Below are positions 1-64,000 of a stretch of 64,000 nucleotides of DNA, one piece after another (position 1 is the first letter of the stretch; each line of letters begins with the position of its first letter). Origin of the DNA: Selaginella moellendorffii (taxonomy: Eukaryota > Plantae > Lycopodiophyta); NCBI RefSeq assembly GCF_000143415.4, contig NW_003314289.1:29109-93108 (forward strand), in the 5' to 3' direction. Below the pieces are notes generated by a model. It did no database searches. It saw only the letters and a program-made list of their open reading frames with translations, and was not told the DNA's origin. Position numbers and translations under genes: made by a program.

Positions 1-3000
1 TTTTGTTTCTTTCCACATTTACACTCTTAATCTTTATTACCCATCCAGAAATGTAGAGATCACTATCACCATTAATAAAAATGCTCTAGCATATTCTACC
101 ACTATAATGTGGTCTATATTTCCTTGTAGTGTATTTCCCTAGAAAGTTAGCACAACTATAAAAAGGAATATATGCGTAGTGTAGATATTTTTTTATAATG
201 ATAGAGCATGTGTATACACAAAAATCTAGAATTCTAGAAGTTCTTCTGTTTACAAGCAACCTATGATTATGAAGCCCCATTTTTTAAACTGGTAATTCAC
301 GAATCTGATTATTGTCAATGTCATCATAATTAAACCTTTTTCCCAAGACTAAAACTTAGTATATAAACTACAAGGAAAAGTTATAATTGTCATAGTTTTT
401 TCATTAAGCTCCTTGCAAAGTTGAAAAGTTTATATAAGAATGACTTGAAGGAAAGTTACTACTACTTGTACTTGGACTCCTAACATTTTATATCAGTCTC
501 CACTTCCACCCGAAGTTCTACCAATATTCCACTTTCACCTTCACATAATAATCTTTTTTCTACTGTGGGCATAAATGAAGTTAAACTAAAGCTCATTATA
601 TATGAAATTCTGAATATTGCTACTAAAAAGGGATTGCTCTAGCATTTCAAGAGTAATGCCACATATTTCTCCAAGACCTTACTCCTGATATAGTAGGGTT
701 ACTTAAAAGTACATAATGTTATTATATATGATATTCAATATGCTACTCTTTTTTGCACAAATAGATCTATAGGTTTATAAACTTTTCTTGAGCATGATAG
801 CAATTGGCCAACAGTAGGTCTAGAAAATGTTCACGCATGGATATACAATAATTTCTAAGTTACAAACACATTCATTATCAATTCATTGTGAGGAACAACA
901 TCCTTTTGGGATATAGTGGAATGTAAAATCTAGGGTTGCTTTACTATACTATCTTTTTAAAGAATATATATATATATACAAAATTATATTAGTTATAAGT
1001 AACATATCTTGTTCTAGAATGGAATATTCACAATAAAACAATTATAAAAAATAAGGTATAGTGTTTGATTTAAAAATGACTTGAAAGAAGAAAAGGTGTA
1101 CACTCTCTTGCTGGCCTTCAAATTCACACAACATCCATCCTAGTTTAGTGGGAATCAATGAACATATTGAGCATTTACAGAAACACTAATGCTTTACTTG
1201 TTAATTACCTTTATTAAAGGAAAGCCCTATTAAAAATAAGTTTGTCCGCGATTGAAATACTTCCTCAACAACATTGCATAGAAGCTGGTGAATCCGATAT
1301 GATGTGTCAAAAAATTCATAAGGAGATTACTATTCAAGGATTTAGTGCTAACTCTACGAAAGCTAATTTACCCTCCTTTGCCATCTGTGAAGCTTTTGCC
1401 AAGGTTGAGAATTTTTAGAATTAGCTTCCATTATAATTGCTTCTCCTTTAATTTGGCTACATTTGCAGTGTATGATGCCCAATATACATCTATCCTAAAG
1501 GACGTCACCAATTGGAGAGTCCCTCACAAAGTTCACAAAGAGTACAAACTCATGGCTCCATATCCCTATATAAAGTAGTAAAATACATTAGTGCAACTCA
1601 AGTGTGATTGATCGCAATTCTTATTGACATCACAATTCTCATTCATAGGCAGCAATGGGATGAACCCCACATCTTGATTAATCATATTGTTGTGATGAAG
1701 GTGTGGGATGTAGTCCAAGGCAATAAACACTTGGTTGCCTTCATCATTTCAGTTGAAGATGACGGCATGATGACCTTGGTGCTGAAGTTCTCTTGGGCTA
1801 CTTGTCACTACTAGAACCCTTACACAGTCTACACCAAGACAATTGAGTAGTGCACAAGTTACTTCATAAAAACGTATTTTGAAGTGTGATCTTTAGAGTG
1901 TGATCATGAGAAGGTAATAGCAAGATCATTTGCTAGTAATGCTTACAAGAGGATCAAGGGGTGTTTTGTATGTCAAGTGGTAAAGATGGAGATAGTGGTG
2001 TTACTAAAACTATTGCATTTGTTACTAAGGCTATTTATTAGTATCATCATTAATTTTGTAGAGGGACTGTTGCAAATATAGTATAAGGAACCAACTCTTC
2101 GAGATGTAGGATCCCCCAAAATCAAGACTTGAATGAAAAAGAGTTTGTTATATGAGATCAAGTCTTAAATCAAGTCCAAGATTAAATCTGAGATCTAAGA
2201 TCAAGTCTAAGACCAAGATTGAGTCAAAAATTGAGTTCAAGATCGAGGCCAAGACCAAGACTAAATATTAATAGAGGTTATGGGGTGAAAACCCAAAGTG
2301 ATTATTTCCTTAGGGGGAAATAACTCTTTAATGGTGTAAACCAAGTTAAAGTTAGGATAAGGGTTAATAACCTTGGGCAAAAGTGAGTAAGGGTTTAAAA
2401 GGTGTTTGAGAAACCTCTCAAGGAAGTGTTTAAAAGCAACTCCCACTCCCATAAGGGAATCTAATTATAATGCTCTTGGCTGTGTTTTATTGAAGTATTA
2501 TATAGCTCATTGGTTTTTATTTCTTCTTAGGAGCTTGGGCCTTCCTTTGGGATGGAAGTGGGTGTTTAAGGCTACTTTAGGGGGAAAAAATTTGGCCCAC
2601 CGGCCAAAAAAAAAATTTTTTTTTTGTAAAAAAAGGAACGGCCCCCAAGGGGGGGGTTGATTTTGCCCCAGGGTTATTAAGTTATCCCCGCCCACCCCCA
2701 TTTCTTTTTTAAACTTTGAAAACCCCTTTTAGTTACCCCCCCCCCCCCCCCCCCCCCCCCCTTGAGGAACACATGTTTTGGGCTTTCACCCCAAGCCTCC
2801 TTAGTACCAAAAGTTAGTCTCTAGGACAAACTCAAAAATTACTAAATAGAATGTCCCTAGATTGTGAATTTGGATATGGGATGAACACCATTATGTTCAA
2901 AACAATTTCTACTTTTGTAAATATGCCAAATGAGCAAATCTAGACACTTTCCATAAATAACAATTAAGACCAAATGGTACTAACATAAAGGGCATGATAA

Positions 3001-3790
3001 CGAGGGTGTTTGGCAGACATGTTAAATTATCATTTAGTGAATATTGAGGGACCAAGCTCAATATTGTGGGGGTTATTAATACTAACAAGTGCAAACGAAT
3101 GACACAAGTTTCTCAAACCAGGCCAAGTATGCTCAACAAGAAACACATAAGGTTCCTACCTTATGTTTATCCAATCTAAGTGCATAGTCATTGACTAATT
3201 TCTCAACTAGCTCAAGTGGGAATTGATAATAGGTCCAGCAATATTGACCTCCTGCCGTCGTGGAAGTAAGAAAAGAATATCTGAAAAGACTAGCTGACTG
3301 TAGCACATGTGATTATGGGATGAGATTTAAATATATTGTCACTATGGATCTTTGGAACCTTGGGGGATAAATAAGAATAAAATAGCCACTAAGGGCTCTC
3401 TCATCAAGCAATTGCCCCTTTTCCAGTTGACTTAAGGAGAGAGAGATAAAGTGCATTACAGTTGGTATCGGAGCAAATGGCACGGGTTAAATTCCCATTG
3501 ATTAATGGCTACTTAAAAATATAATATATCCTTGAGCAAGGTATATTCCTACCCCTAAAATTTGAAATCGTATGTATTGGGCATCCATGCATATATCCTT
3601 CCTCTTGTGTGAAGTATCCACAAACGAAAGTATCCACCGTGGGACTACGGTATGAGTGGATGACTAGTTGCCTCACATAGAATAACTAGTCTACACAATG
3701 GAAGAATTGATAGATTCAATGTGGAAATGGAAGTGCTAGTTCCCTTTGGCTCAGTAGGAGTTGTTAGTCAATAGTCAATGAGGACATTAA

Positions 3791-4177
3791 TGTCAGGAAT
3801 CCCCCAATTCTTGCCACATTCCTGACTCTCGCCGGATTCCTGACCTGCAGACCACATTCCTGACTCTCGAGACACTTCCCTATTCCTGACTCTCGAGACA
3901 CTTCCCTATTCCTGACTCTCGAGACACTTCCCGATTCCTGAGTCTCGAGTCACATTCCTGATGATGATGTGGCGCCTCCTCGACCTCAGCTGTATTTAGG
4001 CCGTCCTCGATCCAAGAGTGGTGGAGCTTCATCAACCTATAGTATATATAGGTTAGCCTTGTTCCATTTCTCCACAATCTGAATCAACACCAGTCTAAGG
4101 CCTTTTCTTTGTTTTCACTAGCTTTTTCTCTTTGTCTTTAGCATTTTCCAGTCTTGATCTTGTTGGGGGTCTTGACA
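3791..4177 (+). repeat. 5' LTR of chromovirus
   Basis: Near-identical to 8880-9240 except for one extra 26-bp unit (ATTCCTGACTCTCGAGACACTTCCCT) and one visible substitution. TATA-like TATATATA at 4043-4050. Confidence 0.97.
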
Positions 4178-4268
4178 GTTTGATTCAGATTGTGTTTTTT
4201 GCTTTTCTTTTAGCTTGTTTTGATTATTTGATTGCCTTTGTCTTTTCCCCCCTTTCTTTTCTTTCTTC

Positions 4269-5246
4269 TTGCCAATGGAGTCTCCAAACCATTCTGATTT
4301 CTTTGCCGAAGTCCTTGCAAAAATCCAGTCTGAGAATACCGAGCTGAAGGCAACCCTTCTTCGCATGCAGCAGGAGCTTACTTCACTTTCGGCTCAAGGA
4401 TCTAGCAAAGTTCCTGAACCGAAGGTGAGTTTCCCGGCGAAATTTTCAGGCAAGCGTTCGGAGCTTCGTGGATTTTTGAATCAAATGGAGCTGATCTTTG
4501 CACTTCAACATCAGCGGTACCCCACTCCCGAGTCTCAAATCGGCGCGATTGGGATGTTGCTTGAGGGTGCAGCTTTGTCATGGTTTTCTCCTCTTCTGGA
4601 GAAGAGCATGAAAGGGGTCGTGGTTCCGGAGCTGATGGATCTTCAATTGTTCAAAGAGAAGCTCGAAGCATGTTTTGGCGAGACGGATCGGGTTCAGGCT
4701 GCTACCACAAAGATGAGACGTCTCTCTCAGGGGTCTCGTCCTGCCTCGATCTACGCTGCAGAGTTCCAACTCCTTGCCTTGGACACTCAGTGGGATGAGC
4801 GGGCCCTGATTGACCAATTTCGTTTCGGCCTCAACAACGGTGTCAAGGATTTGTTGCTCACCATGGAGGATCCCAAGGACCTGTCGGACGCCATCAACAA
4901 AGCTGTTCGATGTGACAATCGTCTCTTTGAACGTCGTCAGGAAAGTCGCCGCGCCGCTGTTTTTCCGTCCCAGACTCAGGAATCCCAGCTTGAGTCTTCG
5001 GGGCATAGTCCTGAACCTACTGCTCCGGTCCCGATGGATATTTCTGGTACTCCCCGACTCATTAGAGGGAAGTTGAGTCCTGCTGAGAGGCAACGTCGAA
5101 TATCTCATAATCTTTGCCTCTACTGTGCTGATCCTAATCACAAAGCAGCTGTGTGTCCCCGGAAGCCTCCCCGATTGCTCGAGTTCACTCTGCCTCAAAG
5201 TCCACCACTGTTGCAGTCGGGAAACGACCCTATCCAAACAGAGTAG
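4269..5246 (+). CDS. gag: Retrotransposon Gag (capsid plus CCHC zinc knuckle)
   Basis: [17 protein letters not shown]...YAAEF...QFRFGL, PVPMDI and [14 protein letters not shown] (CX2CX4HX4C) motifs; PEG10/sushi-like gag. Confidence 0.95.
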
Positions 5247-8200
5247 GAGCTGTCTGTTTGGACTCCCCAAATAAAAATCACTTTTCTTCCTTATCAAGCT
5301 CCTCACCACCTTTCATCAAAGCCACCACCAATTCCCGCAACTTCCGCGTCCCATGTCTCCTTTCTTTCACCGGACAATCAGGACTCAAGGCTTTGGCGCT
5401 ACTGGACTCGGGTGCAACTTCCTGCTTCATGGACACGGACTTTGCTGCCCGACATCACGTTCCTGTTTCTCCTACCATACGGGATCTGAGGGTTGAAGGC
5501 ATCGGCGGGCATTTTGTGTCTCCATCTTCTGGACTTAGGGAAACGTTGCCCGTTCGAGTACACATCGGGTCCACTGTCACCGATATCGCCTTCAACATCA
5601 TCAACAGCAAGTCTTCCTCTGTGGTGCTCGGTCTTCCTTGGTTCCAACTACATCAGCCTCAGATTTGTTGGAAGGACTTACAGCTCATCTCTCCCACATC
5701 ACCATCTCCCACGGCTTCCCCTGGTGTTCATCGAGTTCGAATCAGGAAAAGTTCCCTAAACTCAAGTCGGGGTTCTGTTCCTGACTCTACGCAGTTTTCA
5801 TCCTCTTCTTTTTCCTCTCTTCCATCTTACACTGGACAGTATCCTCGTCTCATCATTCCATTTAGTCGTACCCCTCCTCCTATCTCCACAATCACTATGA
5901 AAGAACTCCTTCATGAAGAACCTCTTTTTCTTTTTGCTTTGCATGTTTCTCCTGTCAGTCTTCCTGAGAAGTATCATGATTTTGGGGATGTGTTTGACAA
6001 GAAAAAAGCTAGTGTACTGCCTGTTCATCGGCCTTATGATTGTCCCATTGATTTACAGGAAGGAGCGTCACCTCCGTGGGGGCCTATCTACGGGTTATCC
6101 CCGTCCAAGCTTAAGGCCCTCAAAGAGTACGTGGATGAGAACCTTGCCTCGGGCTACATTCAGCATTCGCAGTCCCCGGCTGGAGCGCCTGTCTTCTTTG
6201 TCAAGAAGAAGGATGGGAGCTTGCGGCTAGTCATCGACTACCGAGGTTTGAACAAGGTGACTGTTCGGAACCGTTATCCGCTGCCCCTGATCTCGGACCT
6301 GTTGGAACGCCTCGGCGGTGCCCGCTTCTTCACCAAGATCGACCTCCGTGGAGCATACAACCTGATCCGGATCCGGCCTGGTGATGAATGGAAGACTGCG
6401 TTCCGAACCCGCTATGGCCACTTCGAGTACACTGTCATGCCATTTGGCTTGACAAATGCTCCAGCGGTTTTCCAACACATGGAGAACACGGCCTATATGC
6501 GAAGCTTGAGAAATGTTCCTTTGATCAGCAGTCTGTGGAGTTCCTTGGGTACATTGTCACTCCTGAGGGTATCACAATGGATCCTGCTAAAGTCAAGACT
6601 ATTCTCGAATGGGAGCCTCCACAATCAATGTCAGACGTTCAGGTTTTCCTTGGCTTCGCCAACTTCTACCGCAAATTCATTGATCACTACTCTGACATTG
6701 TCCTTCCTCTCACACATCTCACTCGCAAGGATGTTCCCTTCTCTTGGTCTGCTGCTGCCCAGCAGGCCTTCGACACACTCAAGGCGGCCTTCAGTTTTGC
6801 TCCTGTCTTGATCCATGCTGATTCCTCACAACCTTTCTTCATTGAGGCTGACGCCTCCGACTTTGCCATTGGTGCTGTGCTATCTCAACTCAGAGCGGAT
6901 CACGAACTTCATCCGGTCGCTTTCCATTCTCGGAAATTCCAGCCTGCGGAGATCAATTACGAAATCCACGACAAGGAGCTTCTTGCCATCGTGGATTCCT
7001 TTGGAGAGTGGCGCCGTTTCTTGGAGGGGGCGAGCCATCAAACAACAGTCTGGACGGATCACAAAAATCTCGAGTACTTTGCCACTTCCCGAGTTTTAAG
7101 CCGTCGTCAAGCAAGGTGGGCACAATTCCTGAGTCGGTTTGACTTTGTTATCAAGTACAGACCTGGAAAGTTTCAAGGCCTTCCTGATGCTCTTTCAAGG
7201 CGCTCCTATCTCAGTCTCAGGCCTGGTAATCCTGCCTTCGATCAACAGGATCAAGTTATCCTTGGTCCTGATCGGCTTCAAGTTATGGCAATTTCCCTGG
7301 CCCCTCAGGACTCCTCCTTGATGGATGCAATCAGAAACGATCTTCAATCCGATGATCTTGCTAGCGACATTTTTCCCCATCTTCAGGCTGGACACCCAGT
7401 GACTCCCGACTGCCGGCGATTTGACGAGTTCGAGTTCTTAGATGGCTTATTGTACCGTGGGGAGCAGCTTTACGTTCCTGAAGGTGATGCTCGAAGGTTG
7501 ATCCTGATGGCGTGCCACGACAGCCCGACTGCTGGTCACTTCGGCATTGCGAAAACCTATGAGCTAGTTGCACGGGACTTTTGGTGGCCTCACATGGACG
7601 ACTACATCAAAGCTTTTGTTACCTCCTGTGACACTTGTGCCCGGAATAAGGTACCTCGCCACCTTCCTTCAGGTTTGCTTCGTTCCCTTCCGGTCCCTTC
7701 AGGTCCTTGGGAATCCATCTCCATGGATTTCTTGAGTGATCTTCCGAGTTCTGGAGGCTTCAACAGCATTTTAGTCGTGGTGGATCGCTTCACAAAGATG
7801 GCGCACTTCTTGCCATGTACCAAGGAGTTTTCGGGCGAGGACATGGCAAAACTGGTATTCAGGGAAATTTTCCGACTTCATGGGATTCCTACAGATGTGG
7901 TTTCGGATCGGGGGCCTCAGTTCATCTCTCATTTCTGGCAACGGTTTTTGCAGCTGCTTGGAGTGAAGGCCAACCTCTCTTCGGCATATCATCCTCAAAC
8001 TGATGGGCAGTCCGAGTGAACGATTCAGACGTTGGAACAATTCTTGAGGTGCTTCATCAACTATCATCAGGATAACTGGTTCGATATCCTTCCCCTTGCT
8101 GAGTTCTCCTATAACAACTCTGTTCACTCCTCTCTTCGAGTTTCCCCCTTCTTTGCAAACTCTGGTCGAAATCCCCGATTCAATCTCTCACTTCCTTCTC

Positions 8201-8868
8201 CATCTGAATCCTCTCGTTCAAATCCCCGCTCTGAATCATTTATCTCCAACCTTCAGGAAATCCACAACTCCATCTCCTTCCACCTCCATCGTGCTCAGGA
8301 ATCTCATCAAACATTTGCCAATGTCCATCGTCAGGATTGTCCCCCTTACAATATCGGGGATAAAGTCTGGCTCCTCAGGCGAAATATCTCCACCACCAGG
8401 CCCTGTCCAAAACTCGATTTCAAACGCCTTGGTCCTTTCCCTATCACTGCCATCATTAATCCTGTCACCTATCGCCTTGCACTTCCCTCCTCATATCAAA
8501 TTCACCCCATTTTTCACTCCTCTCTCCTTGAGCCTTATATTCCCAGTCCTATTCCAAATCGGGTCATTCCTCCACCTCCACCAGTGCAGCTCGAGGATGG
8601 GTCTGAGTACGAGGTTCAGGACATCCTTGATTCCAAGATTTCACGATCTAAACTCTACTATCTGGTGGACTGGAAGGGTTACGGACCTGAGGAACGCACT
8701 TGGGAACCTGCGGACAACCTGATTCATTCTCCTGACCTTGTTCAGGACTTCCACCGCCGCTATCCTTCTCGTCCCAGTCCTCATTCTTTTTCTCCATCTC
8801 CCATCCCTCGCCGCTCATCTCATCCTCCTCTTCGTTCTCGTTCACATCCTCGTTCCACTCGTTCTTGA
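5219..8868 (+). pseudogene. pol: Retrotransposon Pol (PR-RT-RH-IN-chromodomain), disrupted
   Basis: Protease LLDSGA; RT motifs [11 protein letters not shown] and [13 protein letters not shown]; RNase H ADASDFAIGAVL; integrase HHCC and SMDF...SDRG...AYHPQTDGQSE; chromodomain EYEVQDILDSKI...YLVDWKGYGPEERTWEP. A deletion/frameshift at ~6481 removes YxDD, and there is a TGA at 8017-8019. Confidence 0.93.
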
Positions 8869-8879
8869 GGAGGGGGTGC

Positions 8880-9240
8880 TGTCAGGAATCCCCCAATTCT
8901 TGCCACATTCCTGACTCTCGCCGGATTCCTGACCTGCAGACCACATTCCTGACTCTCGAGACACTTCCCTATTCCTGACTCTCGAGACACTTCCCGATTC
9001 CTGAGTCTCGAGTCACATTCCTGATGATGATGTGGCGCCTCCTCGACCTCAGCTGTATTTAGGCCGTCCTCGATCCAAGAGTGGTGGAGCTTCATCAACC
9101 TATAGTATATATAGGTTAGCCTTGTTCCATTTCTCCACAATCTGAATCAACACCAGTCTAAGGCCTTTTCTTTATTTTCACTAGCTTTTTCTCTTTGTCT
9201 TTAGCATTTTCCAGTCTTGATCTTGTTGGGGGTCTTGACA
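8880..9240 (+). repeat. 3' LTR of chromovirus
   Basis: Direct repeat of 3791-4177, preceded by the PPT and followed by TSD ATTAA. Confidence 0.97.
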
Positions 9241-12200
9241 ATTAACATCTCTAAAGAGGGGGTGAATGTAGCGCATATGATTATAGGATGAGATTTAGAT
9301 ATACTATCACCGTGGATCCTTGAAACCTTAGGGGATAAATAGGGATAAAATAGCCACTAAGGGCTCTTTCATCAAGCAATTGCCCCTTTTCCAGTTGGCT
9401 TAAGGGGAGAGAGATAAAGTGCACTATATAGGTAATTTTTGATACCCAAAGTCACATTCACAATAAAAATGAGAAAACTCCAAACAAACTCACATTCCAC
9501 CACTAGACAGCCAGGATCAAGCTCCAATTCCACCATTAAACGGCCAAGATCTAAATTACGTTTCACTAGTAAATAATGATAATTGAGTGGTTTATAGAAT
9601 ATCATGTTGATCTCGAGATAAGAAAAAGTGACTTTTACAAACAAAAGGTGGTAATATATATTTTTTCAGCAATGATTGTTGGTAGCAGTTTCATTTTAGC
9701 TCAACAAGATACTTATGACAAGGAGTTGGAAGAACTCTCATCAACAATATATTATATGATAATAGCATATTATTCATTTCTTTTTTCATTCACTTACCTC
9801 TTCTATAGATGTGTCTTATTTCCCCGATAACACATTAAGGTACTATGGGTGTCTTCATTGGCTCCTACAATAAATTGCTAACATCTTTCATGAAAGATGA
9901 TATGAACATGGACATATGGTGCTAGTTCAACCATTCATGCTGAAAGATACAAATTCTCTTTGACTTTCTAGATGGTCTTTTAGATATTGATGAGAAAGTT
10001 GAGGACTAAAACTTTCTTACACTCGACCACATGTGTGATGCATTCCTCTTGTTGAAAGCACTTATGCTTGAAGCTAGTTATGTCATCTTCATCCCACTGA
10101 ATGACCTCAACTAAATATATAAGCTTATAATGTGTGTAGCAGAAGTTTATTTCAAGTCATTTTCTCCTAGGTGCATTATAAATCCTATTGGCATTGATAC
10201 TAGGGGCGTCCAAAAAAAAGCCTAAAAAGGTGATTACATATTTCATATTTTTATCTAATTTCTAAACTTTTTATTTTCTAGGTTATGATATGAACCTATC
10301 ATGCCTTCCATAGAAACACATATGATGGATTTTGTGATAGTGAGTGTGCAACCCATATTTTGCTTGGGTATGACAGTTCTACTGATATGATACCCAACCT
10401 TATGGATGAGCAAATCCATAACACATTTCTTAGGTATCGATTTTGAACTCTATCGGTGATACAAGTCTTGCTTAAGCTCTATTACCCACTAGATGGTGTT
10501 GTGATTGTTTGCATAATAGATAACAATTTTATAGTGTAAATAGTATATGACTATGGTAGGTCGGTGTTTGCTATCAAAGAATATCATTTTTTCAAACGTT
10601 GGCTCAGAGGATTTTATAAGTTGCCTCCAAGCTCAAGGAGGTAAATTATGTTTATTAACATTTCAATACATGTTTAGTTCTACTTTATAGATCATAATCA
10701 CCTACTTTATAGATCATAGTTTCTAAAATTGGAGCTTTAGAAGCCTCCCCAACTATGCAAAAGCAATAGCTCAATAAATGTAAAGCGAATCTTCCCCATA
10801 ATAACAATATAGAAGAAGGTGTAGATGGAATTAATATGTTGATGATGAGGTAGAAGAAACTTAAATGCATCCTTACAGTATTAGTGTCAAATATCATAGT
10901 TACAAATTGTCATTCTTATCTACCACCATCACTCTGTAGTGCTTGCATGTTGCCATCTTGTCTTTCAACTTTTATAAGCAATTCTATATGAAGTGATAAC
11001 ACTATTTATATAGCAATTGTGTTAGTGCTTAAGAAAACTATTCAAGCCCATATAAATGAATTCCTGACCCAAGACAAAAAGGCATATTGAGTATCTTAGA
11101 ATTCAAGTTTTGCGGGATGAACCTTAGCAGGAACACAAGAAACCTTGAGACTGGAGTAAATTACATTGTGCCTTGGCATTCCATTTGCCTACCTTTTTCT
11201 TTCTTTTCCTTTGTTAAAATGTGTGCTCATTCTGGAGAAATACAATTATTAAGTAATATCCAAAATAAAAGAGGAAACTTGATGTTATTTTTACTTGATT
11301 AACAAGATGAAAATGCTTTAGTGGTGTGTTTGAGTGCTCTAAACCCAAATAGTGCTCCCAAGCACCATAAACATCCTCTTTCCTAGCTTTTAATCACCAT
11401 CACTTCTACAAATCCCAAAAGGTTATGCAGGCACACATAAAGTATTAGGAGCACAAGGTATTTGTAACAATGTCAACATTTTGTAAGTTTTCACTACAAA
11501 AAAGCACGAGAAGTGAGTGTAAAAATTGTAATGCTTGTTTGTCTTGAAAAATTCATTGTCAGGCACTTGCAGCTTGACTTGGATTTTCTCTCTAACCTAC
11601 TAGACTCTTGTTCTCGAGCACAAAAAATAATGGCTCTCCAAAGTTTTTAACCTATACATAAAACTACTATAGAAATCTTGTGTACATCATCAGCTCCAAG
11701 AGTCCCAGTCATTAATATTTTTTGCAAGAAAAATCTGGGAACATTAGGACATCCACCAAGAAGAAAGTGTTCAAACTTTATTAATCTTGTGATAAAACAC
11801 TTCTAAGATTCTGAGTTCCAATTTATCTGGATTTGTAAACCCTTCAATTCACCTAGAATTGAGACAAGCTAAAGTTGTTGTATTTGGTATCTAGTTGCAA
11901 AATGTTAGTTGTTTGTGGTTGTCATCCTGAAAATAGGATTAAGGAGTGTGATGATCTCGCACTAAAACATAAAGATCTAGTCTCTTTAGATTATGTTATA
12001 TCTTCTCTTAAGGTTCTTTAGTGCTCAACCACCCCCATGCTACTTCAAAAGTTCCACTATGTTATTACTCCACTATGAGCCCTAAGGTAAGTTAAGTTTT
12101 TTATTAATTTACATTGACCATATGGTCAAATCTAGCATATAACAATTCCTGCCCCTACACCCCCATATAGAAAAATCCCCCTCAACTTGTACTGATGATC

Positions 12201-14377
12201 ACCCTTTCTAAAGAACTCTATTAAAGTTCTTCGTCCATCTTTCACAGCATCAAAGAGGTATTAAGCCCTTCACTCCAAGATATTACAATTGCACCATAAA
12301 TCACACCAATAAATCAAGACAAGATTCATTTACTATCCAGTAAATGAATCATTATTCCCATAGATTGATGGAAACACCTATATAAATAATGGATTAGTAA
12401 CAAAATAAAACAAAATAAAATACAACACAACCTGCCATCTAGCTTTGAGTGTAATTTTTGTTACACCACCAAGAACTGGGACAAGCTAAAGTTGTTGGAT
12501 TCAGTATTTTGTTGCTAAAGGTTGTCATCCTAAAAATAGAATTAATATGGCTATAACTTTGTAAATTATATATATAAATGATAAGGGATTATATTAATTG
12601 CTTTTGCAATTGCAAACCTCATGAAGTAGAGCATTTTCTAGACTAATGTTTAAAAGTACTTTGATCTAAAACTTTTTGTTAGATTTTTTTGAATTACTAA
12701 TATTTTTTCTTGTGGATATAAATCAATCTCTATAGAAACTTGATGATGAAATGGTCTTGGTGGTATTTCCTTCTTCTGGCATATCAATCATATATAGCTT
12801 TTATTCTCATTCTTAATTTAATATTAAGTTAAGTGTTTTCTATCCTCCTCATACTAATCTAAATGTTTAAGTGTGTGCATGAAGCTACATTTAAGGTATC
12901 AAACCTATTCTTGACTGTAATCCTGTTTAGTGAACAATAATCCATATAAAGCTGCCATGAGCTATCTTTCTTGAGAACCAGCAAGATTGGCACCAAATGG
13001 GCTGGAACTTGGCTCTATGAGGCCCTACTCCAAAAGCTCAATAACCATCTTGTCAACCTCCTATCATTCATCTCAAGAAAGCTAAAGAAACAGATGAGAT
13101 GTTGGAATAGTATCCTTCTCTAGGTGATGGAATCCACTCCAGTCCGAGCTAAAACTTCCCAAGACACCTGATGGTGGAAAACTGGGAGATGACGGGATAG
13201 AACATCCACTCTTGACTTAGAGATATAGGTTATCTTGGCAAACTAACTCCAACTCCCTATCTGTCTCCCGAGGCGATGTGATCGAATCCGACACTACCAG
13301 GAGCTTCACCTCCTGTATCCCCCTGTGTTTCCAACGAGGCAACTCGTTGCTTGAAGGAGGCAACATGAGGAACTCTATACCCTTCCCAAACAGACTGTAA
13401 CAACACACAAAGTGACATGGATGATGCAGCTTGAGGTCACAAAGAGACTAAGCCAAAGTCACCTGGCATTTGCCATCCCAAAACGACAACCATTGCTCCT
13501 GAAAGTTGACAACGATGTCCCCCAGCTGCTGCAAGGTTTCCACACTCAGCACGATATCCACAACTCCAATTTCCAAAGTCCTGTCACCAGATATCTTCCA
13601 CTACAAACCAACTGTGTCAAGTTGACTATGCCTCCGTCGGCATTCTCCACTTGCAAAGGATGATTGGCATCTGTCAATGACAACTTTAGCTTGGAAAGAC
13701 TCTGGCTGTTCACAAATGTATGTGAAGCCCCCTTCACTGAAGACTCAATGCCTCCCTCTACAAGTGTCAGTGTCCCCAAGTACGCTGAACAAGAAATCGA
13801 AGCACGTGCTGCTCCATCCTCCAATGCATCTGAACTGATACCCCCAGCTTCCCACACCAAAATCTTGTCAATGTCTGAGATCGCACCATGTCCACTGGAA
13901 CAAACTGTCCAGCTGACGCTTCACGAAAGTGTAGCATGGCCACCTTATCTTTTGGAAGAGCTACTGCCTCCTCCTGTTCCAGCTGCTCTACATGCAGCAG
14001 CAGAACTAAGAAAGGCTCAAAACATGACATTGTCCATCCTTAAGCCAATGAGACCTTGAATGCGATCCATGACGTCTGTGGCGCCCTTGGGAACTCTCAC
14101 CCGCGGATATTCGCCACTCCTTCCGCACACGATACTGTTCCTGGGAAGGCACCCTCGGGCGGAAGAGTGGCAGCGGACATACCTGTTCAGGGGAGATCAA
14201 TGGATCCTCTGGTGGAAACTAAAGACTTATTTCTAATCTTACAGCAAATATTTTGAAGAATTTGAAGCTTATTAAAGAGGGCCACCTTGGCCGAACGTCA
14301 CCAATCGAGAGAATGGTTACACACAGAGACAGGTCCTATAAAAAAAAAAACGATCTATCAGCCTCGCAATACCTCTC

Positions 14378-17300
14378 TCATTCGAGCAAGTCAATAGACC
14401 AAGCAGTGGCCAGCTGAAGAGCCAGCTTAGCCACAGCATTGCCCATCCACCTCTCCGGGAAGTCCAGCGCCGAAGCATCGTGCAAGGACGTGACGAGCTC
14501 ACGCTTTGCATCCATGGAGAACTTGAAGCAATCGGCTCCTTTCGTTCTCACGAGCTCTGAAACCTGCAAAGGAGGGAAATCAGACAACTTTAAGCAACAC
14601 AGTCTTCTCGAAGCGAAATAAGAAATCAGGAAAGAGACTTACCTGATCAAGCCAAGGAAAAGCAGCATCGAGAAAATGCTGCTGATGAAGTATTTGCAAG
14701 AGTGCTCGGAACATCGATATCGCGGTCGAGTTGGAGAAGTGGTCGAAAGCCGGGCCGGTTTGATTCATCATCCGCACCAGCAGCAAGTCGTCCTCGGCCG
14801 ACAATGCCTCCTCGTAGGCACAATCGACATCGCCACCGTGAAGGTTCTCCATTGCCCGCGTCCAGAACAGCCAGGAAGGTGGCGCAACCTGTTTGAGCTC
14901 CGGCTGCTTGGACTCCATCACCATCTCCGGTGACTTGTCCGAGGCCACAGCCTCTTCGCCAGCAGCACCCCTGATAGCTTCCAGCGTCGCTTCGTCTTTG
15001 GAGGCTCTCCATACACTCCTTGCGGAAGGGCCCTCTCCAGGCCTCACTGGACCAGGGCCTCTGTCCCACGCTCGTCTCGCCACTGGCTGCTGGTCCTCAA
15101 CACTGTCTACGTGTTGTTGCTGTTGTTGTTGGTGTCGAGAGCTTTCACGTCGTACGCCCGCAACGCTTCTCAAAGTGTCGTAGTTGATGCTGGCCTGCAG
15201 CTCCTGGATACTGCTATACGGCGACTCCCTCCCGCTCCTGTCCGAGTTGATCGAGAATCTTTCCTCGTAGTCCGACAGCTTCAGGAACCTGGATCCCAAC
15301 GCGTCCGACTCCCTCGAGTCCCCAAAACTTCTGTTCCGTGACGTGAACTCGAGAGTCGTTGTCGCGCCCCTGCCGTTGCCACCACCGCTGCTCCTTCCCG
15401 AGGATATGTTTTCTACGGACCTCTCAAGTCGCTGTACTCTGTCTTGCAAAGAAAGCATGCTCTCTTGGCAGGTGCACATGAAATCCTGTCACACCACGAA
15501 TAAAGTAAGGAAAAGAATCGCAAAATAACGTGTCCACTCACTTGTAGCATTTCCAGAAGCTCAGTTTGTCCACGCTCTAATTGGCATATCTGTCGCTGTA
15601 TAAGAATCCAGTCGCTGCCATTCAAACGTGGCTCAGTACTTGCTGGCTCCGGATCTCCATCCCAAAGCTGACTCTTTTGGTCTTTCTCGCTTTGTTCTTC
15701 CGGGGTGGCATCCAGCCACGATACAGTTTCCACGGAGGACTTGATCGTTAGGCTCGCAGCAGCAGCGTTACCACCAACACCACCACCCTCCGGAGCAGAA
15801 TTAGCCTCGGAAAGATTTTCAGAGCCAACAGGAGTCCGACTCCTCCTAGAACTCCCATCGGCCTCTCCTGAAACAGTGGTTCGACTATCAGCTTCGGCCG
15901 AAACAAACTCCTTGTCGCTGCCGGACTTGCCTTCTATGTCTTGCGATGGTGACACCCGAGGCACAGCAACCTCCACTTCCCAGTCGTCGGAAATCTTACT
16001 TTCCAGCTTTCGAAAGAAGTCCGGATTCATTTTCAGGTCGCTAACAGCTGGCGCTTTCTTCCTGCTCGATCCTTTGTTAGAAGCCTTGTCATCGGACGAT
16101 ACTGACTCGGCCTGTTCATACGTTTTAGCTGCAACAGCACCAGAACAGTCAGCTTCAGCATCCGGTTCCTTCCAACAACGTGAAAAACTAGGCGTTTCTT
16201 CCGGAGTATTGTTATTGTTGGTGCCTGCGTGGTTGTATAGAACTCAGTACGAGGACAACGGAAAAGAAAAAGAGAAAAGAATAGTCTCACTTCTTATTTT
16301 AAGAGAGCTATCTAGCTCGGGTCCAGGAACCGTCTTCCAGACGTGGATGGCACAGGTAACAGCATCTCGCACTGGTTTCACCTGATCAAGGTCAACCAAA
16401 GAACCTAAGCAAAGTAGTGTTACAGAAGGGAGAGGGAAAAAACGAAACGAGGGAAATAGAAAGAAAAGAAAGAAGAAAAAAAGGAAAAGCGACGCAATAG
16501 CTACCTTGTCAAAGCGATGAGAATCCAGTACTCCAAGTGTCGACGGCTTTAGCTTGGACAAACCGGGGCAAGCAAGCACAGATAAAGTCTCTGCGGCAGC
16601 TTTTCGAGCAGTCCAATCGCTGCAGTGAAGAGATTCTTGGACGCAAGGCACGAGCTGGGCCAAATGCTCGTCCCCAGAATCTTTGGCAACCTACATTGTC
16701 GAAAAGAGAAAAATCAAAAACTTGTAAAGCCTAGGTAGAGAGAAGAAAGCTGCCATACCCGAGAGAGGCTTCCAATTGCTGATAGAAGCGCTGCCTTTGC
16801 CATGAATCCTGGGCTAGAGAGAACTTTGATGATCCGCGGAGCGAGCCTGTGTATGCAAGCCGGGGAGAGATTTGGAGCATTCTCGATCACTCTGGCGAGG
16901 CACATTGCCGCTCCAATCTGGACGTTCTTCGTCTGCTCGCCCATGGAATCAAACAGCGGCTTGGTGTAGACCACCAGAAATCCCCCTTGTGGGTTGGCAT
17001 TGTTCTCGGTGGCCGGGACCCTGGGGACGAGCACACCGATCGTGTCCACGCACACGTCCCTAATCTGGCTGTCGGGATCCTTGAGCCGCCGCATGAGAAA
17101 CGCGACGATCTTGGGAAGATGGGGGGAGAGCATCTCACCGTGGATCGCCGACAGCACCGCGAGGATTTTCACGCACTCCTTGCGCGCCGTGATCTTCTGC
17201 TCCGGCCCGACGTCGAACAGGCACGCCAGGAACACCGAAATCCCGTCCTGCGACAGATTCTCGGCAATTCTTTGCAGCTCCTCCACCGCCATCTGCTGCG

Positions 17301-17397
17301 TGTCGCGATCGCCGAGCTTGTTGAGCGCCGAGAGAATGCTGAGCTTGAGCTCCATCGCGGCGCGCGCGCGCGCGGTCCTGTTGCTGATCTGCGCCAT
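14378..17397 (-). CDS. TOR1: TORTIFOLIA1/SPIRAL2-like microtubule-associated HEAT-repeat protein (multi-exon)
   Basis: N-terminal ELKLSILSALNKLGDRDTQQMAVEEL, HEAT repeats, DWTARKAAAETL, RFDKVKPVRD, a coiled coil (QICQLERGQTELLEMLQ), the PGEGPSARSVWRASKDEATLEAIR signature, and a C-terminal LAxAWxIDL. Exon ORFs at 16714-17397, 16244-16663, 15413-16030, 14580-15479 and 14378-14587. Confidence 0.93.
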
Positions 17398-17967
17398 GGC
17401 GACCAGATTTTAGGGTTCCTCAATGAACCAGCTATGGCGAAAAATTATAAAAAAAAAAAAATTTAAATCAAGGCTGTCCAACAACGACGGCCACGCCACC
17501 GCCAGCTGTCACCCCTATCCACCGCTGGATCCCGGGCAAGCCACAGCCGTTGATTGTAATAGCCACACCCTGGATGCCGTTGGCCTCTCACGGGCACTGA
17601 CGGCCCAGATCGGGGGTTGGATATGGCCAAAACCATCCAAGGTTTTTAACGGAACCCTCGTTCATTCAGACAGTGGCATTCCGACAAGCCCGTGGTGGCT
17701 GTTAGCATTCTCCTGACGAGGCGCCGGATCGATCAATCGAGGCTGAAGCATGGCGCGCGCGGCGGCGCTGGAGCGGCATTTGCCCCTCACGGATTGATAA
17801 TCCCGTGAGCGCCAGGCAGCGATCGATCCGAAATATCGATATCTCGAGCGGCGGGCGCATCGATCTCTCGGCAGCGCGATTTCCAGGTCTTTCTTCTTCT
17901 CTTTCACTGCTCCAGGTTCTAGATCTCGCCCCCCCCGCATCGATCGATCCATCCCTCCCGCCGCTGC

Positions 17968-19113
17968 ATGGAGTCTCCAACCGACGCCGGATGGATGGTG
18001 ACATGGGGATTGCTGGGCACAGGCGCAGCCATGGCGGCCGCGGGGCTCTACTGGGCGATGTGCGTGGCCGGCTCGGCGGAGCAAAAAGGGAAGCGCGCCG
18101 TGGATCTCGGCGGTGGATCGCTTTCCAGGGGTGAGGTCGCCGGGAACTACCGCGAGTACGCGGCCTTCTTCGATAAGCCCCAGCAGATCGCGGCCAAGGA
18201 CAAGGTACCCAAGCTTGTGGACACCTTCTACAACCTCGTCACGGACATCTACGAGTGGGGATGGGGCCAGAGTTTCCACTTCTCGCCGGCGGTCCCAGGC
18301 GTGGGGCATCGCGAGGAGACCCAGCTCCACGAGAAGTACGTGGCGGATCTGCTAGAGCTCGGGCCCGGCCAGAGGGTGCTGGACGCCGGGTGTGGCGTCG
18401 GGGGCCCGATGAGAACCATCGCCGCCCACTCGGGATCCAACGTCGTGGGCATCACCATCAACGACTACCAAGTCGCCCGGGCTCGCAGCCACAACAGCAA
18501 GGCCGGGCTAAGCAAGCTCTGCGAGGTGATTTGCGGGGACTTCCTCCACATGCCCTTTGGCGACGATAGCTTCGACGCGGCCTACTCGATCGAGGCGACG
18601 TGCCATGCACCGCAGCTCCGCGACGTTTACGCCGAGATCTATCGCGTGCTCAAGCCGGGGAAGCTCTACGTCTCTTACGAGTGGGTCACGACTTGCAAGT
18701 ACCAGGCCCAGGATCCGGAGCACGTCAAGATCATCCACGAGATCGAGCACGGGAACGCGCTGCCGGGGCTGCGCTCGTATAAGCAGGTCGTGGAGATCGC
18801 CAAGGAGGTAGGATTTGAGGTTTTGGAGGACAGGGATTTGGCGCTTCCTCCGGCGCATCCCTGGTGGACGAGGCTCAAGATGGGGCGGCTGGCGTACTAC
18901 AGGAACCATGTCGTGATCGCGCTACTATCGTTCCTGGGGATCGCGCCGCAGGGGGTTTTCGAGGTGCACGAGATGCTGTTCAAGACGGCCATGTATCTGA
19001 CGCGAGGCGGCGAGACTGGGATTTTCTCGCCGATGCATCTCTTGGTTTGCCGGAAGCCATTAGATGGTGGTGATGCCGCCACCGCTGCTACTGCTGCAGT
19101 TGCTTCTTCTTGA
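17968..19113 (+). CDS. SMT2: 24-methylenesterol C-methyltransferase (SMT2 type), intronless
   Basis: N-terminal membrane anchor followed by AEQKGKRAVDLGGGS, FYNLVTDIYEWGWGQSFHF, LDAGCGVGGP, YSIEATCHAP and PWWTRLKMGR. Confidence 0.96.
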   Translation: MESPTDAGWMVTWGLLGTGAAMAAAGLYWAMCVAGSAEQKGKRAVDLGGGSLSRGEVAGNYREYAAFFDKPQQIAAKDKVPKLVDTFYNLVTDIYEWGWGQSFHFSPAVPGVGHREETQLHEKYVADLLELGPGQRVLDAGCGVGGPMRTIAAHSGSNVVGITINDYQVARARSHNSKAGLSKLCEVICGDFLHMPFGDDSFDAAYSIEATCHAPQLRDVYAEIYRVLKPGKLYVSYEWVTTCKYQAQDPEHVKIIHEIEHGNALPGLRSYKQVVEIAKEVGFEVLEDRDLALPPAHPWWTRLKMGRLAYYRNHVVIALLSFLGIAPQGVFEVHEMLFKTAMYLTRGGETGIFSPMHLLVCRKPLDGGDAATAATAAVASS

Positions 19114-19383
19114 CTCCTGGAATAATCTGCTCCTCCATCTTCTGCACACTACATTTTTTTAAATTTTTTTTGGTTCTTTCTTCTTGGCCTTTCTTCTTTT
19201 TAACTCCTTTATATCTTTTATTTTTCCAGAAAATCGGTTTTGTTCTTGTGCTGCTCTAAAGTAAGGTATTATTTGTGTTGGAGCCGAAACGAGAGCAAAT
19301 GTGGCTTATATGAAACAATTTGAATAATGCTATTGGCAGAATGGATATACTTATTATGAATATAGGCTGTTTTGTTGGCGATC

Positions 19384-19760
19384 TCCTCCATAGAGACGCC
19401 CTGGGCTATCTCTCCTCCTCCACAGAGATCCCCTGGGTAGGATTGTAGCTTAGTTTTGTTCTTTCTTTGGTTTCTCTCTTGTGTTTGTTTTGCAGCTTGC
19501 ATTATTAATATTTGCAGTGCAATTTCTTGCAACATAAATTTCCATTTCTTTTGCTGTTTTCTTGCCATCTATTTCCAATTTGTGGGCACTCTCCTCCAAG
19601 AGACGCCCTGGGCTGGGATCGCTCCTCCTCCATAGAAGGATTATAGTTTAGTTTTGTTCTTTCTTTGGTTTCTCTTTTGTTTTGTTTTGCAGTTTGCATT
19701 ATTAATATTTGCAGTGTAATTTCTTGCAACACAAATTTCCATTTTTCTTGTTATTTTTGT
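19384..19760. repeat. Imperfect tandem duplication (~190-bp unit)
   Basis: CTCCTCC..GAGACGCCCTGGGCT...ATTAATATTTGCAGTG...AAATTTCCATTT occurs at ~19384-19570 and again at ~19592-19760. Confidence 0.8.
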
Positions 19761-22494
19761 TCTCACAAGGTATTATCCTTATTTTGTTGAGGAATATGTG
19801 TCCCATGTACACTCCATCTAAACATATGTGAAATTGTGATGGGGCCAATTCAAAGGCACATTAGCTTTTATCCCCTGAATCATGTTTACACCTTTCCATA
19901 CTATCGATATATTTACAAGAGTTTGTGCCTTATAATCTCTAAGTGCCAAGGCTAAATATTTCACTAACTGAATTAAACATGAAGGTCCAAAACATGTCAC
20001 CAAGGATAACTATTGCCATTTTAAGTTTTATTATCAACACAGTAAATAAATATTTCACTTCCACCTTAAAGCAAGGCAATCATCTATGAGAAGACTTTCT
20101 TTTGGAAGCTAGGATCTACATGAAGCTCTATCTGTAAGCTAAAGGTCATGAAAGATCCGTTGTAAGTTGTTTTATTTGTGATTAATGTGAAAAATACTTT
20201 ATATTACACAATAATAGAGTGCTTAGCCACAGTTGCATCAAACAATGTTAGATGATTTCTTAATTCTCTTACTATTAAGAGTTGATCCCTCCACAACATT
20301 TAACAGATTGCAAGGTTGAGTTCACAAAGTTTTGGTGTTGAATAAAGAATTTTAAGCTAGATATGTGATCCATACAAGAGGATTAATGCTTATAGTTACT
20401 TCTTTAATTCTTCTTGATCTGAATAAAGTGGAACATAAAAAATATTTAATTTTGATCCTATTCCAATTCTAAAGGCTATACTACTTTTCAATGCACTCAA
20501 AATATAACAATCAAAACAATTTTTGCTATTTGGGTAGTACAATTTATATCTTTTAAATCCTTTAAGAGGCAAAATTCAAATGTAAACCTATTAAAGTAAG
20601 CTGTTATATTATAGTCTTAATAATAACTATCAAAAAGTTTATAAAAATTGATGTTCAAACAAAAAGATTACATTCTTTTAAATAGAGGTTTACATAGAAG
20701 CTCCTCAAATTAAGCATGTTTACAAATATACCTTCAGAATTTTACATTGCAAAAATGCCTTGGCCTTTTTATTCTCCTCTAAAGCTTTAGATATTTTAAA
20801 AGTAGTAATATAGCTAAAAATAATTTATATTATATAAATATTTATTTTCTTAGTAAACAAATTTTAATCACTTTAAGAAATTTCTAAATTTTTTCATTTT
20901 AAAGCTGCAATAAAGTTTAATTTAAAAATTATTATTAAATACTATTATTGAAAATTCATAATAAAATAATAATGAGATAAAGTGCTCAATATAGAATTAT
21001 TTCTATTAAAAACTATAAATAGTTTTTTAAATAATTCTCAAAGTCTGATATGTTAATTTATTAGTGAATTACACCTAATAATTGATCAATAATTATGTTA
21101 AATTATTATTTATCTAAATAAAAACTATATACTAAAATATTTACATATAATAAAACATGCTTCTCATTAAGTGCATCATTTTATATTGCTACTAAAATTA
21201 AAATAAGTAATGAATATTAAAAACTAAAATTTTGGTATAAATTATTTTATGAGTCATAGCAAATGATAATATTACAAATTTTATGTATAGGCCACCTAAA
21301 AAAATATTATTACATTTTTCTTTGTGTTTAATGATGCCTAAGACAACTACATACTTTAACTTAATCTAGACTTTTATCCTTTTAGTCTTTAGTTTTGAAT
21401 ACTCTTATTTATTTTACCAATGCACTAACATTTTACTATATAAAATTTTAAAAGGATAGGGAGGTTGTAGAATTTTTGTAAACATAGAAAGTTCATGTTA
21501 ACTATATTATTTTTCAATATAAAATCATGGTTTGCCATTAAACAAGTATATTTAATAAAATTAAGAATTGAAAAATATTACTAATATGGTGCTGGATGGA
21601 AGGAAATATAAATAAACTATTGTATAGTGTATAGAGAAATAAAAAAAATATTAAAAAATCCTTTGAACTTAAAAATTCTGATAATGTGTAAAACATCACT
21701 ATGAGAAAGTAGTAAGAACACATTAATAACATTGTAATCATTTTAAGCTAATAAACCTCCTCTGAATTAGCAAGAACTCCATTTCTTTATTTTCTACTTA
21801 TCTTTAGTGTCTAGAGTATGCTTATAGTCATCCCTTATGTGAGTAATCAAATAGTTTTATTAAGATATCACTATTTCATTACAAATTTGATAAAAATATG
21901 TTAAAATTACATTATAAAACTTCAAATGTAAAATGATTACTAGTCATTTCTTAAGTTATAAGATTAAATCTTAACAAAAACATATTTTCAGATATTACAG
22001 TTTTTTCTAACATAAATAAAAAAGGTAAAAATCCTTTTGTATTATTTAAAATGGTTTCACCTATAAAATACAAAATTTTGTTAGTCATTAGTAGAATGTA
22101 CTAATATAATAATTTGTTATGCTTTGCATACAGCAATGTTTGGTTTTCTTAATAGTAGTGTTTTCCTATTTATTAATTCATTTGATCCAATGGAGATTTA
22201 TAATCATAAGCATGTTTATAATTTATAAACAACTTGTGTTTTTCCTTGTGTTTGAAGGGATTGATTTTGGTTGTAGTGCACCACCTTCACTTCCACCACT
22301 TTGCCCTAATCTTTGAGTTGGAAAATTTTGGCAAATGTAGACACAAAAGTTTCTCCTTATAGAGAACTAGGGAATAATTTTCAAAAAAATAAGGGTTTTC
22401 TTTTTACATTTATCCACTAATATATAAATGTCAAATGACATTATGATTAACATTTTAAAAAGAATAATCCCACCTTGGCTCATTTTAAACCACC

Positions 22495-22692
22495 TTGGTG
22501 GCTACAGAGGCTCTGGAAGGCATGCTCGACTCAACGACTTCACCGTGCCAAACCAGAGCTAAAACGCTTCGGCTGAAGACCGAACTCTCACTGCGAATGG
22601 CTCACACAGCCTCGGTCATCAACGACGATATATGGATAATTGGTGGACGGCAAGGTCCTCGTGATCTCTTGGCTCATTAAGTGCGGGGAAGC
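22495..22692 (+). pseudogene. Inverted partial duplicate of a TYW3-kelch exon
   Basis: Reverse complement of ~23488-23707 with substitutions and small deletions. The translation retains RMAHTASVINDDIWIIGGR. Confidence 0.9.
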
Positions 22693-22826
22693 TTAATCAA
22701 ACCTTTGCATTTCAGTTTCCTCCAGAAACACAAGCAGAAACTTGTGCCCGTGTGTGCCTTGGGCGGACAGATCCCAGAATTATAAGCATTAAAAAAGAAA
22801 AAGAAGCATGAGAATGGTCTTTGCCA

Positions 22827-25104
22827 CTAAACAACGAAAGAGACGCTAAACATGGTGCCAAACGCATAACACGACGCTCCTCCCCCTACCACGAACAAAA
22901 GTCCCTCCACCACAGTAGCAGTGTGCCTCACCAAAAGACAATCTCCTGGGACGGACAATCCCACTCGTTTCCACACCATCGCTCTGGGATCCAGGACAAA
23001 CAAGCTATTTGCTTGCTTCATCGTCGGGCAGCCCCCGAGAACCGCCAAGCAATCGCCGAGAACAATGCACGAGTGGCTAAACCGAGGAACTGGCAGCTCT
23101 CCTGTCGTAAGAACTTTGCTCCACTCGAGGCCACGGGTGTCGAGGACGTGAAGATCGCCGAGAATCTCCTTCCCGTCAAAGCCACCGTAGAGATAGAGCT
23201 TATCGTCAATCGCGCACAGTGAGTGTGAGTGACGAGCTGGAGGAGTGGCGCCTTTGCAGTCCAGCCGCGACCACGTAAATCTTGCAGCGTCGAGAATGTA
23301 GAGGTCCGCAAGCACGCCTTCCTCACCCAGTCCACCGAAGATGTAAATCTTGTCTCTCACAGCTGCGGCCGCGTGACGATGCCTGGATGGAACGAGAAAG
23401 ATGAGCGAAACTTGACAGCAGTAAGAACTTTAGAGCTTTTCACCTGGGAATGAAGGTATCACCAGTGATGGTCGGGGAGAAAACGTCCGCTTCCTCGCAC
23501 TTAATGACGAGCACGTCGGCCAAGAGATCATGAGGACCTCGCCGTCCGCCAATTATCCATATATCGTCGTTGATGACCGAGGCTGTGTGAGCCATTCGCG
23601 GTGAGAGCTCGGTCTTCAGCTCGAGGCGTTTTAGCTCCTGGTCTGGCACGGTGAGGACGAGCAAGTCATTAAGTCGAGCATGCCGTCCGGAGCCTCCGTA
23701 GCCACCAAAGATTACCAGGCGGGACCCTACATTGCAAGCCGAATGGCCCCAGCGTCGGAACAACTCGGCAGCGCTCTCGGAGAGACGTAGCTCCGACGCC
23801 TTTAGACAAAGCCCTGCTGCAACACTGAAGACAAGATCAATATAACATCAGGAGGAAGTGAAAAAGAAGGAAAGCTAGCTCTCACACGCTTTTCTTGAAA
23901 GGAAAGGAGAACAAAAGCAGACCATGGATGCATCAAAGCTAATGGATTCCATGGACATGCAAGTACCTGGAAGGATAGCAAACCTCGGCTCGGCTCAAAA
24001 TCCTTCAAACCAAGTTTCTACAACTTTCTGACAAAAACGTGTACCTGTGCTCTCGTCAAACCATCCCGACATCCTTTTAGCTTGCATACTATCCTCGTTG
24101 GAACTCTTTCCTATCCTACACACACCGTCGTGGAGGTCAGGGTCCTTGAAGGTTTGTCCAGAGTCACTAACAGACTGCCGCGCGGAAGATAGAAGCAAGG
24201 AGCTTTCTGAGCCACATAGATCGTGAAACTCTTGCGAGTCCGAATGGTCGTCCTCGACGATCTCGGCTTTGAAATGGTCGTCGTTTGTAACTTGAATTGG
24301 TGTATCAAGTGACGACAGTGCTCCGCTTTGAAACTAATACGAACAAGAAATCAAAGTAAACAAAAGCTCAAGAACAAAAGGTGAAATCTTTTTTTACCTG
24401 GGTGATGAAAGAATCTAGAAACCTGTTCGTTCTTTGCTTGTTTTGCTCCAGCTTTGAATTTGCTGTGGAGGTGAGGTAGCTTAAGTACTCCTCCGATACT
24501 AAGAGCTTCCCTTTCTCAGCGACTGGCACTTCCAGCCGAATCGAGCAGCGTATAGCCACTATAATTCGCTTCCTTATGCTCGTGATTCCTACAACCAAAA
24601 GTGTAAAGAGCGCGTATGGTGCACGACAAGAACATGAAAGATGGTACCTGATTCTCGAAATCCCGAGGCGATCGCACAGGCGACTAGATCTTGAGCGGCG
24701 GCGACGCTAGCGCAATCTAGCGCGAGAATGAAAGGCTCAAACCGGAAAACCAAGAGCTCGTGCTGCGCATTGCTCACAAACGTGTGCGTGGCCGATACGA
24801 TTTCCTGGGGAGTCACAAGCTCGTGGCTCACAAACAGCCAATCCCCGCCCTTCTTCTTCTTCTTCCTCGTACCATCGCCGCTCCCATTCTCCGCCGCCAA
24901 TTCCTCGTCCGATTGCGCGCACGGCTCGGAGAAGAGCGTGATTCGGCCCGAGCAGGAGCTCGTCGTGAAGAAATCCGGATGTGCATTCACCCGGTCGATG
25001 AGCACAGCGATTGGCGCGTCAATACCTCCTTTCCGCGATCGATCCGGCTCCTCTGATCCCAGCCACGCCAGCGCCCTGAGCTTCCGCTCGTCAAAATCCG
25101 CCAT
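22827..25104 (-). CDS. TYW3: tRNA wybutosine-synthesizing protein TYW3 domain fused to kelch repeats (TYW2 domain not seen)
   Basis: FDERKLRAL...DRSRKGGIDAPI...FFTTSSCSGRI, WLFVSHE, GFRESG and IVAIRCSIRLEVP, followed by kelch repeats RWGHSAC, PRMAHTA, ARHSHS and PRFSHS, ending GGGASCYAFGTMFS. Confidence 0.88.
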
Positions 25105-25829
25105 AGCCGCGGGCAAAGAACCCTAGAAAAGCTAGCCTAAACCCTTTCTTTCCATTAGGGCTAAAAGGAGGTAAAAAAGGTAAAAAACGGGCATTTTTCG
25201 CGTTTGCCATGGTTTTGAAATGTAGGGGTGAAGACCTAGTGGTTCTTTTTGGCGGAAGTCTCTTTCACTATTTTTAATGTGAGGGGGGGTTTTGGAGGTA
25301 CTTTCCGATCAGCTGTCTTCGTCAGCTTTAGCGGGACTCCATTTTTCTTTTGTAGCCAAAGTTAGTGGACCGCCAAAAAGAAAGACGTTTGTGTGTGTAT
25401 AGATTTGGGCCATATTGCTAGAGGCAGACTCTCTTCTTTTTAAATCCCTAGGGAGGAGGGCTCGCGTTTGGCGCTTCCAGGACGATAGGGCGGCTGGGAG
25501 AGGGGAGGGGAGCTTCGAGAGAGGCGAGGGCTTTCTAGGCGCTCGATCTAGAAGCTTGGCCATTCCAGCGCTTGGCTCGAGCTTGGGATGCGCCTTAGGT
25601 CGCCGGATCGGTGGAGATTTGCTTCGCTCCCAAGCCAGCGGCGATCGATGGGGCAATGCGGCTATCGATGAAGCGGCAGATCTTCGGGGGAGGTATGCTC
25701 TAGGATGCTAGCAAGATACATTTCGATGGGAGGAAGAAATCTCGGTCGGCAGCTCTTACGGGGAGCCCTAAGATCAGTGGATTGAAGAATCTGGAAGCTA
25801 TTTATTTCGGTGGAAGCTGAGAAAGCAGA

Positions 25830-28800
25830 ATGAAGCGAGCGTACAAGCTCCGTATCCTTTTTTTTTTTTGGTTTCGCTTTTTCTTTGGCGAAGTTTTCCT
25901 TTACCATTAGCAGAGGAATTCGTTGCTCATGGATCCGATGTCAACTGTCTTAAAATCGGGAAAAAATCCTCACGGGTGCTTGTCACCGGAGGTGAGGATC
26001 ACAAAGTGAACATGTGGGCTATCGGCAAGCCAAATGCAATCCTGGTAAGCTACAAGCTATTTTTCTTTTCCTTTTGTCTTACTAGTCCAATGTTGTTTGT
26101 AGAGCCTTTCAGGACATACAAGTGGTGTGGAGTCCGTTGCCTTTGATGCGGCCGAAGTACTTGTAGTAGCGGGTGCTGCAAGTGGAACCATAAAGCTATG
26201 GGATCTTGAAGAAGCCAAGAGTAATCGTGTGAGGCATTTCTCGTACCGCTTCTAATGCACGTTTCACTTTGTTTTTTTTAGTTGTCCGGACACTCACAGG
26301 TCATCGGTCTAACTGCATTTCTGTCGACTTTCATCCGTTTGGAGAGTTCTTTGCGTCTGGATCTCTCGACACCAATCTGAAAATATGGGACATACGGCGC
26401 AAGGGCTGTATCCACACATATAAAGGCCACACCCGAGGTGTTAAGTGCGTAAAGTTCAGTCCCGATGGGCGATGGATTGTTTCTGGCGGTGAAGACAATG
26501 TCGTTAAGGTACAATTCATGTGGAGTATTGTTTTGTTCTGTATCAAGTTTCTTTTCTGCAGCTATGGGACTTGACCGCTGGAAAGCTTATACATGATTTT
26601 AAATATCATGAGGCTCAAATTCAATGCTTAGACTTTCATCCACACGAATTCTTACTTGCCTCAGGTATGTTCAAACTCTTAACATAGTTGTCCAATGACC
26701 TCGGGACGCAGGCTCCGCTGACAAAACTGTGAAGTTTTATGATTTGGAAACTTTTGAGTTGATTGGTTCGTCTGGGCCAGAGGTATGTTGGCGGAGTGAT
26801 TTTTGAAACATACAATGTTTTCTGCATGTACCAGACGTCGGGAGTGCGTGTGATGGGCTTTAATCCGGACGGTAGGACAATAGTTTCTGCAACGCAGGAA
26901 AACTTGAAGGTTAACATCTTTTACTCTACCTGTATTTTGTATTTACTTTACAACTTTAGGTGCTGTCATGGGAACCACTGAGATATCATGATGCCGTTGA
27001 CGTTGGCTGGTCAAAAATCGCCGACCTCAGTATTCACGAAGGAAAGCTTCTTGGCTGTTCTTTTAACCAGAGTTGTGTCGGCGTGTGGGTTGTTGATCTT
27101 ACGGTAAGAATTTGCTGTTGTCAAGTGTCAAATAATTGTGTTCGTCTTTTTACTGCAGCGTGCTACGCCACTTCAAGTTAGCGCTGCTTCTCGCACAAAC
27201 AGCGTAGTAGCCGGAAAGGCGGTCTCAAATATTACCCCGGCCATCGATTCTCACGTGAAGAATCCCGTTAAAACTTCGATGCCGCAACCCTCTGAATCCG
27301 TTCTAAAGGAAGTGAGAACCGGCACTGGTACAAAATGTAGGCAATTTATAGCTGTATGAAATGCTGGCTAATTTTCTTCCTTGTCCTGTGCAGTGAAGCC
27401 AGATCTTGATGTTACTGCTGTCGAAAATGCACCAAATGCTCCTAATAGAGTTTCCACTCCGTTACCGAGCAAAGCTTTGACGTCTTCTTACGTTTTGACT
27501 CCAAGAAAAGGTTCCATAACCAGGGTACAATCCAGCGACAGTGTTCGTCAGTCTTCGCCCATGTCAGGCATTGCTTCAAGGCCAGCTAGTGGTTTAAGCT
27601 CTTTCTCGGAGAATGGCCATGCCCCTACACCGAGGCAAGAGTCAACTGCAGAGTCCATCAGGAAAAGCTTCGAAGGAAATGGAAAAATTAACGGAAATGT
27701 TGGAGCGGGCGATTCTTTTTCTCCAAGGGTTGCCGTCATTAGAAGCTCTTACATCCATCCGGATACGAGCAGTAACAAGACGTTCCCAACTGAAAGCGAC
27801 GACGATAGAGAAGAAAAGGTTACCAAAAGGCACACGCCATTTTCTATCAAAGCAGAATCAGGAATCAGAGGATCCATATCCGGTAAGTCCCTCGGTTACT
27901 TGTGAAGCATGCTGCTAAAGTTTTCTGGCAGACGACCGAGTACAACAGCTGAAGCATTGTTTTGATGAAGTAGCTGCTGCACAAGGTAGAATATGTGTGT
28001 GTTAACGTGCCTGGCTAACATCTTGATAATTCAGGAGATGCCGATTTCAGACGATCTAGATCTTTTTCTGCTCAACGGGGAAGGAAAGAAAGAGACATCG
28101 CTGATGTTCCTATTACAGTTCATGTGGGTCGTGGAAAGCCTGTTGCCTTGGACACGAGCCAACGTAACTCAATGGTATGAACGTTATTGGTATTCTTGGT
28201 CACTGTTCTCATGCTTATTTCAATAGATGGATGCCATGGAGAAACCTGCAGCTGCTTCTCAAGATGAAACAGATGCACTGGACGAAGTAATGCAACAACA
28301 TTATACAGTGAGTGGGACCTTACAAACACGGTTGGCAAAGCTTCAGGTGAACCTTCGTTTTTATTTGCCTTGTTCTTCGCCTCAACTGCTTTCCTTCAGA
28401 TGGTACGAAGACTCTGGTTTAAGAATGACCTTAAAGCTGTTATAGACGCAACAAGCAAAATGGCAGATAATTCGGTAATATCGTGAATTGCTGTAAACCG
28501 ACGCTGATGTTTCCTGCAGGTTTTAGGGGATTTATTGAGTATCCTTACCGAGAGGAGTGACATGATTACATTGGAGGTGTGCTCGCTTCTCCTTCCACTC
28601 TTGAATACCTTGTTGCACAGCAATTATGACAGGTTGGGATCTGCAAAGTTTGTTTCGTTCTTGAGCTAATTTTCGACTTGAAACAGACACATCACGACTT
28701 CTTTGTCGATGCTTTCTTTGCTGGTCAAGAGTTTTGGCCCACTTATACACAACACGCTTACGGCGTCCCCATCAATTGGCGTTGATGTGCAACTGGAAGA

Positions 28801-29043
28801 AAGGTGCGTCTGTTGAGAGAAAGCTTTGTTGTTGACTAGTTTGTTGCTTTGTTGTGTAGGCATGCCCGTTGCAGCGAGTGTTACAAGGAATTGCAAGCAA
28901 TCAAACAAAGCATAGCACCTTTAATGAGGTACATGGCTTCTGTGACACTCCGTTGTGTGACAATCGGTGTGTATTTTTGTAGGAAAAGTGGCGAGATTTC
29001 GAAGACTGCACGGGATTTGAATGTAGCACTGAGCGACCTATGA
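25830..29043 (+). CDS. KTN80: Katanin p80 WD40 subunit B1 homolog (multi-exon)
   Basis: MKRAYKL/QEFVAH start, WD40 repeats ([55 protein letters not shown]) and a C-terminal con80 region ([10 protein letters not shown]; [12 protein letters not shown]). Confidence 0.95.
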
Positions 29044-29399
29044 TCTTACTTTTGTCCGAGAAGATCTCAAGCATTACCAACGTTATATTCTGCCGCAGCT
29101 ATAGGTGGCCTTTTACATATGCTCCTTGCTGTGATGTAAACTGTGTTTTCTTTGCAGATTGCTACAAGGTCGCATGGCACACGGACTCGTCAGCTTTGCT
29201 CGTTCTAATGGCGTTGAATTGATCGCCGCTTTGTATATTTTTTACTCGCGGGCGGGCTAATGTTCAAGGTGCTGTACAAATAAGTTTTTGACCTGTTTGT
29301 TAATTCTTGATAACTACTTAATTTGCGTACATCCAAGGTCTTTATTGTTACGGCCGAGGGCTTGTTCTAGTTTATTTGTCAGAGCTCAAGAAAAGCAGG

Positions 29400-30876
29400 A
29401 TGGACGAGGTAAGTAACCCATCAAACAGGAAAAGGCCCCACGCAGTGGCAATAGCACTGCCAGTTCAAGGCCACATTAATCCGATGATGCAACTGGCCAC
29501 CAAGATGGCTTCCAGGGGGTGTATCGTCACTCTTGTGAACCTGCAAAGCAACCACAGGAGATTGGTAGAAGCTTCAGATCCAGTGAAGAACATCCGCTTC
29601 GAGTCTGTTCCAGATAGAGTGCCAGTCGATGTTGCGAGCATGGCAATTTTCGGGTCCACAGAGAACAGGAAAACTTTCCGGAAAGCTTACGAGGCCATGG
29701 AAGAGGATGTGATGGAGCTGCTCCAAAACAAGCTCTTGCAGAGCGACTGTCCGGTTTCATTTATTATCGGTGATGTCTACCTCAACTGGGTTGTCCGGGT
29801 CGCAGACGCAGTCGGGCTACCAAGACTCTTGTTCTCCACAACCTGTGCTTCGTCTCTCCTGGTGGATCACTGGATTCCTCGGCTCTTGGAAACCGGAGAA
29901 ATACCCATTGAAACAGGTACACGGGTTTTTTGCTTGCTCTTTGTTTTTTCTTATCTCATGTCACTTGTGTTTTCCTCTTTCTTCAGGGATGGACAAAGAG
30001 GTTCTAGCCAATCTACCTGGAATGCCTCGGCCACTTCGAAAAGCCGACTTGCCATTCTACTTCACCAGCAGGCTGTCCACGCCGGACTCGTTCTCACGCA
30101 GGTATGCCAAAGCCAAGTCTCTACGTGACTGCGACGGCATTCTCATCAACTCGGCAGACTTTCTCGAGCCCGGAGCTTTCAAGGCCCTCCAGTCGGAGGT
30201 GAACTCCAACACGATCGGCGTGGGGCCGCTGCTTGACACGGCCGGGAAGTCCACCACAAACGCAGCTTGGGTGGCGGACGCAAAGTGTCTCGACTGGCTC
30301 AACGGCAGGGAAGAGAAGTCCGTCCTCTACGTCTCGTTTGGAAGCCTGGCGACGCTGCCGTGCGAACAGGTGTTGGAGATGGCCGAGGGGATCAAGCAGT
30401 GCGGCTACTCGGTCTTGTGGGTTCTCCGGCCAAATCTCCTCGGCTCCACCGGGGAGGACTCCCAGGAATCGCTCAAGACGGTGCTGGAAGAGATCGAGGC
30501 GTCCGGGAAGGCGTGCCTGGTGGATTGGGCTCCCCAGCTCCAAGTCTTGGCTCACGCTGCGGTGGGGGGTTTCTTGAGTCACTGTGGATGGAACTCGGTG
30601 CTCGAGGCTGTGTGGTTTGGGATTCCAGTGCTGGCGTGGCCCCAGATTGTGGAGCAGAGCTTGGTTGCCAGGATTGCTTGCGGGGAGTGGAAAGTTGGGA
30701 TGAGAGTGCCGGTGCTGGAGGGTGGTGGTGGTGTCATTGACAGGACAAGGATCTCGCAGTGTATCGATGGGTTTATGATGGAGGGAGAACTTGGAAGGAA
30801 CTGCCGGGCTCTACAGATGGTAGTAAAGGCATCGGATGGCCTGCCTTGTTTAAACTCGTTCTTTTATTTTGTTTAA
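29400..30876 (+). CDS. Family 1 UDP-glycosyltransferase (one intron, ~29917-29986)
   Basis: N-terminal PHAVAIALPVQGHINPMMQLA, SVLYVSFGS, and PSPG box WAPQLQVLAHAAVGGFLSHCGWNSVLEAVWFGIPVLAWPQIVEQ. Confidence 0.93.
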
Positions 30877-31437
30877 TTTGTCTCAAACTTATTTAGAAAA
30901 GAAAATTCGAAAAAACAAAGAAAAAATCTTAACTACTTTTAACAACCCACTTTTCTTAAATGTATTTAATAAATTACTATATTTTATTATTACATAGTTA
31001 CCAGCTCTAAGCTTCACAAAATAAACAATTATGTCCACCTTATAAAATATATCTTCAAAATAAAAATAAATAGATAATATTATTGAAATTACATAACATA
31101 AGATATTTTTTCAACTTTTTATATGGCAATTAATAAGTTTCAATATGGTGTATTTTTTAAAAACTCTCAAGCTCAAACGGTGTTATATTGTAGTTACTTA
31201 GATTAAGTATTACAATACAGTTATTTCAAAATGTTTATAAATTTTATCTCATTTGATTATTAATTTACATTTATTTGTATATGCGAGTGCTCGCGATATA
31301 GGAATAGGTATATTAATTGGGGTTTAGACCTCTACTTATATATAAGAATGAATGGACTAGGTTCAGTCCCAAATGGACAGTCCTAGTATTATAATTAATG
31401 CATTACCTAACTAGGGTTATATATATATATCTCTGTG

Positions 31438-34400
31438 TGTGTGTGCATGGAATATGAATACAAAAATGTGCATATCAATTAGCCCAAAAACCCTAGCTTA
31501 TATACAGGAGCGAGTGGTCTGGATTGAAACCAATCCGACGGCTACCAAAATCCCATTATGCTAATATTAGTATATGGCATCGTAGCTATACACTTGGCCC
31601 TCACATCATCCCCTCCTCTCGGAATAATGGAAGACCATCAGGGTTCTCTTGTAGACGGGCCGGGATCTGGAGGAACATTAGGAGGAGGCATCGGCGAATC
31701 TGTAGATGGTATTAACCGCTCCTAATCCCTTTGTATGAAGCGTTTCAACTGCTACACATGCACAATCTCTGGAGGATTGGCCTGCTGGATGTCATGCCGA
31801 ACCTCATAAACTTGTGATCCAACTTGCCGCAACACTCAATACGGTCCTTTCCACTGTGCAAGGAGCCCCTTAGATAAACCATATACCGTAAGATGGAGAA
31901 AACGGACTAACACCAAATCATCCACTTTGTACTTTGTAGGTGGACGATGATGGGAGTTGTAATGCTGTTGTTGTCCCACTTGTACACGGCCTAAGTGTTC
32001 GGTAGATTCCGCTCGGACAAGTGGAAGAATGCTTGTCAAATATTGATCCCATGACCTAGCATCCGCAGCTCGTGGCAATCGCGAAGGTAAACCCAGCTCT
32101 ATTGGTAATATTGGATCATGACCATATAAGAGTTTATATGGTGAAGCACCAACAGAACTCTGCACCCCAGTGACATATGCATACCGAAGAGATGGCAAAT
32201 AACTATCCCAATCCGAATGCTGAAAGTTCACATACTTCGCATTCATCCCCTTGAACGTCCGAACGAGCCGTTCCACCAGACCGTCTGATTATGGATGATA
32301 AGCACTCGTGAAAGTGTGGCGAATCCCCAACCGAGACGTCAAAACATGAAATGCCTCAGCCATAAATACGGGACCATTATCCGAAAGAATCTGCTCTGGA
32401 CAAGAATGCTGGAACACCACTCGATTCAGGAGGAAGTATCCAACAGCAATTGCAGAGGTGTTAGGAAGAGCACCAACTTCCACCCAACGAGTCAAGTAGT
32501 CAGAAGCAATAATAACATACTAATTGCCAGTAGTCAACCGTGGAAAAGGTCCCATAAGATCAAATGCCACCAACTCAAACGGACGGGAAACTGCAATTGA
32601 CTCCAACTGTCCTTCAGCAGCCCGAGGGGGAGTATTATGAGCTTGGCACCAAACGCAGCTATGCACATACCGGATAATACCATGTCACATCTTCGGCCAA
32701 TAGAAAGACCTACATAGCTTCTCGATTACGACGATATCCCATATGCCCACTTACAATAGGAGAATCATGATAGGCATGGAGAAACTATGGAATAAAGATA
32801 GAAGGCACCACCAGCCGTAAATGATCATCAGGATCTGTCCCCACAAAATAAAGAAGGCCATCTTCAAGACGATATTGAGAATGTAAATGCCGGAAAGGCA
32901 AGTCATCAGCAAGTGATGCAGGATTCTCAAACCCATCTCAAAGCCTTCGAATCCATGGCTCAATCTTTTGAGCCTCGCGAACCTCATCAAGCGAAGGTAG
33001 ATCTTGCTCTGCACCTTGTGGACACTGAACATCAAGTACAGCAACCGCCGACGGCACAGAATCCTCGTCTAGAAAATCCACAGATGCTAGAACAATAGGC
33101 TCGTAAGAAATATGGGAAGAGAGTGAAGAAGGAAGAGGAGCTCGAGAAAGGGCATCAGCATCAGCCATAGAATTCCCTGGGCGGTGAACAACATCAAAAT
33201 CATATATCTGAAGCTTCAAAGCCCACCGAGCAGTACGACCAACCAGGTTCTTCCGCTTTAATAACGAAGTAACAGCAGCATGGTCACCTTCAAGTAACGT
33301 CCGAGAGCCATGTAGATATGCATGAAGTCTCTCGAAACCCCAGACTGCTACTAAACACTCCTTCTCTGTCGTGGAGTAGTTGATTTCTGCTAGTTGTAAT
33401 ATATGGCTTATATATGCAATGGGATGGCGCTGACTAGGCACACTCGAGCTCTCTTGCATTAACACACCTCCAAGACCAATTTTAGAAGCATCCACACGCA
33501 AAATAAAAGGTCGAGTGTAGTCAGGATATGCCAAAACCGGAGGAGTTGTCAATAACTCTTTGAGATCCCCGAACGCCTACTCACAATCTAGAGATCAAAT
33601 GAAAAATGATGTTGATGGCTTCAGCAACACTCGCAATAGTGCAATGCGATCAGAAAGACGATCCACAAAACGCACGAGATACTGCACCTTGCCCAAGAAG
33701 CGTTGCATATAATTCACACACTTTGGAGTAGGGAACTTCAGAACAGTCACAAGTTTGTCAGGATCAACTGGCAAACCCTCACGAGAAATACGGTACCCAA
33801 GATAAGTTTTGTCCTTGGATCCAAACACGCACTTCGACCGCTTCAGCTTTAAACCAACGTCGCGTAGCTGATCCAACACTTTACAAATATCACGAGCGTG
33901 CTCCTCCCACGTCCCCTCTGAGTGGATCGAGACATCATCAATGAAGTCAGCAGTCACCTCTGGCATATCGCAAAGAACCTTGTCCATCATCCATTGAAAA
34001 GTTGTTGGAGCATTGTTCAAACCAAATGGCATCACCAAGAACTCATACAAACCAAATGGTGTACGAAAAGTAGTCTTAGGAATATCTTCTTCGGCCATCG
34101 GTACTTGCCAGTACCCAAAAGCAAGATTTAGCTTGGTGAACCAACGACTTCGCCCCAGACGATCCAAGAGATCAGCAGTGTGAGGAAGAGGGTACACATC
34201 CGGGATCGTTACATCGTTTAACGGACAATAGTCGATGCAGAAACGAATACTCCCATTAGGCTTCGTCACAAGATGAGGTTCACATGCCCAAGGACTCCGT
34301 GATTTCTGAATAACACCCTTCTCCAACATCTCCTTGACATTTGCACGTAAAATCTTGATCTCCTTTGGTGACTGATGACGAACAGGAACCTTGATTGGAC

Positions 34401-36438
34401 GAGCATCCCCAGTTGGAATCGGATGACGTGTGGCAATCTTGGCTCCAAACGATAGGTCAAAGTCAAAGAGATCAGAATACTCCTTCATGAGCCGGTCAAC
34501 TGCTGCAACACAAAAATCGTCGGAGGGATCGGAAAAGGGAAGAGCAGAACAAGATAGAAACACAGGAGGAAAGAGTGGGGAAACAAAAGTAATGGAAGCA
34601 GAGGTAGAAGTAAAGGGACAAAGAGGTACGGAACTGAGAGGGATGGATAAAACGTACGGAAGTATGAGACAAGGGGGAGAAGCCTCAAAGTCACACTTGG
34701 CATGATTGCGCTGCAATTAATCCATACCAAGAATGAGGTCAAAAGCTTGACTCGACACCACCCACAACGACTGCAACTCAAGCTCGAGATCGCCCACACG
34801 CACAACCAGATCTGCCTCATCCCGTGCACATGTATATGTATGGCCGTTGCCATAAAGAATGAAAACTGGTTCCGCCGCACAACACAAGTGTAGACGACAA
34901 CGTGTGGTAACAAGTCGAGCAATAGAAGATAAACTTGAACCTGTATCAACCAATACGGAGAGAATAATAGGAGACTTCTTGTTATAAAGATGAGCTTGGA
35001 AAGTAAACACTGGATGAACTGATGCCGAGTGAACCCCTTAATGATACTCCCGAAAGAAAGATGGAGGGGTTACTGACTTATTCGCACAAGGTCCCTCCAT
35101 TACTCACGCGACTCCTCGTTTCCCAGATGCATCTCGGTGTCCAAACCGTCCATTGCAGTAGCACCAACAGGACATTGCTGACGCCAAGGTCTCCACCTAG
35201 GAAATGGAGGTCGCCAATCCGGAAAACGCCGACAATGCCGATAAGTATGACCAACTTCATCACATGCCCAGCAGCGAACATCACGGCCACGACCATGTCC
35301 TCGCCCATGACCTTGGACTCGAGTAGCAGCAGCATCAACCTCCATTGGAACATGACCATCACTCACAGGAAGTGGAGCTGAAGGACGTGCAGCAAGAAGT
35401 GGAAGAGGCGACATCTCATAACGTTGTGCCAAGCAAAGAGCATCGTCAAGGGTGGTGGGAGCAAGTGCATGCACAAGTCCGACAAGATTTTGACGAAGTG
35501 CTGGCCACAACATTCCTAGCTTGATCTGCTCCGACATATTTGGCTCCGCATGAAACAAAAGACTTCGGAAACGAACACCAAATTGCATCACTGACTTAGA
35601 TGGCCCTTGGCGAAGATGATGCAATTGTTGGAAAACATTATCACAGTCATCGGCATGTCCAAAGGCACGTTTGAAGACATCCAGAAGAACACTCCAATCC
35701 CCGCAAGTGGTTGCTCCCAAACCATTGTACCACTGCAACGCCGTCCATTGGAGACACGTGGGAAACTCACGCAAACGTCGAGCATCATCCCAAGAATGAT
35801 ATGTGGCAATCACCATAAAGTGATCAAACCAATGGTACACATCATCCCCAGGATTCCCGCAAAAGAACTCCAGCTAAACGCGAGGATTGGCACCAAGAGC
35901 AGGAGGAGTTGTACCATGTGCCGTGAACGCCGCCATCAACTAAGTTTGGTTGTTCAATTGCAAGTGCATAGCATCAAGCAATTGTACCAACTGCTGCTCC
36001 AAAGTCAAAGGAGGAGATTGCTGATCTACCATAGAGACGAATGAAAAGAAAGAGCAAAAGAAGAGAAATGACAAAAAGCTAAAAGGAAATGGTAGATCTA
36101 GACAATGCAAAAAGCTAGATTTAAACCAAAATTTTGAAAGGAAAGAACAAAAGAAAGGAAATGGGAAAAGCTAGATCTAAACTGAAATCCCAAATCCAAG
36201 CACTCCCCAAGGACAATCAAAGGTGCCTCTCACCTCCACCAATGTGAGTGCATGGAATATGGCAATATGAGTGCATGGAATATGGAAAGGGAATATAGAA
36301 ATGTGCATATCAATTAGCCCAAAAACCCTAGTTTATATACAGGAGCGAGTGGTCCGGATTGAAACCAATCTAATAGCTACCAAAATCCCACTACACTAAT
36401 ATTAGTACACGGCATCATAGCCATACACTTGGCCCTCA

Positions 36439-36440
<2 letters not shown>
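31438..36440 (-). mobile_element. Ty3/gypsy non-chromovirus LTR retrotransposon B1, degenerate
   Basis: LTRs ~31438-31605 and 36243-36440. PBS TGGTGGAGGTG and PPT GAGAGGAGGGGATGA on the minus strand. Gag ~35100-36032 (CWACDEVGHTYRHC), protease VDTGSS, RT FIDD, RNase H VDAS and integrase SDNG...AYHP, with several stops and no chromodomain. Confidence 0.93.
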
Positions 36441-36496
<56 letters not shown>

Positions 36497-38548
36497 GATG
36501 TATGTATTTACAAACCTTACACCATCTTCCCCTTTGGAAAATGAAAAGGTGATGATAATAAGTTAGGTGGAACATTTAGAGTTTTTACTAGGGAATTATA
36601 AACTACCACAAAAATCTGAAACTCTCATAAAACCATCAACAAAGTTGTTGATAACCATGATTGAAATAAGATCCAAAGCCATAACATAAGTATTAGCCAA
36701 TTACAGAACCTCTATAAACCAGTTGCAATTCCATATACAGCTCCTAAATGTTCAAACCAACCATGCAACTATAACTTTGAACCGGGGAAGTCGGACTCAC
36801 TCTGTTCATCCTCCACATTCTCCTTATCCCCTCCTTGTAGGAAAAAAAGTTTTGAAGCATTGGTTCCATTCGGACTTGTTACACTCATCCTCATTTTGCT
36901 ATCTATGTTCAACCTCACTCCACTATCGCATCTGTTCGGCTTTATTACATTGGGGCCAAATGTTCTATTTAGACTTGCTATGCTCATCCTCACTCCACAA
37001 TCCATATCATTTGTTCTCACTCCACTACCATATTTTCTTGTCCTCATTCCATTGTCAGGGCTAGACTCCCATTTGTCTCCTCTACCCTCTCCTCCAAAGA
37101 AAACAAAGTTTGAAATGTTGGGGCAAAAAGGAGGAAACAAGAAAAATTGAGGAAAAATAATTGTGAAAGAAGAAAAAGTAGATAAAGAAGCATTGGAAAA
37201 GGAATTTGCAGCAACTAGTAGGGAAATCAAAAGAACATATGCTTAAAGCTTGGAAAATAGAGGACTTCTTATCATAAAATACTTTGGCCACCACAATATA
37301 AGTAAAGGATTCACACTGCTCAACCTCCTTAACACACAACTTAAGACAGGAAAATCAATAATAATATCCATACTCTCAAGGGAATATATAAATTCCTTAG
37401 CAGCAATAGTAAAGTAAATGCTCTCAGTAGCACTCACAAGTGGGGACATGCATTCAACCTGAAACTCTGGCCAAAGTGACTCAATAATTGGAACAAGAGA
37501 ATACTCAACACCAGAATTGATCAAAAACTCTGTCAATGAAACAAAAGTAAGATTCTTAACTTCATAGACACACTCAACATCCAAATTAGTATGAGAAGGA
37601 CAGAAAACACTTAACTTAACACTAGATTAAGAATGAGAATCATGAGAGTCACAAATGATCAACGTGCCAAAAGACGAAAACACTGTAGATAAGGAAGAAA
37701 TACTAGGAACATGAGAAAGTGGCTCAAGCCGAGAAATAAGAAAAAGGTTGGGAAAGAGTAAAAGGGAGAAAGAAAAGATTAGATAGCAGATTGAAATATT
37801 GGCACCTACCCTGCAAAATTTTCACTTCATGTCCAAAGCTATCTCCATAATAATCAAGCTCATCATCACACTCTGGAATCCACTTGAGCTTGTACACATC
37901 ATCTTCCCATAAACTTGATTTTCAAACATTCTCTAAGAATTGGACTGTATCATCCATAGCTCTCCAATTAATATCACGATCACACTCCACATCAACAAGA
38001 GATAGTAGAACATCGAGAATAGGACAAGCCATGTAATCACGTCCCACAAAGACTGGAGACAGCAACATATCAAAGATGGGCATAACACCAATATGATCAC
38101 ACTCCACAACATCAAAAGTTCGATCCAACGGAGCAACATTAGCAGCCTCAAGTGACATACTCCTTGATTGATAATAGCATGGCATGACAGAAGGAGAGAA
38201 TGTAATGATGATTATAAGAAAGAGTAGATCTAAGCACAATGATAGCTAAAATTCTAAATCTTGCGAAAAGCTAATATAAACCTAGATCTAAAAGAGAATG
38301 AAGAAATAAGAATAAAAAAACATAATCCCGAACACTAGAGCAAAGCACTACCAAAAAGCTTTGCCTTTCAAGAATAAATTGCAGTGCTCCTCACCTCCAC
38401 TAATGTGAGTGCTGGGGATATAGGAATAGATATATTAATTTGGGTTTAGACCCCTACTTATATACAAGAATGAATGGACCAGATTCAATCTCAAATGAAT
38501 AATCTATATGCTATAGTACTATAATTAGTGTATTACCTAACTAGGGTA

Positions 38549-38549
38549 A

Positions 38550-38601
<52 letters not shown>

Positions 38602-38646
38602 CATATACATACATATATATATACATACATATATATATATACACAC

Positions 38647-38679
<33 letters not shown>

Positions 38680-38753
38680 CACACATATATATATATACAT
38701 ACATATATATATATATACATATATACACACATATATATATACACATATATATA
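38549..38753. repeat. (TA)n/(CA) compound microsatellite running into an assembly gap
   Basis: Read directly from the sequence; the N run spans about 38754-38853. Confidence 0.95.
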
Positions 38754-41700
38754 NNNNNNNNNNNNNNNNNNNNNNNNNNNNNNNNNNNNNNNNNNNNNNN
38801 NNNNNNNNNNNNNNNNNNNNNNNNNNNNNNNNNNNNNNNNNNNNNNNNNNNNNCACATAATAAGTTGTGAGGGCCAAATGTACAACTACAATGCTGTATA
38901 CTAATATTAACGTAATGGGATTTTGGTAGCCGTCAGATAGGTTTCAATCCAGACCACTCGCTCCTGTATATAAGCTAGGGTTTTTGGGTTAATTAATATG
39001 CACATTTTCTATATTCCCTTTCCATATTCCAAGCACTCACATTGGTGGAGATGAAGGGCACCTTTGATTGTCCCTGAGAAGTGCTTGGATTTGGGATTTT
39101 GGTTTAAATCTAGCTTTTGCATTGTCTAGATCTAGCTTTTTCCATTTCCTTCCTTTTATTATTTCCTTTCAGGATTTTGGTTTAAATCTAGCTTTTTGCA
39201 TTGTCTAGATCTATCATTTCCTTCTAGCTTTTTGTCATTTCTTTTCTTTTGCTCTTTCTTTTTCATTCGCCTCCATGGCAGATCAGCAATCTCCTCCTTT
39301 GACTCTAGAGCATCAGTTGGTACAATTACTTGATGCTATACGCTTGCAATTAAACAACCAAACTCAGTTAATGGTGGCATTCACAGCACAGGGTACAACT
39401 CCTCCTGCTCTTGGTGCCAATCCTCACGTTCAGCCGGAGTTCTTTCACAGGAATCCTAGGGATGATGTGTACTATTGGTTCGATCACTTCATGGTGATTG
39501 CCACATATCATTCTTCAGATGATGCTCGACGTTTGTGTGAGTTTCCCACATGTCTTCAAGGGACGGCATTGCAGTGGTACAACGGTTTGAGCGCAGCCAC
39601 TCATGGGGATTGGAGTGTTCTTCCGAATGTTTTCAAACGCACCTTCGGACATGCCGATGACTAGGATGATGCTTTCCAACAATTGCATCGTCTTCGCCAA
39701 GGGCCATCTGAGTCGGTGATGCAATTTGGCGTTCGTTTCCGAAGTCTTTTGCTTGATGCGGAGCCAAATATGTCGGAGCAGATCAAGCTAGGAATGTTGT
39801 GGCCAACACTTCGTCAAGATCTTGTCGGACTTGTGCATGCACGTGCTCCTGCCACCCTTGACGATGCTCTTCGCTTGGCACAACATTATGAGACATCGCC
39901 TCTTCCACTTCTTGTTGCACGTCCTTCAGCTCCTCTTCCTATAGGTGATGGTTCTGTTCCAATGGAGGCTGATGCTGCTGTTGCTCCAGTCCAAGGACAA
40001 GAGCGAGGACGTGGTCGTGGCCGTGATGTTTGCTGCTGGGCGTGTGACGAAGTTGGTCATACTTATCGGCGTTGTCGGCATTTTCCGGATTGGCGACCTC
40101 CATTTTCTAGGTGGAGACCTTGGCATCAGCAACATCCCGTTGGTGCTGCTGCAATGGAAGGTTTGGACACCGAGATACATCCGGGAAACGAGGAGTCACG
40201 CGAGTAACAGAGGGACCTTGCGCGAATAAGTCATTAACCCCTCCATCTTTCTTTCGGGAGTATCATCAAGGGGTTCACTCGGCACCAGTTCATCTAGTGT
40301 TTACTTGGCAAGCTTGTTTTTATAACAAGAGGTCTCCTATTATTCTCTCCATGTTGGTTGATACAGGTTCGAGTTTATCTTCTATTTCTCGACATATTGC
40401 CACACGTTGCTGTCTACACTTGTGTCATGTGGTAGAACTAGTTTTCATTCTTTATGGCAACAGCCGTACATATGCATGTGCACTGGATGAGGTGGACCTG
40501 GTTGTGTGTGTGGGCAATCTCAAGCTTGAGTTGCAGTCATTGCAAGTGGTGCCGAGTCAAGCTTTTGACCGCATTCTTGATATGGATTGGTTGCAGCGCA
40601 ATCATGCGAAGTGTGATTTTGAGGCTTCTCCCCCTTGTCTCATACTTCCTTATGTTTCATCCATTCCTCTCACTTCCATCCCTCTTCATCCCTCTACTTC
40701 TACCTTTGCTTCCATTACTTTTGTTCCTCCACTATTTCCTCCTATGTTTCCGTCTTGTTCTGCTCTTCCCTTTTCCGATCCCTCCGACAATCTTTGTGTT
40801 GTAGCAGTTGACCAGCTCATGAAGGAGTATTCTAATCTCTTTGAATTTGACTTATCATCTAGGGCCAAGATTGCCATACATCATCCAATTCCAAGTGAGG
40901 ATGCTCGTCCAATCAAGGTTCCTATTCATCATTGGTCACCCAAGGAGATCAAGATTTTGCATGCAAACGTAAAGGAGATGTTAGAGAAGGGTGTTATTCG
41001 AAAGTTGCAAAGTCCTTGGGCATATGAACCTCATTTTGTGACGAAGCCTAATGGGAGTATTTGTTTCTGCATTAACTATCATCCGTTAAATGAAGTGATG
41101 ATCCCAGATGTGTACCCTCTTCCTCACACTATTGATCTCTTGGATTGTCTGGGGCGAAGTCGTTGGTTCACCAAGTTGGATCTTGCTTTTGGGTACTGAC
41201 AAGTACCGATGGCTGAAGAAGATATTCCTAAGATTGCTTTTTGTATACCATTTGGTTTGTATGAGTTCTTAATGATGCCGTTTGGTTTGAACAATGCTCC
41301 AGCAACTTTCCAGCGGATGATGGATGAGGTTCTTTGCGATATGCCAGAGGTGATTGCTGACTTCATTGATGATGTTTTGATCCACTCGGAGGGGATGTGG
41401 GAGGAGCACGTTCTTGATATTTGTAAAGTGTTAGATCGACTACGCGACGTTAGTTTAAAGGTGAAGTGGTCAAAGTGCGTGTTTGGGTCCAAGGACACAA
41501 CTTATCTTGGGTACCGTATTTCTCATGAGGGTTTGTAAGTTGATCCTGACAACCTTGTGGCTGTTCTAAAGTTCCCTACTCCGAAGTGTGTGAATGATGT
41601 GCAGCATGTGAGACACAAATCTCTAAGCCCCAAAGTGGAGCCAAAAGGGTGCCATGTGGTAGTGGCCGAAGTGAATGCCAAACGAGCGTAACACGTTTGG

Positions 41701-41829
41701 ACTAAAAGCTCCTACTTGAAAAGTCGAGAGCTAGAGTGGAACTCCCAATGAAATGCTCAAGGAACAAGCACAAAGTGAGCAATAAGTGAGTCTCTAGAAA
41801 AGAGACACAAGAAGACCAACACATGACAC

Positions 41830-42210
41830 AAGATGGAGTCCAAGATGGACCCAAGATGGAGTTCGAGATGGACCCGAGATGGAGTCCGAGATGGATCCGA
41901 GATGGAGTTCGAGATGGACCCAAGATGGAGTCCGAGATGGACCTGAGATGGAGTTCGAGGTGGAGTCCAAGATGGACCCGAGATGAAGTTCGAGATGGAG
42001 TTCGAGATGGAGTCCGAGATGGACCCAAGATGGACCCGAGATGGAGTCCGAGATGGACCCGAGATGGAATCCGAGAAGGACCCGAGACGGAGTCCGAGAC
42101 CGGGACTGAGACCAAGACCGAGGCCGAGGTCGAGGCCGAGACCGAGCCCAAGCCTGAGTCCGAGTCCAAGTCCAAGTCCGAGTCCGAGTCTGAGTCTGAG
42201 TTTGAGTCTG
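41830..42210. repeat. 11/12-bp minisatellite (GGAGTCCGAGAT/GGACCCGAGAT) grading into 6-bp repeats, inside the LTR of element C
   Basis: Read directly; it explains the low-complexity ORFs on both strands here. Confidence 0.85.
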
Positions 42211-45200
42211 AGAGGGTGAAAGCCCAAAGCATTCATCTCCCAGACCCTAGGGGATTTGGTGAGCTCTAAAAGTATAGTAGGAGGAAGACTCCAATGGAGC
42301 CAGTTTGGCCAAGAAATGCCAATTTGGCCCAGGAAGGCAATACCCAAGTGTTGGGTGATGGGATAACCATTCAGAAGTCCAAGGCTAGAGTGAATACAGA
42401 ACAACAAGTGGGGTAACTTGGTGAAGTGTTCAAGAGCTGGCTCTAAATCCCCCGGGAGATCAAATAGTCGATGCTCCCAGTCCAAGTGTGGATGGCACTA
42501 CCTACTTGGATACCTGGCGTGGCTCAATGGAACCTCACTCTAAGCCCATGGCAAGAGCACCTAAAAGCGGGAGGTGGGGAGAGTACTCACAGGGCTCGCA
42601 TAGAGCCACAGTATTCCGAAATGTTGCCCCAAAGTCTAGACTGTGGAAAAGAGGAAAAGCAATCCTCTAGTGTAGTGACTAAGGATATGGTCACATGGTG
42701 AGGAAGTCCAAGAGGATAGTGGGATTTAGTGGTCAAGTATGTGAGCCTTGACCTAGTGGCAATGTCAGCGAATACGGCCATGAACAAAAAGGGACTTGGT
42801 GGGGATTGGAAAAGGGACATTGGGGAAGGTTGTTCCTCATGACTGTGGGCATCCTAAGGATGTTAAGAAGTGGATCTAGGATGACCACTCGTGAACAGAT
42901 AGCCTAGTCTGTGAAAGACGGGATTGTGGTGCAAGTGGTGTTAGACCACCAATATGGCAAAGGTGAATGAACATAGCCTTAGCATAACGGGCCAATATGT
43001 CGGTAGTACCTTTGGGTGGCAGTCATGGGATCAGACATGTGGAGCACTTGGACCAAGTGCATAGGTTGAGTGGCAGGGATGCCATTCTTGAGACTAGCTA
43101 GCCCCAAGTCCGAAATAGGATTTATAGAGGTTGTGAGTGAGATTCCTCCAAGTGGTCGGAGGTATGGTTAAGTGACTAAAGTGGAATAGAAAAATTAGTC
43201 GCTTACAACTTGGTATCAGAACTATTCCTCAGTTCGACTTTTATTAGTGCTCAAGTATATCACCACTGGTGTTGGCATCAGAAGGTCCTAGAAGTGGCCT
43301 ATCCTTGGGGAGTAGCAGGTTGGGAAGACATGGCTCTACACTACAATTCATATATAAACTTGTAGGCAAGGTGGTGGATAGAAAAGGGTTAATAATGGAA
43401 CGACTTTGGGATCTTGGGAATAGTACAAGGTTTTCCTTAGAGAGTTGAGGATGTGATCCAAATGAACGTTTGACTCAGCAAACTAGCTAATGTTTTTGTG
43501 GTAAACAACTATAGTTGGGATCATGGGAAAAATAAAGACTCCAAAACTATAAAGGAGTCACAAGATTATCCTCATATAGTTGAGGTTGGTGCTCATGAAT
43601 TTGAGACTAAAATTAATGACCGTGAAAGGTCAAATACAGAAGAGGACACAAGTCCTCAAAATGGTAGCTAAGGCTACCTTTGATAAATGCTGGAACAACC
43701 CAAGGAGTTGGGGGTGTACTTAAAGGATGAGTTGGTATTCTCATCACATGGACAAATAATCCAAAGGGGCAAAGGTTGCCCCAAGGAACAATATCAAGTG
43801 TTCTAGTGACACTTGCAAAGATGGTCCTTGTGAGTAGGACATGAATACAAGAAGTTGTATTTTAGTGAGCTAGCACCTCAAATAGGACATTATGGGTCAT
43901 TAGATTTTAAAGTCCAAAAATGCTAGATGACTCAAGTAGAGTCAAGGAATTGGCCTAAGGGATCGCTAAAAGCATTTGGACTGAAGTGTGTTGTGCCCCA
44001 CGAAGGTTAGGGAGGATCATAAAATCCAAGTATGAGAACAGTAAGTATTTCATCAATGGTAGAATGTGCTATACTAAAGTTGTGGGGAAGGTGTTCCCAA
44101 AAGAATACAACTTTGACACAAAGTTGTGAGTAAACTCTATGGCGTAGTGTTAACGGATAGTTGGCATGAGAAAGAACTGTATTAGTCTTAGCAAGGACCT
44201 AGACACAAGTAAGAAGTGTTATAAAGATAGGCTCGTGCAGCCGATGGTGTGAAGATACTGAATATGCCAAGGCGTGATACCTTAAGGTGAGTTGGTGGGT
44301 TCATGTGAACCCTTTCCCAAACGAATTCTAATAGAAATGGGAATGGCATAGCCTAAGTTGGAAGGCATGCAATTGGAGTGTGGTGACCCAGATAATGATG
44401 AAGGTGTGGAAGCACCAGTAATGAGTTGTAGGACTTGACAACTATGAGGCAACTAAGCAAAAAGTGCAAAATAATCGGTTAAACTAGTAGCAGATAGCTA
44501 CCCAAGACTTCTTAATGGCATAAGGAAGTTAGATATACCCTTATGGGGGGAATAAATTGCTTATGTGCTAATATAGTAAGTCAATATCATAAAAAGAAAT
44601 GCTCATTGGCAAAGATGCCATCATTGGGACACCCAAACACTTTAGAACACCAGGAGGTGTTATTTGATGTCGCAAGGGCAATAAATAAAGCCTAAGGGAC
44701 TAAGTCCTTAGCAAATGATGTATAGAAGATGCTATCCAAACGTCCAAGGTTGCAAAGACGGGAGAAATCCATCTACCCGAATTAGACAAAGCAAAAAATA
44801 GAATTTTGGCATGGGCATATAAAAGCCCATATGTAGCAACATTAATCCTGGTATGTGGGATTATAAAGTGAGCATACCCGATTTGAGGAACCACTCCCTA
44901 GGCTATCAGGTAGGTTCATCTCCAAGAATACTTGCTAAGGCATGGTAGAAAGTGCAAAGCCATCCTCCTAGTTTAGAGGCGAATAACCGAAGGAAATGTG
45001 TGAGGCCAAAAGCAAGTAGTAAGGGGATAGAACTAAACCATAAGAATTGAAGAGCATAACCAAGGGTGGTTATGTCAGTTGGGAGTGGAGAATCAAATGG
45101 GCGCTCGAGCATGTTGTTACTAGCAACCGTGGTGCCATGAAGAGTCTAAAGCATGGAATTGTCCATGCTAGACCATATGGCAATTAGAAACCTTGCGAAA

Positions 45201-45555
45201 GGAGAGGCCTTAACAAGCTAAGGGACAGAGTTCCTTCAAGGTTCCCAAAGATAATTCTAGGTAGCGTAGTACCTAGAAAGCCAAGTGTAAATGGTTCATA
45301 GAATGTGCAAAATCAAAGTGGCACAACAAAAGTGTGGTCTTGAAGCTTGCTATAAGGCAATGCTATCAAGGTTGGGGAAGTAGTTCCCAAAGGTTCAAAA
45401 GGATGACTTTGAACGAAAGTCGATGGTTAAGGACTTTCACGCTTATGCATGAAACCATGTTACATTGGTCAGATGACTTGCTAAGCGAGAGTGGCAAGTC
45501 AGGGGAACGAATCCCCTAGTTGAAGGTGCTAACTTAAAAAAGGGTGGCCCATGGG

Positions 45556-46321
45556 TGTAGCACACCATATCTCTCTCCCCTTAAGCCAATTGGAAAAGGG
45601 GCAATTGCTTGATGAGAGAGCTTTTAGTGGCTATTTTATCCCCATTTATCCCCTAAGGTTCCAAGGATCCACAGTAACAATATATCTAAATCTCATCCCA
45701 TGATCACATGTGCTACACTCACCCCCCCTTCAGAGAGGTCAATATCCTTATTGACTATTGACTAGCAACCCCTACTGAGCCAAGGGGAACAAGGGGAACT
45801 AGCACTTGCGGAAACTTCCATTTCCGCATTGAATCTACCAATCCTTCTATTGTATAGACTAGCTATTCCATGTGAGGCAACTAGTCATCCACTTGTACTG
45901 CAGTCCCACGGTGGATACCTTCGTCCATGGATACTCCACACAAGAGGAAGAACATACGCATGGATGCCCAATACATACGATTTCAAATTTAGGGGTAGGA
46001 ATATACCTTGCTCAAGGGTATATTATACTTTTAAGTAGCCATTAATCGTACGATTTCAAATTGAGGGGTAGGAATATACCTTGCTCAAGGGTATATTATA
46101 TTTTTAAGTAGGCATTAATCAATAGAAATCAAACCCGTGCCATTTCCTCTGATACCAACTGTAGGACACTTTATCTCTCTCCCCTTAAGCCAACTGGAAA
46201 AGGGGCAATTGCTTGATAAGAGAGCCCTTAATGGCTATTTTATCCCCATTTATCCCCTAAAGTTCCAAGGATCCACAGTGACAGTATATCCAAATCTCAT
46301 CCCATGATCACATGCGCTACA
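45556..46321 (-). mobile_element. TRIM copy 2 (intact)
   Basis: 162-bp LTRs at 45556-45717 and 46160-46321, perfect 5-bp TSD ATGGG, PBS TGGTATCAGAG and PPT GAAGGGGGGGTGAG on the minus strand, and a ~73-bp internal tandem duplication (~45976-46120). Confidence 0.92.
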
Positions 46322-48934
46322 ATGGGGCCAAGTATGGAGGAGTCCATGCATGATCATAGATTTGTCAAGTGAGAGGACTTGGCAATTTGAAAGGACTAGA
46401 TTCCTAAATTATTATCCGTAGCATGCTTTGGATATAAATTGGTGCACCGGCGTGGGGAGTCACACCAAACATCCTATGTGATGTCATTCATAAATGCATA
46501 TGCAGAGGTTGGGTTTGAGTCCCGACCCTTTAGTTGTTGGGTTCGAGTCCCAAATCATTAGAGCATGGTGATGGTTTGGAATATGAGGACACTCATATTT
46601 TGGTGGTCATGGACTCTCAATGAGGAGATTGGTTTGGGCACACCGCCAAGTAGGAGATGCCCTAGAGTCGTGATGCACGGTTAGATTGCTTAGAGTGAAA
46701 GCTCGGCATATCTAACTTGAACACTTTGGTGTAAAGGGCACCAAAGACGTGGTGAATGAGATGGGGACACTTAGTCTCAGTTGCTATGGATCCTTGGCCG
46801 GAAGGGCTGGCTTGGGCGCACTGCCAAGTGTGGGGGATGCCCCTAGGGTCATAGTCAACAATTTAAAAGGGTTTGGAAGACTCTATTAGTAGACCTGTTA
46901 AGGGGTTAAGATGAAGACACTAGGTGATCTTGTGGCTAAACAAGGACAAAGTCTTTGTTTGGGTTAAGGAATATGATTCCTAGTTCAAAGTTGAGTTGAA
47001 CTATTAAGAATGGTGTGGCTTGGTCAAGGTGACCAAGTGGGAAGGACACCTAAAGGGAAATCAGTTGTGCCAATATGATGGTATAGTAAGTCCAAGGAAG
47101 TAATGTCTACGAGAGACATATGGGAGGGTCGCAAAGTTGGGCCGTGGACAAAGCCCGTAGCAGAAAATGGTACCTTTGGGTGTCAGTCATGGGATCGGAC
47201 ATGTGGAGCACTTAGACCAAGTGCATAGGTTGAGTGGCAGGGATGGCATTCTTGGGGCTAGCTAACCCTAAGTCCAGAATAAGACTTATGGAGGTTGTGA
47301 GTGAGACTCTTCCAAGTGGTCAAAGGTATGGTTAAGTGACTAAAGTGGAATAGAAAAATTAGTCCCTTACACAACACTTCTTGAGCAAGGTACAGTATCT
47401 CAGTCGTTTTGTGGATCATCTTTCTGATCGCACTACACCATTGCGAGCGTTGCTGAAGTCATTAACATCATCTTTCATTTGGTCTCCAGATTGTGAGCAG
47501 GCGTTCGGGGATCTCAAAGAGCTATTGACGACTCCTCCAATTTTGGCATATCCTAACTACACTTGACCTTTTATTTTGTGTGTGGATGTTTCTGACATTG
47601 GTTTTGGAGATGTGTTAATGCAAGAGAGCTTGAGTGTGCCTGGTCAGTGCTATCCCATTGCGTATATAAGCTATACATTACAACTAGCAGAAATCAACTA
47701 CTCCACGACAGAGAAGGAGTGTTTAGCAACAGTTTGGGGTTTCAAGAAACTTCATGCATATCTACATGGTTCTAAAACGTTACTTGAAGGTGATCATGCT
47801 GCTGTTACTTCATTATTGAAGTAGAAGAACTTGGTTGGTCGTACTGCTCGATGGGCTTTGAAGCTTCAAATATATGATTTTGATGTTGTTCATCGCCTAG
47901 GGAGTTCTATGGCTGATACTAATGCCCTTTCTCGAGCTCCTCTTTTTTCTCCATTCTCTTTTCATGTTTTTGACGAGCCTGTTGTTCCAGAATTTATGGA
48001 TTTTCTAGACGAGGATTTTGTGCCATTGGCGGTTGCTGTACTTGACATTTAGTGTCCACAAGGCGTAGAGCAAAATCTACCTTCGCTTGATGAGGTTCGC
48101 GAGGTTCAAAAAATTGAACTGTGGATTCGAAGGCTTCGAGATGGGTTTGAGAATCCTACATCACTTGCTGATGACTTGCCTTTTCGGCATTTACACCCTT
48201 TTCCCCATCTTATAGTATGTGGTTTATCCAAGGGGCTTCTTACGCAATGGAAAGGACCGTATCAGGTGTTGCGGCAAGTTGAACCACAAGTTTATGAGGT
48301 TCGGCATGACATCTAGCAAGCCGATCCTCCAAAGATTATGCATGTGCAACAATTGAAACACTTCATAGAAAGGGATCAGGAGTAGTTAATACCACTTACA
48401 GATCTGCGGATGCCTCCTTCTGATGTTCCTCCAGATCCCGGCCCGTCTACAAGAGAACCTTGATAGTCTTCCATTATTCTGAGAGGAGGGGATGATGTGA
48501 GGGCCAAGTGTACGGCTATGATGCCGTATATTAATATTAGTGTAGTGGGATTTTGGTAGCCGTTAGATTGGTTTCAATTCGGACCACTCGCTTTTATATA
48601 TAAATTGGGGTTTTTGGGCTAATTGATATGCACATTTTCTGTATTCCCTTTCTATATTCCAAGCACTCACAAAGTTAAATATTATTATTATATGTCCTTA
48701 AAACAATTAAAATATTAATGTAGTAAAGTTAAAACAAACAGTTAATAATTAATAGTTACATCAAGAGAAGAATATAAAGAATATATTTACCTTCTACATA
48801 TCTAAATAGAAAGTTCTGCATTTATTCTAAATATTTTAAAACTATTATCATATTTTATGAGTATCCTCCCATTGATGAGAAAAGAGAAAACTAAAATGGA
48901 ATAACTAGGTTTATGACTGTGACCCCATTTGGAC

Positions 48935-50651
48935 ATGGCGATGGAATGCGGGAGGCTGGGGAATCTCCTCTGGGATGGAGGCTCAACATTCGATGCCTGG
49001 CTCAACATTTGCTCCACAAAGGTGTGTGATTCATATTACTTTGTTTAATTCTCATGGTGGGATTCCTTAAAAGATTGCAGAGTTGCTTCTCACGATTCCT
49101 CACTCGTGGGCACAAGCAGGCCTGCCTTCTGCAATTGTGGTTCAATTTGTACATCTTTGCATTGGATGGTGGAGTGGCTACACCACGAATCTTCTCTACT
49201 TGGAATACAAGAAAGTCGCCCAGAAACGAGACCCGCATCGATTTGACAATCACACTATTCAGGTGATCTCGTCCCAAGATTCTCTATTATATGGATGGAC
49301 AATTCCATCTCTTTGCTCTTCTACATAGCTTCACGAGGTGCTGGGAGGCCTCATGGGTAAATGGTGGGAGCGAGTATCACTCTTTTTCAACATTGGAACA
49401 CTGGGCACCATAGCCACTGTGGAAATTCTCGCATCCAGCAAGTAAGTTCCCAAGAGCAGTACATTGTGTGGTGTGAGCAAGATGATTTTCTACTTGTGCC
49501 GGCAGCATCGTGTTCTACATGAATGACAGCCTCGACAAGAGAACCTGGGCTTTGATCTTTGGTGGTATCTTTTCCTTGTCAGTGTTTACGCCATCGGCTC
49601 AAAACTATCGAGCATGGTCATTTCTTGGTGTTATCGCGACTATATACACGGCATTCTATCTGATCATCGCAGGAATTGTGCATAAAGAGGCAAGTCGATC
49701 GATTGAAACTTCAACTCCCAAATATTTTTTCTTTCTTTGTGGTATTAGATTCCAGATGTTAACAGGCCGTTTTCCCCTCGGGAGTTCTCAGAGTACTTCA
49801 TTCCTATGACGAATTTCATAGCCTTGGGCACGGAGGCCATCCCTGTGTGAGTATCAAAAGAGTTTCTTTCGTTTATCGAATTCTAGCTGCTTTCTTTAAG
49901 GGAGATTATGGATGCGATGTGGAAGCCAGAGGAATACAAATTGCCGTGGCTCTTTGGAATGGTTTACACTGGATTGGTCTCATTAATCCCCACCATGAGC
50001 TTGTTCTGGAGATTTGGGGATAAGCTCCTCAAACAGGCCAACGCCATAGCTCTACTCCCAAAGTCGATCTTCCGTGACGCTGCAGTGATCCTCCTGCTTC
50101 TACATCAGGCAAGAGCCTTGGAAAACCCTCCGCTTAGCTGGAATGTTTGTGAACAGTTTGTAGTGTTTGGCATGTTCACGCTGCCAATCTACCTGATCTT
50201 TGAGAAGCTCTTCAACGTCCACAACTCGCCAAGCTTTGGAAAGCGCATCCTTGTGAGGGTTCCAGTGTTCCTAGTGATATGGGTGGCAGCTCTTGCATTC
50301 CCGTTTTTCGGGCTTTCAACTCCCATATCAGTTGCCCTGTTTGCAACCTGGGGCCAGTATATCCTTCCATGCAGCGCTTACATCTTCACGTTTTGGAAGC
50401 GCGCCTCAGAAGCTGTAAGTCCTGTGCTTTATCTTCGCTACATTAGTATATGATTGACAATATTCCAGAGCATTGTGGACAAGCACTTCTCTTTGCTAAG
50501 ATGGGAAACGATCTTGAGCATCAACCTTGGCATTGTGTTGTGGATGCTGTTTATGAGCGGGTTCGGGCTATGGGCGAACATCGTTGCCATAGCTAATCAA
50601 GTGCATCAGGTTGGCCTCTTTACTAAATGTTACAACTGCAAGAGAGGATAG
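48935..50651 (+). CDS. Divergent AUX1/LAX-family (AAAP) auxin-influx-carrier-like permease (multi-exon)
   Basis: LLWDGGSTFDAW, LYLEY, HTIQLHEVLGGLMGKWW, NDSLDKRTWALIFG, PSAQNYRAWSFLG, VEIMDAMWKP, FRDAAVILLLLHQF and GLFTKCYNC, all in AUX1/LAX order. Confidence 0.85.
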
Positions 50652-50889
50652 CATTGTTTTTATATATTATAGAATAGATTGACATTTTAAATCCTGTAGT
50701 GTTTTTATTTTATTTTTAATTATAACTAATTAATTAATTTTTAACTTAAAAAGAAAAACTAGTTATGGTGGTGTAACATCATAGACTTTATGGCAACTAC
50801 CACAAGGATTCCACAAATTTACCAAAATCTTTTAAATTCTTCTTCCAAACAAGAAGATTACATTGTTCTCTTTATGATTCATTATTTAT

Positions 50890-53800
50890 TTACTGGTTAG
50901 CTCTTCTGCTGCTCCACCATGACTTGTGCTTCCTGGATCTCTCCTCGTCCACATGAGACAGCTTCTGGAGTATCACCTTCGTCTCTCTCAATCGCCCCTT
51001 GAAATCCTTCTTCCACACGTCAAACCTGTGCTTGAGCTTCTTGAGCTCGTCCTCCGGGCTCAAGTTGGCCTCCACTTGGCCCGACTTCACCTCCACCAAG
51101 AAATCGGCATCGTCATTGAAAACCTGCGTCCTGTGCTCGTACTCCTTCACCAGCTGCCCCACCACCGATTTCCCAGCGTCGAAATCTCGCGGGAAGTTAC
51201 TGTGGTTGTCCGACGAAGTCTGGTTCGAAGTAGCCGTGGTGCTGGCGGTGATGAATCCCGGCTCGGGCGTCACCGACGTCGCGGATTCCTCCCACTCGAG
51301 CTCCTCCGCTGGCAGCACCGGCCGGGAAGCTCGATCCCTGCTAAAGTTCGAGTTTTGCTGCTGGACGGAGTCGTCGGATTTCGCCGGGAGCGCGACAGGG
51401 ACGGGATCTTCGCTGGTGAGGCTCCTCTTTGCGGCCGCAAGGCTCTGCTGCAAGGACGTCATCTGTTTCTGCCACACCTCCTCCATGGCGTTCATCCTGG
51501 CCTCGTACTCGGACCACCGCTGCTCGTACTGCTGGAGCTTGTGGGCCATTGCCGCGTTCTCCACGTCCTTGTCCCACACCGCTTGCTCCGCTACAAGAGC
51601 GCGCTGCTTCCATGCTAAGAGCTCCGCTGCCAGTGCTCTGTTCTCGTGACCAGCATCCACGATCTGCGCACGCAAGGAGCATGCATGTCATCAAAAGTCA
51701 AAAGAAAAACGAGGACAGGCAAACAAAAGAAAAAGAGAGAAAGGAACTCCATACCTTCTGGTTGTCGCTGGCGCTTTTTACTGCCACATTTTCCGCTACA
51801 ATGCTTTGTTCTACCGACTGTACAGGGATTTCCTTTGAAGAGGAACTCAGTTGTTGTTTCTGAAGATTATAAGCTCTCTTTGCCAGCCACCTCCTCGTAA
51901 CTGAGGAACAGAGCCTTGTAACAAAAAGTACACGTAGAATTGATAGCATGCGTTTACCTGACTGGACGCGAATAACTCTCTCTTGTTTTTGCTTGTAATT
52001 CCTTCGGGATTTACGGCCCTTGATATGTTTTTGAATAGAGATCGCTGCTTGGTTCTGCTGCTTCAGTCTCGTATAACGCCTCCTTTCCCGGGTGCCTCTA
52101 ACTCGTTTTTGAATGGTGACAGCAGCTACGTTTCGTCGTTTTAATCTCCTTAATTCGTTTCTTGCAACGAGCCCTTTGAAATGCCTTTGAATTGTAAGAG
52201 TAGCATGGTGCCTTCGTAACAAGTCCTTGTAAGACGCACGAGCAAGTATACCCTTCACGTGCTTCTGGATGAATATAGCAGCACGGTGTCTTTGCTTTAG
52301 CTTCTTGAACATAGCTCTCGCTTGCATCCCTCTGACCACTGCATGTCAAACAAGTGAGCACAGTGACAAAATAGTGTGGACAAAACGAGGCTTACGAGAT
52401 TGCCATAGAACCGTTGATCTACGCAAACGCTTGAAGTACAGTCTAGCTCGGTAACCTCTGTACAAAGCTTGAGCGCCAACGATACCGTTCATCGTACGCG
52501 TTCTTTTCTCTTCTAGCACTGCAATCTGCAGTTTTATAGAATGTTAGAGCAGGAACACAAACCAGCAGTCAAATACCTGGCCAGAGCGGAAGAACAGCTT
52601 TGTTAGACCAACTTGGTATGTCTCTGGGGACACATTGAAGTGCTGCAATATAGAAATACAGACACTCAAAGCATCACGAGTATCGGAAGCCTGTTTCTGG
52701 AGCATGATTCTGAATCTGAAAGAAAATATTCAGAGCCAAGGCTATCAAGTGAATGGCAGAATATGAAAATACCTGTCAGCGAAGTGCTGGTGCAAATGAC
52801 GCGAAGGATAGCCAGACCTTGTAATTCTCACTACCTCTAAAACGCCACAACAGCGGAGCTGTTGAAGTACAAGATCTTGTTCAAAATTGTCTGGTAGTTG
52901 ATAGGCGTTTGGTTTTACACAACGTATAAAATGCGGGGACGTATTTTCCAGCCTCTGTAGTAGCCTAAACAATTGACCCTGAAAAGAAAGAAAAATTCAG
53001 TAACACTAAGCCTCTAAGATACACCACCTTGAATTTTGTTGACACGCTTTGCTTTTGCGATTCTTTTCTAAATCCCTCGCCCTTTTTTGCAGAAAATGCA
53101 CGACTTAGCGAGCTCTTACACGATGACAAAAGCTCAAGAATATCTGTGTGAAGTAAATCCCTATTTTTCTCCATTATTCCGGATGTACTGTATGTTACCT
53201 GAAGAAAGAGTCAATCCTCGTCAGGAAAGAACTACAAGAATTTACCTCTCCAGCATAATGACGAATGGTGAATCCCGTATCCCTTTCAGCTTTAAAATGA
53301 CTGTTCTTTGACAGATGCTTGCTCAATTTCATCGCCAATGAGATCTCAGTTGACTGTGGAAATGTGCATTCCTCGTCGAGCAGAGAAATAAGCCCAAGTG
53401 GTCTCTGAAGAAGAGAATGATCGGGGATTGATACCGACGGGAATTGAAAGTACCTTTTCTATCAAGTCTAAACATTCTTGATTGTCAACAAATTCGATCC
53501 TCGTCCAATCAATGCCTTCTGCTGAATACTCCTGAATTACAAGATTATTTACTTCGTTGAAAAGCGCAAAAACTTCTACCTCTTGCTCGAGTTTGAACAG
53601 GTGGCGGTTGAAATGTTGCTGTAATCTTTCATTTGCATAGTTTATGCAAAGTTGCTCAAAACTATTACTCTGCAGTAGAAAACTCAGTAAAATCGCGAAA
53701 ACTAAAATGAGCGCACCGACCTGAAAGGACTCAAAACCGTAGATATCTAGAATGGTGATGGTTTTTCCAGTCCGCTTCTTGCCAGCTTCCATTGAAATAT

Positions 53801-56185
53801 TTATCCGTTCTACCAGCCAATCGAATAAGCTTGCATATAAAGCCTTCGCCAAAGCGTCTCTCGCGTCAACAGCCTGAGTTGAAAAAAAGGCTGTCTTGTA
53901 AGTACATTTCAATGCTAGAAGAGCTACCTGACCTGTGGGTAAGTGAGCTTCTGCACAATGTCCTCATTTCTTGCACGGATCTTTCGAGTACAGAGTGCTT
54001 GAATAAGATCAAGAGCACCACATTCCAGCAAAGATGCTGCCACTTGAATAGCTGCCTTAAGGATATCAGTAAAAGAAATATCGATGCATAAAATAGTCTT
54101 CTCACCTTCGTCATTGGTTACAGTGACGTGGTTTTCGTTGTCGATGATGGAAAATGCAACATTTCCCAGCCAAAGTACCGCTGCGAGCATTTTGAACGCC
54201 TTTTCTTGATCTTCTTGATTTATTTGAACAGTGTTCATCGCATTCTAAACAGAAAAGTTTTAGAAGACTAGAAAAACACGTTATTTTGAAAGCTAACCAG
54301 CATACGGTGAAATTGTCCTGCGTCATCGACGTTCTCAATAGCAAGACATTTCCCTTGATTTAAGTAATGATAATCGGAGGCATGTCTTAGTTTCAAACGA
54401 TCTGCACACACGAAATATGTTACATGCTTCCACCTGAAAAAACTATGATGTACCTCGCATGCCAGCATCTGCCCCAGCACATAGCTGGTAAAACACATGG
54501 TATGACCTTTCACCTGGTGCTTGATGTACGACTCTAGACTTTAGAGCAAATTATTAAGATTAGCAACTGTTTTGAATAGAGGAAGTTTGTTACCTTCTCA
54601 AGTAAGTCTGCAAGAACCAAAAGCAGCTTAGAAATTACAAATAACAAAAAATGCGAGGATAGAGTAAAAAAACTTACACGTCTGAATTTTTGCACCACAA
54701 ATTTTGCCGGCGCTATCAAAAAAAATATCAATAAGCTTTCCCTGCACAACAATTGACAGAATCAGTTAAAATAGTGTAAAATTTTCGCTCACTCACAAAA
54801 CGACTAGAATTGTTATTGCGAAGTGTCTTTGCATTCCCAAAAGCTTCCAAAATCGGATTAGTTTCCAGTATTTCATTTTCCACACCTCCTCCACCTCCAA
54901 GGGCAGCTAAATACTGCATTGCAATCTTCGCAGTCTCAGTTTTGCCGGCCCCACTTTCACCACTGCAAGCATTGCAAGTATAAGAAAACCAGTAAAATAC
55001 ATGTAGATAATCGTTACCTGATGATAATGGATTGATTTAGTCCAGCTGAAATCAGAATAAGTTTTACCTTCTCAGATTCAAGATCAAAACTACCACTATA
55101 CCTGTTATCATCTCCTTGTAAGCACTGTCAGCAGTAGCATACGCGTGAGGACTAAGACCGGCTTTAGAACCAAGCTGTCGAAACATGTCAATATACTCGG
55201 ATGAATAGATTGGAACTTTTTTAAATGGGTTGATGGCGATAAGAACTGGTCCGGCTTTGGTCTGTATGAATAAGAAATACCATTATAAGCCAATCAACTG
55301 AAAAGAGAAACGAGAATACGAGAATCAACTCACATAAATAAAACCTTGGCTGTAGCGGTATTTCAAATTGTGAAGAACTGCTGGTTCGTTCAAGTAGCTC
55401 AGTTGAATAAGATCATCTATCCCTTCGAGAATGTCAGGATTAGCGGGAAGAACCATGGATGTTTCCGCTTTTATAACCTGCATAAAAAATAAAAAATTTA
55501 TTAAGTACAATGATAATATCTCCGACTCACCTGTCCATCCAGAACAGAAATGACAGGACTCGCATCTCCGACAGCTTGAAGAGTTCCCAGAATCCATTCT
55601 CCTTCTGTGGATCTACACCAGACTCGTGAATTCTGCCAGAAAACTAAATAATTCATACAGGAAAGGAGAAAGGAAAAAGGAAATACTCACCTTCTTCAAA
55701 GCGTCTTCCCTCCACCGCTTGCGCGCATTTGTCCTGCTTTCCACAATCGCTGCCACTGGAACGGCGGGAATCGCCTTCTCTTCTGTCAAGTCCCCGTCCT
55801 CGCCAACCAGATCCTCAGCTGTCTCATAAGCTGAATCTCTTTCCACGAGATCGTACTCGTTCTTCTCATGCTGTGTTTCTACGTCCATGCACGAATCAAC
55901 ACCATTGTTCTTGCTCTCCACGCCAGTGTCATTGCCATCCTTGTGCTCTACTCCATTGCCATTTTCGTGGATCGCCGGTGTTTGCTCATTGCTACTTTCC
56001 ACAGGCTTTGTCGCGGTTGCTTGACGGATAATACCATCCAAACTCTTTCTACCACCACGTAAGGAGGAGGGTAGCCGACCTCTGGAAGTTGGCCGCTGAG
56101 GCAATGCCGGAGGGAAATCCTTGGGCTTCTCATCCGATCTTTTCAACGATTCCAAAATCTCCTCTAGCGTGCTGCGTAGAGCCAT
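50890..56185 (-). CDS. Class VIII myosin (multi-exon)
   Basis: [32 protein letters not shown]-terminus, P-loop [51 protein letters not shown] motifs, and class VIII tail [11 protein letters not shown]...[15 protein letters not shown]. Confidence 0.96.
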
Positions 56186-57894
56186 GATTCTATATCGCCC
56201 ACCTGATCTTGCCTCTCAAACCCCAATCCAATCCTCGCGGACGTGTTTCAGTCACTCTCTTCCGCTGGCCCGACGAGGAAATCCCTGTCCCTCCCAAATC
56301 TCCCAGCAAAACGGAATAGCCGCGGGCCACATTCTCTAATCGCGCCTGCGCTGTGCATCTATCCCGGACCATGGATAATCCAATCCCTCATGTACCAGCT
56401 CCCACAGATCGCCGATCGAAATTTCGACCGTGAATCGAATCCGGATGCTACCCTGCCGCCTAGGGATCGCCCCGCCGCAATCCCAGTCGAAACCCTTGGA
56501 CGATGAAGAACTCACCGATTGAGCGCGGCGCTGGAGAGATCCACTCCGCGAAGCTGCTCGCTGGAGCTAGCGCGCGAGATCCGACACGCGCACCGATCTT
56601 GGAGGGCGATCCGGTCGAGGAAGGCGCTCACATCACTGCCGCATTCCCTGACGACGCAAAACGCATAAATTCTTTTTTTCCCTCTGTTGCTGGAAGAAAA
56701 TCCGAGCATCGCATGCCCGGCCCTAGGATTCCAGTATCCAACGCTCCCATCCCCGCCACGTGGGCATCCAATGTTATGTTATATTAGGGCACCAGTGCCA
56801 TCCCCGCCGTCGATTGGCCCCTCGTCAGAATCCAGGCTGCCCCTGCCGTCCGATGGGCGGACAGCGCTGCGCGGGAAAGTTTTGACGCTATCCAACTGGC
56901 TGGCCACGTCCAGAGCTCGAATCCTGGCACGACGCCTATCAGATCGATTTCATTCCACGCATATAGAAGGATCCAGTAACACAACAAAAGTAGTGGCATC
57001 ATGTCCCCTGGCTCCACATCGCGCACGTAGCCACCCAAAAATTTAGTAAAAAGACTATTCTTTTCAACCTTGGAAGAATCTACACGAGGATGCGAATCGA
57101 ATCCCAGTGCTCACGAGATTCGAGCCCCGGATCAATGCATCTCTGTCTGTCAGGTAAAGGAAACCACCCTGGTCTAGGAAAGGTGGCGGCCCTTAAAATG
57201 TAGGACTCCAAAGTCACACGCAAAACTTTTCTTCCACGAAGGGACACTGGTCATAAAACCCTAGTCTTTTATAGCCACCTATCAGGGGCCAATAACCATC
57301 GTTTCACACACATTTTTCTTTCCAACTTACACCACTGCACAGCTTTCCCAGAACCACACGGTACAAATCCGCTCTACGGAGATTTTCCCTGTCCTGAGAG
57401 CTTTCAGTACAAACAAAAATTTTAGAGAGAAAAAAAAAGAAAAGAGGTAAGCTATTTCATATTACAACAGGGTGTGTGAGAAAGACAAAAAAGAAAGAAA
57501 AAAAGAATGGGCTTTTCCTTTACGGCCAGGGACTTGGTTTGATTTGATTGGATTGAATTTTCTTCTTCCTGTGGACTCTTTTGTCTGTCTTTACTCCATC
57601 TTCGATTCTTCCGCCAAAGCCGGATTTGGCTTTCCCTGATATGATCATCTATCTCCTCCAAACTGCGAGAGGCACTGTTCTTGAGAGTTTCTTTCCTCTC
57701 TAGCTATACTTCCCCCCCGTGTCAATCAATCCTGCTTGACAACCTGCGAATTTCTCAAGAGCTTTGAATCGGGTACCTGAATTGGATACCGCTCCAAGGA
57801 GATATCGCACAGAGAGGGAGCCATAACTTCGAGCTGAGCAGCGGCGGCGGTAGCAGCAGCAGCACCTAGCAGAAGAAAGAAGAAAATAAAAACT

Positions 57895-59418
57895 CTACAA
57901 CCAAGGAGGAAGTCCTTTCCCCTCCTCCCTGAACCCTGCCTGAGTCCTGTAAGATAGCTTATAGCTATGTGTGTTTTTCCTGTCCTGTGTGTCCTCCCTG
58001 ATAGACGAGTTTAAAGCCTGGAGAGCCTCGTTGCGAGCGCTGCTTCTGCCGCACTCGCTCTCCCCCCGTCGCTCACCACATCTCGCAGGGTAGAACATCG
58101 TCAATCTCATCCGAGCTCGAGTACCACTCCTCGATATCCCAGCCATCGTCTGAGTAGTGCACGTCGGACATGTCGTCGTACAGGTCGAGCATCTGGAACT
58201 GGTCATTGAACTTGATGTTGTAGATGACTCTGATCTTCCGGCACCGCTCCGCCATGGCCCCGTCGATCGTCAAGTTCATGCAGCCCCTCAGATCGAGAAA
58301 GTCTAGGCTCTTGCACTTGTCCAGTATCGCGGCCAGCCCCGAGTTCGTGAGCGATCCGTAGCAGAGCTCGAGGTGTCTCAGCAGCGGCATGTGTGCGGCG
58401 ATGGCCAGCGCCTCGTCGTCATACTCCTCGGCCACCAAGTTGTTGGTCTGGAAGAAAAAGGACATGTTGCGGTCGAGGCGCGCGAGCGACTTGCAGGAGC
58501 GGCCGATCTGCGCGAGCGCCGTCTTGGAGATCGCTGTGCAGCCGCTGATGTCCAAGTGAGTTATCCTGCTCAAGCTGGGGGCGATGTTGGCAATGCAGCC
58601 GTCCGTGACTTGGCAGAATGGTATGCGAAGAACTTTCAACCCATGACCCCTGCAAGGCCAAAGAATGTATAGAAAACCATTCATGTCAATAGCATCCAGG
58701 CCCTGGCAGAGAGAAGTTTCTTTAAAAACCATTGCTGGTTCCTACAAAACCATGCAAATTCCATGCAAAGCGACTCAAACGAACCAGGAAGAGGTCAGGG
58801 CCGTTTGCTTGTATCTCACCGGGAAGCGTTATCTATGCAATGAGCAATCGGACTAAAGAAAAATCAACGCCAGAGACCTAACGGAATTTGGTTTTTTGCG
58901 AGACAATCACTAGCAAAGCAAAGAGCAAAGAAACAAGCTAAAGAAACCCAAGAACACACAAGAACACACAAGTCAATGAAAGAAGAGAGGAGAAAAAGAA
59001 AGAACCTCTTGGCGATGTAATCCACTGGCTCGTCGTTGGCGAGCCGACAGACCGAGAGCTCCTCGAGGCCGCCTCCGCTGCGCTCCACAACGAGCTGGAC
59101 CATCCTGTGGATTACCTCCCAGGGCATGAGCCGGCTCCATTCGTGCAAATCCACAACCCTCCAGCACGTCGGATCCATCGCCGCCTTGCGCCACGCCTTG
59201 CAAACCACGGGGACGCTCCGCATTCGCTCCTCGAGCGGAAGAACAGCGAAAATCCTGGCCAGGGCTTCCGGCAGCATCTCCGACCACTGCGCCGCGACGC
59301 CCCCATCGCTGACGCTCGGTGCTAGCAGCGCCGAGGAGGAGCCGCCGCTGCAAATTTCAGCGCTGCCGCGCTCCATCTCCATCTCCACCTCCATTGGCAT
59401 TGCCATCGCCATCGCCAT
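57895..59418 (-). CDS. F-box/LRR protein, FBW2/SKIP1-like
   Basis: F-box WSEMLPEALARIFAVLP...VPVVCKAW...PTCWRVVDL, then RNM...DDEALAIAAHMPLLRHLEL...LDLRGC and an acidic tail. The CDS either stops at 58073 or, via a TG|GTGAGC donor, has a last exon 57946-57895 ending GLPPWL. Confidence 0.85.
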
Positions 59419-59573
59419 CGCCACGACACGATGTAAGCGGGGGATCAGCTTTACACAGGGAGACTTAAAAGAAGAGTGTCCTTAACCTTCCACGTCACCA
59501 TCAGACGTGGACCATCTGGACACGTGGACGGTCGTGGGCATTCTGCTAGGGCTTTCTTAGGGTTCTTGGGGGA
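59419..59573. promoter_or_regulatory. Very short bidirectional promoter between the F-box and sirtuin genes
   Basis: 155 bp between divergent ATGs. Contains G-box CACGTG (59521), ACGT cores at ~59491 and ~59505, and a TAGGGTT telo-box-like motif. Confidence 0.55.
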
Positions 59574-60750
59574 ATGGAGCTCGACGAGGCGCTGCGCAAG
59601 GCCGCCGATCTCATCGTCAATGCGTCCTCGGTGGTGGCGTTCACTGGCGCTGGAATTTCGGTGGAATCCGGTAAGAATGCGGCGATCTAGCTCACAATGC
59701 GGGTTATTTCATTCGTCTTAGATGGCGCATTGCTCAATGCTTGTTTCGAGAGGGATTTTTCTAACAATGAATTGCCGCCAGGAATTCCGGATTTTCGAAG
59801 CAGCGGGGGATTGTGGTCAAAGTATGATCCCGAGGTGTATTGTAACTATTCTGTTTTCAAACAAAAGTAAGCGCTGGAGAAAAGAAGTTTTACTTTCTAG
59901 CTTCTTCTCTAACATTTTTTTTTTTGTTTGCTTTTCTGTTCAGGCCCGAGCTCTTTTGGAAGATGGCAGTGGACATGCAAAGCACAATGGCAGAAGCTCA
60001 GCCCAATCCCGCGCACTATGCGCTTGCCGAGCTTGAAAGTATGGGATATTTGAAACATGTTATAACGCAGAATGTAGATAACTTGCACCAGGTACTTGGG
60101 ATCATCTCTCTCCTTTTCTCTTTCTCTATTTTGCTTCTCGTATCCGACCAATTGGGAAATCTTTGTAGCGTGCAGGGAGCAACAAAGTACGTGAGCTGCA
60201 CGGGAATGGATCAACTGCGTCGTGCATGGCTTGTAGGAGCAAGGTACCAATCTCGGAGGCGATGGATCAGTTGAACTCCGGAAAAGTAAAAACAAACTTG
60301 TCTCTTTTTTTCCCAGCTTTTTCTTACACTGTACATTTGCAGAGTGTTCCGGTGTGCTCTCGTTGTGGAGGAGTTTTAAGAATGGACGCGATCCTCTTTG
60401 GCGAGCCTTTACAAAGTTCTGTGATGGAAGGCTCGCTACGATTGGCAATGTTTGCGGAGGTGATGCTTGTGATCGGAACTTCTCTTGTGGTAGGCACCAT
60501 GGATGCTTTTGTGTTGTTTGAGCTGAACTTCTCATTTCATGTTTTCGTTTTTTCGTCCGAGCAGGTCTCGCCCGCCAACAGCCTCGTGCAGCTCTGCAAA
60601 TCCAACCAAGGAACAATTGTCATTTGTGATCCCAGCCCTGCCAATTCTCATTTGGCTCATGTAATGCTGCGCGGAAACGCAGGCGAGGTGTTGCCTCGCC
60701 TTGTGCAAGCATGCAAAGCGCTGAGAACTAAAGGCAAGGCTCAGATGTAA
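59574..60750 (+). CDS. NAD-dependent deacylase (Sir2/sirtuin), compact class U/III-like, six exons
   Basis: The spliced frame reads MELDEALRKAADLI...[30 protein letters not shown]..|[35 protein letters not shown]..CMAC|..CSRCGGVLRMDAILFGEPL..VIGTSLV|VSPAN. Introns are GT-AG. Confidence 0.92.
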
Positions 60751-61975
60751 GAAGCCGGAAGAAAAAAAGGTTCTTTTTTACACAGACGTTCCGTCCTTTA
60801 TGTTTTTCTTGCTAATGATTTGTCCCACAGTGGAAGTCAGAGGGGATGCGTAAAGTAAACGCGGTCCAAACCGGACTAAAGCAAAAGCCGTGACGAGACC
60901 TTTCAAAGACAAAGTTTACTATGCAAAGTTCCATCAATCATACATGCAGGTAAGATAGTTTACTTGGGGCTTTTTTTTTCCAAACTAATCTTGTTTAGTT
61001 CCTTGTGTGTTGTTATTGACAGCATGTGTGATTCAGGCACACATCAAATCGCCAGAGACTGTCAACACCGGACAATCTCCTAGAGCAATACAAACAATGG
61101 AAAAAGGAAAGCTTGGAGTAAGCAATCGCGTTTGGAATCTCTCCTGATGATTTGACAAGGTTGAGAGAGAATTTGATTTTATTTGCATGGTCTGTAGACA
61201 ATGTGGAAAAATCTCTGGTCCCTTGGTACGCCCACTTACAAAGTGAAGTATCTGAACGTGCTGCTTTTTCACCCCACTATGCTATCCGCTATTCCTATTG
61301 TTAATCTCTTGAATTTATTGTTTTACTAGTCAAAATATAAATTTGGTTTTAAAGAGGTAGTGGCCTTTTAGCTAAAACTCGAAACACTACCTTTTTCCTC
61401 TTAACTAATGTTGTCGTTCATTCATTGTTCATCCTGGGGGTCGATCGTTTCCAGGGACAAAAAGTGATCAATCAAAATGCATCTAAGAAGTAGACAAACC
61501 CTAAAAAAAGATCTCGATTGGAGGCCACTATAGGAAGTAACAGTGACAAGAAAATCAATTTGCACCCCTATATAAAAAGGCAGTAGAAATAAAATAAAGG
61601 TAGTTTATAATTGCACGTTTTACATACCGTACGCGCAACTGAAGGGCGGCGGCCCAGCCACGTCAGCGCACACCCGCGAAGAAGAACCCTAATTTCTCAG
61701 TGCCAGTGCGTGGCCAGGAGCCGCCATATCCACAGCGGCACGCTGCGCGTAGAATTTAGGGTTGTAGGGTTCCACATTGGGACTGGGAGAGCGCTGGGAG
61801 TCTCATCTCTAAGGTGAGAATTTCTAGCTCGATCTGGCCTTGACAGGAGATTCGTTGACCTCTGTTTTTTTTTTGTGTGCCAGCTGCGAGCCTTGGAAAT
61901 CGCGTTTCTACATTTTGCCTGTTCGTCACGCACCAGTGGAGCTCTCGCTTTCGTTGAGCGCTCTTCGGTGGAGTG

Positions 61976-63769
61976 ATGGCAGGCGTGCTGGTTCCTTCGC
62001 AAAATATGGGGATTTTCCCCCGTTCCTCGCAGTCACTCTCCTTGCCTTCAAAGCTTTGCTACAAGACGCCGAGATCATCGCTAAGTTTTCGATCGCCCAA
62101 GCAAGCGTGTGTCATCGCTGGCCTTGGCTCTTCCTTTTCTCCACTCTTGGCTCTTAAAAGAAGGCTCAAGCCCGGCTCGAGCTCGCCATCCATTCCAATG
62201 GTCGCTGTTCCACTCCGAACTGTCACTGCTCCTCAAAGCGATGTGGTCGGTGACTTCTCCAAGGAGTTTGATCCTGCTGCTCCACCACCATTTTCTCTGG
62301 GAGATATCAGAGCTGCCATTCCAAAGCATTGCTGGGAGAAGAATGTGTGGAGATCGATTAGCTATGTCGTGAGGGACATAGCGGTGGTTCTCGGACTGGC
62401 TGCTGGTGCTGCTTACTTGAATAATTGGCTCGTCTGGCCACTCTACTGGGCTGCCCAAGGGACGATGTTCTGGGCTCTCTTTGTGCTCGGCCATGACTGG
62501 TAAGTTTTTCTTCTCCCAAAAACTTGTTTTTGCTTTCTCGTTCTTACGCGTCTTTGATCAGTGGACACGGGAGTTTTTCCAATAACAAGAAGCTTAACCA
62601 TGTCTTCGGCCACATTCTCCATTCTTCCATCCTGGTTCCATACCACGGGTGGTACGTATGCTTTTCCATTTCTTGTTTGGCTTAGAGCTTAAACTTTGTG
62701 GAAATCCAGGAGGATAAGCCACCGGACGCATCACCAGAATCACGGCCATGTCGAGAACGACGAGTCCTGGCATCCAGTAAGTCGCCTTAAGCTCTTCCAA
62801 GTGAAAACCATTTCGTTTTTCCTTATCTTACACTGTTCTTCATGTAGATGACCGAGAAGCTCTACAAAGACGCAGATATCTTTACTCGCTTCGGCCGGTT
62901 CCAGCTTCCATGGGTCATGTTTGCTTATCCGCTTTATCTGGTATTACTAGAAGTTCCATTTTGCTTTGCCTCGTTTCTAATCTTTCTCACGACCAGGCGA
63001 CGAGGAGTCCGGGTAAAACTGGCTCTCACTTCCATCCGGACAGCTCTCTCTTCGTCCCGAGCGAGAGAAACGACGTGATAACGTCGACAGTGTGCTGGTC
63101 GGCGATGTTGGCGTTGCTGGCTGCCATGACCGCTGCTGTTGGCCCCGTTTGGATGTTCAAGCTTTACGTCGTACCTTACTTGGTAAGTTTTCCAGAGTTC
63201 TACGCAATCGCTTGATGCTTGTGACCGCAGATCAATATTGTTTGGCTGGATGCTGTGACTTACATGCATCACCACGGGCACGAAGTCAAGGTTCCGTGGT
63301 ACAGAGGAAAGGTACTGTGCAAGCTTTTTGTTTTTTTTCAAGGCTCTTTATGCTGGAACTCTAGGAGTGGAACTACATGAGAGGGGGACTTTCCACCATA
63401 GACAGAGACTACGGAGTGATCAACAACATCCACCACGATATCGGCACTCACGTCGTGCATCATTTGTTCCCTCAAATTCCTCACTACAATTTGGTGGAAG
63501 CTGTGAGTTCATCTTAGCGCTTTTTTGCTTCGGAACGAGCTAATCGTGGTTCTTTTTTCTTTTTTTCTTTTTTCTTTTTTCTTTTTTTTTTTGTTTTCTT
63601 GGTGTAGACCAAAGCGATAAAGCCTGTGCTGGGAAAATACTACAGGGAACCAGAAAAATCTGGTCTGCTTCCCTTGCACTTGTACAAAATTCTTAAGTCG
63701 AGCCTCGAGGAGGACCATTTTGTGCCGAATGAAGGCGACATTGTCTTCTACCAGCGGGACTCCATTTAA
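61976..63769 (+). CDS. FAD7: Plastid omega-3 fatty acid desaturase (FAD7/FAD8 type, multi-exon)
   Basis: Ser/Arg-rich transit-like N-terminus, [23 protein letters not shown], His boxes HDCGH, HRTHH and HVVHH, and stop TAA at 63767-63769. Confidence 0.93.
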
Positions 63770-64000
63770 AGAGGAACAATGAAAAAATCATTTTTTGGCG
63801 AAAATGCGAAGCCAACAAAAAAGAAAACACGCAAAAAGCATTCTTTTCTCCAGAAATGTCATATAGAGTTTGATCTTTATAAAGAGTCCCATTCGAAAGA
63901 TTCGTTTGATCAGGAGGAGCCTACCTATAAATATAAAAGAATGCCAGTGGAGAGATGCGATACGGGTTCCCTAGAAGCTTTTATACAGCGCTCTTTCTTT

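What the first reader, a model, noticed from the sequence alone, without database searches (positions are those of the whole stretch)
59574..60750. A third kind of plant sirtuin: minimal, prokaryote/protist-like Sir2 with spliceosomal introns
Established: angiosperms carry SRT1 (class IV) and SRT2 (class II). Seen: this ~260-aa protein is only the catalytic core, with no transit peptide or extensions. Its motifs [50 protein letters not shown], ELHG, two CxxC and FGEPL resemble, from recall, archaeal/bacterial class U/III and some protist sirtuins rather than SRT1/SRT2. The class III Tyr/Arg desuccinylase pair is not evident (FWKMAVDMQ). Five canonical introns show it is a genuine nuclear gene. 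Inference: an ancient lineage lost in seed plants or a domesticated horizontal transfer, implying an uncharacterised NAD-dependent deacylation activity.
Basis: partly seen in the sequence, partly recalled or inferred. Interest (0 to 1): 0.7.

Follow-up and report, generated by a model that had tools for sequence, protein, structure and literature searches.

The report
Known archaeal-type sirtuin gene of spikemoss
This is a real, intact six-exon Selaginella gene for a small NAD-dependent protein deacylase of the archaeal Sir2-Af2 type, which non-seed plants and green algae share; it is already annotated and was listed as SmoSRTb in a 2017 survey, so it is interesting but not new.

Summary
At 59574-60750(+) there are six exons and five GT-AG introns encoding a 259-aa core-only sirtuin with every catalytic motif.

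The product is 100% identical to Selaginella moellendorffii SELMODRAFT_271141 (XP_002975483.1). It is neither SRT1 (SIRT6-like) nor SRT2 (SIRT4-like). Its closest solved relative is archaeal Sir2-Af2 (220 bits end to end, TM 0.86-0.92), and it lacks the Tyr/Arg desuccinylase pair (A69, M72).

Orthologs occur in ferns, lycophytes, mosses, charophytes and a prasinophyte. No seed plant appeared among the best hits. Four of the five intron positions match in Selaginella, Diphasiastrum, Ceratodon and Klebsormidium. The green clade (100/99) groups with Entamoeba, Phalansterium and other protists (99/99). This favours ancient vertical descent with later loss over a recent horizontal transfer.

It is not new. 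Uhrig et al. 2017 (PMC5499015) list this gene as SmoSRTb and state that monocots and dicots lack the class I and III sirtuins that other photosynthetic eukaryotes keep.

The scan already found this gene's allelic copy on another scaffold of the same genome (s1-353494), and that reading agrees with mine.

Expression in Selaginella could not be tested, and no plant member has been studied biochemically.

The parts
59574..60750 (+). Whole gene from start codon to stop codon: SELMODRAFT_271141 / LOC9630608 / SmoSRTb, 6 exons, 259 aa
   Evidence: Searches give the model. One search shows 100% identity to P0159. Searches show the same 1177-nt span on GL377593.1. Searches give the name SmoSRTb.
59574..59670 (+). 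Exon 1 (aa 1-32 plus 1 nt). Holds the NAD-binding GAGIS motif at codons 25-29 (59646-59660).
   Evidence: One search matches NF040867 positions 2-25. G25, A26, G27 and S29 are invariant in 75 sequences.
59782..59866 (+). Exon 2 (85 nt, entered in phase 1): IPDFRS...WSKYDP and the cofactor-binding loop
   Evidence: This exon is 85 nt in all four species examined.
59944..60091 (+). Exon 3 (148 nt). A69 (59966-59968) and M72 (59975-59977) stand where class III desuccinylases have Tyr and Arg. TQNVD is at 60065-60079.
   Evidence: This exon is 148 nt in all four species.
60169..60285 (+). Exon 4: catalytic His121 (60199-60201) in ELHG; first zinc pair C129 (60223-60225) and C132 (60232-60234)
   Evidence: H121 is conserved in 74 of 75 sequences, C129 in 75 of 75 and C132 in 73 of 75.
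60343..60489 (+). Exon 5: second zinc pair C154 (60355-60357) and C157 (60364-60366); FGE substrate loop (F168-E170); GTS (G194-S196)
60565..60750 (+). Exon 6: VSPAN strand, D220 (60628-60630) where nearly all relatives have Asn, C-terminal helix, stop codon TAA
59671..59781 (+). Intron 1 (111 nt, GT-AG, phase 1). Its position is shared with Diphasiastrum, Ceratodon and Klebsormidium.
   Evidence: alignment column 134 in all four
59867..59943 (+). Intron 2 (77 nt, GT-AG, phase 2), position shared
   Evidence: column 163
60092..60168 (+). Intron 3 (77 nt, GT-AG, phase 0), position shared
   Evidence: column 213
60286..60342 (+). Intron 4 (57 nt, GT-AG, phase 0). It lies in a variable loop: same phase, but the position is only approximately shared.
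   Evidence: columns 251-259
60490..60564 (+). Intron 5 (75 nt, GT-AG, phase 0), position shared
   Evidence: column 311

Best explanation
The locus is the Selaginella moellendorffii gene SELMODRAFT_271141 (SmoSRTb). It is an intact nuclear gene for a 259-aa sirtuin that consists only of the catalytic core. The protein belongs to the archaeal/bacterial Sir2-Af2 branch of class III in the broad sense.

Shown: it has the Rossmann NAD-binding motifs, the catalytic His121, the four-cysteine zinc module and the FGE substrate loop. A very confident model superposes on Sir2-Af2.

Inferred mechanism: it binds NAD+ and an acyl-lysine peptide, releases nicotinamide, and transfers the acyl group to ADP-ribose through the His121-assisted imidate intermediate, as in other sirtuins. 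Ala and Met stand where SIRT5, CobB and Af1 have Tyr and Arg. It should therefore act on uncharged acyl groups (acetyl, propionyl, butyryl, perhaps long fatty acyl, as measured for Sir2-Af2) and not on succinyl or malonyl. With no targeting peptide it is probably cytosolic.

Evolution: the gene with its introns was already present in the common ancestor of Klebsormidium and land plants, and probably at the base of the green lineage. It belongs to a clade shared with Amoebozoa and other protists. It appears to have been lost in seed plants.
For: - Gene model and identity.
- Family: Pfam SIR2 170.8 bits. NCBIfam NF001753 scores 264 bits against a cutoff of 243.
- Closest solved structure: Sir2-Af2 219.8 bits end to end, then Af1 183, Sir2Tm 159, PfSir2A 149, SIRT5 115, SIRT4 106, SIRT3 100 and SIRT6 91.
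- Model: pLDDT 96.2, pTM 0.92. Best folds are Sir2Af2 chains at TM 0.86-0.92 and 43% identity.
- Catalytic and zinc residues are conserved across 75 relatives. The Tyr/Arg positions are A69 and M72.
- Sir2-Af2 biochemistry: deacetylates, depropionylates, debutyrylates and demyristoylates, with no desuccinylation (PMC4253809).
- Orthologs in Ceratopteris, Adiantum, Pteridium, Diphasiastrum, Ceratodon, Sphagnum, Closterium, Klebsormidium, Mesotaenium and Cymbomonas.
- Five introns with the same phases, and four at identical alignment columns, in four species.
- Careful ML tree: green clade 100/99; green plus protists 99/99.
- Eukaryote monophyly against all prokaryotes is not rejected, p-AU 0.29.
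- The second haplotype copy differs by 5 synonymous and 1 non-synonymous change in 780 nt, while introns differ about twice as much.
- Predicted cytosolic (supplement of PMC5499015).
Against: - No enzyme assay exists for any plant member.
- Acyl preference cannot be read from sequence beyond the Tyr/Arg rule. Ringel et al. say so themselves.
- Land-plant members carry Asp at residue 220, where 55 of the 58 relatives outside the green clade have Asn. This could alter NAD handling.
- The equivalog model NF040867 is not reached (287 bits against 320).
- The tree has no SRT1, SRT2, SIRT1-7, Af1, Af2 or Sir2Tm rows. Only E. coli CobB served as outgroup, so class placement rests on PDB score ranking.
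- One archaeal MAG protein (P0364) falls inside the eukaryote-containing clade.
- Absence from seed plants rests on the best 120 hits of two searches and on the 2017 paper, not on genome scans.
Confidence: 0.85

Rival explanations
1. A horizontally acquired prokaryotic sirtuin: a bacterial or archaeal Af2-type gene entered an ancestor of the green lineage and later gained introns.
For: The nearest non-eukaryotic relatives are prokaryotic 'NAD-dependent deacylases' at 44-50% identity: Asgard archaea, Actinomycetota and Deltaproteobacteria. An archaeal MAG protein, P0364, sits within the eukaryote-containing clade. No animal, fungal or seed-plant member was seen.
Against: The green clade groups with Entamoeba, Phalansterium and an MMETSP protist at 99/99, not with any one prokaryotic group. 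The prokaryotic sister is unresolved. Branching within the green clade roughly follows the species tree. Intron positions are shared back to Klebsormidium. Any transfer would therefore predate green-lineage diversification and cannot be told apart from ancient inheritance with these data.
Confidence: 0.1
2. A SIRT5/CobB-type class III desuccinylase/demalonylase, the usual meaning of 'class III' in eukaryotes.
For: Published surveys file the extra non-seed-plant sirtuins under class III or 'SIRT5'. SIRT5 is a clear though weaker PDB match at 115 bits.
Against: The Tyr and Arg that bind the acyl carboxylate are Ala69 and Met72. Across the green clade these positions are A/S/V and M/L/I. Af2, which also lacks the pair, has no detectable desuccinylase activity. 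Af2 scores about twice as high as SIRT5.
Confidence: 0.03
3. An assembly contaminant, or a decaying, unexpressed pseudogene.
For: Prokaryote-like sequence. No transcript evidence from Selaginella was obtained here.
Against: Five canonical spliceosomal introns. A plant F-box gene lies head to head 150 bp upstream. The same gene pair is on the second haplotype scaffold, with 5 synonymous to 1 non-synonymous difference. The reading frame is intact and all catalytic residues are kept. Fern and Sphagnum orthologs occur as uninterrupted ORFs on roughly 1-kb transcript-like contigs.
Confidence: 0.02

Closest known systems
Sir2-Af2 of Archaeoglobus fulgidus (PDB 1MA3, 1S7G, 1YC2, 4TWJ)
   Same: Same size and core-only architecture. 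The two align end to end (query residues 4-253 with Af2 residues 2-251, 219.8 bits) at 43% identity, and the model superposes at TM 0.86-0.92. The catalytic His, zinc cysteines and NAD motifs are the same. Small or hydrophobic residues replace the Tyr/Arg pair in both (S/M in Af2, A/M here).
   Different: The gene is eukaryotic and nuclear, with five introns. The NCBIfam equivalog cutoff is not reached. The green clade has Cys at positions 53 and 209 and Ser at position 200 (VSPAN where most prokaryotes have VYPAA). Land plants have Asp220 in place of Asn. Activity is untested.
SmoSRTb / the 'Class III SRT KDACs' of non-angiosperm photosynthetic eukaryotes (Uhrig et al. 2017, PMC5499015)
   Same: It is this very gene: identifier 271141, 259 aa, predicted cytosolic. 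The paper already states that monocots and dicots lack class I and III SRTs, and that S. moellendorffii and P. patens have enlarged SRT families.
   Different: The figure is not held, so the class drawn for SmoSRTb could not be read. In the text I could read, I found no mention of the Af2-type affinity, the missing Tyr/Arg pair, the conserved introns or the link to Amoebozoa.
Arabidopsis SRT1 (class IV, SIRT6-like) and SRT2 (class II, SIRT4-like)
   Same: Same Sir2 fold and presumably the same NAD-dependent deacylation chemistry.
   Different: Far lower similarity: SIRT6 chains score about 91 bits and a SIRT4 chain 106 bits, against 220 for Af2. There is no C-terminal extension as in SRT1 and no mitochondrial presequence as in SRT2. 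No seed-plant ortholog was seen.
Human SIRT5 / E. coli CobB / Sir2-Af1 (class III desuccinylases)
   Same: Same broad class III/U neighbourhood. Af1 is the second-best solved match at 183 bits.
   Different: It lacks the Tyr/Arg pair that gives specificity for acidic acyl groups. In the tree CobB is a long outgroup branch.
Entamoeba histolytica 'NAD-dependent deacetylase 1' and the Phalansterium / MMETSP protist homologs
   Same: They fall in the same clade as the green-lineage proteins, supported at 99/99.
   Different: They share 32-48% identity with the Selaginella protein (A2). The Entamoeba protein is longer, at 356 aa. I read nothing about their function here.

Membership tests
Sir2 / sirtuin family (Pfam PF02146) | SIR2 domain above the Pfam gathering score | tested here: met
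   170.8 bits against a cutoff of 24, covering residues 25-201 and profile positions 1-180 of 180. Exons 3, 4 and 5 each pass alone.
Sir2 / sirtuin family (Pfam PF02146) | NAD-binding motifs GAGxS and TQNxD, and the catalytic His of the HG motif | tested here: met
   G25, A26, G27, S29, T102, Q103, N104 and D106 are invariant in 75 sequences. H121 is present in 74 of 75.
Sir2 / sirtuin family (Pfam PF02146) | Four-cysteine zinc module (two CxxC) | tested here: met
   C129, C132, C154 and C157 are present, and conserved in all 17 green-clade sequences.
Sir2 / sirtuin family (Pfam PF02146) | Rossmann domain plus small zinc domain fold | tested here: met
   AlphaFold model with pLDDT 96.2. The top 50 PDB matches are all sirtuins, at TM up to 0.92.
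Sir2 / sirtuin family (Pfam PF02146) | NAD-dependent lysine deacylase activity | not testable with these tools
   Needs a recombinant enzyme assay.
Sir2-Af2-type prokaryotic deacylases (NCBIfam NF001753 subfamily / NF040867 equivalog) | Score above the curated NCBIfam cutoff | tested here: inconclusive
   NF001753 subfamily: 264 bits against 243, met. NF040867 equivalog: 287.2 bits against 320, not met. The same pattern holds for the fern, moss and charophyte orthologs.
Sir2-Af2-type prokaryotic deacylases (NCBIfam NF001753 subfamily / NF040867 equivalog) | Best full-length match to Sir2-Af2 among solved sirtuins | tested here: met
   Af2 scores 219.8 bits against 183 for the next best. The Foldseek top five are Af2 chains.
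Class III desuccinylase/demalonylase type (SIRT5, CobB, Sir2-Af1) | Tyr and Arg (SIRT5 Y102/R105, Af1 Y64/R67) that bind the acyl carboxylate | tested here: not met
   These positions are A69 and M72 in the alignment to Af1. In the green clade they are A/S/V and M/L/I.
Plant SRT1 (class IV) / SRT2 (class II) | Closest similarity to SIRT6/7 or SIRT4 respectively, and grouping with them in a tree | tested here: not met
   SIRT6 scores about 91 bits and SIRT4 (5oj7) 106 bits, against 220 for Af2. The tree part was not tested, because no SRT1 or SRT2 sequence was available by reference.
Defence-associated SIR2 NADases (DSR, Thoeris ThsA, SIR2-HerA, pAgo-SIR2) | Match to PADLOC SIR2 defence models | tested here: not met
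   Only two marginal local hits: 17.8 bits (residues 79-112) and 12.5 bits (residues 78-117).

The most novel reading that the evidence does not exclude
The Af2-type sirtuin of green plants, Amoebozoa and other protists may be a distinct, largely overlooked pan-eukaryotic sirtuin lineage. On this reading it descends from the archaeal (possibly Asgard-like) ancestor of eukaryotes and was lost independently in animals, fungi and seed plants. The plant branch would have its own regulatory features: clade-specific cysteines at positions 53 and 209, and an Asn-to-Asp change at residue 220 on the land-plant stem. It would act as a cytosolic remover of hydrophobic acyl groups, for which seed plants have no counterpart.
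Probability: 0.2. Interest if true: 0.5.

Novelty: already known. Interest (0 to 1): 0.3.

Why it matters
Plant sirtuin biology rests almost wholly on Arabidopsis and rice SRT1 and SRT2. This locus shows that ferns, lycophytes, mosses and streptophyte algae keep an extra, archaeal-type deacylase that no one has assayed. It is a defined target for asking which acyl marks were regulated in early land plants, and why the enzyme became dispensable in seed plants. The gene and the broad pattern are already published, so what this report adds is detail: the Af2 type, the missing Tyr/Arg pair, the conserved introns and the protist relatives.

Tried and rejected
- **Joined model.** I searched the spliced model exon by exon, by reference. 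The joined product was built only inside scripts from window coordinates and compared locally with fetched proteins. I did not send a typed joined protein to any search tool. Once one search showed that database protein P0159 is identical, I used that id.
- **Exon queries.** I did not send exon pieces to the search for homologous proteins. Its length window would have hidden full-length relatives.
- **Literature.** Searches for plant-specific work on this clade found nothing beyond Uhrig 2017 and a 2013 table.
- **Tree run.** The first careful tree run was killed by the sandbox. The rerun finished.
- **Asgard sister.** An Asgard sister group was considered because Heimdall and Hodarchaeales proteins are among the best prokaryotic hits. 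The tree leaves the prokaryotic sister unresolved.
- **Archaeal contig.** The Atlas look-up for the archaeal contig carrying P0364 gave only 'Archaea'.
- **Defence-type SIR2.** Rejected.
- **Contaminant or pseudogene.** Rejected.

Full report
**1. The observation**

The region 58800-61500 was read directly. By-eye exon boundaries were refined in scripts. The final model has six exons:

| Exon | Coordinates |
|---|---|
| 1 | 59574-59670 |
| 2 | 59782-59866 |
| 3 | 59944-60091 |
| 4 | 60169-60285 |
| 5 | 60343-60489 |
| 6 | 60565-60750 |

- The five introns are 111, 77, 77, 57 and 75 nt long, and all are GT-AG.
- The CDS is 780 nt and the product is 259 aa.
- Exons 3, 4 and 5 each pass Pfam SIR2 on their own.
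- All six exons hit NCBIfam NF040867 in order, at profile positions 2-25, 27-52, 55-103, 104-140, 144-191 and 192-241 of 242.
- I joined the exons only inside scripts. No typed joined protein went to a search tool.

**2. Identity of the gene**

- A search of 1.8 billion cluster representatives with exon 3 alone returned full-length relatives. The best, P0005, then served as query by reference.
- One of its hits, P0159, is 100% identical to my spliced model over 259/259 residues (local blastp).
- P0159 is SELMODRAFT_271141 of Selaginella moellendorffii (EFJ23112.1, XP_002975483.1, LOC9630608; UniRef 'Deacetylase sirtuin-type domain-containing protein').
- The deposited gene call lies on GL377593.1 at 88682-89858. 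It spans the same 1177 nt as the finding, and the DNA is identical.
- From that point I used P0159 as the reference for the whole protein.

**3. What kind of sirtuin it is**

- Pfam SIR2 scores 170.8 bits over residues 25-201.
- The ranking against all PDB chains is:

| Solved sirtuin | Bits |
|---|---|
| Sir2-Af2 (residues 4-253 on 2-251 of 253) | 219.8 |
| Sir2-Af1 | 183 |
| Sir2Tm | 159 |
| PfSir2A | 149 |
| SIRT5 | 115 |
| Xenopus SIRT4 | 106 |
| SIRT3 | 100 |
| yeast Sir2 | 92 |
| SIRT6 | 91 |

- It is therefore not of the SRT1 (SIRT6-like) or SRT2 (SIRT4-like) kind.
- NCBIfam passes the NF001753 subfamily cutoff (264 against 243) but not the NF040867 equivalog cutoff (287 against 320). 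The fern, moss and charophyte orthologs behave the same way.
- An AlphaFold model built from a 75-sequence alignment has pLDDT 96.2 and pTM 0.92. Its best structural matches are Sir2Af2 chains (TM 0.86-0.92, 43% identity), then Af1, Sir2Tm, PfSir2A and SIRT5.
- In the alignment to Af1, the Tyr and Arg that bind succinyl (Af1 Y64/R67, SIRT5 Y102/R105) correspond to A69 and M72. Across the green clade these positions are A/S/V and M/L/I.
- Ringel et al. 2014 (PMC4253809) showed that this pair sets the preference for acidic acyl groups. They also showed that Sir2-Af2, which lacks the pair, removes acetyl, propionyl, butyryl and myristoyl groups, the last 3.4-fold faster than acetyl, and has no detectable desuccinylase activity. 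They caution that long-chain preference cannot be predicted from sequence.
- PADLOC defence-type SIR2 models do not match.

**4. Distribution and history**

- Named orthologs at 50-61% identity come from:
  - ferns: Ceratopteris, Adiantum and Pteridium;
  - the lycophyte Diphasiastrum;
  - mosses: Ceratodon and several Sphagnum species;
  - charophytes: Closterium, Klebsormidium ('putative sirtuin') and Mesotaenium;
  - the prasinophyte Cymbomonas.
- No seed plant, Marchantia or Physcomitrium protein appears among the best 120 hits of the searches with the Selaginella and fern-like queries.
- That tool only sees proteins 0.55-1.75 times the query length, so fusions and fragments are not excluded.
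- Below the plants come prokaryotic 'NAD-dependent deacylases' at 44-50% identity. They include Heimdall-, Hod- and Thorarchaeota, Actinomycetota and Deltaproteobacteria.
- I fetched the genomic loci of three orthologs and threaded each protein through its DNA.
- Selaginella, Diphasiastrum, Ceratodon and Klebsormidium all have six exons and five introns with phases 1, 2, 0, 0, 0. Exon 2 is 85 nt and exon 3 is 148 nt in all four.
- Introns 1, 2, 3 and 5 fall in identical alignment columns. Intron 4 lies in a gappy loop.
- The gene and its introns therefore predate the split of Klebsormidiophyceae from the land-plant line.
- A careful ML tree (68 rows, LG+C20 PMSF, E. coli CobB as outgroup) gives three results:
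  - the green clade is supported at 100/99;
  - the green clade joins Entamoeba histolytica 'NAD-dependent deacetylase 1', Phalansterium, an MMETSP protist and several roughly 1-kb metatranscriptome contigs at 99/99;
  - the prokaryotic sister group is unresolved.
- A quicker 101-row tree agreed.
- One member of the larger clade, P0364, sits on a 26-kb archaeal contig next to PolD genes. A tree holding the known eukaryotes together against all prokaryotes, P0364 included, is not rejected (p-AU 0.29).
- This pattern fits an old eukaryotic gene with many losses better than a transfer into plants. It cannot exclude a very early transfer.

**5. Is it functional in Selaginella?**

- Indirect evidence favours a working gene:
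  - the frame is intact and every catalytic residue is kept;
  - the second haplotype scaffold (GL377603.1; SELMODRAFT_228577 / LOC9658995) carries the same gene beside the same F-box neighbour;
  - that copy differs by 6 of 780 exon bases, 5 synonymous and 1 A131V, against 6 of 397 intron bases plus a 4-nt indel;
  - a fern-like ortholog is an uninterrupted 265-aa ORF on a 1270-nt Logan contig of SRR8210169, which is most simply a spliced mRNA;
  - Pteridium and Sphagnum members likewise come from transcriptome-type contigs.

**6. Comparison with the literature**

- Uhrig et al. 2017 (BMC Genomics, PMC5499015) surveyed acetylation enzymes in photosynthetic eukaryotes.
- Their supplementary table lists 'SmoSRTb 271141', 259 aa, consensus localisation 'Cyto'.
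[quoted passage not shown] It also says that S. moellendorffii and P. patens have enlarged SRT families.
- Costantini et al. 2013 (PMC3599600) already tabulated a SIRT5-type entry for Physcomitrella, and also one for rice, which I could not check.
[quoted passage not shown] 'Class III' in the 2017 survey is thus compatible with the Af2 type found here.
- The figure of the 2017 paper is not held, so I could not read which class it draws SmoSRTb in.
- I found no paper that assays or knocks out a plant member.
- The scan noted the allelic copy on the other scaffold earlier (s1-353494). That follow-up reading (archaeal Sir2-Af2 type, shared by green algae, mosses, lycophytes and ferns, no seed-plant copy) agrees with what I tested independently.

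**7. Verdict**

- It is wrong about novelty. The gene is annotated and was published as SmoSRTb, and the pattern of extra sirtuin classes outside angiosperms was described in 2017.
- This report adds four refinements: the Af2-type placement without the Tyr/Arg pair, the intron conservation back to Klebsormidium, the clade shared with Amoebozoa and other protists, and a few lineage-specific substitutions.
- Interest is modest, because it is an uncharacterised enzyme with a clear evolutionary loss. Novelty class: already known.

Noticed in passing
window 60628-60630 (codon 220): Land-plant members (mosses, lycophytes, ferns; 13 of 17 green-clade rows) have Asp where 55 of the 58 relatives outside the green clade have a near-invariant Asn in the strand after the Rossmann core. 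The charophytes and Cymbomonas keep Asn. From my own knowledge, this Asn contacts the NAD ribose in solved sirtuins, so the change might alter cofactor handling.
   Followed up: partly
window codons 53 (in exon 2) and 209 (in exon 6); alignment A2: The green clade has cysteines of its own: C53 in 17 of 17 rows and C209 in 16 of 17, where other relatives mostly have Ala. Position 99 is Cys in 15 of 17 green-clade rows but His in Selaginella. These could be redox-sensitive sites. Not examined.
   Followed up: no
window 58864-59424 (-): A first exon encoding an F-box-like domain (Pfam 25.2 bits) lies head to head with the sirtuin, about 150 bp from its start codon. The same gene pair is on the second haplotype scaffold (L088). 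Its N-terminus is an (Met-Ala)n run encoded by a GCCATC-type repeat near 59390-59425.
   Followed up: partly
L087:6001-6786 (P0364): An archaeal MAG protein, on a contig whose neighbouring genes encode PolD DP2, falls inside the 99/99 clade that otherwise holds green plants, Amoebozoa and protist-like transcripts. Its phylum could not be determined.
   Followed up: partly
L083:1501-4406 (Klebsormidium P0166); Closterium P0165, P0167 and P0464: The charophyte orthologs carry extensions that the land-plant proteins lack. Klebsormidium has about 100 extra N-terminal residues, and Closterium has a Gly-rich C-terminal tail. One Closterium model is 740 aa, possibly a fused gene call.
   Followed up: no
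searches: Physcomitrium patens and Marchantia polymorpha proteins are missing from the ortholog list, although Ceratodon and Sphagnum are present. This may mean further lineage-specific losses, or gaps in the database.
   Followed up: no
window 20001-22000: This 2-kb stretch has only 23% G+C, in a window that otherwise runs at 33-54%. Not examined.
   Followed up: no
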